A DNA stretch of 63,882 bases, filler included. It is 16 parts of 16 records of this genome, joined end to end, with 100 filler letters (N's around TTAATTAATTAA, not from the genome) between each part and the next. Parts side by side here need not be neighbours in the genome. Positions count along the whole stretch, not along the records: positions 32,515 to 34,774 come from SRR11831580_4583; 15 more parts are not named here. One strand, 5' to 3'. Shown one piece after another: positions 1 through 63,882 of the stretch. The position numbers were made by a program, and so were the translations under genes. Below the pieces are notes generated by a model. That model saw nothing but the letters and a program-made list of their open reading frames with translations. It ran no database searches and had not been told where the DNA came from. Position 1 is the stretch's first letter. Every line of letters starts with the position of its first letter.

Positions 1-279
1 CCCCGCTTCACCCTGATGCAGCCTTTCAGCGCGAGCGGCAGCGTCATCCACCATAGACAGGATTTGCCGACTATCTGCAAGAAACTGTTTTCCTGCTGCC
101 GTCAGCAATACACTGCGATTGGTTCGTGCCAGCAGTCGGGCACCAATTTGTTGCTCCAGCGCCTGAATCTGCTGACTTAGCGGCGGTTGCGAAATATTCA
201 GGCGGGCAGCGGCGCGCCCGAAATGCAGCTCTTCCGCAACAGCAACAAAGTAACGCAGATGACGAAGTTCAATATTCAT
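1..279 (-). CDS. ynfL: LysR-family regulator YnfL, 5' part (runs off window start)
   Basis: ATG at 279 reads MNIELRHLRYFVAVAEELHFGRAAARLNISQPPLSQQI (LysR HTH); divergent from ynfM. Confidence 0.92.
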   Translation of the reverse strand, partial: MNIELRHLRYFVAVAEELHFGRAAARLNISQPPLSQQIQALEQQIGARLLARTNRSVLLTAAGKQFLADSRQILSMVDDAAARAERLHQGEAG

Positions 280-385
280 ATTTAAAACATCTTATTTGAG
301 ATTATTAATATATTAGACAGAACAATTCGATTTTCCTACCCTATGTATAAGCCTGATCTACAGGCATATTTAGCAAGGATTTCAA

Positions 386-1639
386 GTGAGCCGTACTACA
401 ACTGTTGATGGCGCTCCGGCAAGCGACACTGACAAGCAAAGCATTTCTCAGCCAAATCAATTTATTAAACGCGGTACGCCGCAATTTATGCGCGTCACCC
501 TGGCGCTGTTCTCTGCCGGACTGGCAACATTTGCACTTCTCTATTGTGTGCAGCCTATCCTTCCGGTGCTTTCGCAGGAGTTTGGCTTAACCCCCGCGAA
601 CAGTAGTATTTCACTGTCCATTTCCACGGCGATGTTGGCTATTGGTTTGCTGTTTACTGGCCCGCTATCCGATGCCATTGGTCGCAAACCAGTGATGGTC
701 ACGGCGCTACTGTTGGCCTCCATTTGTACGTTACTTTCGACAATGATGACCAGCTGGCACGGCATTTTGATTATGCGCGCCTTGATTGGGCTTTCGTTAA
801 GTGGCGTGGCAGCTGTTGGCATGACTTATCTTAGCGAGGAAATCCATCCCAGTTTCGTGGCCTTTTCAATGGGGTTGTATATCAGCGGCAACTCAATTGG
901 CGGCATGAGCGGACGCTTAATTAGCGGTGTCTTCACGGACTTTTTCAACTGGCGAATTGCTCTGGCGGCAATCGGTTGTTTCGCGCTGGCCTCGGCGTTG
1001 ATGTTCTGGAAAATCCTCCCTGAATCACGCCATTTTCGCCCGACTTCGCTGCGCCCTAAGACGTTGTTTATCAACTTTCGTCTGCACTGGCGTGACCGGG
1101 GATTACCGTTATTGTTCGCAGAAGGCTTTTTGCTGATGGGGTCGTTCGTCACGCTGTTTAATTACATCGGCTATCGGTTGATGCTCTCCCCCTGGCATGT
1201 CAGTCAGGCCGTGGTTGGCTTATTATCGCTGGCTTATTTGACCGGTACATGGAGCTCACCCAAAGCCGGAACCATGACCACCCGCTATGGGCGTGGTCCA
1301 GTGATGTTGTTTTCGACGGGGGTTATGCTGTTTGGTTTACTGATGACCTTATTCAGCTCGCTGTGGCTGATCTTTGCCGGAATGTTACTCTTCTCAGCAG
1401 GATTCTTCGCAGCCCACTCAGTAGCCAGCAGCTGGATCGGCCCCCGCGCAAAACGCGCTAAAGGCCAGGCCTCCTCGCTGTATCTGTTCAGTTACTATCT
1501 GGGGTCGAGTATTGCCGGGACGCTGGGTGGTGTTTTCTGGCATAACTATGGCTGGAACGGCGTCGGCGCATTTATTGCTCTGATGCTGGTCATTGCTCTG
1601 CTGGTCGGGACGCGTTTGCATCGTCGTCTGCACGCCTGA
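386..1639 (+). CDS. ynfM: MFS transporter YnfM
   Basis: 417-aa hydrophobic ORF with MFS motif A (GPLSDAIGRKPV); synteny with ynfL. Confidence 0.93.
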   Translation: MSRTTTVDGAPASDTDKQSISQPNQFIKRGTPQFMRVTLALFSAGLATFALLYCVQPILPVLSQEFGLTPANSSISLSISTAMLAIGLLFTGPLSDAIGRKPVMVTALLLASICTLLSTMMTSWHGILIMRALIGLSLSGVAAVGMTYLSEEIHPSFVAFSMGLYISGNSIGGMSGRLISGVFTDFFNWRIALAAIGCFALASALMFWKILPESRHFRPTSLRPKTLFINFRLHWRDRGLPLLFAEGFLLMGSFVTLFNYIGYRLMLSPWHVSQAVVGLLSLAYLTGTWSSPKAGTMTTRYGRGPVMLFSTGVMLFGLLMTLFSSLWLIFAGMLLFSAGFFAAHSVASSWIGPRAKRAKGQASSLYLFSYYLGSSIAGTLGGVFWHNYGWNGVGAFIALMLVIALLVGTRLHRRLHA

Positions 1640-1641
1640 AA

Positions 1642-1681
1642 AATAAGTCCGGACTGCGGTAAATACCCGTCCGGACTTATT
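1642..1681. terminator. Hairpin after ynfM
   Basis: AATAAGTCCGGAC...GTCCGGACTTATT 13-bp inverted repeat just after the stop. Confidence 0.7.
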
Positions 1682-1945
1682 GCCAGCTCAAACCAACGTT
1701 AATAGCCATCCTAAAATAGACGAAGCGCCAGCCAATTCCCGCAGCGCGTCTAGCGTCATCAGGATTATAAGTACCCAAATAAACGGATTCATTTTGCTGT
1801 GTGTCATTTATTACTGATGCGCAGTTATTCTACTGCTTTGTAAGTAGTAAAATAGTTAACCCGATCAAGACTACTATTATTGGTAGCTAAATTTCCCTTA
1901 AGTCACAATACGTTATTATCAACGCTGTAATTTATTCAGCGTTTG

Positions 1946-1959
1946 TACATATCGTTACA
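1946..1959 (+). promoter_or_regulatory. RstA box in the asr promoter region
   Basis: TACATATCGTTACA fits TACATNTNGTTACA; asr follows ynfM in E. coli but the contig ends before its CDS. Confidence 0.7.
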
Positions 1960-2046
1960 CGCTGAAACCAACCACTCACGGAAGTCTGCCATTCCCAGGG
2001 ATATAGTTATTTCAACGGCCCCGCAGTGGGGTTAAATGAAAAACAA

Positions 2047-2146
2047 NNNNNNNNNNNNNNNNNNNNNNNNNNNNNNNNNNNNNNNNNNNNTTAATTAATT
2101 AANNNNNNNNNNNNNNNNNNNNNNNNNNNNNNNNNNNNNNNNNNNN
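2047..2146. other. Artificial contig spacer, first of 15 (others: 6793-6892, 18870-18969, 23841-23940, 26689-26788, 29511-29610, 32415-32514, 34775-34874, 40044-40143, 42515-42614, 44681-44780, 47535-47634, 52784-52883, 54940-55039, 60090-60189)
   Basis: Identical 100-nt N44-TTAATTAATTAA-N44 units with stops in six frames; flanking genes come from unrelated loci. Confidence 0.99.
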
Positions 2147-2709
2147 CACCGTTAGTGGCACGGCTTGATCAGATGATGGAGAGCGTCTCCCAGCTGCTGC
2201 AACTGGCGCGTGCCGGACAGTCATTTTCTTCCGGTAATTATCAACATGTAAAACTGCTGGAAGATGTCATTCTCCCCTCGTATGACGAACTCAGTACCAT
2301 GCTCGACCAGCGACAGCAAACCCTGCTATTGCCAGAGAGCGCCGCCGACATCACCGTTCAGGGTGATGCAACCCTGCTGCGGATGTTATTGCGAAACCTG
2401 GTAGAAAACGCCCATCGTTACAGCCCGCAAGGCAGCAACATTATGATTAAGCTGCAAGAAGATGACGGAGCGGTCATGGCAGTTGAAGATGAAGGACCAG
2501 GTATTGATGAGAGTAAATGCGGGGAGTTGAGTAAAGCGTTTGTACGTATGGACAGCCGTTATGGCGGGATTGGTCTGGGATTAAGTATTGTCAGCCGCAT
2601 TACACAGTTGCATCACGGGCAGTTTTTCCTGCAAAACCGGCAAGAGACTTCCGGCACGCGGGCCTGGGTACGGCTGAAGAAAGATCAGTACGTGGCAAAC
2701 CAGATATAA
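2147..2709 (+). CDS. basS: Sensor histidine kinase BasS (PmrB), 3' part
   Basis: HATPase boxes [21 protein letters not shown]; next to pmrR and proP. Confidence 0.92.
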
Positions 2710-2774
2710 AGAAAGCTGCTGACCACCAGCACGCTGAACACGGTAGTTAAACTTTCATAAACACGGTTTTTCAT
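2685..2774 (-). CDS. pmrR: Small membrane peptide PmrR (29 aa)
   Basis: Translates to [36 protein letters not shown]; overlaps basS 3' end. Confidence 0.88.
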
Positions 2775-2818
2775 TGCACTCTCCTCCGTTAACCTGGAGG
2801 AGAGTATGCGCGTCAGAG

Positions 2819-2835
2819 ATTAAGTGAACCTTAAG
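2819..2835 (-). promoter_or_regulatory. BasR/PmrA box upstream of pmrR
   Basis: CTTAAGGTTCACTTAAT direct repeat on the minus strand. Confidence 0.65.
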
Positions 2836-2845
2836 AGTTCAATTG

Positions 2846-2873
2846 GCCTGATAAGACAGCGTCACATCAGGCC
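2846..2873. terminator. REP-like hairpin after proP
   Basis: GGCCTGAT...ATCAGGCC inverted repeat. Confidence 0.55.
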
Positions 2874-2885
2874 ATCCGTTTCAGC

Positions 2886-4387
2886 TTATTCATCAATTCG
2901 CGGATGTTGCTGCACCAGGCGGGTACGTTTCGCCTGCAAATCGGCAATCTCGTGGTCAATATCATCGATTTTCTGCTCGATATTATCGTAATGCTCGACG
3001 AGAATTTCCTTCGCTTCCTGTATATCTGACGCCGCCGGTGTCGCACCTTTCAACGGACGATTTGCCGTCTCTTTCATGGTTACGCCGGTGATTAAACCAA
3101 CCACCGCCACTACCATCAGGTAATAGGCAGGCATCATCAGATTCTGCGAGCTTTCGACCAGCCAGGCCGCCAGCGTTGGCGTCAGACCGGCAACCAGCAC
3201 CGAAATATTAAATGCCGCCGCCAGCGCGCTGTAACGGATATGCGTCGGGAACATCGCTGGCAAGGTAGAAGCCATAACGCCCGTAAAGCAGTTAAGGATC
3301 ACCGCCAGCATCAGTAACCCGGCAAAAATCAGGCCGATGACGTTACTGTTAATCAGAATAAACGCCGGGATCGCCAACACAAACAGGGCAACACTACCAA
3401 GTAGCACAAACGGACGACGGCCAAAACGGTCACTCAGCAAGCCCATCACCGGCTGGACAAACAGCATACCGATCATAATGGCGATAATAATCAGCACCCC
3501 GTGGTCTTCGGAGTAATGCAGGTTATGCGACAAATAACTCGGCATATAGGTCAGCAACATGTAGTAAGTCACGTTGGTGGCAATTACCAGACCAATACAT
3601 GTCAACAGGCTGCGCCAGTATTTAGTGGCAATCTCTTTAAACGAGACTTTCGGGCCATCCTGCAAACCTTCACGGTCGCCCTGTTCCAGTTTATCGACAT
3701 GCTGCTGGAACGCCGGAGTCTCTTCCAGCGCATGGCGCAGGTAAAGCCCGATAATCCCTAACGGCAGAGCGATAAAGAACGGAATACGCCAGCCCCAATC
3801 GAGGAAGTTCGCTTCGCCGACAATGGTCGAAATTAACACCACCACGCCCGCACCCAGCACAAACCCGGCAATAGAACCGAAGTCCAGCCAGCTGCCCATA
3901 AAGCCACGTTTACGGTCAGGGGAGTATTCCGCAACAAATATCGACGCCCCGGTATATTCACCGCCGACCGAGAAACCTTGTGCCATCTTACAGATCAACA
4001 GCAGAATCGGTGCCCAAATACCAATCGTGTCGTAGGACGGTATTAAGCCAATACAGAACGTACTGATCGACATAATCACAATAGTGATAGCGAGGATCTT
4101 CTGGCGACCATATTTATCGCCCAACATACCAAAGAAGAGTCCGCCAAGCGGTCGAATCAGAAAGGGAACGGAGAAAGTGGCAAGTGCAGCAACCATCTGC
4201 ACGCTGGGGTCAGCCCCCGGGAAAAAAACTTTACCTAATGCGTAAGCAACAAAACCATAAACACCAAAATCGAACCATTCCATTGCATTACCCAGTGATG
4301 CTGCGGTAATGGCTTTACGCAGTTTACCGTCATCAATAATGGTGACATCACGAAGGGTAATCGGTTTTACTTTTTCCTTTTCAGCAT
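2886..4387 (-). CDS. proP: Proline/betaine:H+ symporter ProP; apparent -1 frameshift near the start
   Basis: MFS protein with C-terminal coiled coil; ATG at 4387 (MLKRK) is 1 nt out of frame across the T5 run at 4371-4375. Confidence 0.95.
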
Positions 4388-4650
4388 AGCTTTCCTCGCA
4401 GAGTTGGCCCATTTCCGCAAACGCCAGAAAAATCAGCGCGACGGCCGCAAAAGGGGAGCGGGAATTGCAGGATGCAATCTCTGTAACAAGCGTAGCGGGT
4501 TTGCTTACACCCTCCGGTTAAGGAATGTACAATCAAACCAGTTGACGCCTGAATTGGGCAGTTAATGACCTTTTTACCCTACCAGTGTTTAAATTTGTGA
4601 TCAACTTCACACATGGATTTCGTTTAGGACTCATTGATGTAACTGATTAT

Positions 4651-5530
4651 TTACGCCAAATTTACAGAGAAGATTTCCTCGAGCATTGCCCCCGCCAGAC
4701 GCTGCGCTGAACAGAGTCGTGGCATCCCCAGCGCGACAGTTTGCCAGCGTTGGGTCACTGACCAGCAAACGGGTTGTTTATCTGCCGTGGTCCACTTTCC
4801 CAGCCAACTTAAAAAATCAGCATGCTCCCCGCCCGTCGGAACGGTCGAAGAGGCAAACCACTGATGGTAATAGTGACGCGTGGTCGGTGCCGCATTGATA
4901 CTCTCTGCCAGATGTTGTGTCGCTTTCTCGAGCAAATCACCCAGCAACAACGCCACCGCTTGCGGGCTTCCCAGACGGCAGGCATCGCCAAACTGCCCCC
5001 CAGCGCAACTCCTCCAGAACGATAAAACAGCGCCCAGGCAACGACCAGGCGTTATACGCCCCAGCACGCCAGCGGGTAAAAATTTGCTCGCTCTGATCAC
5101 CTGCCTGCACCAGTAGGCCTCGTTGCGTTAACGCCTTTTCCTTCCAGCGACAACGGGCTGAAAACCACTCATACAAGGCGGCAATTTGCTGGGGGAGCTC
5201 CGGGAAAGCAGAGTGCTGGCGGTGATCCATTTTTTGCAGCAGCGCCAGATGCTGCGCGATCTGCGTCAGTGCCAGATGACCGGGATCCAGCATCGACGCC
5301 AGTTTTTCCACCAATGTCAGACGCAGGCTAAGCGGCGCATTTAACATGCCGCCGTTCGTCCATGTCTGAAGCTGCACACGCGAAAGAAGTTCCTGCATCA
5401 GTCGTTCACGAAACTGCTGCTGATGGGCTTGTGGAAGGCGGGCATCATCACCCTGCGCCAGATCCACTAAAAAGCGGGGATAAACCGACTCCAGCACGCG
5501 ACCGGGGCCGTCAAGTAACGTCTTGGTCAA
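4651..5530 (-). CDS. yjcZ: YjcZ, split by an apparent +1 frameshift near 4993
   Basis: Two overlapping ORFs join as ...ELRWGA/FGDACRLG...; the 880-nt span is 3n+1. Confidence 0.85.
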
Positions 5531-6792
5531 TATCGTTCTGCCGTGAAAAGTGTTTGAATATCATCGCGTAACAGCTGGGCGTCGGTGTAAATCCAGCCGT
5601 GAGTCATCACAGTCTGCTGCAATTGCTGCTGCATCAGCCTGACCACCGATTCATTTTGTTGACGCAGAGCCAGACTTTCGCGTAAACGCGTCTGTAATTC
5701 CGTCAAACATGAAGCGAACTCAGCGAAAAAAGTATTCATGCCTGCCGTAACAGATTCATCGACCTGCTCTGCCAGAACTTTAGCCATTTGTTGGCAATAG
5801 AGATCGACTTCTGCGCTTAATGCTCGTTGCAACACACTGTAATCAACCGTTTCTGTCGGTGATTTCTCATTTCCCCGTCCCCAGTCGGGCTGATTCAACC
5901 AGCGCGAAAAAGTCTCACGCACAACGCCTAAACGCGTGCTCTGCTCGTCCGTTGCTTCCTGGCGCGAAATGACTTCACTGAACAGCTGGCGAGTGTTGAA
6001 GTGGGGAACTACGCCGTGAAAAACAGGAAAATGAAACCCAGGACGAAACCCTGACTCGCTCAATTCCATTTTGACTTGTTGCTCAATGGGGCGAATAACA
6101 TCGGTTAACACCCGGCAAAGGGTGGATTCAAGCTCGGCAAAACGCAGCGTAAAGTCGCGACTGATGGTGTTCTGCGCCGTCTGTAACAGTGTCTCACAGC
6201 GGGTACGAATCTCGCTTAACGGCTCCGAATCATCCTGAAACAAGGCGGCTAACTGCACCTTCAGCGCATCTTGCTGTTGACGCAGAAAGTGGTTGGCGGA
6301 GGTCAGGGCCAGCTCGATTTCATGTTTAATCTCGCCGCTCACCTGCGCCTGATTGAGTTGCAATAGCTGCAAACTTTCTTCGATCTGGTGGATATTTTGC
6401 CGCAATTGTTCACAAGCGACGTTTAACCCGTGCGCACGAAAATCCAGGTATTCCCGCGCCTGCTGCGCGTAATTCAACAGTTTATGCGCGGCAGATCGCA
6501 GAGCATACAACGAGGCGTTAGCGTAAGCGGCATGAAGCAACGCCTGAATTGGCTGGGCGAACAGCGAATCTTCCCACAACTGATCGGCAGCATGACGAAT
6601 ATGTTCGAGGTCCGCCAGATCGGCATGACGCCAGCGCCTGCCAAGCGCGGCATGGGCAAAATCTTCCACCCAGCGTTGTTGCTCTGGCGGTGGTAACTTA
6701 CCGTTGTTGGCTAACTCATAGCGCGCCCGATTCGCCAGGTAGCCCCACATCGACGACACCGGAAATATCTGCTGTGGCGTAATACAGCCTTT
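5527..6792 (-). CDS. crfC: Dynamin-like protein CrfC (YjdA), 3' part
   Basis: Helical C-terminal region containing QLF; stop overlaps the yjcZ start; synteny with proP. Confidence 0.85.
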   Translation of the reverse strand, partial: KGCITPQQIFPVSSMWGYLANRARYELANNGKLPPPEQQRWVEDFAHAALGRRWRHADLADLEHIRHAADQLWEDSLFAQPIQALLHAAYANASLYALRSAAHKLLNYAQQAREYLDFRAHGLNVACEQLRQNIHQIEESLQLLQLNQAQVSGEIKHEIELALTSANHFLRQQQDALKVQLAALFQDDSEPLSEIRTRCETLLQTAQNTISRDFTLRFAELESTLCRVLTDVIRPIEQQVKMELSESGFRPGFHFPVFHGVVPHFNTRQLFSEVISRQEATDEQSTRLGVVRETFSRWLNQPDWGRGNEKSPTETVDYSVLQRALSAEVDLYCQQMAKVLAEQVDESVTAGMNTFFAEFASCLTELQTRLRESLALRQQNESVVRLMQQQLQQTVMTHGWIYTDAQLLRDDIQTLFTAERY

Positions 6793-6892
6793 NNNNNNNN
6801 NNNNNNNNNNNNNNNNNNNNNNNNNNNNNNNNNNNNTTAATTAATTAANNNNNNNNNNNNNNNNNNNNNNNNNNNNNNNNNNNNNNNNNNNN

Positions 6893-7268
6893 AAGTCACA
6901 TCGGTGACCACCAGGCAATCGAGAATGTGCTGGCTGTCGGCCAACGCCACTGCTGTCATCACCTGATGGGTCTGACCCGATAATTTGCGCAACATCTGCG
7001 CCGCATGCTCTGCGTCGCGCGGTTTCTCCAGCACTTCTCCGTTCAGGATAACGATAGTATCCGCACCCAGCACCGGGAGATCCTTCGCCGTTTGCGCGAC
7101 ACCTGCCCGTGCTTTCTCGCGCGCCAGACGCACAACATACTGCTGCGCGCTCTCCTGCGGCTGACGCTGCTCCTCAATGCCCGTAACAATACGTTCAAAG
7201 GTCACGCCAAGTTGCGCAAGTAACTCCTGACGACGCGGAGAACCGGAAGCTAAATACAGAGAAGTCAT
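6893..7268 (-). CDS. yhdE: Maf-family nucleotide pyrophosphatase YhdE, 5' part
   Basis: [14 protein letters not shown] and GADTIV Maf motifs. Confidence 0.93.
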
Positions 7269-7276
7269 AGAAACCT

Positions 7277-8868
<1,592 letters not shown>

Positions 8869-8933
8869 AAGTTATGCGTATTCTCGTATCAGACCAGGCA
8901 GGGTAAACAGACACTTCCCCTGCCTGCATCCGA

Positions 8934-10103
<1,170 letters not shown>

Positions 10104-10281
10104 TTACAAATCTCTGCCTGAGTCCAGAAAGGCTTAATGCATCAGCAGCATTCCTCGCCTGTTTGCAACCGCGTAAGGTCATTCATCTGCATATGTGCTG
10201 CAACAATCTGGCGAGCAGACAAGCACACTCCCATGAGACGCAGCGCGCATTATTCTACGTGAAAACGGATTAAACGGCAGG

Positions 10282-12221
10282 TTAAACCGAGTATCTTTGT
10301 GAATATTTTTCACGTTAGTATCAAGTGGCTGTGAGGACGCGAAAAAATCCCCTTGCCCGCCTGTAACACCGCGCTGAATCAGGGTCTGCCACTCGCTTCG
10401 CGAACGCACGCCGGTGGCGTAAACCTGGGTGCTGGTCCCGGAGCAGGCTTCCACCAGGCTTTGAACCAGCAGCTGGTTCTCCGTTCGCTTCTCAATGTTT
10501 CTGACCAGCCCCGGATGGAGCTTGAGTAACTCAACATTAAGTTCTTTGATCCAACTGGTACTTACCAGCGTCAAACCAGCCTGGTTGACGGCTACCCGTA
10601 CCCCTAAAGCATTCACTAAACGAATAACAGGTTGTAAACGACTGATATGTTGACCTACATCGGCCTCTGCAAGTTCAATAATTATGCGTTTTCGTTGTGA
10701 TTTTTCACATTGCATTAACGTATCGCGCAGCCAACGCTGAAAACGCGGGCGAATCAGCGACTCAACGGTAACCTGAATCGCCAGATTTTCCTCTGGCCAG
10801 TAACGCAATAGTGGAATAAGACGGCTGATTTGCAGACGGTCATACTCTTCCGATAAGCCAAACTGCAAGACCATCGGCATATACTCCGCCGAGCTAACCT
10901 CTTCATTACCATCGAAGATGCGGCACATGAGTTCGCGATGATGAACCTGACCTTCGCGAGTAACCGCCGGTTTTTGATAAAGGCGCGGGCCGCCGCGACT
11001 GAGCATTTGCTCGATAAGCGTACGCCAGCGAACATTACCGCGTCCTTTTTCAGGCAACGAGTCATCGTAAATAGCCCAGCTATTGCCGCCCTGCAATCCC
11101 GCATTACGCGTGGCAGACTCTGCATGTTCCATTACCTGCTCGGTATCCTGACCACTACGCCAGGCGCAGATACCAATGTGGATCATATCGTCGCGATCGA
11201 GCATTTTATTGTTCGGCAAGGTATCAACGGCTTTGATTAACTGACCGGCGATGCTCTCTGCCTCTTTTAACGTCCGGTGCGGTAACAGCGCAGCAAAATC
11301 ACTGCGGTGGTAACGCGCCAGCAGTGCGCCAGGGTAGCGCATCATAAATGTCGACAGCAGATTCGTCAGAGTGAAGAACTGTTCTTCAACCTGGCTGTGC
11401 CCCCAGGTATCGCTCAACATATTGAAATCCGGCAGACGAATCATCATCACGATCCCGTGGGTACCTACTTTCTCCTGATCTTCCAGTAACGTTGCTAACT
11501 GATTATCGAAAAAGAGTCGGTTATTGAGGCCGGTTTTCACGTCCTGGGCGGCATAAGAGCGGATCAGCGTATCAAGACGGCTGTGTTGTTCGCGTGCGTT
11601 CTGAATTTCACGAAGCAGCGTATCCAGCGCACTGCTGGTTCTGGGCGGCCATTCATAGATGGTTCCCAACACATTAGAGCCACGCTCACCGTTTAAGATA
11701 CGAGTAGCCCGGGTTTCCAGCAATTCTTGCCCGGCAAGTTGCCGTTGTAACCAGCGTACCGCCAGGAAGAGCATAACAATGATAAAGCCAATCGCCCCCG
11801 TGAGCGGCGCGGTGGTCATCAACGAATGGAAATAGTTGCCCATCGGATCCTGATAAACCAGACGCAACGACATCCCCGGATGCTTTATCAACGGAACGCT
11901 CAGTTCGCGAAACAGATCGCTGGAGCCAACTGGACGATAACTACCATTTCTGGCCAGGGTATAAACCTGTTTATCACCATGGAGCAGGTCTACACGAACG
12001 ATATCTGCCGACATCATTAATTCGGTAATTTGTGGCCTTAATACGCTGAAGTCATTCGACACAAGGTGGGTATCAATCGCCGTCGCCACCGCCTGAACGC
12101 GATGACTAAACTTATACTGAATGGCGTTGTAGAAACTTAGCGAACAGCCCAGCAAAGTCACAAAAATTGTTAACCCGGTGAGCAGCGTAACAAAGGCCGA
12201 AAATTTCGTCGTTAATCTCAT
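10282..12221 (-). CDS. csrD: CsrD (degenerate GGDEF-EAL regulator of CsrB/C decay); apparent -1 frameshift near the 3' end
   Basis: HRSDF and ELM degenerate motifs; native ending YSQRYSV* is 1 nt out of frame across the T5 run at 10306-10310. Confidence 0.93.
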
Positions 12222-12372
12222 CCTTGTGTTAACTCCGATAGTGAGGAAGCGGGCATACTAGCAAATCAGATTTATCTCGCAATTTATTGCGCTTCATCGG
12301 CTTTGCTTTTCCATTAGCGAGTATAGTCTTCAGAAATTATTTTCCAATCCATCATGCACATGAGGACCACTT

Positions 12373-13347
12373 ATGCAGGCGTTACTTTTAGAACAGCAGG
12401 ACGGCAAAACTCTCGCATCAGTACAGACTCTGGACGAAAGTCGCCTGCCGGAGGGCGATGTCACGGTCGATGTTCACTGGTCGAGCCTGAACTATAAAGA
12501 TGCGCTGGCGATTACCGGTAAGGGAAAAATCATCCGTAATTTTCCGATGATTCCTGGGATCGATTTTGCCGGAACTGTACGCACCAGCGAAGATCCGCGT
12601 TTTCATGCCGGTCAGGAGGTGTTACTCACTGGCTGGGGCGTTGGTGAAAACCACTGGGGTGGGCTGGCGGAGCAGGCGCGAGTGAAAGGTGACTGGCTGG
12701 TTGCCATGCCGCAAGGGCTGGACGCGCGTAAAGCAATGATTATCGGTACTGCCGGTTTTACCGCCATGCTGTGTGTGATGGCGCTGGAAGATGCCGGTGT
12801 TCGCCCGCAGGACGGGGAGATTGTCGTGACGGGTGCCAGTGGTGGCGTCGGCAGTACCGCCGTGGCGCTGCTGCATAAGTTGGGTTATCAGGTCGTTGCC
12901 GTTTCCGGTCGCGAAAGTACCCATGAATATCTGAAAAGTTTAGGTGCTAGCCGTGTTCTCCCTCGTGATGAGTTTGCCGAATCCCGTCCTCTGGAAAAAC
13001 AAGTCTGGGCTGGGGCAATTGACACCGTTGGCGACAAAGTGCTGGCAAAAGTGCTGGCGCAAATGAATTACGGCGGCTGCGTGGCGGCCTGTGGTCTGGC
13101 GGGTGGTTTTACTCTGCCAACCACGGTCATGCCATTTATTCTGCGTAATGTCCGTTTGCAAGGGGTGGATTCAGTAATGACGCCACCAGAACGCCGCGCA
13201 CAAGCCTGGCAGCGACTGGTCGCCGATTTACCGGAATCATTCTATACCCAGGCGGCAAAAGAGATATCTCTGTCAGAGGCACCGAACTTTGCCGAGGCCA
13301 TCATTAATAACCAGATCCAGGGTCGCACGCTGGTGAAGGTTAACTAA
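12373..13347 (+). CDS. acuI: Acrylyl-CoA reductase AcuI (YhdH)
   Basis: MDR family; GASGGVGS nucleotide-binding motif. Confidence 0.94.
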   Translation: MQALLLEQQDGKTLASVQTLDESRLPEGDVTVDVHWSSLNYKDALAITGKGKIIRNFPMIPGIDFAGTVRTSEDPRFHAGQEVLLTGWGVGENHWGGLAEQARVKGDWLVAMPQGLDARKAMIIGTAGFTAMLCVMALEDAGVRPQDGEIVVTGASGGVGSTAVALLHKLGYQVVAVSGRESTHEYLKSLGASRVLPRDEFAESRPLEKQVWAGAIDTVGDKVLAKVLAQMNYGGCVAACGLAGGFTLPTTVMPFILRNVRLQGVDSVMTPPERRAQAWQRLVADLPESFYTQAAKEISLSEAPNFAEAIINNQIQGRTLVKVN

Positions 13348-13383
13348 CCATTTAGCAGGGAATAATAAGAGAGGGAACTCATT

Positions 13384-13548
13384 TTGAAATCATTATTCAA
13401 TCGGTTAACGGGAAAAGCGGTTAGCCGGACAGCTTTCGTCGAACACCTTGGTCAGGAAGTTATACAACATCATCCAAACTGGAAAGTCATGATTTCGACT
13501 GACCACAAATTGATGCGCATTGATACTCCACTAAACAGCTATTATTGA
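13384..13548 (+). CDS. Putative 54-aa small protein
   Basis: TTG start after GAGGGA; MKSLFNRLTGKAVSRTAF...PLNSYY*; no homology recognised. Confidence 0.3.
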   Translation: MKSLFNRLTGKAVSRTAFVEHLGQEVIQHHPNWKVMISTDHKLMRIDTPLNSYY

Positions 13549-13920
13549 TACGCCTCCGTCGCCTGTTAGGTTTATGTTGCTTTGCCTGGGCGACGCTACG
13601 CTTAGCCCCTTACTTATTTCTGGTACCATGGGGTGAATAATCTGATTTTGTTTGACTACAAATTAATCACTCGAACCTATTTAATGCTGAGCATTGTCAA
13701 TCGGTTAATTTTGCGTGCTTTAGCATTCACATCTATCCAGACGATGCAGTGAAAATTGGGTAATCCCCAGCAACCGCTGCGTAATGTCGTCTATCTTGTC
13801 GCGATCCTGGCATCCCTACATTATTTGTGGTCTGTGAAGATTATCTCATTGCAGCCCCTCATCTTCGCAGGGCTGGCTTTTCAGCTTTTCACCTTACGTT
13901 ATAAGAAGTTCCGTCGATGA
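13533..13920 (+). pseudogene. msrQ: Degenerate msrQ (yedZ) remnant, C-terminal part
   Basis: Manual translation KQLLLIRLRRLLGLCCFAWATLRL / [60 protein letters not shown] is colinear with MsrQ; one frameshift near 13628 and a TGA at 13750. Confidence 0.85.
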
Positions 13921-14003
13921 TGGCGCTAATTTCGTGAATTGTGCGGCTTGTTGCAAATTACACGGTGTTGAAGGTTATTTACATGTTAGCTGTTGATTAT
14001 CTT

Positions 14004-14053
14004 CCCTGATAAGACCAGTATTTAGCTGCCAATTGCTACGAAATCGTTATAAT
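14004..14053 (+). promoter_or_regulatory. accBC promoter region with FadR-like site and TATAAT
   Basis: CCCTGATAAGACCAGTA (14004-14020) resembles the FadR palindrome; TATAAT at 14048-14053. Confidence 0.55.
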
Positions 14054-14324
14054 GTGCGACCTCGTCCTCCCTGACGCAGTTTTTGCGCTGCGGAAAAGGT
14101 GACATTGGCGCAACGAAGGTATATTTTGTTTTTTGCCGGAGGATAGCAGCAGATCGCTGCACAATGTCCGTCAAGTCTAACATTGACACTCTGGGGCAAA
14201 ATAGACCGGCGTCCCGGCCTGCTGGAATTTATCGCTATGCATACAGCTGTCGGGGCATACGCTTTACAGACGGCGGTGAAACGCCTGTCACAATCACACT
14301 AAACAAAGAGTACGGAACCCACTC

Positions 14325-14795
14325 ATGGATATTCGTAAGATTAAAAAACTGATCGAGCTGGTTGAAGAATCAGGCATCTCCGAACTGGAAATTTCTGAAG
14401 GCGAAGAGTCAGTACGCATTAGCCGTGCAGCTCCTGCCGCAAGTTTCCCTGTGATGCAACAAGCTTACGCTGCACCAATGATGCAGCAGCCAGCTCAATC
14501 TAACGCAGCCGCTCCGGCGACCGTTCCTTCCATGGAAGCGCCAGCAGCAGCGGAAATCAGTGGTCACATCGTACGTTCCCCGATGGTTGGTACTTTCTAC
14601 CGCACCCCAAGCCCGGACGCAAAAGCGTTCATCGAAGTGGGTCAGAAAGTCAACGTGGGCGATACCCTGTGCATCGTTGAAGCCATGAAAATGATGAACC
14701 AGATCGAAGCGGACAAATCCGGTACCGTGAAAGCAATTCTGGTCGAAAGTGGACAACCGGTAGAATTTGACGAGCCGCTGGTCGTCATCGAGTAA
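14325..14795 (+). CDS. accB: Biotin carboxyl carrier protein
   Basis: EAMKM biotinylation motif. Confidence 0.98.
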
Positions 14796-14805
14796 CGAGG
14801 CGAAC

Positions 14806-16155
14806 ATGCTGGATAAAATTGTTATTGCCAACCGCGGCGAGATTGCATTGCGTATTCTTCGTGCCTGTAAAGAACTGGGCATCAAGACTGTCGCTGTGCA
14901 CTCCAGCGCGGATCGCGATCTAAAACACGTATTACTGGCAGATGAAACGGTCTGTATTGGCCCTGCTCCGTCAGTAAAAAGTTATCTGAACATCCCGGCA
15001 ATCATCAGCGCCGCTGAAATCACCGGCGCAGTAGCAATCCATCCGGGTTACGGCTTCCTCTCCGAGAACGCCAACTTTGCCGAGCAGGTTGAACGCTCCG
15101 GCTTTATCTTCATTGGCCCGAAAGCAGAAACCATTCGCCTGATGGGCGACAAAGTATCCGCAATCGCGGCGATGAAAAAAGCGGGCGTCCCTTGCGTACC
15201 GGGTTCTGACGGCCCGCTGGGCGACGATATGGATAAAAACCGTGCCATTGCTAAACGCATTGGTTATCCGGTGATTATCAAAGCCTCCGGCGGCGGCGGC
15301 GGTCGCGGTATGCGCGTAGTGCGCGGCGACGCTGAACTGGCACAATCCATCTCCATGACCCGTGCGGAAGCGAAAGCTGCTTTCAGCAACGATATGGTTT
15401 ACATGGAGAAATACCTGGAAAATCCTCGCCACGTCGAGATTCAGGTACTGGCTGACGGTCAGGGCAACGCTATCTATCTGGCGGAACGTGACTGCTCCAT
15501 GCAACGCCGCCACCAGAAAGTGGTCGAAGAAGCGCCAGCACCGGGCATTACCCCGGAACTGCGTCGCTACATCGGCGAACGTTGCGCTAAAGCGTGTGTT
15601 GATATCGGCTATCGCGGTGCAGGTACTTTCGAGTTCCTGTTCGAAAACGGCGAGTTCTATTTCATCGAAATGAACACCCGTATTCAGGTAGAACACCCGG
15701 TTACAGAAATGATCACCGGCGTTGACCTGATCAAAGAACAGCTGCGTATCGCTGCCGGTCAACCGCTGTCGATCAAGCAAGAAGAAGTTCACGTTCGCGG
15801 CCATGCGGTGGAATGTCGTATCAACGCCGAAGATCCGAACACCTTCCTGCCAAGTCCGGGCAAAATCACCCGTTTCCACGCACCTGGCGGTTTTGGCGTA
15901 CGTTGGGAGTCTCATATCTACGCGGGCTACACCGTACCGCCGTACTATGACTCAATGATCGGTAAGCTGATTTGCTACGGTGAAAACCGTGACGTGGCGA
16001 TTGCCCGCATGAAGAATGCGCTGCAGGAGCTGATCATCGACGGTATCAAAACCAACGTTGATCTGCAGATCCGCATCATGAATGACGAGAACTTCCAGCA
16101 TGGTGGCACTAACATCCACTATCTGGAGAAAAAACTCGGTCTTCAGGAAAAATAA
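14806..16155 (+). CDS. accC: Biotin carboxylase
   Basis: [14 protein letters not shown] start; ATP-grasp GGGGRG. Confidence 0.98.
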
Positions 16156-16170
16156 GACTGCTAAAGCGTC

Positions 16171-16199
16171 AAAAGGCCGGATTTTCCGGCCTTTTTTAT
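16171..16199 (+). terminator. Intrinsic terminator after accC
   Basis: AAAAGGCCGGA-TTT-TCCGGCCTTTTTT. Confidence 0.85.
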
Positions 16200-16263
16200 T
16201 ACTGGGGATCGACAACCCCCATAAGGTACAATCCCCGCTTTCTTCACCCATCAGGGACAAAAA

Positions 16264-16506
16264 ATGGACACTCGTTTTGTTCAGGCCCATAAAGAGGCGC
16301 GCTGGGCGCTGGGGCTGACCCTTTTGTATCTGGCAGTTTGGTTAGTAGCCGCTTACTTATCTGGCGTTGCCCCCGGTTTTACCGGCTTTCCGCGCTGGTT
16401 TGAGATGGCCTGCATCCTGACGCCGCTGCTGTTTATTGGACTGTGCTGGGCGATGGTGAAATTTATCTATCGCGATATCCCACTGGAGGATGACGATGCA
16501 GCTTGA
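16264..16506 (+). CDS. yhdT: Membrane protein YhdT
   Basis: 80 aa, two TMs, upstream of panF. Confidence 0.9.
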   Translation: MDTRFVQAHKEARWALGLTLLYLAVWLVAAYLSGVAPGFTGFPRWFEMACILTPLLFIGLCWAMVKFIYRDIPLEDDDAA

Positions 16507-17947
16507 AGTAATTCTACCGCTGGTCGCCTATCTGGTGGTGGTGTTCGGTATCTCGGTTTATGCGATGCGTAAACGGAGCACCGGCACCTTCCTTAATGAG
16601 TATTTCCTCGGCAGCCGCTCTATGGGCGGTATTGTGCTGGCGATGACGCTCACCGCGACCTATATCAGTGCCAGTTCGTTTATCGGCGGGCCAGGAGCTG
16701 CTTATAAATACGGGCTGGGCTGGGTATTGCTGGCGATGATTCAGCTTCCTGCAGTCTGGCTTTCACTCGGTATTCTCGGCAAGAAGTTTGCGATTCTTGC
16801 GCGCCGCTACAATGCAGTGACGCTGAACGATATGCTGTTTGCCCGCTACCAGAGTCGTCTTCTGGTGTGGCTGGCGAGTTTGAGTTTGCTGGTTGCGTTC
16901 GTTGGTGCGATGACCGTGCAGTTTATCGGCGGTGCGCGCCTGCTGGAAACCGCGGCGGGTATTCCTTATGAAACCGGGCTGCTGATTTTTGGTATCAGCA
17001 TTGCGTTATATACCGCCTTTGGTGGCTTTCGCGCCAGCGTGCTGAACGACACCATGCAAGGGCTTGTGATGCTGATTGGCACCGTTGTGCTGCTTATTGG
17101 CGTAGTACATGCCGCTGGCGGCTTAAGTAACGCAGTACAGACCTTGCAAACCATCGATCCGCAACTGGTTACGCCACAAGGCGCTGACGATATTCTGTCG
17201 CCTGCCTTTATGACGTCGTTCTGGGTACTGGTGTGTTTTGGCGTGATTGGCCTGCCGCATACTGCGGTGCGCTGTATCTCTTATAAAGACAGCAAAGCCG
17301 TACATCGGGGGATCATCATCGGTACGATTGTGGTCGCAATTCTGATGTTCGGTATGCACCTGGCCGGAGCGTTAGGTCGGGCGGTGATCCCCGATCTCAC
17401 CGTACCGGACCTGGTGATCCCAACGTTAATGGTAAAAGTGCTGCCACCGTTTGCTGCCGGGATCTTCCTGGCTGCACCGATGGCTGCGATCATGTCGACA
17501 ATTAACGCCCAACTGCTGCAAAGTTCCGCTACGATCATTAAAGATCTCTATCTGAATATCCGTCCGGATCAAATGCAAAACGAGACGCGTCTGAAGCGGA
17601 TGTCGGCGGTAATTACGTTAGTTCTCGGCGCGTTGCTGCTGCTTGCCGCCTGGAAGCCGCCAGAAATGATCATCTGGCTGAATTTGTTGGCCTTCGGTGG
17701 GCTGGAAGCCGTTTTCCTGTGGCCGCTGGTGCTGGGTCTTTACTGGGAACGCGCCAACGCCAAAGGCGCGCTAAGTGCGATGATCGTTGGCGGCGTGCTG
17801 TATGCCGTACTCGCGACGCTGAATATTCAGTACCTGGGCTTCCACCCTATCGTGCCCTCGTTACTACTAAGTTTGCTGGCTTTCCTGGTCGGAAACCGTT
17901 TCGGTACATCCGTCCCGCAAGCTACCGTTTTGACTACTGATAAATAA
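16496..17947 (+). CDS. panF: Sodium/pantothenate symporter
   Basis: SSS-family sequence; synteny. Confidence 0.95.
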
Positions 17948-17958
17948 AGAGTTTTGCC

Positions 17959-18840
17959 ATGCCTTGGATCCAACTGAAACTGAACACCACCGGCGCGAAC
18001 GCGGAAGATCTTAGCGATGCGCTGATGGAAGCGGGTGCCGTTTCTATCACTTTTCAGGATACCCACGATACGCCAGTATTTGAACCGCTGCCGGGCGAAA
18101 CGCGCCTGTGGGGCGACACCGATGTGATTGGTCTGTTCGACGCTGAAACCGATATGAACGACGTGGTGGCGATTCTGGAAAACCATCCGCTGCTCGGCGC
18201 AGGCTTCGCGCATAAAATCGAACAACTAGAAGATAAAGACTGGGAGCGCGAATGGATGGATAATTTCCACCCGATGCGCTTTGGTGAACGACTGTGGATC
18301 TGCCCTAGCTGGCGTGATGTGCCGGACGAAAACGCCGTCAACGTGATGTTAGATCCAGGGCTGGCGTTTGGTACGGGTACCCATCCAACCACCTCTCTGT
18401 GCCTGCAATGGCTCGACAGCCTCGATTTAACCGGTAAAACAGTCATCGACTTTGGCTGTGGTTCCGGCATTCTGGCGATCGCGGCGCTGAAACTGGGTGC
18501 AGCAAAAGCCATTGGTATTGATATCGATCCGCAGGCGATTCAGGCCAGCCGCGATAACGCCGAACGTAATGGCGTTTCTGACCGTCTGGAACTCTACTTA
18601 CCGAAAGATCAGCCAGAAGAAATGAAAGCCGACGTGGTGGTCGCTAACATCCTTGCAGGCCCATTACGTGAACTGGCACCGTTAATCAGCGTCCTGCCGG
18701 TTTCAGGCGGTTTGCTGGGCCTTTCCGGTATTCTGGCAAGCCAGGCAGAGAGCGTTTGTGAAGCTTATGCCGATAGCTTCGCACTGGACCCGGTCGTGGA
18801 AAAAGAAGAGTGGTGCCGTATTACCGGTCGTAAGAATTAA
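17959..18840 (+). CDS. prmA: L11 methyltransferase
   Basis: [11 protein letters not shown] and DFGCGSG motifs. Confidence 0.97.
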
Positions 18841-18969
18841 CCTTCGCATCGCCGTAGGGTGACGCGGGGNNNNNNNNNNNNNNNNNNNNNNNNNNNNNNN
18901 NNNNNNNNNNNNNTTAATTAATTAANNNNNNNNNNNNNNNNNNNNNNNNNNNNNNNNNNNNNNNNNNNN

Positions 18970-19163
18970 TTGCTAAAGATATGACGACCATTTTGTCTAC
19001 AGTTCTCTGAGAAGCTTTTTAATAGAGGCGTCGCCAGCTCCTTGCCAGAAAATTTATCCTCGAGTTCTTTATAAAACAATTCACTCAGGGTTTGGTGTTC
19101 ATTTGTCTGGGCTGTATTATTAATATTTGCAGAGAAAGAACTACGAGGAATACGAGTAATCAT
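18970..19163 (-). CDS. arpA: Ankyrin-repeat protein ArpA, 5' part
   Basis: MITRIPRSSFSANINN start; AT-rich; downstream of iclR. Confidence 0.8.
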
Positions 19164-19479
19164 TTAAATATCTCATTGTTTATTGATGTCTTGAATTTTA
19201 ACTATCAGAACAGTGAAAAAATTTAATATGATTACAACTAAAGAAATATCATAAATCGCTCAATCTCATAATGCAGCCGTAAAAGTTTCGGTGGAATGAG
19301 ATCTTGCGATTTTGTTAATAATTAAGTGGTTTGATGTTTAAAAATAATGCTGAGTTAATAAAAGTGTGTGAAGTGTATGACATTAAGTTATTTTGGCGTC
19401 AATGCGATTAACAGACACTCTTATTCTATTGCCACTCAGGTATGATGGGCAGAATATTGCCTCTGCCCGCCAGAAAAAG

Positions 19480-20304
19480 TCAGCGCATTCCACCGTACGC
19501 CAGCGTCACTTCCTTCGCCGCTTTAATCACCATCGCGCCAAACTCGGTCACGCGGTCATCGGTAATACGTGAAATCGGTCCGGAAATAGAAATTGCGGCA
19601 AACGGTTCACGGTGCTCATCGAAAATACACGCTGCAAGGCAACGTAGCCCCAGTGCATGTTCCTCATCGTCAAATGAATAACCCCGTTTGCGCGTTTGGG
19701 CGAGATCTTCTTTTAAATGCACAGGAGACACCAGCGTTGCGTGGGTATAGGCATGTAACCCTTTGCGGTGCAGCAGCTTCGTCACCTGTTCTTCGCTCAG
19801 TTGGGCTAAAAAGGCTTTACCCGCACCGGAAGCGTGCATCGGCAATTTACCGCCGATAGGCGCGGACATTCGCATCAGATGCGTACACTGTACCTGGTCG
19901 ATAATAATCGCTTCGTGATCGCTTTGATCAAGCACCGCCATATTGACCGTTTCGCCAGACTCTTCCATTAGATTGCGCAGGATAGGGTGAACAATCGCTA
20001 ACAAATTACGGCTCTGGAGAAAGCTGCTGCCGACCATAAAGGCATGTGCGCCGATTGCCCAATGTCCCAGTTCGCCAACCTGACGCACGAAACCCTGCTG
20101 TTGCATCGTGGTTAGCAGGCGGTGGGTCGTGGAATTGGGTAACCCGGCTTGTTGCGCCAGTTCCGTGAGTGCCACACTGCCATTGGATTCGGCAATCCAC
20201 TCCAGTAATTTCAGGCCACGCGTTAAAGACTGAACCTGTCCAGTCGCTGGTGCGGTGGCAACGGCGGGTTTTCTGCCGCGTTTCGCGGGAATGGGTGCGA
20301 CCAT
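19480..20304 (-). CDS. iclR: Glyoxylate shunt repressor IclR
   Basis: VQSLTRGL HTH; start MVAPIPAKR. Confidence 0.96.
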   Translation of the reverse strand: MVAPIPAKRGRKPAVATAPATGQVQSLTRGLKLLEWIAESNGSVALTELAQQAGLPNSTTHRLLTTMQQQGFVRQVGELGHWAIGAHAFMVGSSFLQSRNLLAIVHPILRNLMEESGETVNMAVLDQSDHEAIIIDQVQCTHLMRMSAPIGGKLPMHASGAGKAFLAQLSEEQVTKLLHRKGLHAYTHATLVSPVHLKEDLAQTRKRGYSFDDEEHALGLRCLAACIFDEHREPFAAISISGPISRITDDRVTEFGAMVIKAAKEVTLAYGGMR

Positions 20305-20327
20305 GACAGTCTCCTTTTTCTGTATCG

Positions 20328-20342
20328 TGGAAATCATTTTCA
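20328..20342. promoter_or_regulatory. IclR box (autoregulation)
   Basis: TGGAAATCATTTTCA versus consensus TGGAAATNATTTCCA. Confidence 0.75.
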
Positions 20343-20373
20343 TTTTTATTGTTAGCTAATGCAATAGTTACTG

Positions 20374-20390
20374 AACTGATCCGATGAGTT
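20374..20390. promoter_or_regulatory. FadR site of iclR
   Basis: AACTGATCCGATGAGTT 17-bp imperfect palindrome. Confidence 0.75.
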
Positions 20391-20395
20391 AATGT

Positions 20396-20408
20396 TGAAC
20401 AAATCTCA
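20396..20408. promoter_or_regulatory. MetR site of metH
   Basis: TGAACAAATCTCA resembles TGAANNTNNTTCA. Confidence 0.65.
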
Positions 20409-20503
20409 TGTTGCGTGGTGGTCGCTTTTACCACAGATGCGTTTATGCCAGTATGGTTTGTTGAATTTTTATTAAATCTGGGTTGAGCGTGTCGGGAGCA
20501 AGT

Positions 20504-23500
20504 GTGAGCAGCAAAGTGGAACAACTGCGTGCGCAGTTAAATGAACGTATTCTGGTGCTGGACGGCGGTATGGGCACCATGATCCAGAGTTATCGACTGA
20601 ACGAAGCCGATTTTCGTGGTGAACGCTTTGCCGACTGGCCATGCGACCTCAAAGGCAACAACGACCTGCTGGTACTCAGTAAACCGGAAGTGATCGCCGC
20701 TATCCACAACGCCTACTTTGAAGCGGGCGCGGATATCATCGAAACCAACACCTTCAACTCCACGACCATTGCGATGGCGGATTACCAGATGGAATCCCTG
20801 TCGGCGGAAATCAACTTTGCGGCGGCGAAACTGGCGCGAGCTTGTGCTGACGAGTGGACCGCGCGCACGCCAGAGAAACCGCGCTACGTTGCCGGTGTTC
20901 TCGGCCCGACCAACCGCACGGCGTCTATTTCTCCGGACGTCAACGATCCGGCATTTCGTAATATCACTTTTGACGGGCTGGTGGCGGCTTATCGAGAGTC
21001 CACCAAAGCGCTGGTGGAAGGTGGCGCGGATCTGATCCTGATTGAAACCGTTTTCGACACCCTTAACGCCAAAGCGGCGGTATTTGCGGTGAAAACGGAG
21101 TTTGAAGCGCTGGGCGTTGAGCTGCCGATTATGATCTCCGGCACCATCACCGACGCCTTCGGGCGCACGCTCTCCGGGCAGACCACCGAAGCATTTTACA
21201 ACTCATTGCGCCACGCCGAAGCTCTGACCTTTGGCCTGAACTGTGCGCTGGGGCCCGATGAACTGCGCCAGTACGTGCAGGAGCTGTCACGGATTGCGGA
21301 ATGCTACGTCACCGCGCACCCGAACGCCGGGCTACCCAACGCCTTTGGTGAGTACGATCTCGACGCCGACACGATGGCAAAACAGATACGTGAATGGGCG
21401 CAAGCGGGTTTTCTCAATATCGTCGGCGGCTGCTGTGGCACCACGCCACAACATATTGCAGCGATGAGTCGTGCAGTAGAAGGATTAGCGCCGCGCAAAC
21501 TGCCGGAAATTCCCGTAGCCTGCCGTTTGTCCGGCCTGGAGCCGCTGAACATTGGCGAAGATAGCCTGTTTGTGAACGTGGGTGAACGCACCAACGTCAC
21601 CGGTTCCGCTAAGTTCAAGCGCCTGATCAAAGAAGAGAAATACAGCGAGGCGCTGGATGTCGCGCGTCAACAGGTGGAAAACGGCGCGCAGATTATCGAT
21701 ATCAACATGGATGAAGGGATGCTCGATGCCGAAGCGGCGATGGTGCGTTTTCTCAATCTGATTGCCGGTGAACCGGATATCGCTCGCGTGCCGATTATGA
21801 TCGACTCCTCAAAATGGGACGTCATTGAAAAAGGTCTGAAGTGTATCCAGGGCAAAGGCATTGTTAACTCTATCTCGATGAAAGAGGGCGTCGATGCCTT
21901 TATCCATCACGCGAAATTGTTGCGTCGCTACGGTGCGGCAGTGGTGGTAATGGCCTTTGACGAACAGGGACAGGCCGATACTCGCGCACGGAAAATCGAG
22001 ATTTGCCGTCGGGCGTACAAAATCCTCACCGAAGAGGTTGGCTTCCCGCCAGAAGATATCATCTTCGACCCAAACATCTTCGCGGTCGCAACTGGCATTG
22101 AAGAGCACAACAACTACGCGCAGGACTTTATCGGCGCGTGTGAAGACATCAAACGCGAACTGCCGCACGCGCTGATTTCCGGCGGCGTATCTAACGTTTC
22201 TTTCTCGTTCCGTGGCAACGATCCGGTGCGCGAAGCCATTCACGCAGTGTTCCTCTACTACGCTATTCGCAATGGCATGGATATGGGGATCGTCAACGCC
22301 GGGCAACTGGCGATTTACGACGACCTACCCGCTGAACTGCGCGACGCGGTGGAAGATGTGATTCTTAATCGTCGCGACGATGGCACCGAGCGTTTACTGG
22401 AGCTTGCCGAGAAATATCGCGGCAGCAAAACCGACGACACCGCCAACGCCCAGCAGGCGGAGTGGCGCTCGTGGGAAGTGAATAAACGTCTGGAATACTC
22501 GCTGGTCAAAGGCATTACCGAGTTTATCGAGCAGGATACCGAAGAAGCCCGCCAGCAGGCTACGCGCCCGATTGAAGTGATTGAAGGCCCGTTGATGGAC
22601 GGCATGAATGTGGTCGGCGACCTGTTTGGCGAAGGGAAAATGTTCCTGCCACAGGTGGTCAAATCGGCGCGCGTCATGAAACAGGCGGTGGCCTACCTCG
22701 AACCGTTTATTGAAGCCAGCAAAGAGCAGGGCAAAACCAACGGCAAGATGGTGATCGCCACCGTGAAGGGCGACGTCCACGACATCGGTAAAAATATCGT
22801 TGGTGTGGTGCTGCAATGTAACAACTACGAAATTGTCGATCTCGGCGTTATGGTGCCTGCGGAAAAAATTCTCCGTACCGCTAAAGAAGTGAATGCTGAT
22901 CTGATTGGCCTTTCGGGGCTTATCACGCCGTCGCTGGACGAGATGGTTAACGTGGCGAAAGAGATGGAGCGTCAGGGCTTCACTATTCCGTTACTGATTG
23001 GCGGCGCGACGACCTCAAAAGCGCACACGGCGGTGAAAATCGAGCAGAACTACAGCGGCCCGACGGTGTATGTGCAGAATGCCTCGCGTACCGTTGGTGT
23101 GGTGGCGGCGCTGCTTTCCGATACCCAGCGTGATGATTTTGTCGCTCGTACCCGCAAGGAGTACGAAACCGTACGTATTCAGCACGGGCGCAAGAAACCG
23201 CGCACACCACCGGTCACGCTGGAAGCGGCGCGCGATAACGATTTCGCTTTTGACTGGCAGGCTTACACGCCGCCGGTGGCGCACCGTCTCGGCGTGCAGG
23301 AAGTCGAAGCCAGCATCGAAACGCTGCGTAATTACATCGACTGGACACCGTTCTTTATGACCTGGTCGCTGGCCGGGAAGTATCCGCGCATTCTGGAAGA
23401 TGAAGTGGTGGGCGTTGAGGCGCAGCGGCTGTTTAAAGACGCCAACGACATGCTGGATAAATTAAGCGCCGAGAAAACGCTGAATCCGCGTGGCGTGGTG

Positions 23501-23840
23501 GGCCTGTTCCCGGCAAACCGTGTGGGCGATGACATTGAAATCTACCGTGACGAAACGCGTACCCATGTGATCAACGTCAGCCACCATCTGCGTCAACAGA
23601 CCGAAAAAACAGGCTTCGCTAACTACTGTCTCGCTGACTTCGTTGCGCCGAAGCTTTCTGGTAAAGCAGATTACATCGGCGCATTTGCCGTGACTGGCGG
23701 GCTGGAAGAGGACGCACTGGCTGATGCCTTTGAAGCGCAGCACGATGATTACAACAAAATCATGGTGAAAGCGCTTGCCGACCGTTTAGCCGAAGCCTTT
23801 GCGGAGTATCTCCATGAGCGTGTGCGTAAAGTCTACTGGG
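20504..23840 (+). CDS. metH: B12-dependent methionine synthase, truncated by contig end
   Basis: GTG start; GGCCGT zinc motif; DVHDIG cobalamin motif. Confidence 0.98.
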
Positions 23841-23973
23841 NNNNNNNNNNNNNNNNNNNNNNNNNNNNNNNNNNNNNNNNNNNNTTAATTAATTAANNNN
23901 NNNNNNNNNNNNNNNNNNNNNNNNNNNNNNNNNNNNNNNNTCCCTCCCCATGAGGGGAAAGGCGATTAATACC

Positions 23974-25233
23974 ATGACACGGGCCGTGAAACCGCGCAGG
24001 TTTGCAATCAGGCCCATCATCTACGCCAGCGTTCTTAGCGCTGGCGTATTGTTGTGCGCCTTTTCCGCCCACGCGGATGAGCGTGACCAACTCAAATCTA
24101 TTCAGGCTGACATCGCCGCAAAAGAGCGCGCGGTACGCCAAAAGCAACAACAACGCGCAAGCCTGCTCGCACAATTGAAAAAGCAGGAAGAAGCGATCTC
24201 TGAAGCCACCCGTAAGCTGCGCGAAACGCAAAACACGCTCAATCAACTCAATAAACAGATTGATGAGATGAACGCGTCGATTGCCAAACTGGAGCAGCAA
24301 AAAGCCGCCCAGGAGCGCAGCCTCGCCGCACAACTGGATGCCGCATTCCGTCAGGGCGAGCATACCGGTATTCAGCTGATTCTCAGCGGTGAAGAAAGCC
24401 AGCGTGGACAGCGTTTACAGGCTTATTTCGGCTATCTCAACCAGGCGCGACAAGAAACCATTGCCCAGTTGAAGCAAACGCGTGAAGAAGTCGCCATGCA
24501 GCGTGCTGAACTGGAAGAGAAACAGAGCGAGCAACAAACGCTGTTATATGAGCAGCGCGCCCAACAGGCGAAACTGACTCAGGCGCTGAACGAGCGTAAA
24601 AAGACGCTGGCAGGGCTGGAGTCTTCCATCCAGCAAGGTCAGCAACAGTTGAGCGAGCTGCGCGCCAACGAATCCCGTCTGCGTAACAGCATTGCCCGTG
24701 CGGAAGCCGCGGCGAAAGCGCGTGCAGAACGAGAAGCACGTGAGGCCCAGGCGGTTCGCGACCGCCAGAAAGAAGCGACGCGCAAAGGCACCACCTACAA
24801 ACCGACCGAAAGCGAAAAATCGCTGATGTCCCGTACCGGTGGTCTGGGCGCGCCGCGTGGTCAGGCATTCTGGCCGGTTCGCGGGCCGACGCTGCATCGC
24901 TATGGCGAACAGCTACAGGGTGAATTACGCTGGAAAGGTATGGTTATCGGTGCTTCTGAAGGTACTGAAGTTAAAGCGATTGCCGACGGTCGGGTGATTC
25001 TGGCTGACTGGCTGCAAGGCTACGGTCTGGTGGTGGTGGTTGAGCATGGTAAAGGCGACATGAGTCTTTACGGCTATAATCAGAGCGCACTGGTGAGCGT
25101 TGGTTCGCAGGTTCGCGCGGGCCAGCCGATTGCACTGGTGGGCAGCAGTGGCGGTCAGGGTCGGCCTTCACTCTATTTCGAAATTCGCCGCCAGGGTCAG
25201 GCGGTCAATCCACAGCCGTGGTTGGGAAGATAA
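23974..25233 (+). CDS. envC: Amidase activator EnvC
   Basis: Signal peptide, long coiled coil, degenerate M23 domain. Confidence 0.95.
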   Translation: MTRAVKPRRFAIRPIIYASVLSAGVLLCAFSAHADERDQLKSIQADIAAKERAVRQKQQQRASLLAQLKKQEEAISEATRKLRETQNTLNQLNKQIDEMNASIAKLEQQKAAQERSLAAQLDAAFRQGEHTGIQLILSGEESQRGQRLQAYFGYLNQARQETIAQLKQTREEVAMQRAELEEKQSEQQTLLYEQRAQQAKLTQALNERKKTLAGLESSIQQGQQQLSELRANESRLRNSIARAEAAAKARAEREAREAQAVRDRQKEATRKGTTYKPTESEKSLMSRTGGLGAPRGQAFWPVRGPTLHRYGEQLQGELRWKGMVIGASEGTEVKAIADGRVILADWLQGYGLVVVVEHGKGDMSLYGYNQSALVSVGSQVRAGQPIALVGSSGGQGRPSLYFEIRRQGQAVNPQPWLGR

Positions 25234-25236
25234 GTT

Positions 25237-26196
25237 TTGTTTCCATTTCGTCGTAACGTTCTTGCATTTGCCGCTCTGTTGGCGCTCTCCTCCCCCGTAC
25301 TTGCTGGCAAACTTGCCATCGTCATTGATGATTTTGGGTATCGCCCGCACAACGAAAACCAGGTGCTGGCGATGCCTTCCGCTATCTCCGTCGCTGTATT
25401 ACCCGATTCACCGCACGCCAGAGAGATGGCGACCAAAGCGCATAACAGCGGGCACGAAGTGTTGATTCATCTCCCGATGGCACCGTTGAGTAAACAGCCG
25501 CTGGAGAAAAATACGCTACGCCCGGAGATGAGCAGCGACGAAATTGAGCGCATTATTCGTAGTGCGGTCAATAACGTGCCCTATGCCGTGGGGATCAACA
25601 ACCACATGGGCAGCAAGATGACCTCTAACCTGTTTGGTATGCAGAAAGTGATGCAGGCGCTGGAGCGTTACAATCTTTACTTCCTCGACAGCGTAACCAT
25701 CGGTAATACCCAGGCGATGCGCGCCGCGCAAGGCACTGGCGTGAAGGTGATCAAACGGAAGGTATTCCTCGACGATTCGCAAAATGAAGCGGACATCCGT
25801 GTGCAATTTAATCGCGCAATTGACCTGGCGCGTCGCAACGGTTCGACCATTGCCATTGGGCATCCTCACCCTGCAACGGTACGCGTGTTGCAACAGATGG
25901 TTTATAACCTGCCGCCAGACATTACGCTGGTGAAAGCCAGCAGCTTGCTGAATGAACCGCAGGTTGATACTTCTACACCGCCGAAAAACGCTGTGCCTGA
26001 TGCACCGCGTAATCCGTTCCGTGGCGTGAAGCTGTGCAAACCGAAGAAACCGATAGAACCTGTTTATGCTAATCGCTTCTTTGAAGTATTAAGCGAAAGC
26101 ATCAGCCAGAGCACGCTGATCGTTTACTTCCAGCATCAGTGGCAAGGCTGGGGCAAACAGCCCGAAGCGGCGAAGTTTAACGCTAGCGCAAATTAA
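25237..26196 (+). CDS. yibQ: Divergent polysaccharide deacetylase YibQ
   Basis: AIVIDDFG and NNHMGS motifs. Confidence 0.92.
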   Translation: MFPFRRNVLAFAALLALSSPVLAGKLAIVIDDFGYRPHNENQVLAMPSAISVAVLPDSPHAREMATKAHNSGHEVLIHLPMAPLSKQPLEKNTLRPEMSSDEIERIIRSAVNNVPYAVGINNHMGSKMTSNLFGMQKVMQALERYNLYFLDSVTIGNTQAMRAAQGTGVKVIKRKVFLDDSQNEADIRVQFNRAIDLARRNGSTIAIGHPHPATVRVLQQMVYNLPPDITLVKASSLLNEPQVDTSTPPKNAVPDAPRNPFRGVKLCKPKKPIEPVYANRFFEVLSESISQSTLIVYFQHQWQGWGKQPEAAKFNASAN

Positions 26197-26688
26197 AGGC
26201 GCTACGCGTAATGCGATGGTGCGACCGCGTTTTGTCGCGCCATTGCCATAAGCGGAAAGACCACAGTAACGCCTGGTAACCGACCTTCACGCTGCGCACA
26301 TTGGTAATCAGGCGCTTATACATACCGGAAGTAAATATCTCGGCAATCATCCGTTGGCGGGTAAGAATATCCGGCTCTTTGCGCACCGCATGGCAAACAC
26401 GCAATGCCTCGTAAGTTATTTGCTGATGAAATTCCGGATAAATCATAATTTTGTCGGCATAATTTCGATTTAATTTCTCCAGCAGGCGGGTAATCTTAAT
26501 ATAGTGACGTTGATAATTAAGGTTTTTATTCCCTTGTCTATGCAACCGACTCACTGACGTATTATGCAGATAATATTTATATAATGATTGCTCGGTATAT
26601 CGCGCACGCAGCGCGTTAAACATGAATTCTGTTGTCCAGACAATATCCTGATGATGTAATCCGGCAATAAATTTAATGTTATTTTTAA
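26183..26688 (-). CDS. waaH: LPS glucuronosyltransferase WaaH (YibD), 3' part
   Basis: GT2 C-terminus (HQDIVW); convergent with yibQ. Confidence 0.82.
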
Positions 26689-26788
26689 NNNNNNNNNNNN
26701 NNNNNNNNNNNNNNNNNNNNNNNNNNNNNNNNTTAATTAATTAANNNNNNNNNNNNNNNNNNNNNNNNNNNNNNNNNNNNNNNNNNNN

Positions 26789-26814
26789 ATAAGGCGTTCA
26801 CGCCGCATCCGGCA
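26789..26814. repeat. REP element (partial, at contig end)
   Basis: ATAAGGCGTTCACGCCGCATCCGGCA. Confidence 0.9.
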
Positions 26815-26836
26815 GTTGTGCACCAATGCTGGATAC

Positions 26837-28576
26837 TTACATCAACGCCCCCATAATCTTCAACTCCAGCTCATCCGGCACTTCGTTATACGACAGCACA
26901 TGCAGCCCCGGCGCAAACAACCTTGCATAACGCGCCAGCAAAGGGCGCAGCTGCGGTGGCACCAGCAGCACCGGGTCTTTCCCCGCCGCTTTCATCTGCT
27001 CTTTCACCTGTGGCATCGTACTCTGGAACTGGTTGAGCATATTCGGATCGACCGGCACGCTGTCGAGCATCACTTTCCCGCCCTGTTGCGCCTGATTCAC
27101 CACGTTGGTCAGCAGATTTTCCAGCTCATTATTCAGCGTATACACCGTCAGCTCCTGCTTGCGAACGAACGGATGGGTAATGCTGCGCCGCAATGCCAGG
27201 CGCACATCGGCCGCCAGCAGAATATGATCTTTCGTCACCGTGCTACTGGCGACCAGCACGGTGGCGATGGTGACGATATCGCGCAGGGAAACGCCTTCGG
27301 TCAGCAGCGCCCGGTACACTTTCAGCAACTGGCTGTAATTGAGCGCCGCGCTCAAATCTTCCGCCAGACGCGGTGCCGTCGACGATAAACGGTTATGCAA
27401 CTGCGTAATATCATCATAGTTAAACAAATCAGGAATATAGCTGCGCACAATCTTATTTACATGGGTAGCGATCACGCTGGCGCTGTCGATCACCTGATAC
27501 CCCATATTCAGCGCCTTCGCTTTCTGCGCCGCCTGGATCCAGGTGACCGGCATCCCGTACGCCGGGTCGTTCCCCTGCACGCCGTCAATCTCGCCGTAGG
27601 TTTCGCTGGAGGGCAGGGCCATCAGTTTATCCGCCGGAATATCCGCTTCATCAGCCTTTATGCCGTTGATGAAAATGGCGTACTGACTGGGCTTAAGGCG
27701 GAAGTTTTCCCGAATGCGGATCTCCGGCAGCAGCACGCCGTTGCCGTCAGAAATCACCTGCCGCACGCCGCGAATCCGCTGGGTGAGCGGGTTACCCTGT
27801 GCTTTGTCCACCAGCGCCACCAGTTTGTAACCGAGGCTTAAACTGATAGGCTCGATCAGCGGAATGGTTTCCCAACTGACCTGCTGCTCGCTGGTTTCGG
27901 TGATGGTGCGGGTCAGCGTTTCGAGGCTTTTCTCTTCCGCCTCCGCCGCCAGCGGCTGTTTGCTCATCCGCCAGCCGGTAAAACCAAGCAGGGCGCTGAA
28001 CAGCAAAAACGGCAGGTGCGGCATTCCCGGTACCACCGCCAGCACGAACATAATCCCGGTGGCGGTGTAGAGCACCGACGGGCTTGCCAGCAGCTGGTTA
28101 CGCACGTCATGGGCGATATCGCCGTTGTCGCTGACGCGGGTGACGATAATCGCCGCCGCGGTGGAGAGCAGCAGGGAAGGGATCTGCGCCACCAGGCCGT
28201 CGCCGATGGTCATCAGCACATACTGCTGGAAGGCAGCATCGGCGCTCAGGTTGTATTTGAAGATCCCGATACAGACGCCGCCGATCAGGTTGATCGCCAG
28301 AATCATCATCCCGGCGATGGCGTCCCCGCGCACAAACTTCGATGCCCCGTCCATCGCGCCGTAGAAATCGGCCTCGCTGGCAACATCTTTACGCCGGGTT
28401 TGCGCCTGCGCCTGGTTGATCAATCCGGCGTTAAGATCGGCGTCAATCGCCATCTGTTTGCCGGGCATCGCGTCTAAGGTAAAGCGGGCAGAAACCTCGG
28501 AAATACGCTCGGCCCCTTTGGTGACGACAATAAAGTTGATTGTCAACAGCGTCAGTAAATCCGAGCGTGAAAGCAT
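26837..28576 (-). pseudogene. lfhA: 5'-truncated lateral flagellar export gene lfhA (fhiA)
   Basis: FHIPEP motif RFTLDAMPGKQMAIDADL; N-terminal TMs missing. Confidence 0.9.
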
Positions 28577-29306
28577 TATCGCCGCGCTGCACGGGCAGTC
28601 GATTTTTAACGGTGGTGGGCTGTCGCCGTTAAATAAAATCAGCCCGTCTCATCCGCCAAAACCTGCCACCGTGGCGGTGCCGGAAGAGACGGAGAAAAAA
28701 GCGCGTGATGTGAATGAGAAAACGGCGCTGCTGAAGAAGAAATCCGCCACCGAGCTTGGTGAGCTGGCAACCAGTATCAACACCATTGCCCGTGATGCGC
28801 ATATGGAAGCGAATCTGGAGATGGAGATTGTTCCCCAGGGATTACGCGTGCTGATTAAAGACGACCAGAACCGCAATATGTTTGAACGCGGCAGCGCGAA
28901 GATTATGCCGTTCTTTAAAACGCTGCTGGTGGAGCTCGCGCCAGTGTTCGACTCGCTCGATAATAAAATTATTATTACCGGGCATACCGATGCGATGGCC
29001 TACAAAAACAATATCTACAACAACTGGAACCTTTCGGGTGACCGCGCGCTTTCGGCTCGTCGGGTGCTGGAAGAGGCCGGAATGCCGGAAGATAAAGTGA
29101 TGCAGGTAAGCGCAATGGCGGACCAGATGCTGCTGGATTCCAAAAATCCGCAAAGCGCGGGCAACCGGCGCATTGAGATTATGGTGCTGACCAAAAGTGC
29201 GTCCGATACGCTGTATCAATACTTTGGTCAGCATGGGGATAAAGTGGTGCAGCCGCTGGTGCAAAAGCTGGATAAGCAGCAGGTGCTTTCGCAGCGAACG
29301 CGTTAA
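28521..29306 (+). pseudogene. lafU: 5'-truncated lateral flagellar motor gene lafU (mbhA)
   Basis: MotB/OmpA-like motifs GHTD, NWNLSGDRA, NRRIEI; no N-terminal TM; start approximate. Confidence 0.87.
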
Positions 29307-29344
29307 ATGCTGAATCTTTACGCATTTCTCAAACCCTGAAATCA

Positions 29345-29360
29345 CTGTATACTTTACCAG
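29345..29360. promoter_or_regulatory. LexA (SOS) box of dinB
   Basis: CTGTATACTTTACCAG = CTG-N10-CAG. Confidence 0.9.
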
Positions 29361-29376
29361 TGTTGAGAGGTGAGCA

Positions 29377-29510
29377 ATGCGTAAAATCATTCATGTGGAT
29401 ATGGACTGCTTTTTCGCCGCAGTGGAGATGCGCGACAATCCCGCCCTGCGCGATATCCCTATTGCTATTGGCGGCAGCCGCGAACGTCGGGGGGTGATCA
29501 GCACCGCCAA
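29377..29510 (+). CDS. dinB: DNA polymerase IV, 5' part
   Basis: [17 protein letters not shown]. Confidence 0.96.
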
Positions 29511-29610
29511 NNNNNNNNNNNNNNNNNNNNNNNNNNNNNNNNNNNNNNNNNNNNTTAATTAATTAANNNNNNNNNNNNNNNNNNNNNNNNNNNNNNNNNN
29601 NNNNNNNNNN

Positions 29611-30612
29611 CTTCAAATAAATCTGCTTGGTAATGTCCGTAAAGTGGCGAATAGGGTTAATCCACGTCAGGTTTTGCAGCCATACCGGCATGTTTTCCAC
29701 CGGAGAAACGTAACCGGAAAGGAGAATGGCGGGCATCATAAAGACAAACACGCCGATAAACGCCTGCTGTTGTGTTGAACAGAGTGATGAAATCAACAGA
29801 CCGAATCCCACCAGCGATAAACCATAAATCACCATCGTAAAGTAGAACAGCGCCAGCGATCCGGCGAAGGGGATTTGATACGCCCAGATACCAATCGCCA
29901 GCACAATGGTGGCCTGGAAGGTGGCGACAATTAACGCCGGTACGGCTTTGCCGATGAAGATCTGCCAGGTGGTGAGCGGCGAAACCAGTAGCTGATCGAG
30001 CGTACCTTGTTCACGTTCGCGGGCGACGGAAAGTGAAGTGACGATCATTACGCCGATAGTGGTGATCATGGCGATCAGTGACGGCACCACAAACCATTTG
30101 TAGTCGAGATTCGGGTTATACCAGTTGCGTACCACCAGCTCGCTGTTGTTAGGTTTCGGTTTTCCTTCCAGCAGCTCCTGCTGATAATTTTTGACGATCT
30201 GTTGCAGGTAGTTGGCGGCAATTTGCGCACTGTTGGAGTTACGCCCGTCGAGGATCAACTGCAAAGGCGCGGTCTGGAAGGTATCCAGTTTGCGCGAGAA
30301 GTCAGCCGGGAAACGCACCAGTAGTAACGCCTTTTGTGTGTCGATGGTTGGGCGGATCTCCTGTGGGCTTTTCAGCAGCAGCACATGAGTAAAGGCGCTG
30401 GCGCGGGCAAAACGTTGGGTCAGCTCCACCGAATGCTCGCCGTTATCTTCATCGTAGATGGCGATGGTGGCGTTAGTCACTTCCAGCGTGGCGGCGAACG
30501 GGAACAGGATCACCTGAATTAGCACGGGTAAAATCAGAATCGCGCGGGTTTGCGGTTCGCGCAGCAACGACTGCAACTCTTTGCGGATTAACGTCCATAA
30601 GCGATGAAACAT
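29611..30612 (-). CDS. ybhR: ABC exporter permease YbhR, 3'-truncated
   Basis: ABC-2 permease motif AREREQGT. Confidence 0.92.
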
Positions 30613-30622
30613 GCTCTTCTCC

Positions 30623-31755
30623 CTAATCCAGCCGACGTTTGGTTTTCAGCCACGTCAGGCCGATAAACATCACCGCCGAAGCGATCAAAAACAGCACGTT
30701 TACCACCAGCACCACTGGAATATTCCCGGCGAGGAACAGGCTTTGCAGGGTGCTGACGAAATAACGAGCGGGAATAATGTACGTCACCGCGCGGATCACC
30801 GCGGGCATACTGTCGATCTGAAAAATAAAGCCGGAAAGCATAATCGACGGCAGAAAAGCGGCGTTCAGGGCGACCTGAGCGGCATTGAACTGGTTGCGGG
30901 TAATCGTGGAAATCAGCAGCCCCATCCCCAGGGTACTGAGTAAAAACAGGCTGGAGATAAAAAACAGAATCAGCAGCGACCCGCGATACGGCACGCCGAG
31001 AATAAACACTGACACCAGCATACACAGCAACATCGCCAGCATCCCGAGAAAGTAATAAGGGATCAGCTTACACAGCAGCAGTTCCGTGCGGGTAATCTCC
31101 GTAGAGAGCAGAGCCTCCATGGTGCCGCGTTCCCATTCTCGCGCCACCACCAGCGAGGTGAGAATCGCGCCGATGACCGTCATGATAATGGTCACCGCAC
31201 CGGGGATAATGAAGTGCTGGCTAATCGCCGCCGGGTTAAACCAGTAGCGGGTTTGTACATCAATAAGCGGTTCAAAAGTCTGCCCGTTGTCCTCCGCTCG
31301 CTGCATTTGCCAGATCTGCCAGATCCCTTCGACATACCCCTGTACAAAGTTAGCGGTATTCGGCTCACTGCCGTCGGTGATCACCTGAATCGGTGCGGTG
31401 GCGTTGGCGCGCTCCATCTGTTCCGCAAAATCCACCGGAATAACCACCAGACCGCGAATTTTCCCCGCCTGCATTTTGGCGATCAGTTCCTGACGGTTAT
31501 CGCTGATGGTGGCGTCGATGTAGGGCGAACCGGTCATGGTGTGGGTGAAATCCAGCGCCGCTTCGCTACGCTGTTCCAGTAAAATCCCGACCCGCAGCTT
31601 GCTGGAGTCGAGGTTAATGCCGTAACCAAAATAAACAGCAGTAGCAGCGGGATCACTACCGCAATCAGCCAGCTACTCGGATCGCGAACGATCTGCCGCG
31701 TCTCTTTAACGCACAGCGCCCGTACGCGACGCCAGGACAGGATCGGGTTACTCAT
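30623..31755 (-). CDS. ybhS: ABC exporter permease YbhS; apparent -1 frameshift
   Basis: Two ORFs rejoin by adding one base to the A4 run at 31628-31631 (LFIFGYG). Confidence 0.9.
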
Positions 31756-32414
31756 TGCTATGCTCCTTATCCCAGTCGTGGATCAACTGAATAAAGGCTT
31801 GCTCCATGGTGGGATCGGGTTGCTCATCGTTAGCCGACTGTGCTTTCAAATCGTCCGGCGTGCCGCTGGCGATTAATTTCCCGCGGTACACCAGGCCGAT
31901 GCGGTCGCAATATTCCGCTTCATCCATAAAGTGGGTGGTGACCATCACCGTGACGCCTTTCTCTACCATGCTGTTGATGTGCAGCCAAAATTCACGGCGG
32001 GTGAGGGGGTCAACGCCGGAAGTCGGTTCGTCGAGAAACAGAATGTCCGGTTCATGCATCAGCGAACAGGCCAGCGCCAGCCGCTGTTTAAAACCTAATG
32101 GCAGTTCATCGGTGGCGTGGGAGGCGATACTTTTCAGGCCGAACGCCTCGCTCATGCGGGAGATTTTTTCGTTCTGCGCCCGACCGCGTAAGCCATACAC
32201 ACCAGAGAAAAAGCGTAAATTCTGTTCGACCGTCAGGTTACCGTAGAGCGAAAATTTTTGCGCCATATAGCCGAGATGCTGGCGCGCTTTACCGGAACTC
32301 TCTTTCAGATCCATCCCCAGCACCAGCGCCTGGCCGGAAGTCGGCACCAGCAAACCGCACATCATCTTAAAGGTGGTCGATTTACCCGCGCCGTTTGGCC
32401 CCAGCAAACCAAAA
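31748..32414 (-). CDS. ybhF: ABC exporter ATPase YbhF, 3' part
   Basis: Walker A GPNGAGKS and Walker B LFLDEPT. Confidence 0.92.
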
Positions 32415-32514
32415 NNNNNNNNNNNNNNNNNNNNNNNNNNNNNNNNNNNNNNNNNNNNTTAATTAATTAANNNNNNNNNNNNNNNNNNNNNNNNNNNNNN
32501 NNNNNNNNNNNNNN

Positions 32515-32538
32515 GTGTGTGTGTGTGTGTGTGTGTGT
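32515..32538 (+). repeat. (GT)12 microsatellite, truncated at contig start
   Basis: Direct reading. Confidence 0.98.
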
Positions 32539-33430
32539 TTGTATTTGTTTGAAATTGTTGATTAGAGAGAATACACTGGAGCGTTGCGGCATATAAGGAC
32601 CATCTCTCTGCGCCATCAGCAAACCAAGCAACAGCGGGGACTCAACCAAGATCAAATCAAAGAGTGAGAGGGAGTTGTGTGTGTAATGAATATCTACTGG
32701 GGGCAGCGTGCCGTGCCGCCACTGTCCTTGCCATACTATTTATGCTCAGCACCCAGCACAGCTCAGCCTTTCGGAACGTTAACCAGCTCCCAGACCTAAA
32801 CACACCTTCTCATAAAGAGCATACTGCACACTATTCTTTCACCTTGTGACAGCATCATCAGACGCCATACACACAAGGCTCCATACTAACATAAAGAGAG
32901 GTGTTCTTGTGCATATTCGGATAAACAATGCGACGACTAGCGGGCGTGAAAACGCTTTCGTGCCAGCAGGCAATGTCTGATTGCTGTGTACTAAATGAGC
33001 GCAACATCACTCAGCGGCCGTCGTATAACATGAAGCTGCTGTGTGCTCTCTCCATCACACCTTACTCAACACATGGACTCACGGAGACACCGGAATTACA
33101 TTGACAATTTGGCAAGCGACATCGCGTTCGCACACCGTATGACAGCTCTAGATTCAAATCGTTTACTATTGCCAAAGAAAAAGTCTACTGCCATGCAAAA
33201 ACAAACAACCCGATGTCATTCACCCACAAGAGAGTCGATGTCAATAACCCGCTATCGCCGATGGCGAATCCCGGTTCGTGCCGTCTGTTCATCGGATATC
33301 GCCGCCCATAGCCGATGCATGCCGGAACAGACGGTCGGTATTGCACTGTCTCGCTTGGTTGCGGATGGCTTCGCACACAATTCCCGCACGCACGAACCAA
33401 TCATTGAGACGTGGTGCTGAGAAGTGAGAT

Positions 33431-34197
33431 ATGGAGCCGGAGGGAGAAGGTGGTATGATCAAATGCCCCGCTTGCGGAGAAGACATCGCCAAAGGCGGCA
33501 GGGGCATACAGCAGCACCTGAAATTGAAAGAAGAGAATTCCAACTGCCCCGGGCTTACCGCAGAGATGCGACAGGCCCTGTTAGCGTTGCACAAAACCTG
33601 CCCTGCTCGGCCCAATTTTGCAGATTGTGTGGTATCCTACGCGGTACGGCTCTGCTATACTATCCGTCATTCCCAACATGTACGAACGGTGAGACATTCT
33701 CTTACGCATTCTTGTAGCGAGACAAACAGTGCATGCATCATCAACATAAAAACATGCCAGACTCGCCAGACTTTCCACATATTTCACCACTGAAACAAAA
33801 AGCACAAGGTATTGCCAAAGCGCGACTGGGAGCCGGAGTGGATCTCAATCCGGATCTCGCCGATGAGCCTGTGCCCGGCCGATTCACGCTGTGCACGGAG
33901 CGTGCTCACATTGTGCAGGACGACTTGAAAACATTTTTCTTGTCGCTTGACGCGGACAACCAGGAGAAAATGCGTCAGCTAATCCGTGAGTTTGTTGCCA
34001 TTCACCAACGCCATTTTGTCGACCGCGGGACGCGTGGCTACAATGAATTGATGCACATGATGGAAACCATGGCCGTATTCACAATGCTCATGCACATGGA
34101 GAACTACACCGTGCCCACCGGCGAGATGGATCTCGCACGAGTGTTCGATCAGGCGATGAACCTCAAGAAGGAAGATGCTCCGGGGCCGAGCGAGTGA
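33431..34197 (+). CDS. Predicted two-exon gene (33431-33643 + 33718-34197), 230 aa, N-terminal Cys/His zinc-finger-like region
   Basis: ATG in gatATGG context just after an in-frame TGA; phase-0 GT...AG intron 33644-33717 fuses ORFs 33431 and 33733; CPACG...QQHL motif. Confidence 0.55.
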
Positions 34198-34744
34198 AAC
34201 CCCAAAGAAGGACTTCACATGCTGTGTCTGAGTAAGTGTAGTGAGCGAGTTGAGATGAGTTGAAAAGAAAAGATCATCGTTGTTACTTTGTCAGTTTTCA
34301 AGTGTCATCTCATCCGGCCTCTACAACGCACAAGTCACATCAAAGACCAGCCGCTGTTTATAACGCAACAGTGCGAACACACACTAACACACAAACACTC
34401 TCATACTCCACACACACGGCGCAACGCTAACCAACTACTGTGTGTGTGCGGGTTTCTGTTGTGTGAGCTGCATCACAAAAGCCAGAATTTGACTGGGTAA
34501 CTGCGCTAGCTTGGCCAGAAAGGCTTTGCTGAGATCCGCTAAGATCTGTACACCACACATATAGAAATGAGTATCCACACAGCATACATCTGTTGAGTAT
34601 CCACAAGACACACATATACACAACATTCATACACAATGAGGGAGAGAGAGAAACAGACACCCGGGGGCAACACACACAGTACAAAGGAGACACAGAATAA
34701 ATTGAGAATACAACGAAGGATGTTGCGCGCACACATACGCAGGA

Positions 34745-34774
34745 ACACACACACACACCCACACACCCACACAC
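34745..34774 (+). repeat. Imperfect (CA)n microsatellite at contig end
   Basis: ACACACACACACACCCACACACCCACACAC. Confidence 0.95.
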
Positions 34775-34874
34775 NNNNNNNNNNNNNNNNNNNNNNNNNN
34801 NNNNNNNNNNNNNNNNNNTTAATTAATTAANNNNNNNNNNNNNNNNNNNNNNNNNNNNNNNNNNNNNNNNNNNN

Positions 34875-35409
34875 TTAACTCCAGCAGCGCCATACGTCGG
34901 TGCTGCATGATTTCATCATCAGGCATGACGGTGACATCAATCAGCGGAAATGCGGAGGCATAAAGCTGCCTTGCCAGTTTGGGATCGGCGAAACAATCCA
35001 GCCAACACAGCGAATAGGGATAGGGGCTTTCAATACCGTGGTAAAACAACAATGGCACCACCATCGGCAACGTTTTGTATCCAGCATCAAGGTGATTTTG
35101 CATTGCGGCAATAGCGTAACGCATCATGCGAAATGCGATCAGTTTGTTTGAGGTGCTTTGATGTTCAATCAGACAATAGATGTATCCTGGTCCTTGTTCC
35201 GTTTTCACCGACCACAGCACATCGGAATAGCTTTCACGCAGATCGTCATCAATAAAGCTGCTCGACTCCAGCTTGAGGGTTTTCATATCACAAAGCGCGT
35301 GAATGGGTGCCGGTAAATGAAACGCAAGAAAATCACGAGCCGTGTCCGGTTGGCGTAAAAAGAGTTTGAACAGCGCATCGTGTGGGGTGGAACTCTGCTT
35401 TTTGCTCAT
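34875..35409 (-). CDS. rpnA: Recombination-promoting nuclease RpnA (YhgA), 5' part
   Basis: [15 protein letters not shown] and IEHQS motifs (Transposase_31 / PD-(D/E)XK). Confidence 0.92.
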
Positions 35410-35611
35410 GGCGTTCCTTCACCTGTTGTTTGAATGCCGCGACTCTACGCGCCACTCCACACCTGTGTATTAGCGAGTTTTCATCCCTGCGAGATGCTTT
35501 CAAAGGAACTTACGCCGTGCTGCAAGAGTTGCATTTTTATGGAAAGCCGCACGCAAAAAAGCCCGGATGCAGACGCATACCGGGCTTTCCAAAACAGGCG
35601 ATGGAGTAAGG

Positions 35612-35848
35612 TTAACGCAGCGCCCACCACTCGCGCAGACAGGCTTTTCCTTCCGGGCAGCTTTTACAACTGCCAGAGAGGCAGCCGTCAGGTTCTTCCT
35701 GAATCCGCACGGCTTTGCCCATACTTTCCAGTTGTTGCAGCATGGCGTTAATCATTGGCTGTGGAGTGTTCAATGTCTGGCTTATCTGGGCCGCTTCCAT
35801 ACGGCCCCGTAACGCCAGCAAATCGCGCACCTGAATAAGTGAAGCCAT
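35612..35848 (-). CDS. feoC: FeoC
   Basis: MASLIQVRD start; [15 protein letters not shown] Cys cluster. Confidence 0.94.
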
Positions 35849-38169
35849 TAATGGCAATCACCGGTGGTGCTGGCTGCGCAGCAACTGCTTACCGACTTGC
35901 GGGTTGCCAGCAGTTCGATATCCACCCGGCTACGCGCGCGGCGCAGCAGACCGATAACCACGATGTTAAACAGGATAACCGCCAGAATGCACACCAGGCT
36001 GTAAGTTGGATGCTGACTGTAGCTGGCGACCTGATAGAACAATGTTGCCAGTGAGTAAGCGATATTCAGCCCCCACAGGATGGAGAAGCCCATCCAGCCA
36101 CGGCTTGATTCACGGGCGATAGCCCCCATCACCGAGATACATGGTACATACAGCAGGACGAAAATCAGGTAGCTGTAAGCTGCTGCTGCGCTACCGAATT
36201 TCTGATCCATCACGCCCATCGCCCCGGTACCCATTTCGCCGTCGCCTTTGCTGGCTTCAATGGGGTTCATCAGTACGCTAAGGCTGAAGGTGTCTTTCAG
36301 GCTCTGCCAGGTTTCATCTATCGCACTGAACAGCTCTTCACCGAGGTTAAATTCTGCCGGATTGAACTCTTCGTCCTGAATATTTTCTGCGGTGTAGAGG
36401 GTGTTGAGCGTACCCACTACCACTTCTTTCGCCATGGCACCTGTAAACAGGCCAACCGTTGCCTGCCAGTTATCTTCATGCACGCCAATTGGCTTGAAGA
36501 CCGGGGTGATCACCCGGCTGACGGACGCCAGCGCCGAGTCGTTGATGTTATCGACGATTTTCCCGCTCAGCGAGAAGCTGTTGAAAGCGCTCAGGAAAAT
36601 GCTGACGATGATGATCACTTTACCAGCACGCAGAACGAAGCCTTTCAGACGCTGCCAGGTCTGGATAATCAGGCTTTTAACGTGTGGTACATGATAGACC
36701 GGCAACTCCATGACAAACGGCGTCGCTTCACCGCGCATGATGGTGTACTTGAGCATCAGGCCAGTCAGCACCGCCATCACAATACCCAGCATATACAGCG
36801 AGAAGACCGCCAGCGCACCGTTCTGCCCGAAGAAGGCAGCCGCGAATACTGCGAAGATAGCCAGACGCGCGCCGCAGGACATAAACGGTGCCATCATGAT
36901 GGTCATCAGACGTTCACGCGGTGCATCAAGCGTACGTGCACCCATTACCGACGGTACGTTACAACCGAAACCGACGATCAGCGGCACAAAGGATTTCCCC
37001 GGCAAGCCCAGCGCCTGCATCAGACGGTCCATCACAAACGCCGCACGCGCCATATACCCGGAGTCCTCAAGGAAGGAGAGGAACAGGTACATCATGCCAA
37101 TCTGCGGCACCAGTGGCAGCACGGTGTTAATGCCGCCACCCAGGCCCTGGGCGAGGAAGATAGTCAGCCAGTCCGGGAAGTGGAGCGTGTAGCCAATCCA
37201 TTGAATACCATGCACAAATAGCGCCACGGAGCCGACGTCAAACAGCGGCTGTAACGCCCCGCCGATGTTGATAGCCAGCAGGAACATCAGGTACATCACA
37301 AAGAGGAAAATCGGCAGACCGAGGAAACGGTTGAGCACGATTTTATCTACCGCAGTGGTGAAACGGCTGGGTTCTGCCGTCAGGGTGTTGCTTACCACAT
37401 CACAGATGGCAGCAATGCACTGGTAACGCGCATCGGCAATGTGCAGCGCCGGATCGTCCATCTCATTACGCAGACGGGCGAGGGCGGCATCCAGATGCTG
37501 CGACGCTTCACCGGCGTAGGCGCGGCTGTAGATATCGCCTTCCAGCATTTGCAGGCCCAGCCAGCGACGTTGTTTCAGCGGGATGTCGGAAGGCATCACT
37601 TTTGCCAGTGAATCTGCTTCGTTGAGCAGCGGCTGTGCGTAATGCACCAGTTCCACATTCTCGTTAGCTTTATAGCGATCAATCGCCAGCTTGAGCGCTT
37701 CAATACCGCGACCACGGGTTGAAACCAGCGGGATCACCGGACAGCCCAGACGCGCCGACAGAGCATCAATTTCAATACGAATATTTTGCTTCTCGGCAAT
37801 GTCGAGCATGTTCAGTGCCACAATGCAGGGAATGCCGAGTTCCAGCAGTTGTAGCGTCAGGTACAGGTTACGCTCAAGGTTAGACGCATCCACCACGTTA
37901 ATCAGCAGGTCGGCGTCGCCACTCAAAATGTAGTGACAGGCGATTTGCTCATCGAGCGAGGTCTGCGATGAGATGGTGGTCAGAGAATAGGTGCCGGGCA
38001 GGTCCACCAGCGTGACCTGATGATCGGTGGTGGAGAATTGCCCTTCTTTACGTTCGACGGTAACGCCAGCCCAGTTACCTACACGCTGACGTGAGCCAGT
38101 GAGCTGGTTAAATAACGTTGTCTTGCCAGAATTTGGATTACCAATTAAGCCAATGGTTAATTTTTTCAT
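35848..38169 (-). CDS. feoB: Fe2+ transporter FeoB
   Basis: [12 protein letters not shown] and NMLD GTPase motifs plus TM domain. Confidence 0.98.
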
Positions 38170-38185
38170 TGTTGTTATCACCGTA

Positions 38186-38413
38186 TTAACAGGAAACCGC
38201 TTCCACTTCTAATAAGGCCAGATCTTTTTTGCGTAATACCAGGCTCACACGACGGGTTTCGATATGAATGGGGTCGCCGAGTGGAGCGACGCGCACCACA
38301 TTAAAAGAGGAGCCAGGTAACATGCCAAGAGAAAGCAGTTTTTGGCGATATGCCGGGCTGATTTCACGGGAAAAGCCAGTGATTTTCCACGCAGTATCTG
38401 GAGTGTATTGCAT
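38186..38413 (-). CDS. feoA: FeoA
   Basis: 75 aa with LGMLPG and APLGDP. Confidence 0.96.
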
Positions 38414-38523
38414 AGGTGCCTACTTGTTTCTCATTAACTGGATAACTACCTCATGGGGCGTTTGACAGCGACATGAGACCAGATGATTTGCCAACAAAGG
38501 AGAGATTAAATAATCAACAACAC

Positions 38524-38548
38524 AATGATAATGAGAATGGTTTCTATC
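38524..38548. promoter_or_regulatory. Fur box of feoABC
   Basis: AATGATAATGAGAATGGTTTCTATC. Confidence 0.75.
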
Positions 38549-38602
38549 AGCAATACTTAAAATGTGTGCGAATGTTGGTTTGAATAATAATCTGACTCAA
38601 TG

Positions 38603-38616
38603 TTGATGTGGCTCAA
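38603..38616. promoter_or_regulatory. FNR site of feoABC
   Basis: TTGATGTGGCTCAA versus TTGAT-N4-ATCAA. Confidence 0.7.
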
Positions 38617-38744
38617 GGTTATATCGCAGCGAAAATATAATTCGAATAGTGAATTACCCGGACTGGCTAATGTTTAATTAAGGTTTCAGTTGTTAATGAA
38701 ATGATAAATATTGCCGGAATATATTATGAGTTTGGCTGTGGAAT

Positions 38745-38776
38745 AAAAATGCCGGAGATATTCTCCGGCACTTTTA
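38745..38776 (-). terminator. Terminator after yhgF
   Basis: TGCCGGAGA-TAT-TCTCCGGCA flanked by A/T tracts. Confidence 0.75.
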
Positions 38777-38795
38777 TGTCAGGCAAGGCGTTCGT

Positions 38796-38831
38796 TGCCA
38801 GATGCGGCGTGAACGCCTTATCTGCCCTACG
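38796..38831. repeat. REP element
   Basis: TGCCAGATGCGGCGTGAACGCCTTATCTGCCCTACG. Confidence 0.85.
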
Positions 38832-38869
38832 ATTTCGTGCAAATTCGAACCGTAGGCCAGTACGGGCGT

Positions 38870-40043
38870 TTAACGTTTTTTGCCCATTGCCGCCGCCAGC
38901 GCATCCATCATCGCGCTATTACCGGCAGGCTGCGCTTCACGACCGCGTGGTTTGGCTGCCGGGCGGTTGTTTTGCGGGCGTTCATTACCGCCGCCGCGAC
39001 GAGCGTTGGTTTCGCCAGGCTGCTCATCCAGGCGCATAGTCAGGGCGATACGTTTACGCTGAAGATCCACTTCCAGCACTTTCACCTTCACAATGTCGCC
39101 CGCTTTCACCACGGTATGCGGATCTTCCACAAACTTGTTCGACAATGAAGAGATGTGAACCAGGCCGTCCTGATGCACGCCAATATCGACAAACGCGCCA
39201 AAGTTGGTGACGTTGGTCACTGCGCCTTCGAGGATCATACCCGGTTGCAGGTCGTTCATTGTCTCGACGCCATCGGCAAACTGAGCGGTTTTAAATTCCG
39301 GACGCGGATCGCGACCCGGTTTTTCCAGCTCTTTGATGATGTCGGTTACCGTCGGCACACCGAATTTCTCATCAGTAAAGTCAGACGCTTTCAGGTTACG
39401 CAGTTCGCTGCTGTTACCCATCAGATCTTTCAGTGCCTGCTGTGTTGCTGCCAGAATGCGTTCCACCACCGGATAGGCTTCCGGGTGAACGGTAGACGCG
39501 TCCAGCGGGTTATCACCGTGGTTAATGCGCAAGAAGCCCGCGCACTGCTCGAAGGCTTTCGGCCCCAGACGGCTCACTTTTAACAGTTGCTGACGGTTCT
39601 GGAACTGACCGTTCTCATCGCGCCAGGCAACGATGTTTTGCGCCATCATGCGCGTCAGGCCCGCCACGCGGGTTAACAGCGGAACAGAAGCAGTGTTGAG
39701 ATCGACGCCAACGGCGTTTACGCAGTCTTCTACTACTGCGTCCAGTTTGCGGGCCAGTTGCGTCTGGCTGACGTCATGCTGATACTGACCTACGCCGATA
39801 GATTTCGGATCGATTTTCACCAGCTCCGCCAGCGGATCCTGCAAACGGCGGGCGATAGACACCGCGCCACGCAGCGAAACGTCGAGATCCGGGAACTCCT
39901 GTGCAGCCAGCTCGGAAGCCGAGTAAACCGACGCGCCTGCTTCGCTGACGATTACTTTCTGCGCGGTCACTTTCGGGAACTGCTTCTGCACATCGAGATA
40001 GAAACGCTCAGTTTCGCGGGAAGCTGTACCGTTACCGATCGCT
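38870..40043 (-). CDS. yhgF: Tex-family RNA-binding protein YhgF, 3' part
   Basis: [10 protein letters not shown], HhH and S1 domain (FGAFVDIG). Confidence 0.94.
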
Positions 40044-40143
40044 NNNNNNNNNNNNNNNNNNNNNNNNNNNNNNNNNNNNNNNNNNNNTTAATTAATTAAN
40101 NNNNNNNNNNNNNNNNNNNNNNNNNNNNNNNNNNNNNNNNNNN

Positions 40144-40227
40144 AACGCCTTATCCGGCCTACAAAATCGTGCAAATTCAATACATTGCAGAATTTTCGTA
40201 GGCCTGATAAGCGGAGCGCATCAGGCA
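40144..40227. repeat. REP pair (BIME) after dppA
   Basis: GCCTTATCCGGCCTAC ... GTAGGCCTGATAAG...GCATCAGGCA. Confidence 0.88.
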
Positions 40228-40263
40228 TTTTTGCCTTTGCCATCAGTCTTGTATGGCTTTTAA

Positions 40264-41871
40264 TTATTCGATAGAGACGTTTTCGAAGTGATGTTTGCCT
40301 AATGGATCAACCACATAGCCTTTAACTTCTTTACGTACCGGTTCAAACACGGTGGAGTGAGCGATGATCAGTGCCGGAGCCTGATCGTGCATCACCACCT
40401 GCGCTTGTTTGTACAGTTCAACGCGTTTATTGTGGTCGTCGGTAGCACGCGCCGGTTGAATCAGATCTTCAAACGGTTTGTAGCACCATTTTGAGTAGTT
40501 GGAGCCTTGTTCAGAGGCGGCGCAGCTGAACAGGGTGGCGAAGAAGTTATCCGGATCCCCGTTATCGCCAGTCCAGCCCATCATTACCGTCTGGTGCTCG
40601 CCATCTTTCGCACGCTTGAGGTACTCACCCCATTCGTAGGTGACAATTTTGGCCTGCACGCCGACTTTCGCCCAGTCTGCCTGAATCATCTCCGCCATGC
40701 GGCGAGCGTTCGGGTTATACGGACGTTGTACCGGCATCGCCCACAGGTCGATGGAGAAACCTTTTTCCAGACCCGCTTCTTTCAGCAAGGCTTTCGCTTT
40801 TTCAGGATCGTAGGTGTAGTCCTGAACGTCGTCGTTATAGCCCCACATGGTTGGCGGGATCAGGTTTTTCGCTGATACGCCCGCGCCCTGATAAACCGCT
40901 TTGATGATCGCGTCTTTGTTCACCGCGTAGGTCAGAGCCTGGCGAACTTTCACGTCATCGAGTGGTTTTTTCTGCACGTTATACGAGAGATAACCGACGT
41001 TCAGCCCCGGCATTTCCATCAGATTGATGGATTTATCCTGCTTCATGCGAGCGATATCTGCCGGGTTCGGGTACGGCATCACCTGGCATTCATTCTTCTG
41101 CAATTTCGCGTAACGCACGGAAGCGTCAGGGGTAATAGAGAAAACCAGCGTATCGATCTGCGGTTTGGTGCCCCAGTAGCCATCAAACGCTTTGTAGCGG
41201 ATACGGGAATCTTTTTGATACTGCTGTAACTGGAACGGACCGGTTCCGATTGGGTTGAGGTCCAGTTTTTCCGGTGTACCGGCTTTCATCATCGCATCAG
41301 CATATTCTTTTGACAGAATAGAGGCGAAGTCCATTGCCAGGTCAGCGAGGAACGGCGCTTCCGGGCGAGTCAGCACAAACTGAACGGTGTTGTCGTCCAC
41401 CTTTTTCACTTCACTGATCAGCTCTGGCAAGCCCATGCCTTCGAAGTATTCGTAGCTGCCGCCAGAAACTTTATGGTACGGGTTTTGCGCGTTTTTCTGA
41501 CGATCGAACGAGAACACCACATCATCGGCGTTCAGTTCACGCGTCGGTTTGAATTCTTTATTGTCGTGCCACTTCACACCTTTACGCAGATGGAAGGTAT
41601 AGGTTTTACCGTCTTCGCTGACTTCCCACTTTTCAGCGAGGCCCGGGATCACTTCGGTGGTGCCGATTTTAAATTCAACCAGACGGTTATAAAGCGGGAC
41701 GGAAGAGGCGTCATAGGTGGTGCCGGAGGTAAACAGCTGCGGGTTAAACCCTTCCGGAGATCCTTCTGAGCAATAAACCAGAGTTTTAGCCTGAACACTT
41801 GCTGCGACGGTCATAGCCACCAGGCTGAGACCAAGCTTCAGCATCCCTGACTTTTTCAAGGAAATACGCAT
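40264..41871 (-). CDS. dppA: Dipeptide-binding protein DppA
   Basis: Signal peptide then KTLVYCSEGSPEGFNPQ; family 5 SBP. Confidence 0.97.
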   Translation of the reverse strand: MRISLKKSGMLKLGLSLVAMTVAASVQAKTLVYCSEGSPEGFNPQLFTSGTTYDASSVPLYNRLVEFKIGTTEVIPGLAEKWEVSEDGKTYTFHLRKGVKWHDNKEFKPTRELNADDVVFSFDRQKNAQNPYHKVSGGSYEYFEGMGLPELISEVKKVDDNTVQFVLTRPEAPFLADLAMDFASILSKEYADAMMKAGTPEKLDLNPIGTGPFQLQQYQKDSRIRYKAFDGYWGTKPQIDTLVFSITPDASVRYAKLQKNECQVMPYPNPADIARMKQDKSINLMEMPGLNVGYLSYNVQKKPLDDVKVRQALTYAVNKDAIIKAVYQGAGVSAKNLIPPTMWGYNDDVQDYTYDPEKAKALLKEAGLEKGFSIDLWAMPVQRPYNPNARRMAEMIQADWAKVGVQAKIVTYEWGEYLKRAKDGEHQTVMMGWTGDNGDPDNFFATLFSCAASEQGSNYSKWCYKPFEDLIQPARATDDHNKRVELYKQAQVVMHDQAPALIIAHSTVFEPVRKEVKGYVVDPLGKHHFENVSIE

Positions 41872-41880
41872 TATTCTGCT

Positions 41881-41900
41881 CCAATTGTGATGTTTGTTGT
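41881..41900 (-). promoter_or_regulatory. CA-rich enhancer / GcvB target in the dppA leader
   Basis: ACAACAAACATCACAATTGG just upstream of the SD. Confidence 0.65.
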
Positions 41901-42435
41901 TTTAACCCTTTGCAGTGGGTTGTCGCTGCCTGACCTTTTTGTTTTTGCCCGGTCGGGTCAACGTTATGAGGTGGGGATGCCGTACTAATTAACATCAGTG
42001 TAACAGTGCGGATCCTCCATAAAATGCCCCTCGTGACCTACAATCTGTCAACAGAATGTGAAAACGTCAATACAGCCAACCGGGATTTACACCAACGGTG
42101 AGAATCCACAAACAAAGATTAAAAAAACTTCAAACAGCTATTTGCAGCAGAGAAATTTGTGCTACTCCAACATGACCAGAACAATCAGCTTAATATTTAG
42201 CAACATTTGGTGATTAAGTTTTATGCATTTAATGAAAAAAATCTGAGGAAAAGGTGGATATCTGAGCGATTAATACCATGAACGCTAAAACGCACAGCGG
42301 AAAATGCCAGGGCCAGCCATAAGTAACGCAAAAAAAGATTTAAGCAAATATAAAAAAAGACAATGGTTTCTGTCACAAATCCGTTAATGGATAGTGAGAT
42401 ATGGGGCGCAAATTTGGCAGGGAAATGTGTGTCGT

Positions 42436-42514
42436 GTAGGTCGAATAAGGCGGTCGCGCCGCATCCGACAATGGCCGGCACATTTGCCTGATGCGACGCT
42501 GACGCGTCTTATCA
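42436..42514. repeat. REP elements at contig end
   Basis: GTAGGTCGAATAAGGCG...GCATCCGAC and GCCTGATGCGACGCTGACGCGTCTTATCA. Confidence 0.85.
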
Positions 42515-42614
42515 NNNNNNNNNNNNNNNNNNNNNNNNNNNNNNNNNNNNNNNNNNNNTTAATTAATTAANNNNNNNNNNNNNNNNNNNNNNNNNNNNNN
42601 NNNNNNNNNNNNNN

Positions 42615-42663
42615 AGGCGGCCGTACCGTTGGCGCGGGCGTTGTAGCAAAAGTTCTGAGCTAA
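42615..42663 (+). CDS. tufB: EF-Tu, extreme 3' end
   Basis: GGRTVGAGVVAKVLS*; upstream of secE. Confidence 0.93.
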
Positions 42664-42693
42664 TTGCCGATAACATTTGACGCAATGCGCACT

Positions 42694-42720
42694 AAAAGGG
42701 CATCATTTGATGCCCTTTTT
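42694..42720 (+). terminator. tufB terminator
   Basis: AAAAGGGCATCA-TT-TGATGCCCTTTTT. Confidence 0.85.
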
Positions 42721-42892
42721 GCACGCTTTCGTACCAGAACCTGGCTCATCAGTGATTTTCTTTGTCATAATCATTGCTGAGACAGGCTCTGTTGAGGGCG
42801 TATAATCCGAAAAGCTAATACGCGTTTCGATTTGGTTTGCCTCGCGATCGCGGGGTGAAAATGTTTGTAGAAAACTTCTGACAGGTTGGTTT

Positions 42893-43276
42893 ATGAGTGC
42901 GAATACCGAAGCTCAAGGAAGCGGGCGCGGCCTGGAAGCGATGAAGTGGGTCGTTGTGGTGGCATTGCTCCTGGTGGCGATTGTCGGCAACTATCTTTAT
43001 CGCGACATTATGCTGCCGCTGCGTGCGCTGGCCGTAGTAATTCTGATTGCTGCAGCGGGTGGTGTCGCGCTGTTAACGACAAAAGGTAAAGCTACCGTTG
43101 CTTTTGCCCGTGAAGCGCGTACCGAAGTCCGTAAGGTCATTTGGCCGACTCGCCAGGAAACATTGCACACCACGCTGATTGTGGCTGCGGTTACCGCAGT
43201 AATGTCACTGATCCTGTGGGGACTGGATGGTATTCTGGTTCGCCTGGTATCCTTTATCACTGGCCTGAGGTTCTGA
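42893..43276 (+). CDS. secE: SecE
   Basis: EVRKVIWPT motif. Confidence 0.97.
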
Positions 43277-43277
43277 G

Positions 43278-43823
43278 ATGTCTGAAGCTCCTAAAAAGCG
43301 CTGGTACGTCGTTCAGGCGTTTTCCGGTTTTGAAGGCCGCGTAGCAACGTCGCTGCGTGAGCATATCAAATTACACAACATGGAAGATTTGTTTGGTGAA
43401 GTCATGGTACCAACCGAAGAAGTGGTTGAAATCCGTGGCGGTCAGCGTCGCAAAAGCGAACGTAAATTCTTCCCTGGCTACGTCCTCGTTCAGATGGTGA
43501 TGAACGACGCGAGCTGGCACCTGGTGCGCAGCGTACCGCGTGTGATGGGCTTCATCGGCGGTACTTCCGATCGTCCTGCGCCAATCAGCGATAAAGAAGT
43601 CGATGCGATTATGAACCGCCTGCAGCAGGTTGGTGATAAGCCGCGTCCGAAAACGCTGTTTGAACCGGGTGAAATGGTCCGTGTTAATGATGGTCCGTTC
43701 GCTGACTTCAACGGTGTTGTTGAAGAAGTGGATTACGAGAAATCTCGTCTGAAAGTGTCTGTTTCTATCTTCGGTCGTGCGACCCCGGTAGAGCTGGACT
43801 TCAGCCAGGTTGAAAAAGCCTAA
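43278..43823 (+). CDS. nusG: NusG
   Basis: NGN and KOW domains. Confidence 0.98.
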
Positions 43824-43918
43824 CCCAGCGATCAAAAAAGCGGCGATTTAATCGTTGCACAAGGCGTGAGATTGGAATACAATTTCGCGCCTTTTGTTTT
43901 TATGGGCCTTGCCCGTAA

Positions 43919-44680
<762 letters not shown>

Positions 44681-44780
44681 NNNNNNNNNNNNNNNNNNNN
44701 NNNNNNNNNNNNNNNNNNNNNNNNTTAATTAATTAANNNNNNNNNNNNNNNNNNNNNNNNNNNNNNNNNNNNNNNNNNNN

Positions 44781-44837
44781 TATAACTTCAACCAGACCCG
44801 TGTCGGTGTGGGGGTTATGCTAAACGATTTGTTTTGA
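44781..44837 (+). CDS. pldA: Outer membrane phospholipase A, extreme 3' end
   Basis: YNFNQTRVGVGVMLNDLF*; upstream of recQ. Confidence 0.88.
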   Translation, partial: YNFNQTRVGVGVMLNDLF

Positions 44838-44969
44838 TGAACGGTTGAGTGGTTGGCAAATCTGGAATCCAGCATCCAGGATTACCCTCTCAGAGACTAA
44901 AAGCATTGCAGTTTCTCGCGCAGGCGCTGAAAATAGCGCCTGTTTTTATTTCAGGCAATCGGGGTGAAT

Positions 44970-46799
44970 GTGGCGCAGGCGGAAGTGTTGAATCTGGAGT
45001 CCGGAGCTAAACAGGTTTTACAAGAAACCTTTGGCTACCAACAGTTTCGCCCCGGCCAGGAAGAAATTATCGACACTGTGCTTTCCGGCCGCGATTGCCT
45101 CGTCGTCATGCCCACTGGTGGCGGAAAATCCCTTTGCTATCAAATCCCTGCCTTATTGCTAAACGGCCTTACCGTGGTTGTTTCACCGCTGATTTCGTTG
45201 ATGAAAGATCAGGTGGATCAACTGCAAGCCAACGGCGTGGCGGCGGCGTGCCTTAACTCGACGCAAACCCGCGAACAGCAACTTGAAGTGATGACAGGCT
45301 GCCGCACCGGGCAAATTCGTCTGCTTTATATCGCCCCGGAACGCCTGATGCTGGATAACTTTCTTGAGCATCTGGCGCACTGGAATCCGGTGTTATTAGC
45401 CGTTGATGAAGCGCACTGTATCTCCCAATGGGGCCACGATTTCCGCCCGGAATATGCCGCGCTCGGTCAGTTGCGCCAGCGGTTCCCGACGCTGCCGTTT
45501 ATGGCGCTGACCGCCACAGCCGACGACACCACGCGCCAGGATATCGTGCGCCTGCTGGGGCTGAACGATCCGCTGATTCAAATCAGCAGTTTTGACCGTC
45601 CGAATATTCGCTACATGCTGATGGAGAAGTTCAAACCGCTCGATCAGTTGATGCGCTACGTGCAGGAACAGCGCGGTAAGTCAGGCATTATCTACTGCAA
45701 CAGCCGCGCGAAAGTAGAAGACACCGCTGCGCGCCTGCAAAGCAAGGGAATTAGCGCGGCGGCCTATCATGCCGGGCTGGAAAATAATGTTCGCGCCGAT
45801 GTGCAGGAAAAATTCCAGCGCGATGACCTGCAAATTGTGGTGGCGACGGTGGCGTTCGGCATGGGCATCAATAAACCAAACGTTCGCTTCGTGGTCCACT
45901 TTGATATTCCGCGCAATATCGAATCCTATTATCAGGAAACCGGACGCGCCGGGCGTGATGGCCTGCCCGCGGAAGCGATGCTGTTTTACGATCCGGCTGA
46001 TATGGCGTGGCTGCGCCGTTGTCTGGAAGAGAAGCCGCAGGGGCAGTTGCAGGATATCGAGCGCCACAAACTCAATGCGATGGGCGCGTTTGCCGAAGCG
46101 CAAACTTGCCGTCGTCTGGTATTGCTGAACTATTTTGGCGAAGGGCGTCAGGAGCCGTGCGGGAACTGCGATATCTGCCTCGATCCGCCGAAACAGTACG
46201 ACGGTTCAACCGATGCTCAGATTGCCCTTTCCACCATTGGTCGTGTGAATCAGCGGTTTGGGATGGGTTATGTGGTGGAAGTGATTCGTGGTGCTAATAA
46301 CCAGCGTATCCGCGACTATGGTCATGACAAACTGAAAGTCTATGGCATGGGCCGTGATAAAAGCCATGAACATTGGGTGAGCGTGATCCGCCAGCTGATT
46401 CACCTCGGCCTGGTGACGCAAAATATTGCCCAGCATTCTGCCCTACAACTGACAGAGGCCGCGCGCCCGGTGCTGCGCGGCGAATCCTCTTTGCAACTTG
46501 CCGTGCCGCGTATCGTGGCGCTCAAACCGAAAGCGATGCAGAAATCGTTCGGCGGCAACTATGATCGCAAACTGTTCGCCAAATTACGCAAACTGCGTAA
46601 ATCGATAGCCGATGAAAGTAATGTCCCGCCGTACGTGGTGTTTAACGACGCAACCTTGATTGAGATGGCTGAACAGATGCCGATCACCGCCAGCGAAATG
46701 CTCAGCGTTAACGGCGTTGGGATGCGCAAGCTGGAACGCTTTGGCAAACCGTTTATGGCGCTGATTCGTGCGCATGTTGATGGCGATGACGAAGAGTAG
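44970..46799 (+). CDS. recQ: RecQ helicase
   Basis: TGGGKS and DEAH motifs, RQC and HRDC domains; alternative GTG at 44964. Confidence 0.97.
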
Positions 46800-46862
46800 T
46801 CAGCAGCATAAAAAAGTGCCAGTATGAAGACTCCGTAAACGTTTCCCCCGCGAGTCAAATGT

Positions 46863-47481
46863 ATGTTGATGTTATTTCTCACCGTCGCCATGGTGCACAT
46901 TGTGGCGCTTATGAGCCCCGGTCCCGATTTCTTTTTTGTCTCTCAGACCGCTGTCAGTCGTTCCCGTAAAGAAGCGATGATGGGCGTGCTGGGCATTACC
47001 TGCGGCGTAATGGTTTGGGCTGGGATTGCGCTGCTTGGCCTGCATTTGATTATCGAAAAATGGCCTGGCTGCATACGCTGATTATGGTGGGCGGTGGCCT
47101 GTATCTCTGCTGGATGGGTTACCAGATGCTACGTGGTGCACTGAAAAAGAGGCGGTTTCTGCACCTGCGCCACAGGTCGAGCTGGCGAAAAGTGGGCGCA
47201 GTTTCCTGAAAGGTTTACTGACCAATCTCGCTAATCCGAAAGCGATTATCTACTTTGGCTCGGTGTTCTCATTGTTTGTCGGTGATAACGTTGGCACTAC
47301 CGCGCGCTGGGGCATTTTTGCGCTGATCATTGTCGAAACGCTGGCGTGGTTTACCGTCGTTGCCAGCCTGTTTGCCCTGCCGCAAATGCGCCGTGGTTAT
47401 CAACGTCTGGCGAAGTGGATTGATGGTTTTGCCGGGGCGTTATTTGCCGGATTTGGCATTCATTTGATTATTTCGCGGTGA
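46863..47481 (+). CDS. rhtC: Threonine efflux protein RhtC; two apparent -1 frameshifts
   Basis: SPGPD LysE-family motif; fragments rejoin by adding one A to each of the A5 runs at 47056-47060 and 47144-47148. Confidence 0.9.
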
Positions 47482-47499
47482 TGCCAGACGCGTCTTCAG

Positions 47500-47534
47500 A
47501 GTAAGTCGGATAAGGCGTTTACGCCGCATCCGAC
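47500..47534. repeat. REP element at contig end
   Basis: GTAAGTCGGATAAGGCGTTTACGCCGCATCCGAC. Confidence 0.85.
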
Positions 47535-47634
47535 NNNNNNNNNNNNNNNNNNNNNNNNNNNNNNNNNNNNNNNNNNNNTTAATTAATTAANNNNNNNNNN
47601 NNNNNNNNNNNNNNNNNNNNNNNNNNNNNNNNNN

Positions 47635-47659
47635 ATGTATGCTATACGAAGTTATTACG
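47635..47659 (+). other. Partial loxP within a 454 Titanium paired-end linker remnant
   Basis: ATGTATGC-TATACGAAGTTAT is the loxP spacer plus right arm, followed by TACG as in the linker TCGTATAACTTCGTATAATGTATGCTATACGAAGTTATTACG. Confidence 0.9.
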
Positions 47660-48180
47660 CGTTTTTCTTCGTTAGCCATAATGGCAAACGGGCAGCTTTC
47701 GGTGCTGGCTACGGTGATGAAGTCGGACGGAATAGCGGTAACTTTATCGCCGTGGCTCATCCAGACATCGAGCAGCGGTTTACCGTCTGCGGTCAGCGCA
47801 TCTTCGATACCGCGAACCAGTGCGCTGTCGTTTACGACTTCAACCTGCGCGTAGCCAAATTCACGTTCGTTAGAGGCTTCAACGTGACCGCCCAACTGCA
47901 TTGCCATGGTCTGCATGCCATAGCAAACGCCGAATACCGGTACGCCTGCTTCAAAGACATACTGCGGCGCACGCGGACTGTTTTCTTCAGTAGTACTTTC
48001 CGGGCCGCCGGAAAGAATAATGCCGCTTGGATTGAAGTCACGAATTTGTGCTTCTGTCACATCCCACGCCCACAGTTCGCAGTAAACACCCAGCTCACGC
48101 ACGCGGCGCGCAACCAGTTGAGTGTACTGAGAACCGAAGTCCAGAATGAGGATGCGATGCTTATGAATGTTTTCCGTCAT
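47659..48180 (-). CDS. guaA: GMP synthase, 5' part
   Basis: ILDFGSQY and GVCYGMQ glutaminase motifs; native sequence stops after NEEKR. Confidence 0.96.
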
Positions 48181-48248
48181 TGACGCTTATTCCGAGGCAA
48201 GTGAAACAGATAATATAAATCGCCCGACATGAAGTCGGGCGAAGAGAA

Positions 48249-49715
48249 TCAGGAGCCCAGACGGTAGTTCGGGGACTCTTTAGTAATGGTCACGTCGTGA
48301 ACGTGGCTTTCCTGAATGCCCGCACCGCTGATACGTACAAACTCCGCTTTAGTACGCAGTTCGTCGATAGTACCACAGCCGGTCAGACCCATACAGGAGC
48401 GCAGGCCGCCCATCTGCTGGTGAATGATCTCTTTCAGGCGACCTTTATAGGCTACGCGACCTTCGATACCTTCCGGCACCAGTTTGTCGGCAGCGTTATC
48501 GCTCTGGAAATAACGGTCAGAGGAACCTTTGGACATCGCGCCCAGGGAACCCATACCACGGTAAGATTTGTAAGAACGGCCCTGGTAGAGTTCGATTTCA
48601 CCCGGAGATTCTTCAGTACCCGCCAGCATGGAACCTACCATCACCGCGCTTGCGCCAGCGGCGATAGCTTTGGCGATGTCGCCGGAGAAGCGAATACCGC
48701 CATCAGCGATAACCGGAATACCGGTGCCTTCCAGGGCTTCTACTGCGTCAGCAACAGCGGTAATCTGCGGAACACCGACGCCAGTCACGATACGAGTTGT
48801 ACAGATAGAGCCAGGGCCAATGCCGACTTTAACCGCACTGCAACCAGCTTCTGCCAGAGCGCGTGCACCTGCAGCTGTTGCCACGTTGCCGCCGATAATT
48901 TGCAGATCCGGATATTTAGCACGGGTTTCACGGATACGTTGCAGTACACCTTCTGAGTGACCGTGGGAGGAGTCGATCAGCAGAACGTCAACGCCTGCGG
49001 CAACCAGCGCGTCAACACGCTCTTCGTTACCCGCACCTGCGCCAACCGCTGCACCAACACGCAGACGGCCTTGCTCGTCTTTACAGGCGTTCGGTTTACG
49101 TTCCGCTTTCTGGAAGTCTTTCACGGTGATCATGCCGATCAGGTGGAATTCGTCATCAACCACCAGCGCTTTTTCAACGCGTTTTTCGTGCATTTTTGCC
49201 AGCACCACTTCACGGGCTTCACCTTCACGCACGGTGACCAGACGCTCTTTCGGCGTCATGTAAACGCTAACCGGCTGGTTCAGGTCGGTAACAAAACGCA
49301 CGTCACGACCGGTGATAATACCCACCAGTTCGTTTTCTTCGGTAACGACCGGATAGCCCGCAAAACCGTTACGCTCGGTCAGTTCTTTCACTTCGCGCAG
49401 CGTCGTGGTTGGCAGAACAGTCTGCGGATCAGTCACCACACCAGATTCGTGTTTTTTCACACGGCGAACTTCTTCTGCCTGGCGTTCAATGGACATGTTT
49501 TTGTGGATAAAGCCGATACCGCCTTCCTGAGCCAGAGCAATAGCCAGGCGCGCTTCCGTTACGGTATCCATTGCTGCGGAAAGCATAGGGATATTCAGAC
49601 GAATAGTTTTCGTCAGCTGGGTGCTGAGGTCAGCAGTATTCGGCAGAACGGTAGAGTGAGCAGGAACGAGGAGAACGTCGTCAAACGTCAGAGCTTCTTT
49701 AGCGATACGTAGCAT
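48249..49715 (-). CDS. guaB: IMP dehydrogenase
   Basis: [10 protein letters not shown] active site; CBS pair. Confidence 0.98.
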
Positions 49716-49768
49716 GGGCAATATCTCGACCAGAGTGGTTAATAAATATTGCCGCGGCATTATACAGA

Positions 49769-49784
49769 GCGTAACCGATTGCAT
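49769..49784. promoter_or_regulatory. PurR box overlapping the guaB promoter
   Basis: Minus strand ATGCAATCGGTTACGC; TATAAT at 49764-49759. Confidence 0.75.
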
Positions 49785-49846
49785 CTACCCCTTTTTGCAA
49801 AAAATGCTTGCTATCCCCGAAGGGCGGGTTACTATCGACTGAATAA

Positions 49847-51241
<1,395 letters not shown>

Positions 51242-51245
<4 letters not shown>

Positions 51246-51457
51246 GCCAGCACGAATTCAACGCGTTTTTTCGATATCAAGCCATGCCCGTGCTGACAGA
51301 AGTAATCTACTGCACCACAGGCTTTTAACACCTGCAACGGTTGATGGCAGTCTGGACAAAGAGCTTTCATTTCAATAAATTCCCCGCAGGATCGGCAACG
51401 CGCATGGCCGTTATCCTGATCAAGCACATGCTGACATTGTGGACAATGCAGTTCCAT
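51242..51457 (-). CDS. yfgJ: Zinc-ribbon protein YfgJ
   Basis: 71 aa with repeated CxxC motifs. Confidence 0.88.
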
Positions 51458-51526
51458 ATGAATTCCTCCGGTAGCCATTCCCTCTACATTCATAGAGGGA
51501 ATGGCAGATAAAATACTTACGGATAA

Positions 51527-52783
51527 TTATTTATTTTTCTTGATGTGCTTCATCAGACGCTTACGTTTACGCATCTGGGTTGGCGTCAGGGTGTTACGCT
51601 TATTCGCATACGGGTTTTCCCCTTCTTTGAACTGAATACGAATCGGCGATCCCATTACGTCCAGCGATTTGCGGAAGTAGTTCATCAAGTAGCGCTTGTA
51701 GGAATCAGGCAGGTCTTTCACCTGATTACCGTGAATCACCACAATCGGCGGGTTATAACCACCGGCGTGGGCATATTTCAGCTTCACACGACGACCGCGT
51801 ACCAGCGGCGGTTGGTGATCTTCAACAGCCATCGTCATGATGCGCGTCAGCATAGAGGTCCCCACACGACGGGTGGAGCTGTCATACGCTTCACGTACTG
51901 ATTCAAACAAGTTACCAACACCACTGCCGTGCAAGGCAGAGATAAAGTGCACACGAGCAAAATCGATAAAGCCCAGACGGAAGTCCAGCGTTTCTTTCAC
52001 CTGCTCTTTCACTTCCTGACTCAGGCCATCCCACTTATTCACCACAATGACAAGTGAGCGCCCACTATTGAGAATAAAGCCCAGCAGCGAGAGATCCTGA
52101 TCGGAAATACCTTCGCGCGCATCAATCACTAACATCACCACGTTGGCGTCTTCAATGGCCTGCAACGTTTTGATTACGGAGAATTTCTCTACAGCATCGG
52201 TGATTTTGCCGCGTTTACGTACGCCAGCGGTGTCAATGAGCACATACTCACGTCCATCGCGTTCCATTGGGATGTAGATGCTGTCACGCGTCGTGCCAGG
52301 CATGTCGTAAACAACAACGCGCTCTTCACCAAGAATACGGTTAGTGAGTGTAGACTTACCTACGTTCGGACGACCCACAATCGCCAGTTTGATCGGCAGA
52401 CTTTGCGGGTCGAAGTCGTCTTCCTCTTCTTCTTCGCCGTTCTCTTCCGCTTCAAATTGCGCCCAGTATTCAGCGTCTTCGTCGACTTCCTCTTGCGGTG
52501 CGAGATCTTCCATCCACGGCAGCAGCACATGCTCCAGCAGACTTAATACGCCACGACCGTGAGACGCGGCGATCGGGTAGATTTCACCTAAACCAAGCGA
52601 GTAGAAATCAACCACTGCCTGATCGGGATCCAGACCGTCAGTTTTGTTTGCCACCAGGAAGGTCGGTTTTTCACGGGAGCGCAGATGTTTGGCAATCGCT
52701 TCATCTGCCGGCATCAGGCCCGCGCGCGCATCCACCATAAACAGTACGACGTCCGCTTCTTCAATCGCCAGCAGCGACTGTTC
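51527..52783 (-). CDS. der: Ribosome biogenesis GTPase Der, 5'-truncated
   Basis: Tandem G domains ([20 protein letters not shown]) with acidic linker. Confidence 0.97.
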
Positions 52784-52883
52784 NNNNNNNNNNNNNNNNN
52801 NNNNNNNNNNNNNNNNNNNNNNNNNNNTTAATTAATTAANNNNNNNNNNNNNNNNNNNNNNNNNNNNNNNNNNNNNNNNNNNN

Positions 52884-54562
52884 CTAAAGTTCTTCACCCC
52901 CGCACCATTACCCCCATCGCCCAGTTCCAGATCCCTTGCCTGATTAAAAATACCGGAAATCCTCAAGCACCAGGTACGCTCATTGGTGCCAGCCGTGATG
53001 AAGACGAATTACCGGTCAAGGGCATTTCCAATCTGAATAACATGGCAATGTTCAGCGTTTCTGGTCCGGGGATGAAAGGGATGGTCGGCATGGCGGCGCG
53101 CGTCTTTGCAGCGATGTCACGCGCCCGTATTTCCGTGGTGCTGATTACGCAATCATCTTCCGAATACAGCATCAGTTTCTGCGTTCCACAAAGCGACTGT
53201 GTGCGAGCTGAACGGGCAATGCAGGAAGAGTTCTACCTGGAACTGAAAGAAGGCTTACTGGAGCCGCTGGCAGTGACGGAACGGCTGGCCATTATCTCGG
53301 TGGTAGGTGATGGTATGCGCACCTTGCGTGGGATCTCGGCGAAATTCTTTGCCGCACTGGCCCGCGCCAATATCAACATTGTCGCCATTGCTCAGGGATC
53401 TTCTGAACGCTCAATCTCTGTCGTGGTAAATAACGATGATGCGACCACTGGCGTGCGCGTTACTCATCAGATGCTGTTCAATACCGATCAGGTTATCGAA
53501 GTGTTTGTGATTGGCGTCGGTGGCGTTGGCGGTGCGCTGCTGGAGCAACTGAAGCGTCAGCAAAGCTGGCTGAAGAATAAACATATCGACTTACGTGTCT
53601 GCGGTGTTGCCAACTCGAAGGCTCTGCTCACCAATGTACATGGCCTTAATCTGGAAAACTGGCAGAAAGAACTGGCGCAAGCCAAAGAGCCGTTTAATCT
53701 CGGGCGCTTAATTCGCCTCGTGAAAGAATATCATCTGCTGAACCCGGTCATTGTTGACTGCACTTCCAGCCAGGCAGTGGCGGATCAATATGCCGACTTC
53801 CTGCGCGAAGGTTTCCACGTTGTCACGCCGAACAAAAAGGCCAACACCTCGTCGATGGATTACTACCATCAGTTGCGTTATGCGGCGGAAAAATCGCGGC
53901 GTAAATTCCTCTATGACACCAACGTTGGGGCTGGATTACCGGTTATTGAGAACCTGCAAAATCTGCTCAATGCAGGTGATGAATTGATGAAGTTCTCCGG
54001 CATTCTTTCTGGTTCGCTTTCTTATATCTTCGGCAAGTTAGACGAAGGCATGAGTTTCTCCGAGGCGACCACGCTGGCGCGGGAAATGGGTTATACCGAA
54101 CCGGACCCGCGAGATGATCTTTCTGGTATGGATGTGGCGCGTAAACTATTGATTCTCGCTCGTGAAACGGGACGTGAACTGGAGCTGGCGGATATTGAAA
54201 TTGAACCTGTGCTGCCCGCAGAGTTTAACGCCGAGGGTGATGTTGCCGCTTTTATGGCGAATCTGTCACAACTCGACGATCTCTTTGCCGCGCGCGTGGC
54301 GAAGGCCCGTGATGAAGGAAAAGTTTTGCGCTATGTTGGCAATATTGATGAAGATGGCGTCTGCCGCGTGAAGATTGCCGAAGTGGATGGTAATGATCCG
54401 CTGTTCAAAGTGAAAAATGGCGAAAACGCCCTGGCCTTCTATAGCCACTATTATCAGCCGCTGCCGTTGGTACTGCGCGGATATGGTGCGGGCAATGACG
54501 TTACAGCTGCCGGTGTCTTTGCTGATCTGCTACGTACCCTCTCATGGAAGTTAGGAGTCTGA
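52884..54562 (+). CDS. thrA: Aspartokinase I/homoserine dehydrogenase I, 3' part
   Basis: ACT domains; [16 protein letters not shown]. Confidence 0.97.
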
Positions 54563-54563
54563 C

Positions 54564-54939
54564 ATGGTTAAAGTTTATGCCCCGGCTTCCAGTGCCAATA
54601 TGAGCGTCGGGTTTGATGTGCTCGGGGCGGCGGTGACACCTGTTGATGGTGCATTGCTCGGAGATGTAGTCACGGTTGAGGCGGCAGAGACATTCAGTCT
54701 CAACAACCTCGGACGCTTTGCCGATAAGCTGCCGTCAGAACCACGGGAAAATATCGTTTATCAGTGCTGGGAGCGTTTTTGCCAGGAACTGGGTAAGCAA
54801 ATTCCAGTGGCGATGACCCTGGAAAAGAATATGCCGATCGGTTCGGGCTTAGGCTCCAGTGCCTGTTCGGTGGTCGCGGCGCTGATGGCGATGAATGAAC
54901 ACTGCGGCAAGCCGCTTAATGACACTCGTTTGCTGGCTT
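54564..54939 (+). CDS. thrB: Homoserine kinase, 5' part
   Basis: [14 protein letters not shown] motif. Confidence 0.97.
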
Positions 54940-55039
54940 NNNNNNNNNNNNNNNNNNNNNNNNNNNNNNNNNNNNNNNNNNNNTTAATTAATTAANNNNN
55001 NNNNNNNNNNNNNNNNNNNNNNNNNNNNNNNNNNNNNNN

Positions 55040-56449
55040 GAAAAAACCGCAGGAGAGTGGCATCCAGGCCATCGCGGAAGCCGTACGCAAACGCAACGAT
55101 CTGCTGTTTATTGTCGTTACCGATATGCAAAGTCTTCGCTACTCGCATCCTGAAGCCCAGCGTATTGGTCAGCCATTTAAAGGTGATGACATCCTTAAAG
55201 CGCTGAATGGCGAAGAAAATGTCGCTATCAATCGCGGTTTTCTGGCGCAGGCTTTACGCGTATTTACCCCCATCTACGATGAAAATCATAAACAAATTGG
55301 CGTGGTGGCGATCGGCCTTGAGTTAAGCCGTGTGACCCAACAGATCAATGACAGTCGCTGGAGCATTATCTGGTCGGTATTATTTGGCATGCTGGTCGGA
55401 CTGATTGGCACCTGCATTCTGGTTAAGGTACTGAAAAAATCCTTTTCGGCCTGGAACCCTACGAAATCTCCACGCTGTTTGAGCAACGCCAGGCCATGTT
55501 GCAGTCTATCAAAGAAGGCGTCGTTGCCGTGGACGATCGCGGCGAGGTCACGCTGATCAACGATGCCGCACAAGAATTGCTGAATTACCGTAAGTCGCAG
55601 GACGATGAGAAACTGTCGACGCTAAGCCACTCATGGTCACAGGTGGTAGATGTCTCGGAAGTGTTACGCGACGGTACCCCGCGCCGCGACGAAGAGATTA
55701 CGATTAAAGACCGGCTATTACTGATCAACACCGTTCCGGTGCGCAGTAATGGCGTTATCATCGGTGCCATTTCAACCTTCAGGGACAAAACTGAAGTACG
55801 TAAACTGATGCAGCGACTCGACGGTCTGGTCAACTATGCTGACGCACTTCGTGAACGATCCCACGAATTTATGAATAAATTGCATGTGATTCTCGGATTA
55901 TTGCATCTGAAGAGTTATAAGCAGTTGGAAGATTACATTCTCAAAACAGCCAATAACTATCAGGAAGAGATTGGCTCTCTGCTGGGTAAGATCAAATCTC
56001 CGGTTATCGCTGGTTTTTTAATCAGCAAGATTAACCGCGCGACCGATTTAGGCCATACGCTGATTTTAAACAGTGAAAGCCAGCTGCCAGACAGCGGCAG
56101 TGAGGACCAGGTCGCGACGCTGATTACCACGTTGGGAAATCTGATAGAAAACGCGCTGGAGGCATTAGGGCCGGAACCCGGAGGCGAAATTAGCGTAACA
56201 TTGCACTACCGTCACGGCTGGCTGCACTGTGAAGTTAATGATGATGGACCGGGGATCGCACCCGATAAAATCGATCACATTTTTGACAAAGGTGTCTCGA
56301 CAAAAGGAAGCGAGCGAGGCGTCGGTTTAGCACTTGTCAAACAACAGGTAGAAAATCTCGGCGGCAGCATCGCCGTGGAATCGGAACCCGGGATTTTCAC
56401 ACAATTTTTTGTCCAGATACCCTGGGACGGGGAGAGGTCGAACAGATGA
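55040..56449 (+). CDS. dcuS: Sensor kinase DcuS, 5'-truncated; apparent -1 frameshift
   Basis: Cache, PAS and kinase (HEFMNKL) domains; halves rejoin at the A6 run 55434-55439 (LKKILFGLEP). Confidence 0.93.
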
Positions 56450-57165
56450 TCAATGTATTAATTATCGATGACGACGCAATGGTCGCGGAGCTGAATCGCC
56501 GATACGTAGCACAAATCCCAGGCTTTCAATGCTGTGGAACAGCCTCGACGCTGGAGAAAGCCAAAGAGATTATCTTCAATAGCGATACGCCTATCGACCT
56601 GATATTGCTCGATATCTATATGCAAAAAGAGAACGGGCTCGATTTACTGCCTGTCCTGCATAACGCGCGTTGCAAAAGTGATGTGATTGTCATCTCCTCC
56701 GCAGCCGATGCGGCAACCATTAAAGATTCGCTGCATTACGGTGTCGTGGATTACCTGATCAAACCCTTCCAGGCTTCCCGCTTTGAAGAGGCGCTCACCG
56801 GCTGGCGGCAAAAGAAAATGGCGCTGGAAAAACATCAGTATTATGACCAGGCCGAGCTTGATCAGCTAATCCACGGCAGCAGCTCCAACGAACAGGATCC
56901 TCGTCGCTTGCCAAAAGGCTTAACGCCGCAGACGTTACGCACACTGTGCCAGTGGATTGACGCGCATCAGGACTATGAATTTTCAACCGACGAGCTAGCC
57001 AACGAGGTTAACATTTCGCGTGTTTCCTGCCGTAAATACCTCATCTGGCTGGTCAACTGCCACATCTTGTTCACCAGTATCCATTATGGCGTCACGGGGC
57101 GTCCAGTTTACCGTTACCGTATTCAGGCAGAACACTACTCACTACTGAAACAATATTGCCAATAA
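56446..57165 (+). CDS. dcuR: Response regulator DcuR
   Basis: CitB-family receiver plus HTH. Confidence 0.95.
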   Translation: MINVLIIDDDAMVAELNRRYVAQIPGFQCCGTASTLEKAKEIIFNSDTPIDLILLDIYMQKENGLDLLPVLHNARCKSDVIVISSAADAATIKDSLHYGVVDYLIKPFQASRFEEALTGWRQKKMALEKHQYYDQAELDQLIHGSSSNEQDPRRLPKGLTPQTLRTLCQWIDAHQDYEFSTDELANEVNISRVSCRKYLIWLVNCHILFTSIHYGVTGRPVYRYRIQAEHYSLLKQYCQ

Positions 57166-57735
57166 CGGATCGCTGGTTATCTGTAAGTAATAATTATTAC
57201 CGTAATGCAAAATACCCCTGACACAAGTTACATCCTTCATCAGTAAAACTTGTGCCAGATCAAATATAATTATCCCTCCATCATCGCTAAAAATTAATAT
57301 CTCTTCAGGTGAACGGTGTTTTTAATTTCAAAACGCTAACAAAAGTTAATTAACTATTATGTCACCCGCATTATGTGTATTTTTACCCACAAATGGGTAG
57401 ATCAGATTAATCTATAAACCTAATGACATCTGCCCTGAGAACAAAAAATAGACCGATAAATATCAATAAGATAACAGCAAACAAAACATTAACATCTGCG
57501 CAGTACAAACTATAAACCCATCGCCAGAGAGTCTTTCTCTCTGAAAAAGCCGCTTATCACAGTGCATAAATTTGCCGCTGCTTTAATCAGCCAATATTCA
57601 CTGTGAGGTATTTGCTAAAGCCGGTAACGACCAAACGGATATTTAGTCAGGCTCTGAAAACAGTTCATACAAAACAGAACGTGACTGTGATCTATTCAGC
57701 AAAAATTTAAATAGGATTATCGCGAGGGTTCACAC

Positions 57736-59076
57736 ATGTTATTTACTATCCAACTTATCATAATACTGATATGTCTGTTTTATGGTGCCAGAAAGGGTGG
57801 TATCGCGCTGGGTTTATTAGGCGGTATCGGTCTGGTCATTCTGGTCTTCGTCTTCCACCTTCAGCCAGGTAAACCACCAGTTGATGTCATGCTGGTTATC
57901 ATTGCGGTGGTGGCGGCATCGGCGACCTTGCAAGCTTCGGGCGGTCTTGATGTCATGCTGCAAATTGCCGAGAAGCTGCTGCGCCGCAACCCGAAATATG
58001 TCTCAATTGTCGCGCCGTTTGTGACCTGTACACTGACCATTCTTTGCGGTACGGGTCATGTGGTTTACACCATTCTGCCGATCATCTACGACGTCGCCAT
58101 TAAGAACAACATCCGTCCGGAACGTCCGATGGCGGCAAGTTCTATCGGTGCACAGATGGGGATTATCGCCAGTCCGGTGTCGGTTGCGGTCGTGTCTCTG
58201 GTTGCGATGCTGGGTAATGTCACCTTTGATGGTCGCCATCTTGAGTTCCTCGATCTGCTGGCAATCACCATTCCATCGACGTTAATCGGTATCCTGGCGA
58301 TCGGTATCTTCAGCTGGTTCCGCGGTAAAGATCTGGATAAAGACGAAGAGTTCCAGAAATTCATCTCCGTACCGGAAAACCGTGAGTATGTTTACGGTGA
58401 TACCGCGACGCTGCTGGATAAAAAACTGCCGAAAAGCAACTGGCTGGCAATGTGGATTTTCCTCGGGGCAATCGCTGTAGTCGCCCTTCTTGGTGCTGAT
58501 TCGGACCTGCGTCCATCCTTCGGCGGCAAACCGCTGTCGATGGTACTGGTTATTCAGATGTTTATGCTGCTGACCGGGGCGCTGATTATTATCCTGACCA
58601 AAACCAATCCCGCGTCTATCTCAAAAAACGAAGTCTTCCGTTCCGGTATGATCGCCATCGTGGCGGTGTACGGTATCGCATGGATGGCAGAAACCATGTT
58701 CGGTGCGCATATGTCTGAAATTCAGGGCGTACTGGGTGAAATGGTGAAAGAGTATCCGTGGGCCTATGCCATTGTTCTGCTGCTGGTTTCCAAGTTTGTA
58801 AACTCTCAGGCTGCGGCGCTGGCGGCGATTGTTCCGGTCGCGCTGGCGATCGGCGTTGATCCGGCATACATCGTGGCTTCAGCACCGGCTTGCTACGGTT
58901 ATTACATCCTGCCGACTTATCCGAGCGATCTGGCAGCGATTCAGTTTGACCGTTCCGGCACCACCCACATCGGTCGCTTCGTCATCAACCACAGCTTTAT
59001 TCTGCCGGGGTTGATTGGTGTGAGCGTATCGTGCGTCTTCGGCTGGATCTTCGCCGCGATGTACGGGTTCTTATAA
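57736..59076 (+). CDS. dcuB: Anaerobic C4-dicarboxylate antiporter DcuB
   Basis: Dcu family; between dcuR and fumB. Confidence 0.95.
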
Positions 59077-59153
59077 ATGCACTTTGCGTGCCGCCCGTGA
59101 CTACGCGGCACGCCATTTTCGAATAACAAATACAGAGTTACAGGCTGGAAGCT

Positions 59154-60089
59154 ATGTCAAACAAACCCTTTATCTACCAGGCACCTTTCCCGATGGGGAA
59201 AGACAATACCGAATACTATCTACTCACTTCCGATTACGTTAGCGTTGCCGACTTCGACGGCGAAACCATCCTGAAAGTGGAACCAGAAGCCCTGACCCTG
59301 CTGGCGCAGCAAGCCTTTCACGACGCTTCTTTTATGCTCCGCCCGGCACACCAGAAACAGGTTGCGGCTATTCTTCACGATCCAGAAGCCAGCGAAAACG
59401 ACAAGTACGTGGCGCTGCAATTCTTAAGAAACTCCGAAATCGCCGCCAAAGGCGTGCTGCCGACCTGCCAGGATACCGGCACCGCGATCATCGTCGGTAA
59501 AAAAGGCCAGCGCGTGTGGACCGGCGGCGGTGATGAAGAAACGCTGTCGAAAGGCGTCTATAACACCTATATCGAAGATAACCTGCGCTATTCACAGAAT
59601 GCGGCGCTGGACATGTACAAAGAGGTCAACACCGGCACTAACCTGCCTGCGCAAATCGACCTGTACGCGGTAGATGGCGATGAGTACAAATTCCTTTGCG
59701 TTGCGAAAGGCGGCGGCTCTGCCAACAAAACGTATCTCTACCAGGAAACCAAAGCCCTGCTGACTCCCGGCAAACTGAAAAACTTCCTCGTCGAGAAAAT
59801 GCGTACCCTCGGTACTGCAGCCTGCCCGCCGTACCATATCGCGTTTGTGATTGGCGGTACGTCTGCGGAAACCAACCTGAAAACCGTCAAGTTAGCAAGC
59901 GCTCACTATTACGATGAACTGCCGACGGAAGGGAACGAACATGGTCAGGCGTTCCGCGATGTCCAGCTGGAACAGGAACTGCTGGAAGAGGCCCAGAAAC
60001 TCGGTCTTGGCGCGCAGTTTGGCGGTAAATACTTCGCGCACGACATTCGCGTTATCCGTCTGCCACGTCACGGCGCATCCTGCCCGGTC
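59154..60089 (+). CDS. fumB: Fumarase B, 5' part
   Basis: Class I fumarase motifs CQDTG and KGGGS; follows dcuB. Confidence 0.95.
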
Positions 60090-60189
60090 NNNNNNNNNNN
60101 NNNNNNNNNNNNNNNNNNNNNNNNNNNNNNNNNTTAATTAATTAANNNNNNNNNNNNNNNNNNNNNNNNNNNNNNNNNNNNNNNNNNNN

Positions 60190-60762
60190 CGGCAGCTCGT
60201 CTTCTTTTTTCGCTTCTGGCAGGCCACCGGTCAACGTCCAGCTCCCTTGTGTCCAGCTATAGGCTTCTGCGGTGGTCACTTCTTTTGCCAGATCCATGCC
60301 ATTCAGACCTGGGAACGCGCGGGCTTTTTCTAACGCCAGCGCCGCATCCGGGTTATCGCCCGCGATAATGCAGCCATTCTGTGCGCCTTTCTCGCGCAGT
60401 AAACGCGTCAGCTTACGGGTATCGATATCGGCAATCGCCACGATGTTATGGCGTTTCAGGTAAGAAGAGAGGTCTTCGGTATTACGGAAGTTGCTGGCAA
60501 TCAGCGGCAGGTCGCGAATCACCAGACCTTGTGCATGTACCTGAGAAGATTCTTCATCGGCGTCATTGGTGCCGACATTGCCAATATGGGGATAAGTAAG
60601 AGTAACGATTTGACGAGAATAGGAAGGATCAGTGAGGATTTCTTGATAACCGGTCATTGAAGTATTGAAAACGACTTCCCCAACCGCCGAACCTGTTGCC
60701 CCTATGGCCCGACCGTGAAACTGGGTTCCGTCTTCCAGAACCAATAGCGCTGACTTAATCAA
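60190..60762 (-). CDS. carA: Carbamoyl-phosphate synthase small subunit, 5' part
   Basis: TTG start; [14 protein letters not shown]. Confidence 0.96.
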
Positions 60763-60772
60763 AACACCCTCC

Positions 60773-60811
60773 AGAGAATATTCACTCACTTTATTTGCAT
60801 ATTAATTCACA
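60773..60811. promoter_or_regulatory. Tandem ARG boxes at carA P2
   Basis: Minus strand TGTGAATTAATATGCAAA-3 nt-AGTGAGTGAATATTCTCT. Confidence 0.8.
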
Positions 60812-60982
60812 ATGATGACGTAAATCAATGCAAATCTGCTTACCGACGAATTTCTGGCAAACGGCGGCATTCTGGAGATATGGGCGCTAAAAGTCAACTT
60901 AATGGCGGGATTTTTTATATTATTTTGTGGCTCATGCATGTTTTACAGGCATTAAGCGACAAAAAGATCATCTAACCTGTTC

Positions 60983-60998
60983 TGGAAAACGCTTGCGC
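60983..60998. promoter_or_regulatory. PurR box upstream of carA
   Basis: Minus strand GCGCAAGCGTTTTCCA. Confidence 0.7.
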
Positions 60999-61038
60999 AG
61001 CAAGAAGATTGCATGAAATAAAAACGAGCAGAAAAAAG

Positions 61039-61054
61039 TGGACCAAATGGTCAA
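61039..61054. promoter_or_regulatory. RutR box upstream of carA
   Basis: TGGACCAAATGGTCAA versus TTGACCANNTGGTCAA. Confidence 0.8.
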
Positions 61055-61215
61055 AATTTACATTAAAACAACAAAAACAGAAGACAAAACATGTAATTTT
61101 TGGCACTTATAGACAATTTAAAAACATAACACCAAAATAAAAGGGCCAAAATTAAAGCCCTTTATAATCAATAAATTAAATGTGTTATTTTTGCACCATA
61201 ACAAATATTTTGTGG

Positions 61216-62052
<837 letters not shown>

Positions 62053-62203
62053 TTAATTTGCATAGACCGTTTTCAGAGTAACCAGCGCATCGCTACGCCG
62101 CCAGCCAAAAACGCTGATAATTAGAAATTAATGATAAACAGGGAGGGATATCAGTGAAAGGCATGAGTCGATGAATGACTGCATGCCAATAACATGTGAC
62201 AGG

Positions 62204-63118
62204 TTACGACGCCAGAGCCAGCACCTCAGCCACCCACTGCTGGAAGCCTTTCACATCCAGATCCAATGCCACCTGTACATTGGCTGGCTTGCCCAGGCAA
62301 CCGTCGATATCAACCACCGTCGTGCCTGAGGTAAATTCGCCCTGAGTTTCCACTGCCACAAAACAGGGTTTGAGAGTGAACAGGTCCGGGCGCACCAGCC
62401 AGGCGATGGCGCAGAGATCGTGCATTCGCAAGCCGCTTTGCATACTGCCGCTACGGTAGTGGCTAAACAGGGCGTGAAGCATTTTCCCGGTACGGTTTAA
62501 CTGCGGCAGTGTAGAGAGATAGTCAGGAGTTAATATTGCCTGATTGGTGACATCCAAACCGCACATGACGATTTCAATACCACTGCGGAAGACACAGGCA
62601 GCAGCTTCTGGATCGGCAGCAATATTAAACTCGGCGTTTGGCGTACAGTTGCCGCGTCCGGCAGAACCACCCATGATCACCAGACGGCGAATATACGGCT
62701 TGCATTCCGGGCATTGTGAAAGTAACAGCGCAATATTGGTTAACGGGCCGATGGCCACCAGGGTAACAGGCTCTGGTGCACGCATCAGGGCATCCCGAAT
62801 CGCCAGAAACGCCGGTATCCCGAGCGGCTTTCGGTTGTGCTCAACAAAGTCGTAGCCAGCCATTCCCGATTCGCCGTGCACAGATGCCGCATCACGCGGT
62901 GCGCGTACCAGTGGCACAGCGGCCCCTTGGGCGAGCGGAATCTCCGCATTCCAGAAATGCAGCAGTTGCAGGGCATTGCGGGTAGTTTTCTCAACCGAGA
63001 CATTACCCGCGACGGTGGTCATCAGTTGCAGGTCGAGTTCGGGTGCAAAAATCGCGGCGGCAATGGCGACGGCATCGTCAATGCCGGGGTCAGTATCGAG
63101 GAAGATAGGTAAACGCAT
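62204..63118 (-). CDS. rihC: Ribonucleoside hydrolase RihC
   Basis: DTDPGIDD motif; between ispH and dapB. Confidence 0.95.
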
Positions 63119-63129
63119 GTTTTCTCCAT

Positions 63130-63159
63130 AAAAAATGCCGGTAACAAGACCGGCATTTT
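63130..63159 (-). terminator. Hairpin after ispH
   Basis: AAAATGCCGGT...ACCGGCATTTT. Confidence 0.7.
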
Positions 63160-63183
63160 CGCATAACTTAGGCTGCTAATGAC

Positions 63184-63882
63184 TTAATCGACTTCACGAA
63201 TATCGACACGCAGCTCTTTCGGCACTTCGAAAACAATGTTTTCTTCACGGCCTTCCAGCGGAATGGCTTCACCACCGCCCAGCTGCTGCAAACGTGCCAC
63301 CACATTCTGCACCAGAATATCCGGAGCCGATGCGCCCGCAGTCACGCCGACGCATTTAACCTCTTTCACCCACTCTTCCTGGATGTCTTTCGCATCGTCA
63401 ATCAAAAACGCGCGTTTGCCCATACGCTGGGCCAGCTCCGCCAGACGGTTGGAGTTGGAGGAGTTTTTCGAACCGACCACCAACACAACTTCCGCCTGTT
63501 CTGCCAGGGCGCGTACCGCTTCCTGACGGTTAGTCGTGGCGTAGCAGATGTCATCTTTGCGCGGACCGACAATTTTCGGGAAGCGTTTACGCAGCGCGTC
63601 GATCACATCAGACGTGTCATCCACCGACAGCGTGGTCTGGGTCATAAAGGAGAGCTTCTCTTCGTTTTTGACCGTCAGTTTCCACACATCGTCCGGCGAT
63701 TCGACCAGATACATTCCCCCTTCCGGGTTACTGTACTGGCCCATTGTCCCTTCCACTTCCGGGTGCCCGGCGTGACCGATGAGAATAGATTCTTCGCCAC
63801 GGCGACTGGCGCGGGCGACTTCCATATGCACTTTGGTCACCAGCGGACAGGTGGCATCAAACACCGTCAAATCGCGACTTTT
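63184..63882 (-). CDS. ispH: HMBPP reductase IspH, 3' part
   Basis: DATCPLV, ICYAT and SSNS motifs. Confidence 0.97.

Follow-up and report, generated by a model that had tools for sequence, protein, structure and literature searches.

A 2.26-kb contig that is probably eukaryotic DNA in a set of E. coli contigs

The window analysed here, a stretch of 63,882 nt, holds one contig, at 32515..34774, that a sequence-only reading took for eukaryote-like DNA in the company of E. coli contigs, and this raises the question of whether that contig belongs to E. coli and, if it does not, from what kind of organism it came and by what route it was brought in. The window is not one molecule. It consists of 16 contigs of 2,046-11,977 nt that are joined by 15 identical artificial spacers, each made up of N44 + TTAATTAATTAA + N44. 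The contig in question (2,260 nt, GC 0.496) coincides exactly with one of these 16 and lies between the spacer at 32415..32514, which is not biology, and the equally artificial spacer at 34775..34874. The contig to its left carries ybhF-ybhR-ybhS and the contig to its right feo/yhgF/rpnA, and on the nearest genome available for comparison, G001, these two lie 2.7 Mb from each other. Because the joins are artificial, the place of the 2,260-nt contig between the ybh and feo contigs carries no linkage information, and the earlier remark that nothing shows integration into E. coli holds, the contig being bounded by artificial spacers only.

Relation of the contig to its E. coli neighbours

All of the other 15 contigs align to G001 almost from end to end and are ordinary E. 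coli. Their identities to G001 of 91-100% are not taken as strain typing, the completeness of that genome being only 44%, and stretches of N may be present in it. Four E. coli contigs were compared with complete E. coli genomes, and for each of the four there were several genomes with 100% identity; the best matches listed include K-12 MG1655, C600 and J53 as well as the laboratory strain ER1709. At 2-12 kb all the E. coli contigs are short, and several end inside unique genes and some at REP repeats. Short contigs that end inside unique genes are expected when E. coli has been sequenced at low depth. This E. coli DNA is of the K-12 laboratory type and presents the picture of a low-depth by-product.

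The 2,260-nt contig was searched by blastn with 11-base words, and no match was returned from 5,426 complete E. coli genomes, from 72,556 plasmids (PLSDB) or from 50,697 phages. A blastn search of G001 likewise returned none. These empty searches bear out the earlier statement that the contig carries no E. coli gene or REP. The sequence-only reading had also named a high-identity match to a phage, a plasmid or an enterobacterial island as grounds for its refutation, and the absence of any such match in these collections leaves it standing. One explanation of the contig is that it is a true part of the E. coli strain, namely a horizontally acquired or engineered eukaryote-like insertion in the chromosome or on a plasmid. 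The contig shares an assembly with the E. coli contigs, and both its ends stop in simple repeats, which leaves any junctions unseen. However, sequence of E. coli, an IS, a vector or a plasmid is wholly missing from it, nothing similar exists in the 5,426 E. coli genomes, the K-12 complete genomes included, and the sole apparent sign of engineering in the window, a loxP half-site on another contig, is a library linker. We regard this origin as highly improbable, and a natural transfer from a eukaryote, by which E. coli would carry eukaryote-like DNA integrated or as an episome and not as a product of cloning, as scarcely credible. On these searches the contig is foreign DNA that belongs neither to E. 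coli nor to a plasmid or phage. That it was physically separate from E. coli DNA would follow only from the absence of E. coli sequence on it.

The composition of the contig differs sharply from that of its neighbours. In the tetranucleotide comparison that had been suggested earlier, its correlation to the centroid of the other contigs was r 0.25, a clear outlier, compared with 0.74-0.96 for those contigs themselves, and the observed/expected ratio of CA/TG is 1.46 on the contig versus 1.11 in the others. The (GT)12 reported at the contig start is a perfect array at 32515-32538 on the + strand. Tandem Repeats Finder stretches this repeat to 32542 (14 copies, 92% matches), and the (GT)n microsatellite at the left contig end, with its degenerate continuation, accordingly spans 32515..32542. 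At the right end, the last ~450 nt (34325..34774, + strand) had been described as CA-rich and do form a degenerate CA tract that is 64% A+C, with CA or AC accounting for 32% of the dinucleotide steps as against 10-17% mid-contig; the array (AC)n / ACACACCC closes the contig at 34745-34774. Runs of CA/GT of at least 4 units occur 7 times on the contig and only once in all 15 others combined. Of 201 genomes sampled from the bacterial family of E. coli, only 2 contain an exact (GT)12. In those two genomes all the (GT)12 places lie within just three contigs, which may be contaminants themselves. Between the terminal repeats, the interior of ~2.1 kb is unique and non-repetitive. The two terminal arrays were also considered as telomeres or as the ends of a nanochromosome. 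The + strand reads 5'-(GT)n ... (AC)n-3', so that the G-rich strand would point inward, and telomeres have the opposite polarity; this candidate was rejected.

Coding content and candidate gene model

The open frames agree with the earlier description of the contig as mostly non-coding. Stop-free frames of at least 150 aa cover 21% of it, whereas they cover 62-100% in the other 15 contigs, and for frames of at least 200 aa the corresponding values are 0% and 36-97%. About 70-80% of the contig is non-coding. Nor does it have a bacterial gene organisation, as promoter- and terminator-like sites occur at shuffle level: there are 4 sigma-70-like sites compared with 2.3 in shuffles, and 1 terminator-like site compared with 2.3. 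A tRNA scan of the contig found none. The stretch at 32543..33430 is apparently non-coding, since its codon-position composition is flat and the open frames within it (32562-32846 and 33034-33417) give no period-3 signal.

Two overlapping open frames follow on the + strand, 33431-33793 (120 aa) and 33733-34197 (154 aa). A clear coding signal is found in the region 33718..34197 (+), a stop-free frame of 159 codons in which translation from ATG 33733 would give the 154-aa product. The codon-position GC of 33718-34197 is 0.63 / 0.35 / 0.60, with 33% G and 12% T at position 1, and the period-3 Fourier signal-to-noise reaches ~6 in windows spanning 33895-34194. This signal is confined to ~33715-34250; elsewhere on the contig it mostly stays around 1 or lower. 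Stop-free frames of at least 159 codons were obtained in 199 of 1,000 dinucleotide shuffles, so the length alone is not significant, and because the length is at shuffle level, it is only the codon-position bias and the period-3 signal that argue for a gene. On these two grounds one real coding region at ~33718-34197 is accepted.

The coding signal also bears on whether the contig represents a real locus at all, as opposed to an assembly artefact in the form of a chimera of low-complexity or erroneous reads. Both contig ends are of low complexity, and an untrimmed linker kept elsewhere in the window betrays imperfect read cleaning, as such an artefact would lead one to expect. However, the contig has ~2.1 kb of unique interior in which a strong period-3 coding signal is localised, and no linker motif lies inside it. 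We consider an artefact very unlikely.

Upstream of the accepted coding region, the segment 33431..33631 (+) starts with ATG; its codon-position composition resembles that of coding sequence, and its period-3 signal is weak. Its product begins with C-x2-C...H...C, a C2HC-like zinc-finger motif. This segment is possibly an upstream exon of the coding region, in which case it would be the first, or else the start of a separate 120-aa ORF (33431-33793). Between the two lies a candidate intron of 86 nt at 33632..33717 (+), which runs from GT to AG with 73% pyrimidines before the AG, and its removal joins both frames into 226 codons. It is the best-looking of 42 candidates, the number of GT..AG pairs 40-300 nt apart that join the two + frames in frame. 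Because there are 42 such pairs, GT..AG pairs alone carry no weight, and the splice-like GT/AG signals that had been pointed out earlier turn out to be no better than chance. Where the sequence-only reading had proposed a second organism with compact genes and short introns, the foreign DNA is upheld, and the short introns are only a possibility, given the 42 pairs and the fact that the frames are accounted for equally well by a frameshift in sequencing or by two ORFs independent of each other. The frame change between the two ORFs could instead be an indel sequencing error at the A5 run at 33748, and the pyrimidine tract and AG of the candidate intron could instead be a trans-splice acceptor ahead of ATG 33733. 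In our model, the contig would carry one lineage-specific coding region at ~33718-34197 (+), perhaps with the zinc-finger-like exon at 33431-33631 upstream, and would be non-coding elsewhere.

Relatives of these frames were sought in protein, structure and nucleotide collections. For the 154-aa ORF, a phmmer search of 1.84 billion representative proteins gave 0 matches, a word-indexed protein search at near lengths also gave 0, and tblastn gave no match in phages or plasmids. For the 120-aa ORF, the word-indexed search at near or longer lengths gave 0 matches. In the PDB, 0 matches were obtained for one ORF and a single match with E = 0.61 for the other. When 13 stop-free frames were searched, Pfam returned sub-threshold matches only, to DUF7501 (17.4 bits versus 27), Zn_ribbon_3 and zf-DBF, and PHROGs returned one match at noise level (E = 0.022). 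Rfam gave nothing above threshold (SCARNA7, 14.9 bits versus a gathering score of 65) and no rRNA or snRNA. No locus related to the 154-aa ORF was found in JGI metagenome contigs, GTDB species representatives or IMG/VR, and the ESM Atlas gave no usable match to it. A structure of the 154-aa ORF predicted by AlphaFold2 without an alignment was helical with a mean pLDDT of 47.9, too poor for a fold search. The predicted 154-aa protein appears to be an orphan, and neither ORF has a homologue among the 1.84 billion representative proteins.

The 67-aa N-terminal piece retrieved four loci, 3 from metagenomes and 1 from a genome, all through an 18-residue CPACG zinc-ribbon match only, and no locus in IMG/VR viral contigs. 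The 2 of these 4 that were inspected are unrelated zinc-ribbon starts and were rejected as relatives. In the ESM Atlas, the clusters nearest to the N-terminal 67 residues are 'C2H2-type' at 0.92, a value that 4-10 of 100 shuffled proteins also reach, and the C2H2-type resemblance is a weak lead only.

Kind of organism from which the contig came

Two eukaryotic traits are found on the contig, long dinucleotide microsatellites and sparse coding. Microsatellite-rich intergenic DNA with (CA)n/(GT)n arrays is known from kinetoplastids, green algae, fungi, insects and many protists. The contig resembles such DNA in its (GT)12, its long degenerate A+C tracts with their strand asymmetry, its sparse coding, and the pyrimidine tract and AG shortly before an ORF. 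It differs in offering no homology or marker gene, and its splicing is only a candidate. No eukaryotic gene homology was found by the protein searches, and no eukaryote-specific RNA (snRNA, snoRNA, rRNA) by Rfam. We prefer the eukaryotic reading because several CA/GT arrays occur within 2.3 kb, because the A+C tracts are strand-asymmetric and ~70-80% of the contig is non-coding, and because bacterial organisation is absent, with promoter- and terminator-like sites at shuffle level. A eukaryotic nuclear origin is the best reading of this style, in which microsatellites and sparse coding are combined with no CpG depletion.

The style of the contig narrows the source to some degree. The observed/expected CpG ratio is 0.89, which means that there is no CpG depletion of the vertebrate type; in vertebrate genomes this ratio is typically far below 0.89. 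The value argues against a vertebrate source such as human or mouse and picks no lineage. The searches returned no match that would favour the earlier guess of a bacterivorous protist such as a choanoflagellate, and a CA-rich style together with a pyrimidine tract and AG ahead of an ORF would suit kinetoplastids, several algae, fungi and insects too. Since the coding region has no homologue in 1.84 billion proteins, the contig may come from a lineage without a sequenced relative, and we hold it possible, though only tentatively, that this was a eukaryote or a large virus without a sequenced close relative.

Outside the eukaryotes, the source would be a large DNA virus or else a prokaryote, bacterial or archaeal, with no relation to E. 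coli, of which an unusually gene-poor and repeat-rich region had been captured. In its favour, the contig gave no positive eukaryotic match, orphan ORFs without relatives are typical of viral dark matter, and (GT)12 does occur in 2 of the 201 sampled enterobacterial genomes. However, the coding density of 21% contrasts with 62-100% in the bacterial contigs, several CA/GT arrays stand within 2.3 kb, and in the two sampled bacterial genomes that have it, (GT)12 is confined to the three possibly contaminant contigs. Moreover, no PHROG match rises above noise, and no related locus was found in IMG/VR, the GTDB species representatives or the JGI metagenomes. We consider a non-eukaryotic source unlikely. 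Taking these observations together with the searches of E. coli genomes, we think it likely that the contig stems from a second organism, most probably as a piece of eukaryotic nuclear DNA, and entered the E. coli set by contamination or mis-binning.

Library linker and route into the contig set

An indication of how the DNA was handled comes from another contig of the window, 47635-52783, which is separate from the foreign one. Its first 25 nt, 47635..47659 (+), are identical in 25 of 25 positions to the 3' end of a Cre-lox linker and represent untrimmed library sequence. The linker is the 42-nt Cre-lox mate-pair circularisation linker printed in the reports on the guppy genome (PMC5199103) and the Cinara cedri genome (PMC7038657), where, in the parts that describe it, libraries with such linkers served to scaffold animal genomes. 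The contig shares with this '454-type' linker the same terminal 25 nt and differs in having only those, as it starts inside the linker. The match of this contig to K-12 opens at base 25, which falls mid-gene in guaA. A search of the whole window for the linker motif gave 1 match, at 47643-47655, and none inside the foreign contig. The loxP half-site at 47635 was considered as a trace of an engineered strain or a cloning vector, and this was rejected since the 25 nt equal the mate-pair linker. Because the end of the linker is fused to the middle of guaA, the assembly must have been made from a mate-pair library in which linker trimming was incomplete, and the linker points to a mixture at the level of the library.

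A sub-case of a second-organism origin is that the contig was a cloned eukaryotic insert, carried on a vector inside E. coli cells, for example in pooled BAC, fosmid or plasmid clones grown in K-12, and that the E. coli contigs are carry-over from this host. The E. coli DNA, of K-12 laboratory type, is poorly assembled (contigs of 2-12 kb), and host carry-over in clone pools usually is poorly assembled; the presence of a library linker fits as well. However, the contig is not joined to any vector sequence. PLSDB, in which cloning vectors are sparsely covered, yielded a match at neither the DNA nor the protein level, and the only loxP-like element of the window is, over all its 25 nt, the mate-pair linker. 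A cloned insert is a minor possibility in our view, and that the contig lay on a vector inside E. coli cells is given the same modest weight.

For the second-organism origin in general, the setting favours the laboratory. A laboratory library mixture fits the context better than a predator-prey culture, because the E. coli is K-12-like laboratory material and an untrimmed linker is present. The most plausible route would start from a eukaryote without heavy CpG methylation whose DNA shared a library or a sequencing run with a K-12-type E. coli. Either this eukaryote or pooled K-12 clones carrying its DNA would have been sequenced together with laboratory E. coli, and the collecting of E. coli-like contigs would then have brought along one 2.26-kb piece of the other genome. 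The ends of the contig may be explained by the assembly: an assembler working with short words would stop at (GT)n and (AC)n because the microsatellite motif recurs in the source genome, and some of the E. coli contigs would stop at REP repeats in the same manner.

Contaminant or mis-binned contigs in prokaryotic assemblies are the subject of Conterminator (PMC7218494), FCS-GX (PMC10898089) and GUNC (PMC8201837). As far as these reports describe the catalogued cross-kingdom contaminants, the contig is like them in being short, of alien composition, unrelated to the labelled species and without physical link to it, in a fragmented draft, and in coming from an imperfectly cleaned library, as the untrimmed linker indicates. 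It is unlike them in one respect, since the cases presented there were labelled through a match to a known genome, and here no reference matches. The contig is one more case of a well-documented class of contaminants and suggests no new mechanism.

The contig is no feature of E. coli and says nothing new on E. coli biology; identification of its source, if made, would add at most one orphan gene of a eukaryote. For quality control it should be removed or flagged, or else its ORFs may be annotated as 'hypothetical proteins' of E. coli or taken for horizontal transfer. The linker inside guaA, for its part, can be mistaken for an engineered loxP site, and it shows that the data were not fully cleaned.

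K-12-type E. coli DNA in the window

Four of the window's E. coli contigs were included in the strain comparison, and all four showed 100% identity to complete E. coli genomes, among them MG1655, C600, J53 or ER1709. Judged by sequence, the E. coli part of the window (the contigs starting at 1, 2147, 6893 and onwards to 60190) is thus K-12-type laboratory DNA. This identity was found despite a range of 91-100% between the window's E. coli contigs and G001, the nearest genome used for comparison, and those figures are unfit for strain typing because we suspect that N stretches in G001 depress them. The reported completeness of G001 is only 44%. Since the E. coli pieces in the assembly are only 2-12 kb long, several terminate within unique genes and their identity is of K-12 type, E. 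coli is suggested to be a low-depth component of the data rather than the sequenced isolate.

Repeats at contig ends

Several E. coli contigs start or end in REP-type repeats (window 26789-26816, 40144-40250, 42435-42514 and 47501-47534). These contig-end repeats match dozens of places in G001, and their position shows that repeats of about 30-100 nt are break points for the assembler. The microsatellite ends of the eukaryote-like contig (32515-34774) reflect the same assembler behavior.

Only two of the 201 sampled genomes of the enterobacterial family, G056 and G093, contain (GT)12, and every such place lies in three contigs (G056:C31:82-107, G056:C68:20-47 and G093:C51:9870-9893). In two of the three, the repeat lies about 100 nt or less from base 1. 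These three contigs may be eukaryotic contaminants too.

Linker sequence adjoining guaA

At the start of the contig at 47635, the middle of K-12 guaA is joined directly to 25 nt (47635-47659) that resemble half a loxP site and are open to misreading as strain engineering or guaA disruption. Both readings would be mistaken, as the 25 nt match the terminal part of the Cre-lox mate-pair circularisation linker base for base; they are untrimmed library linker.
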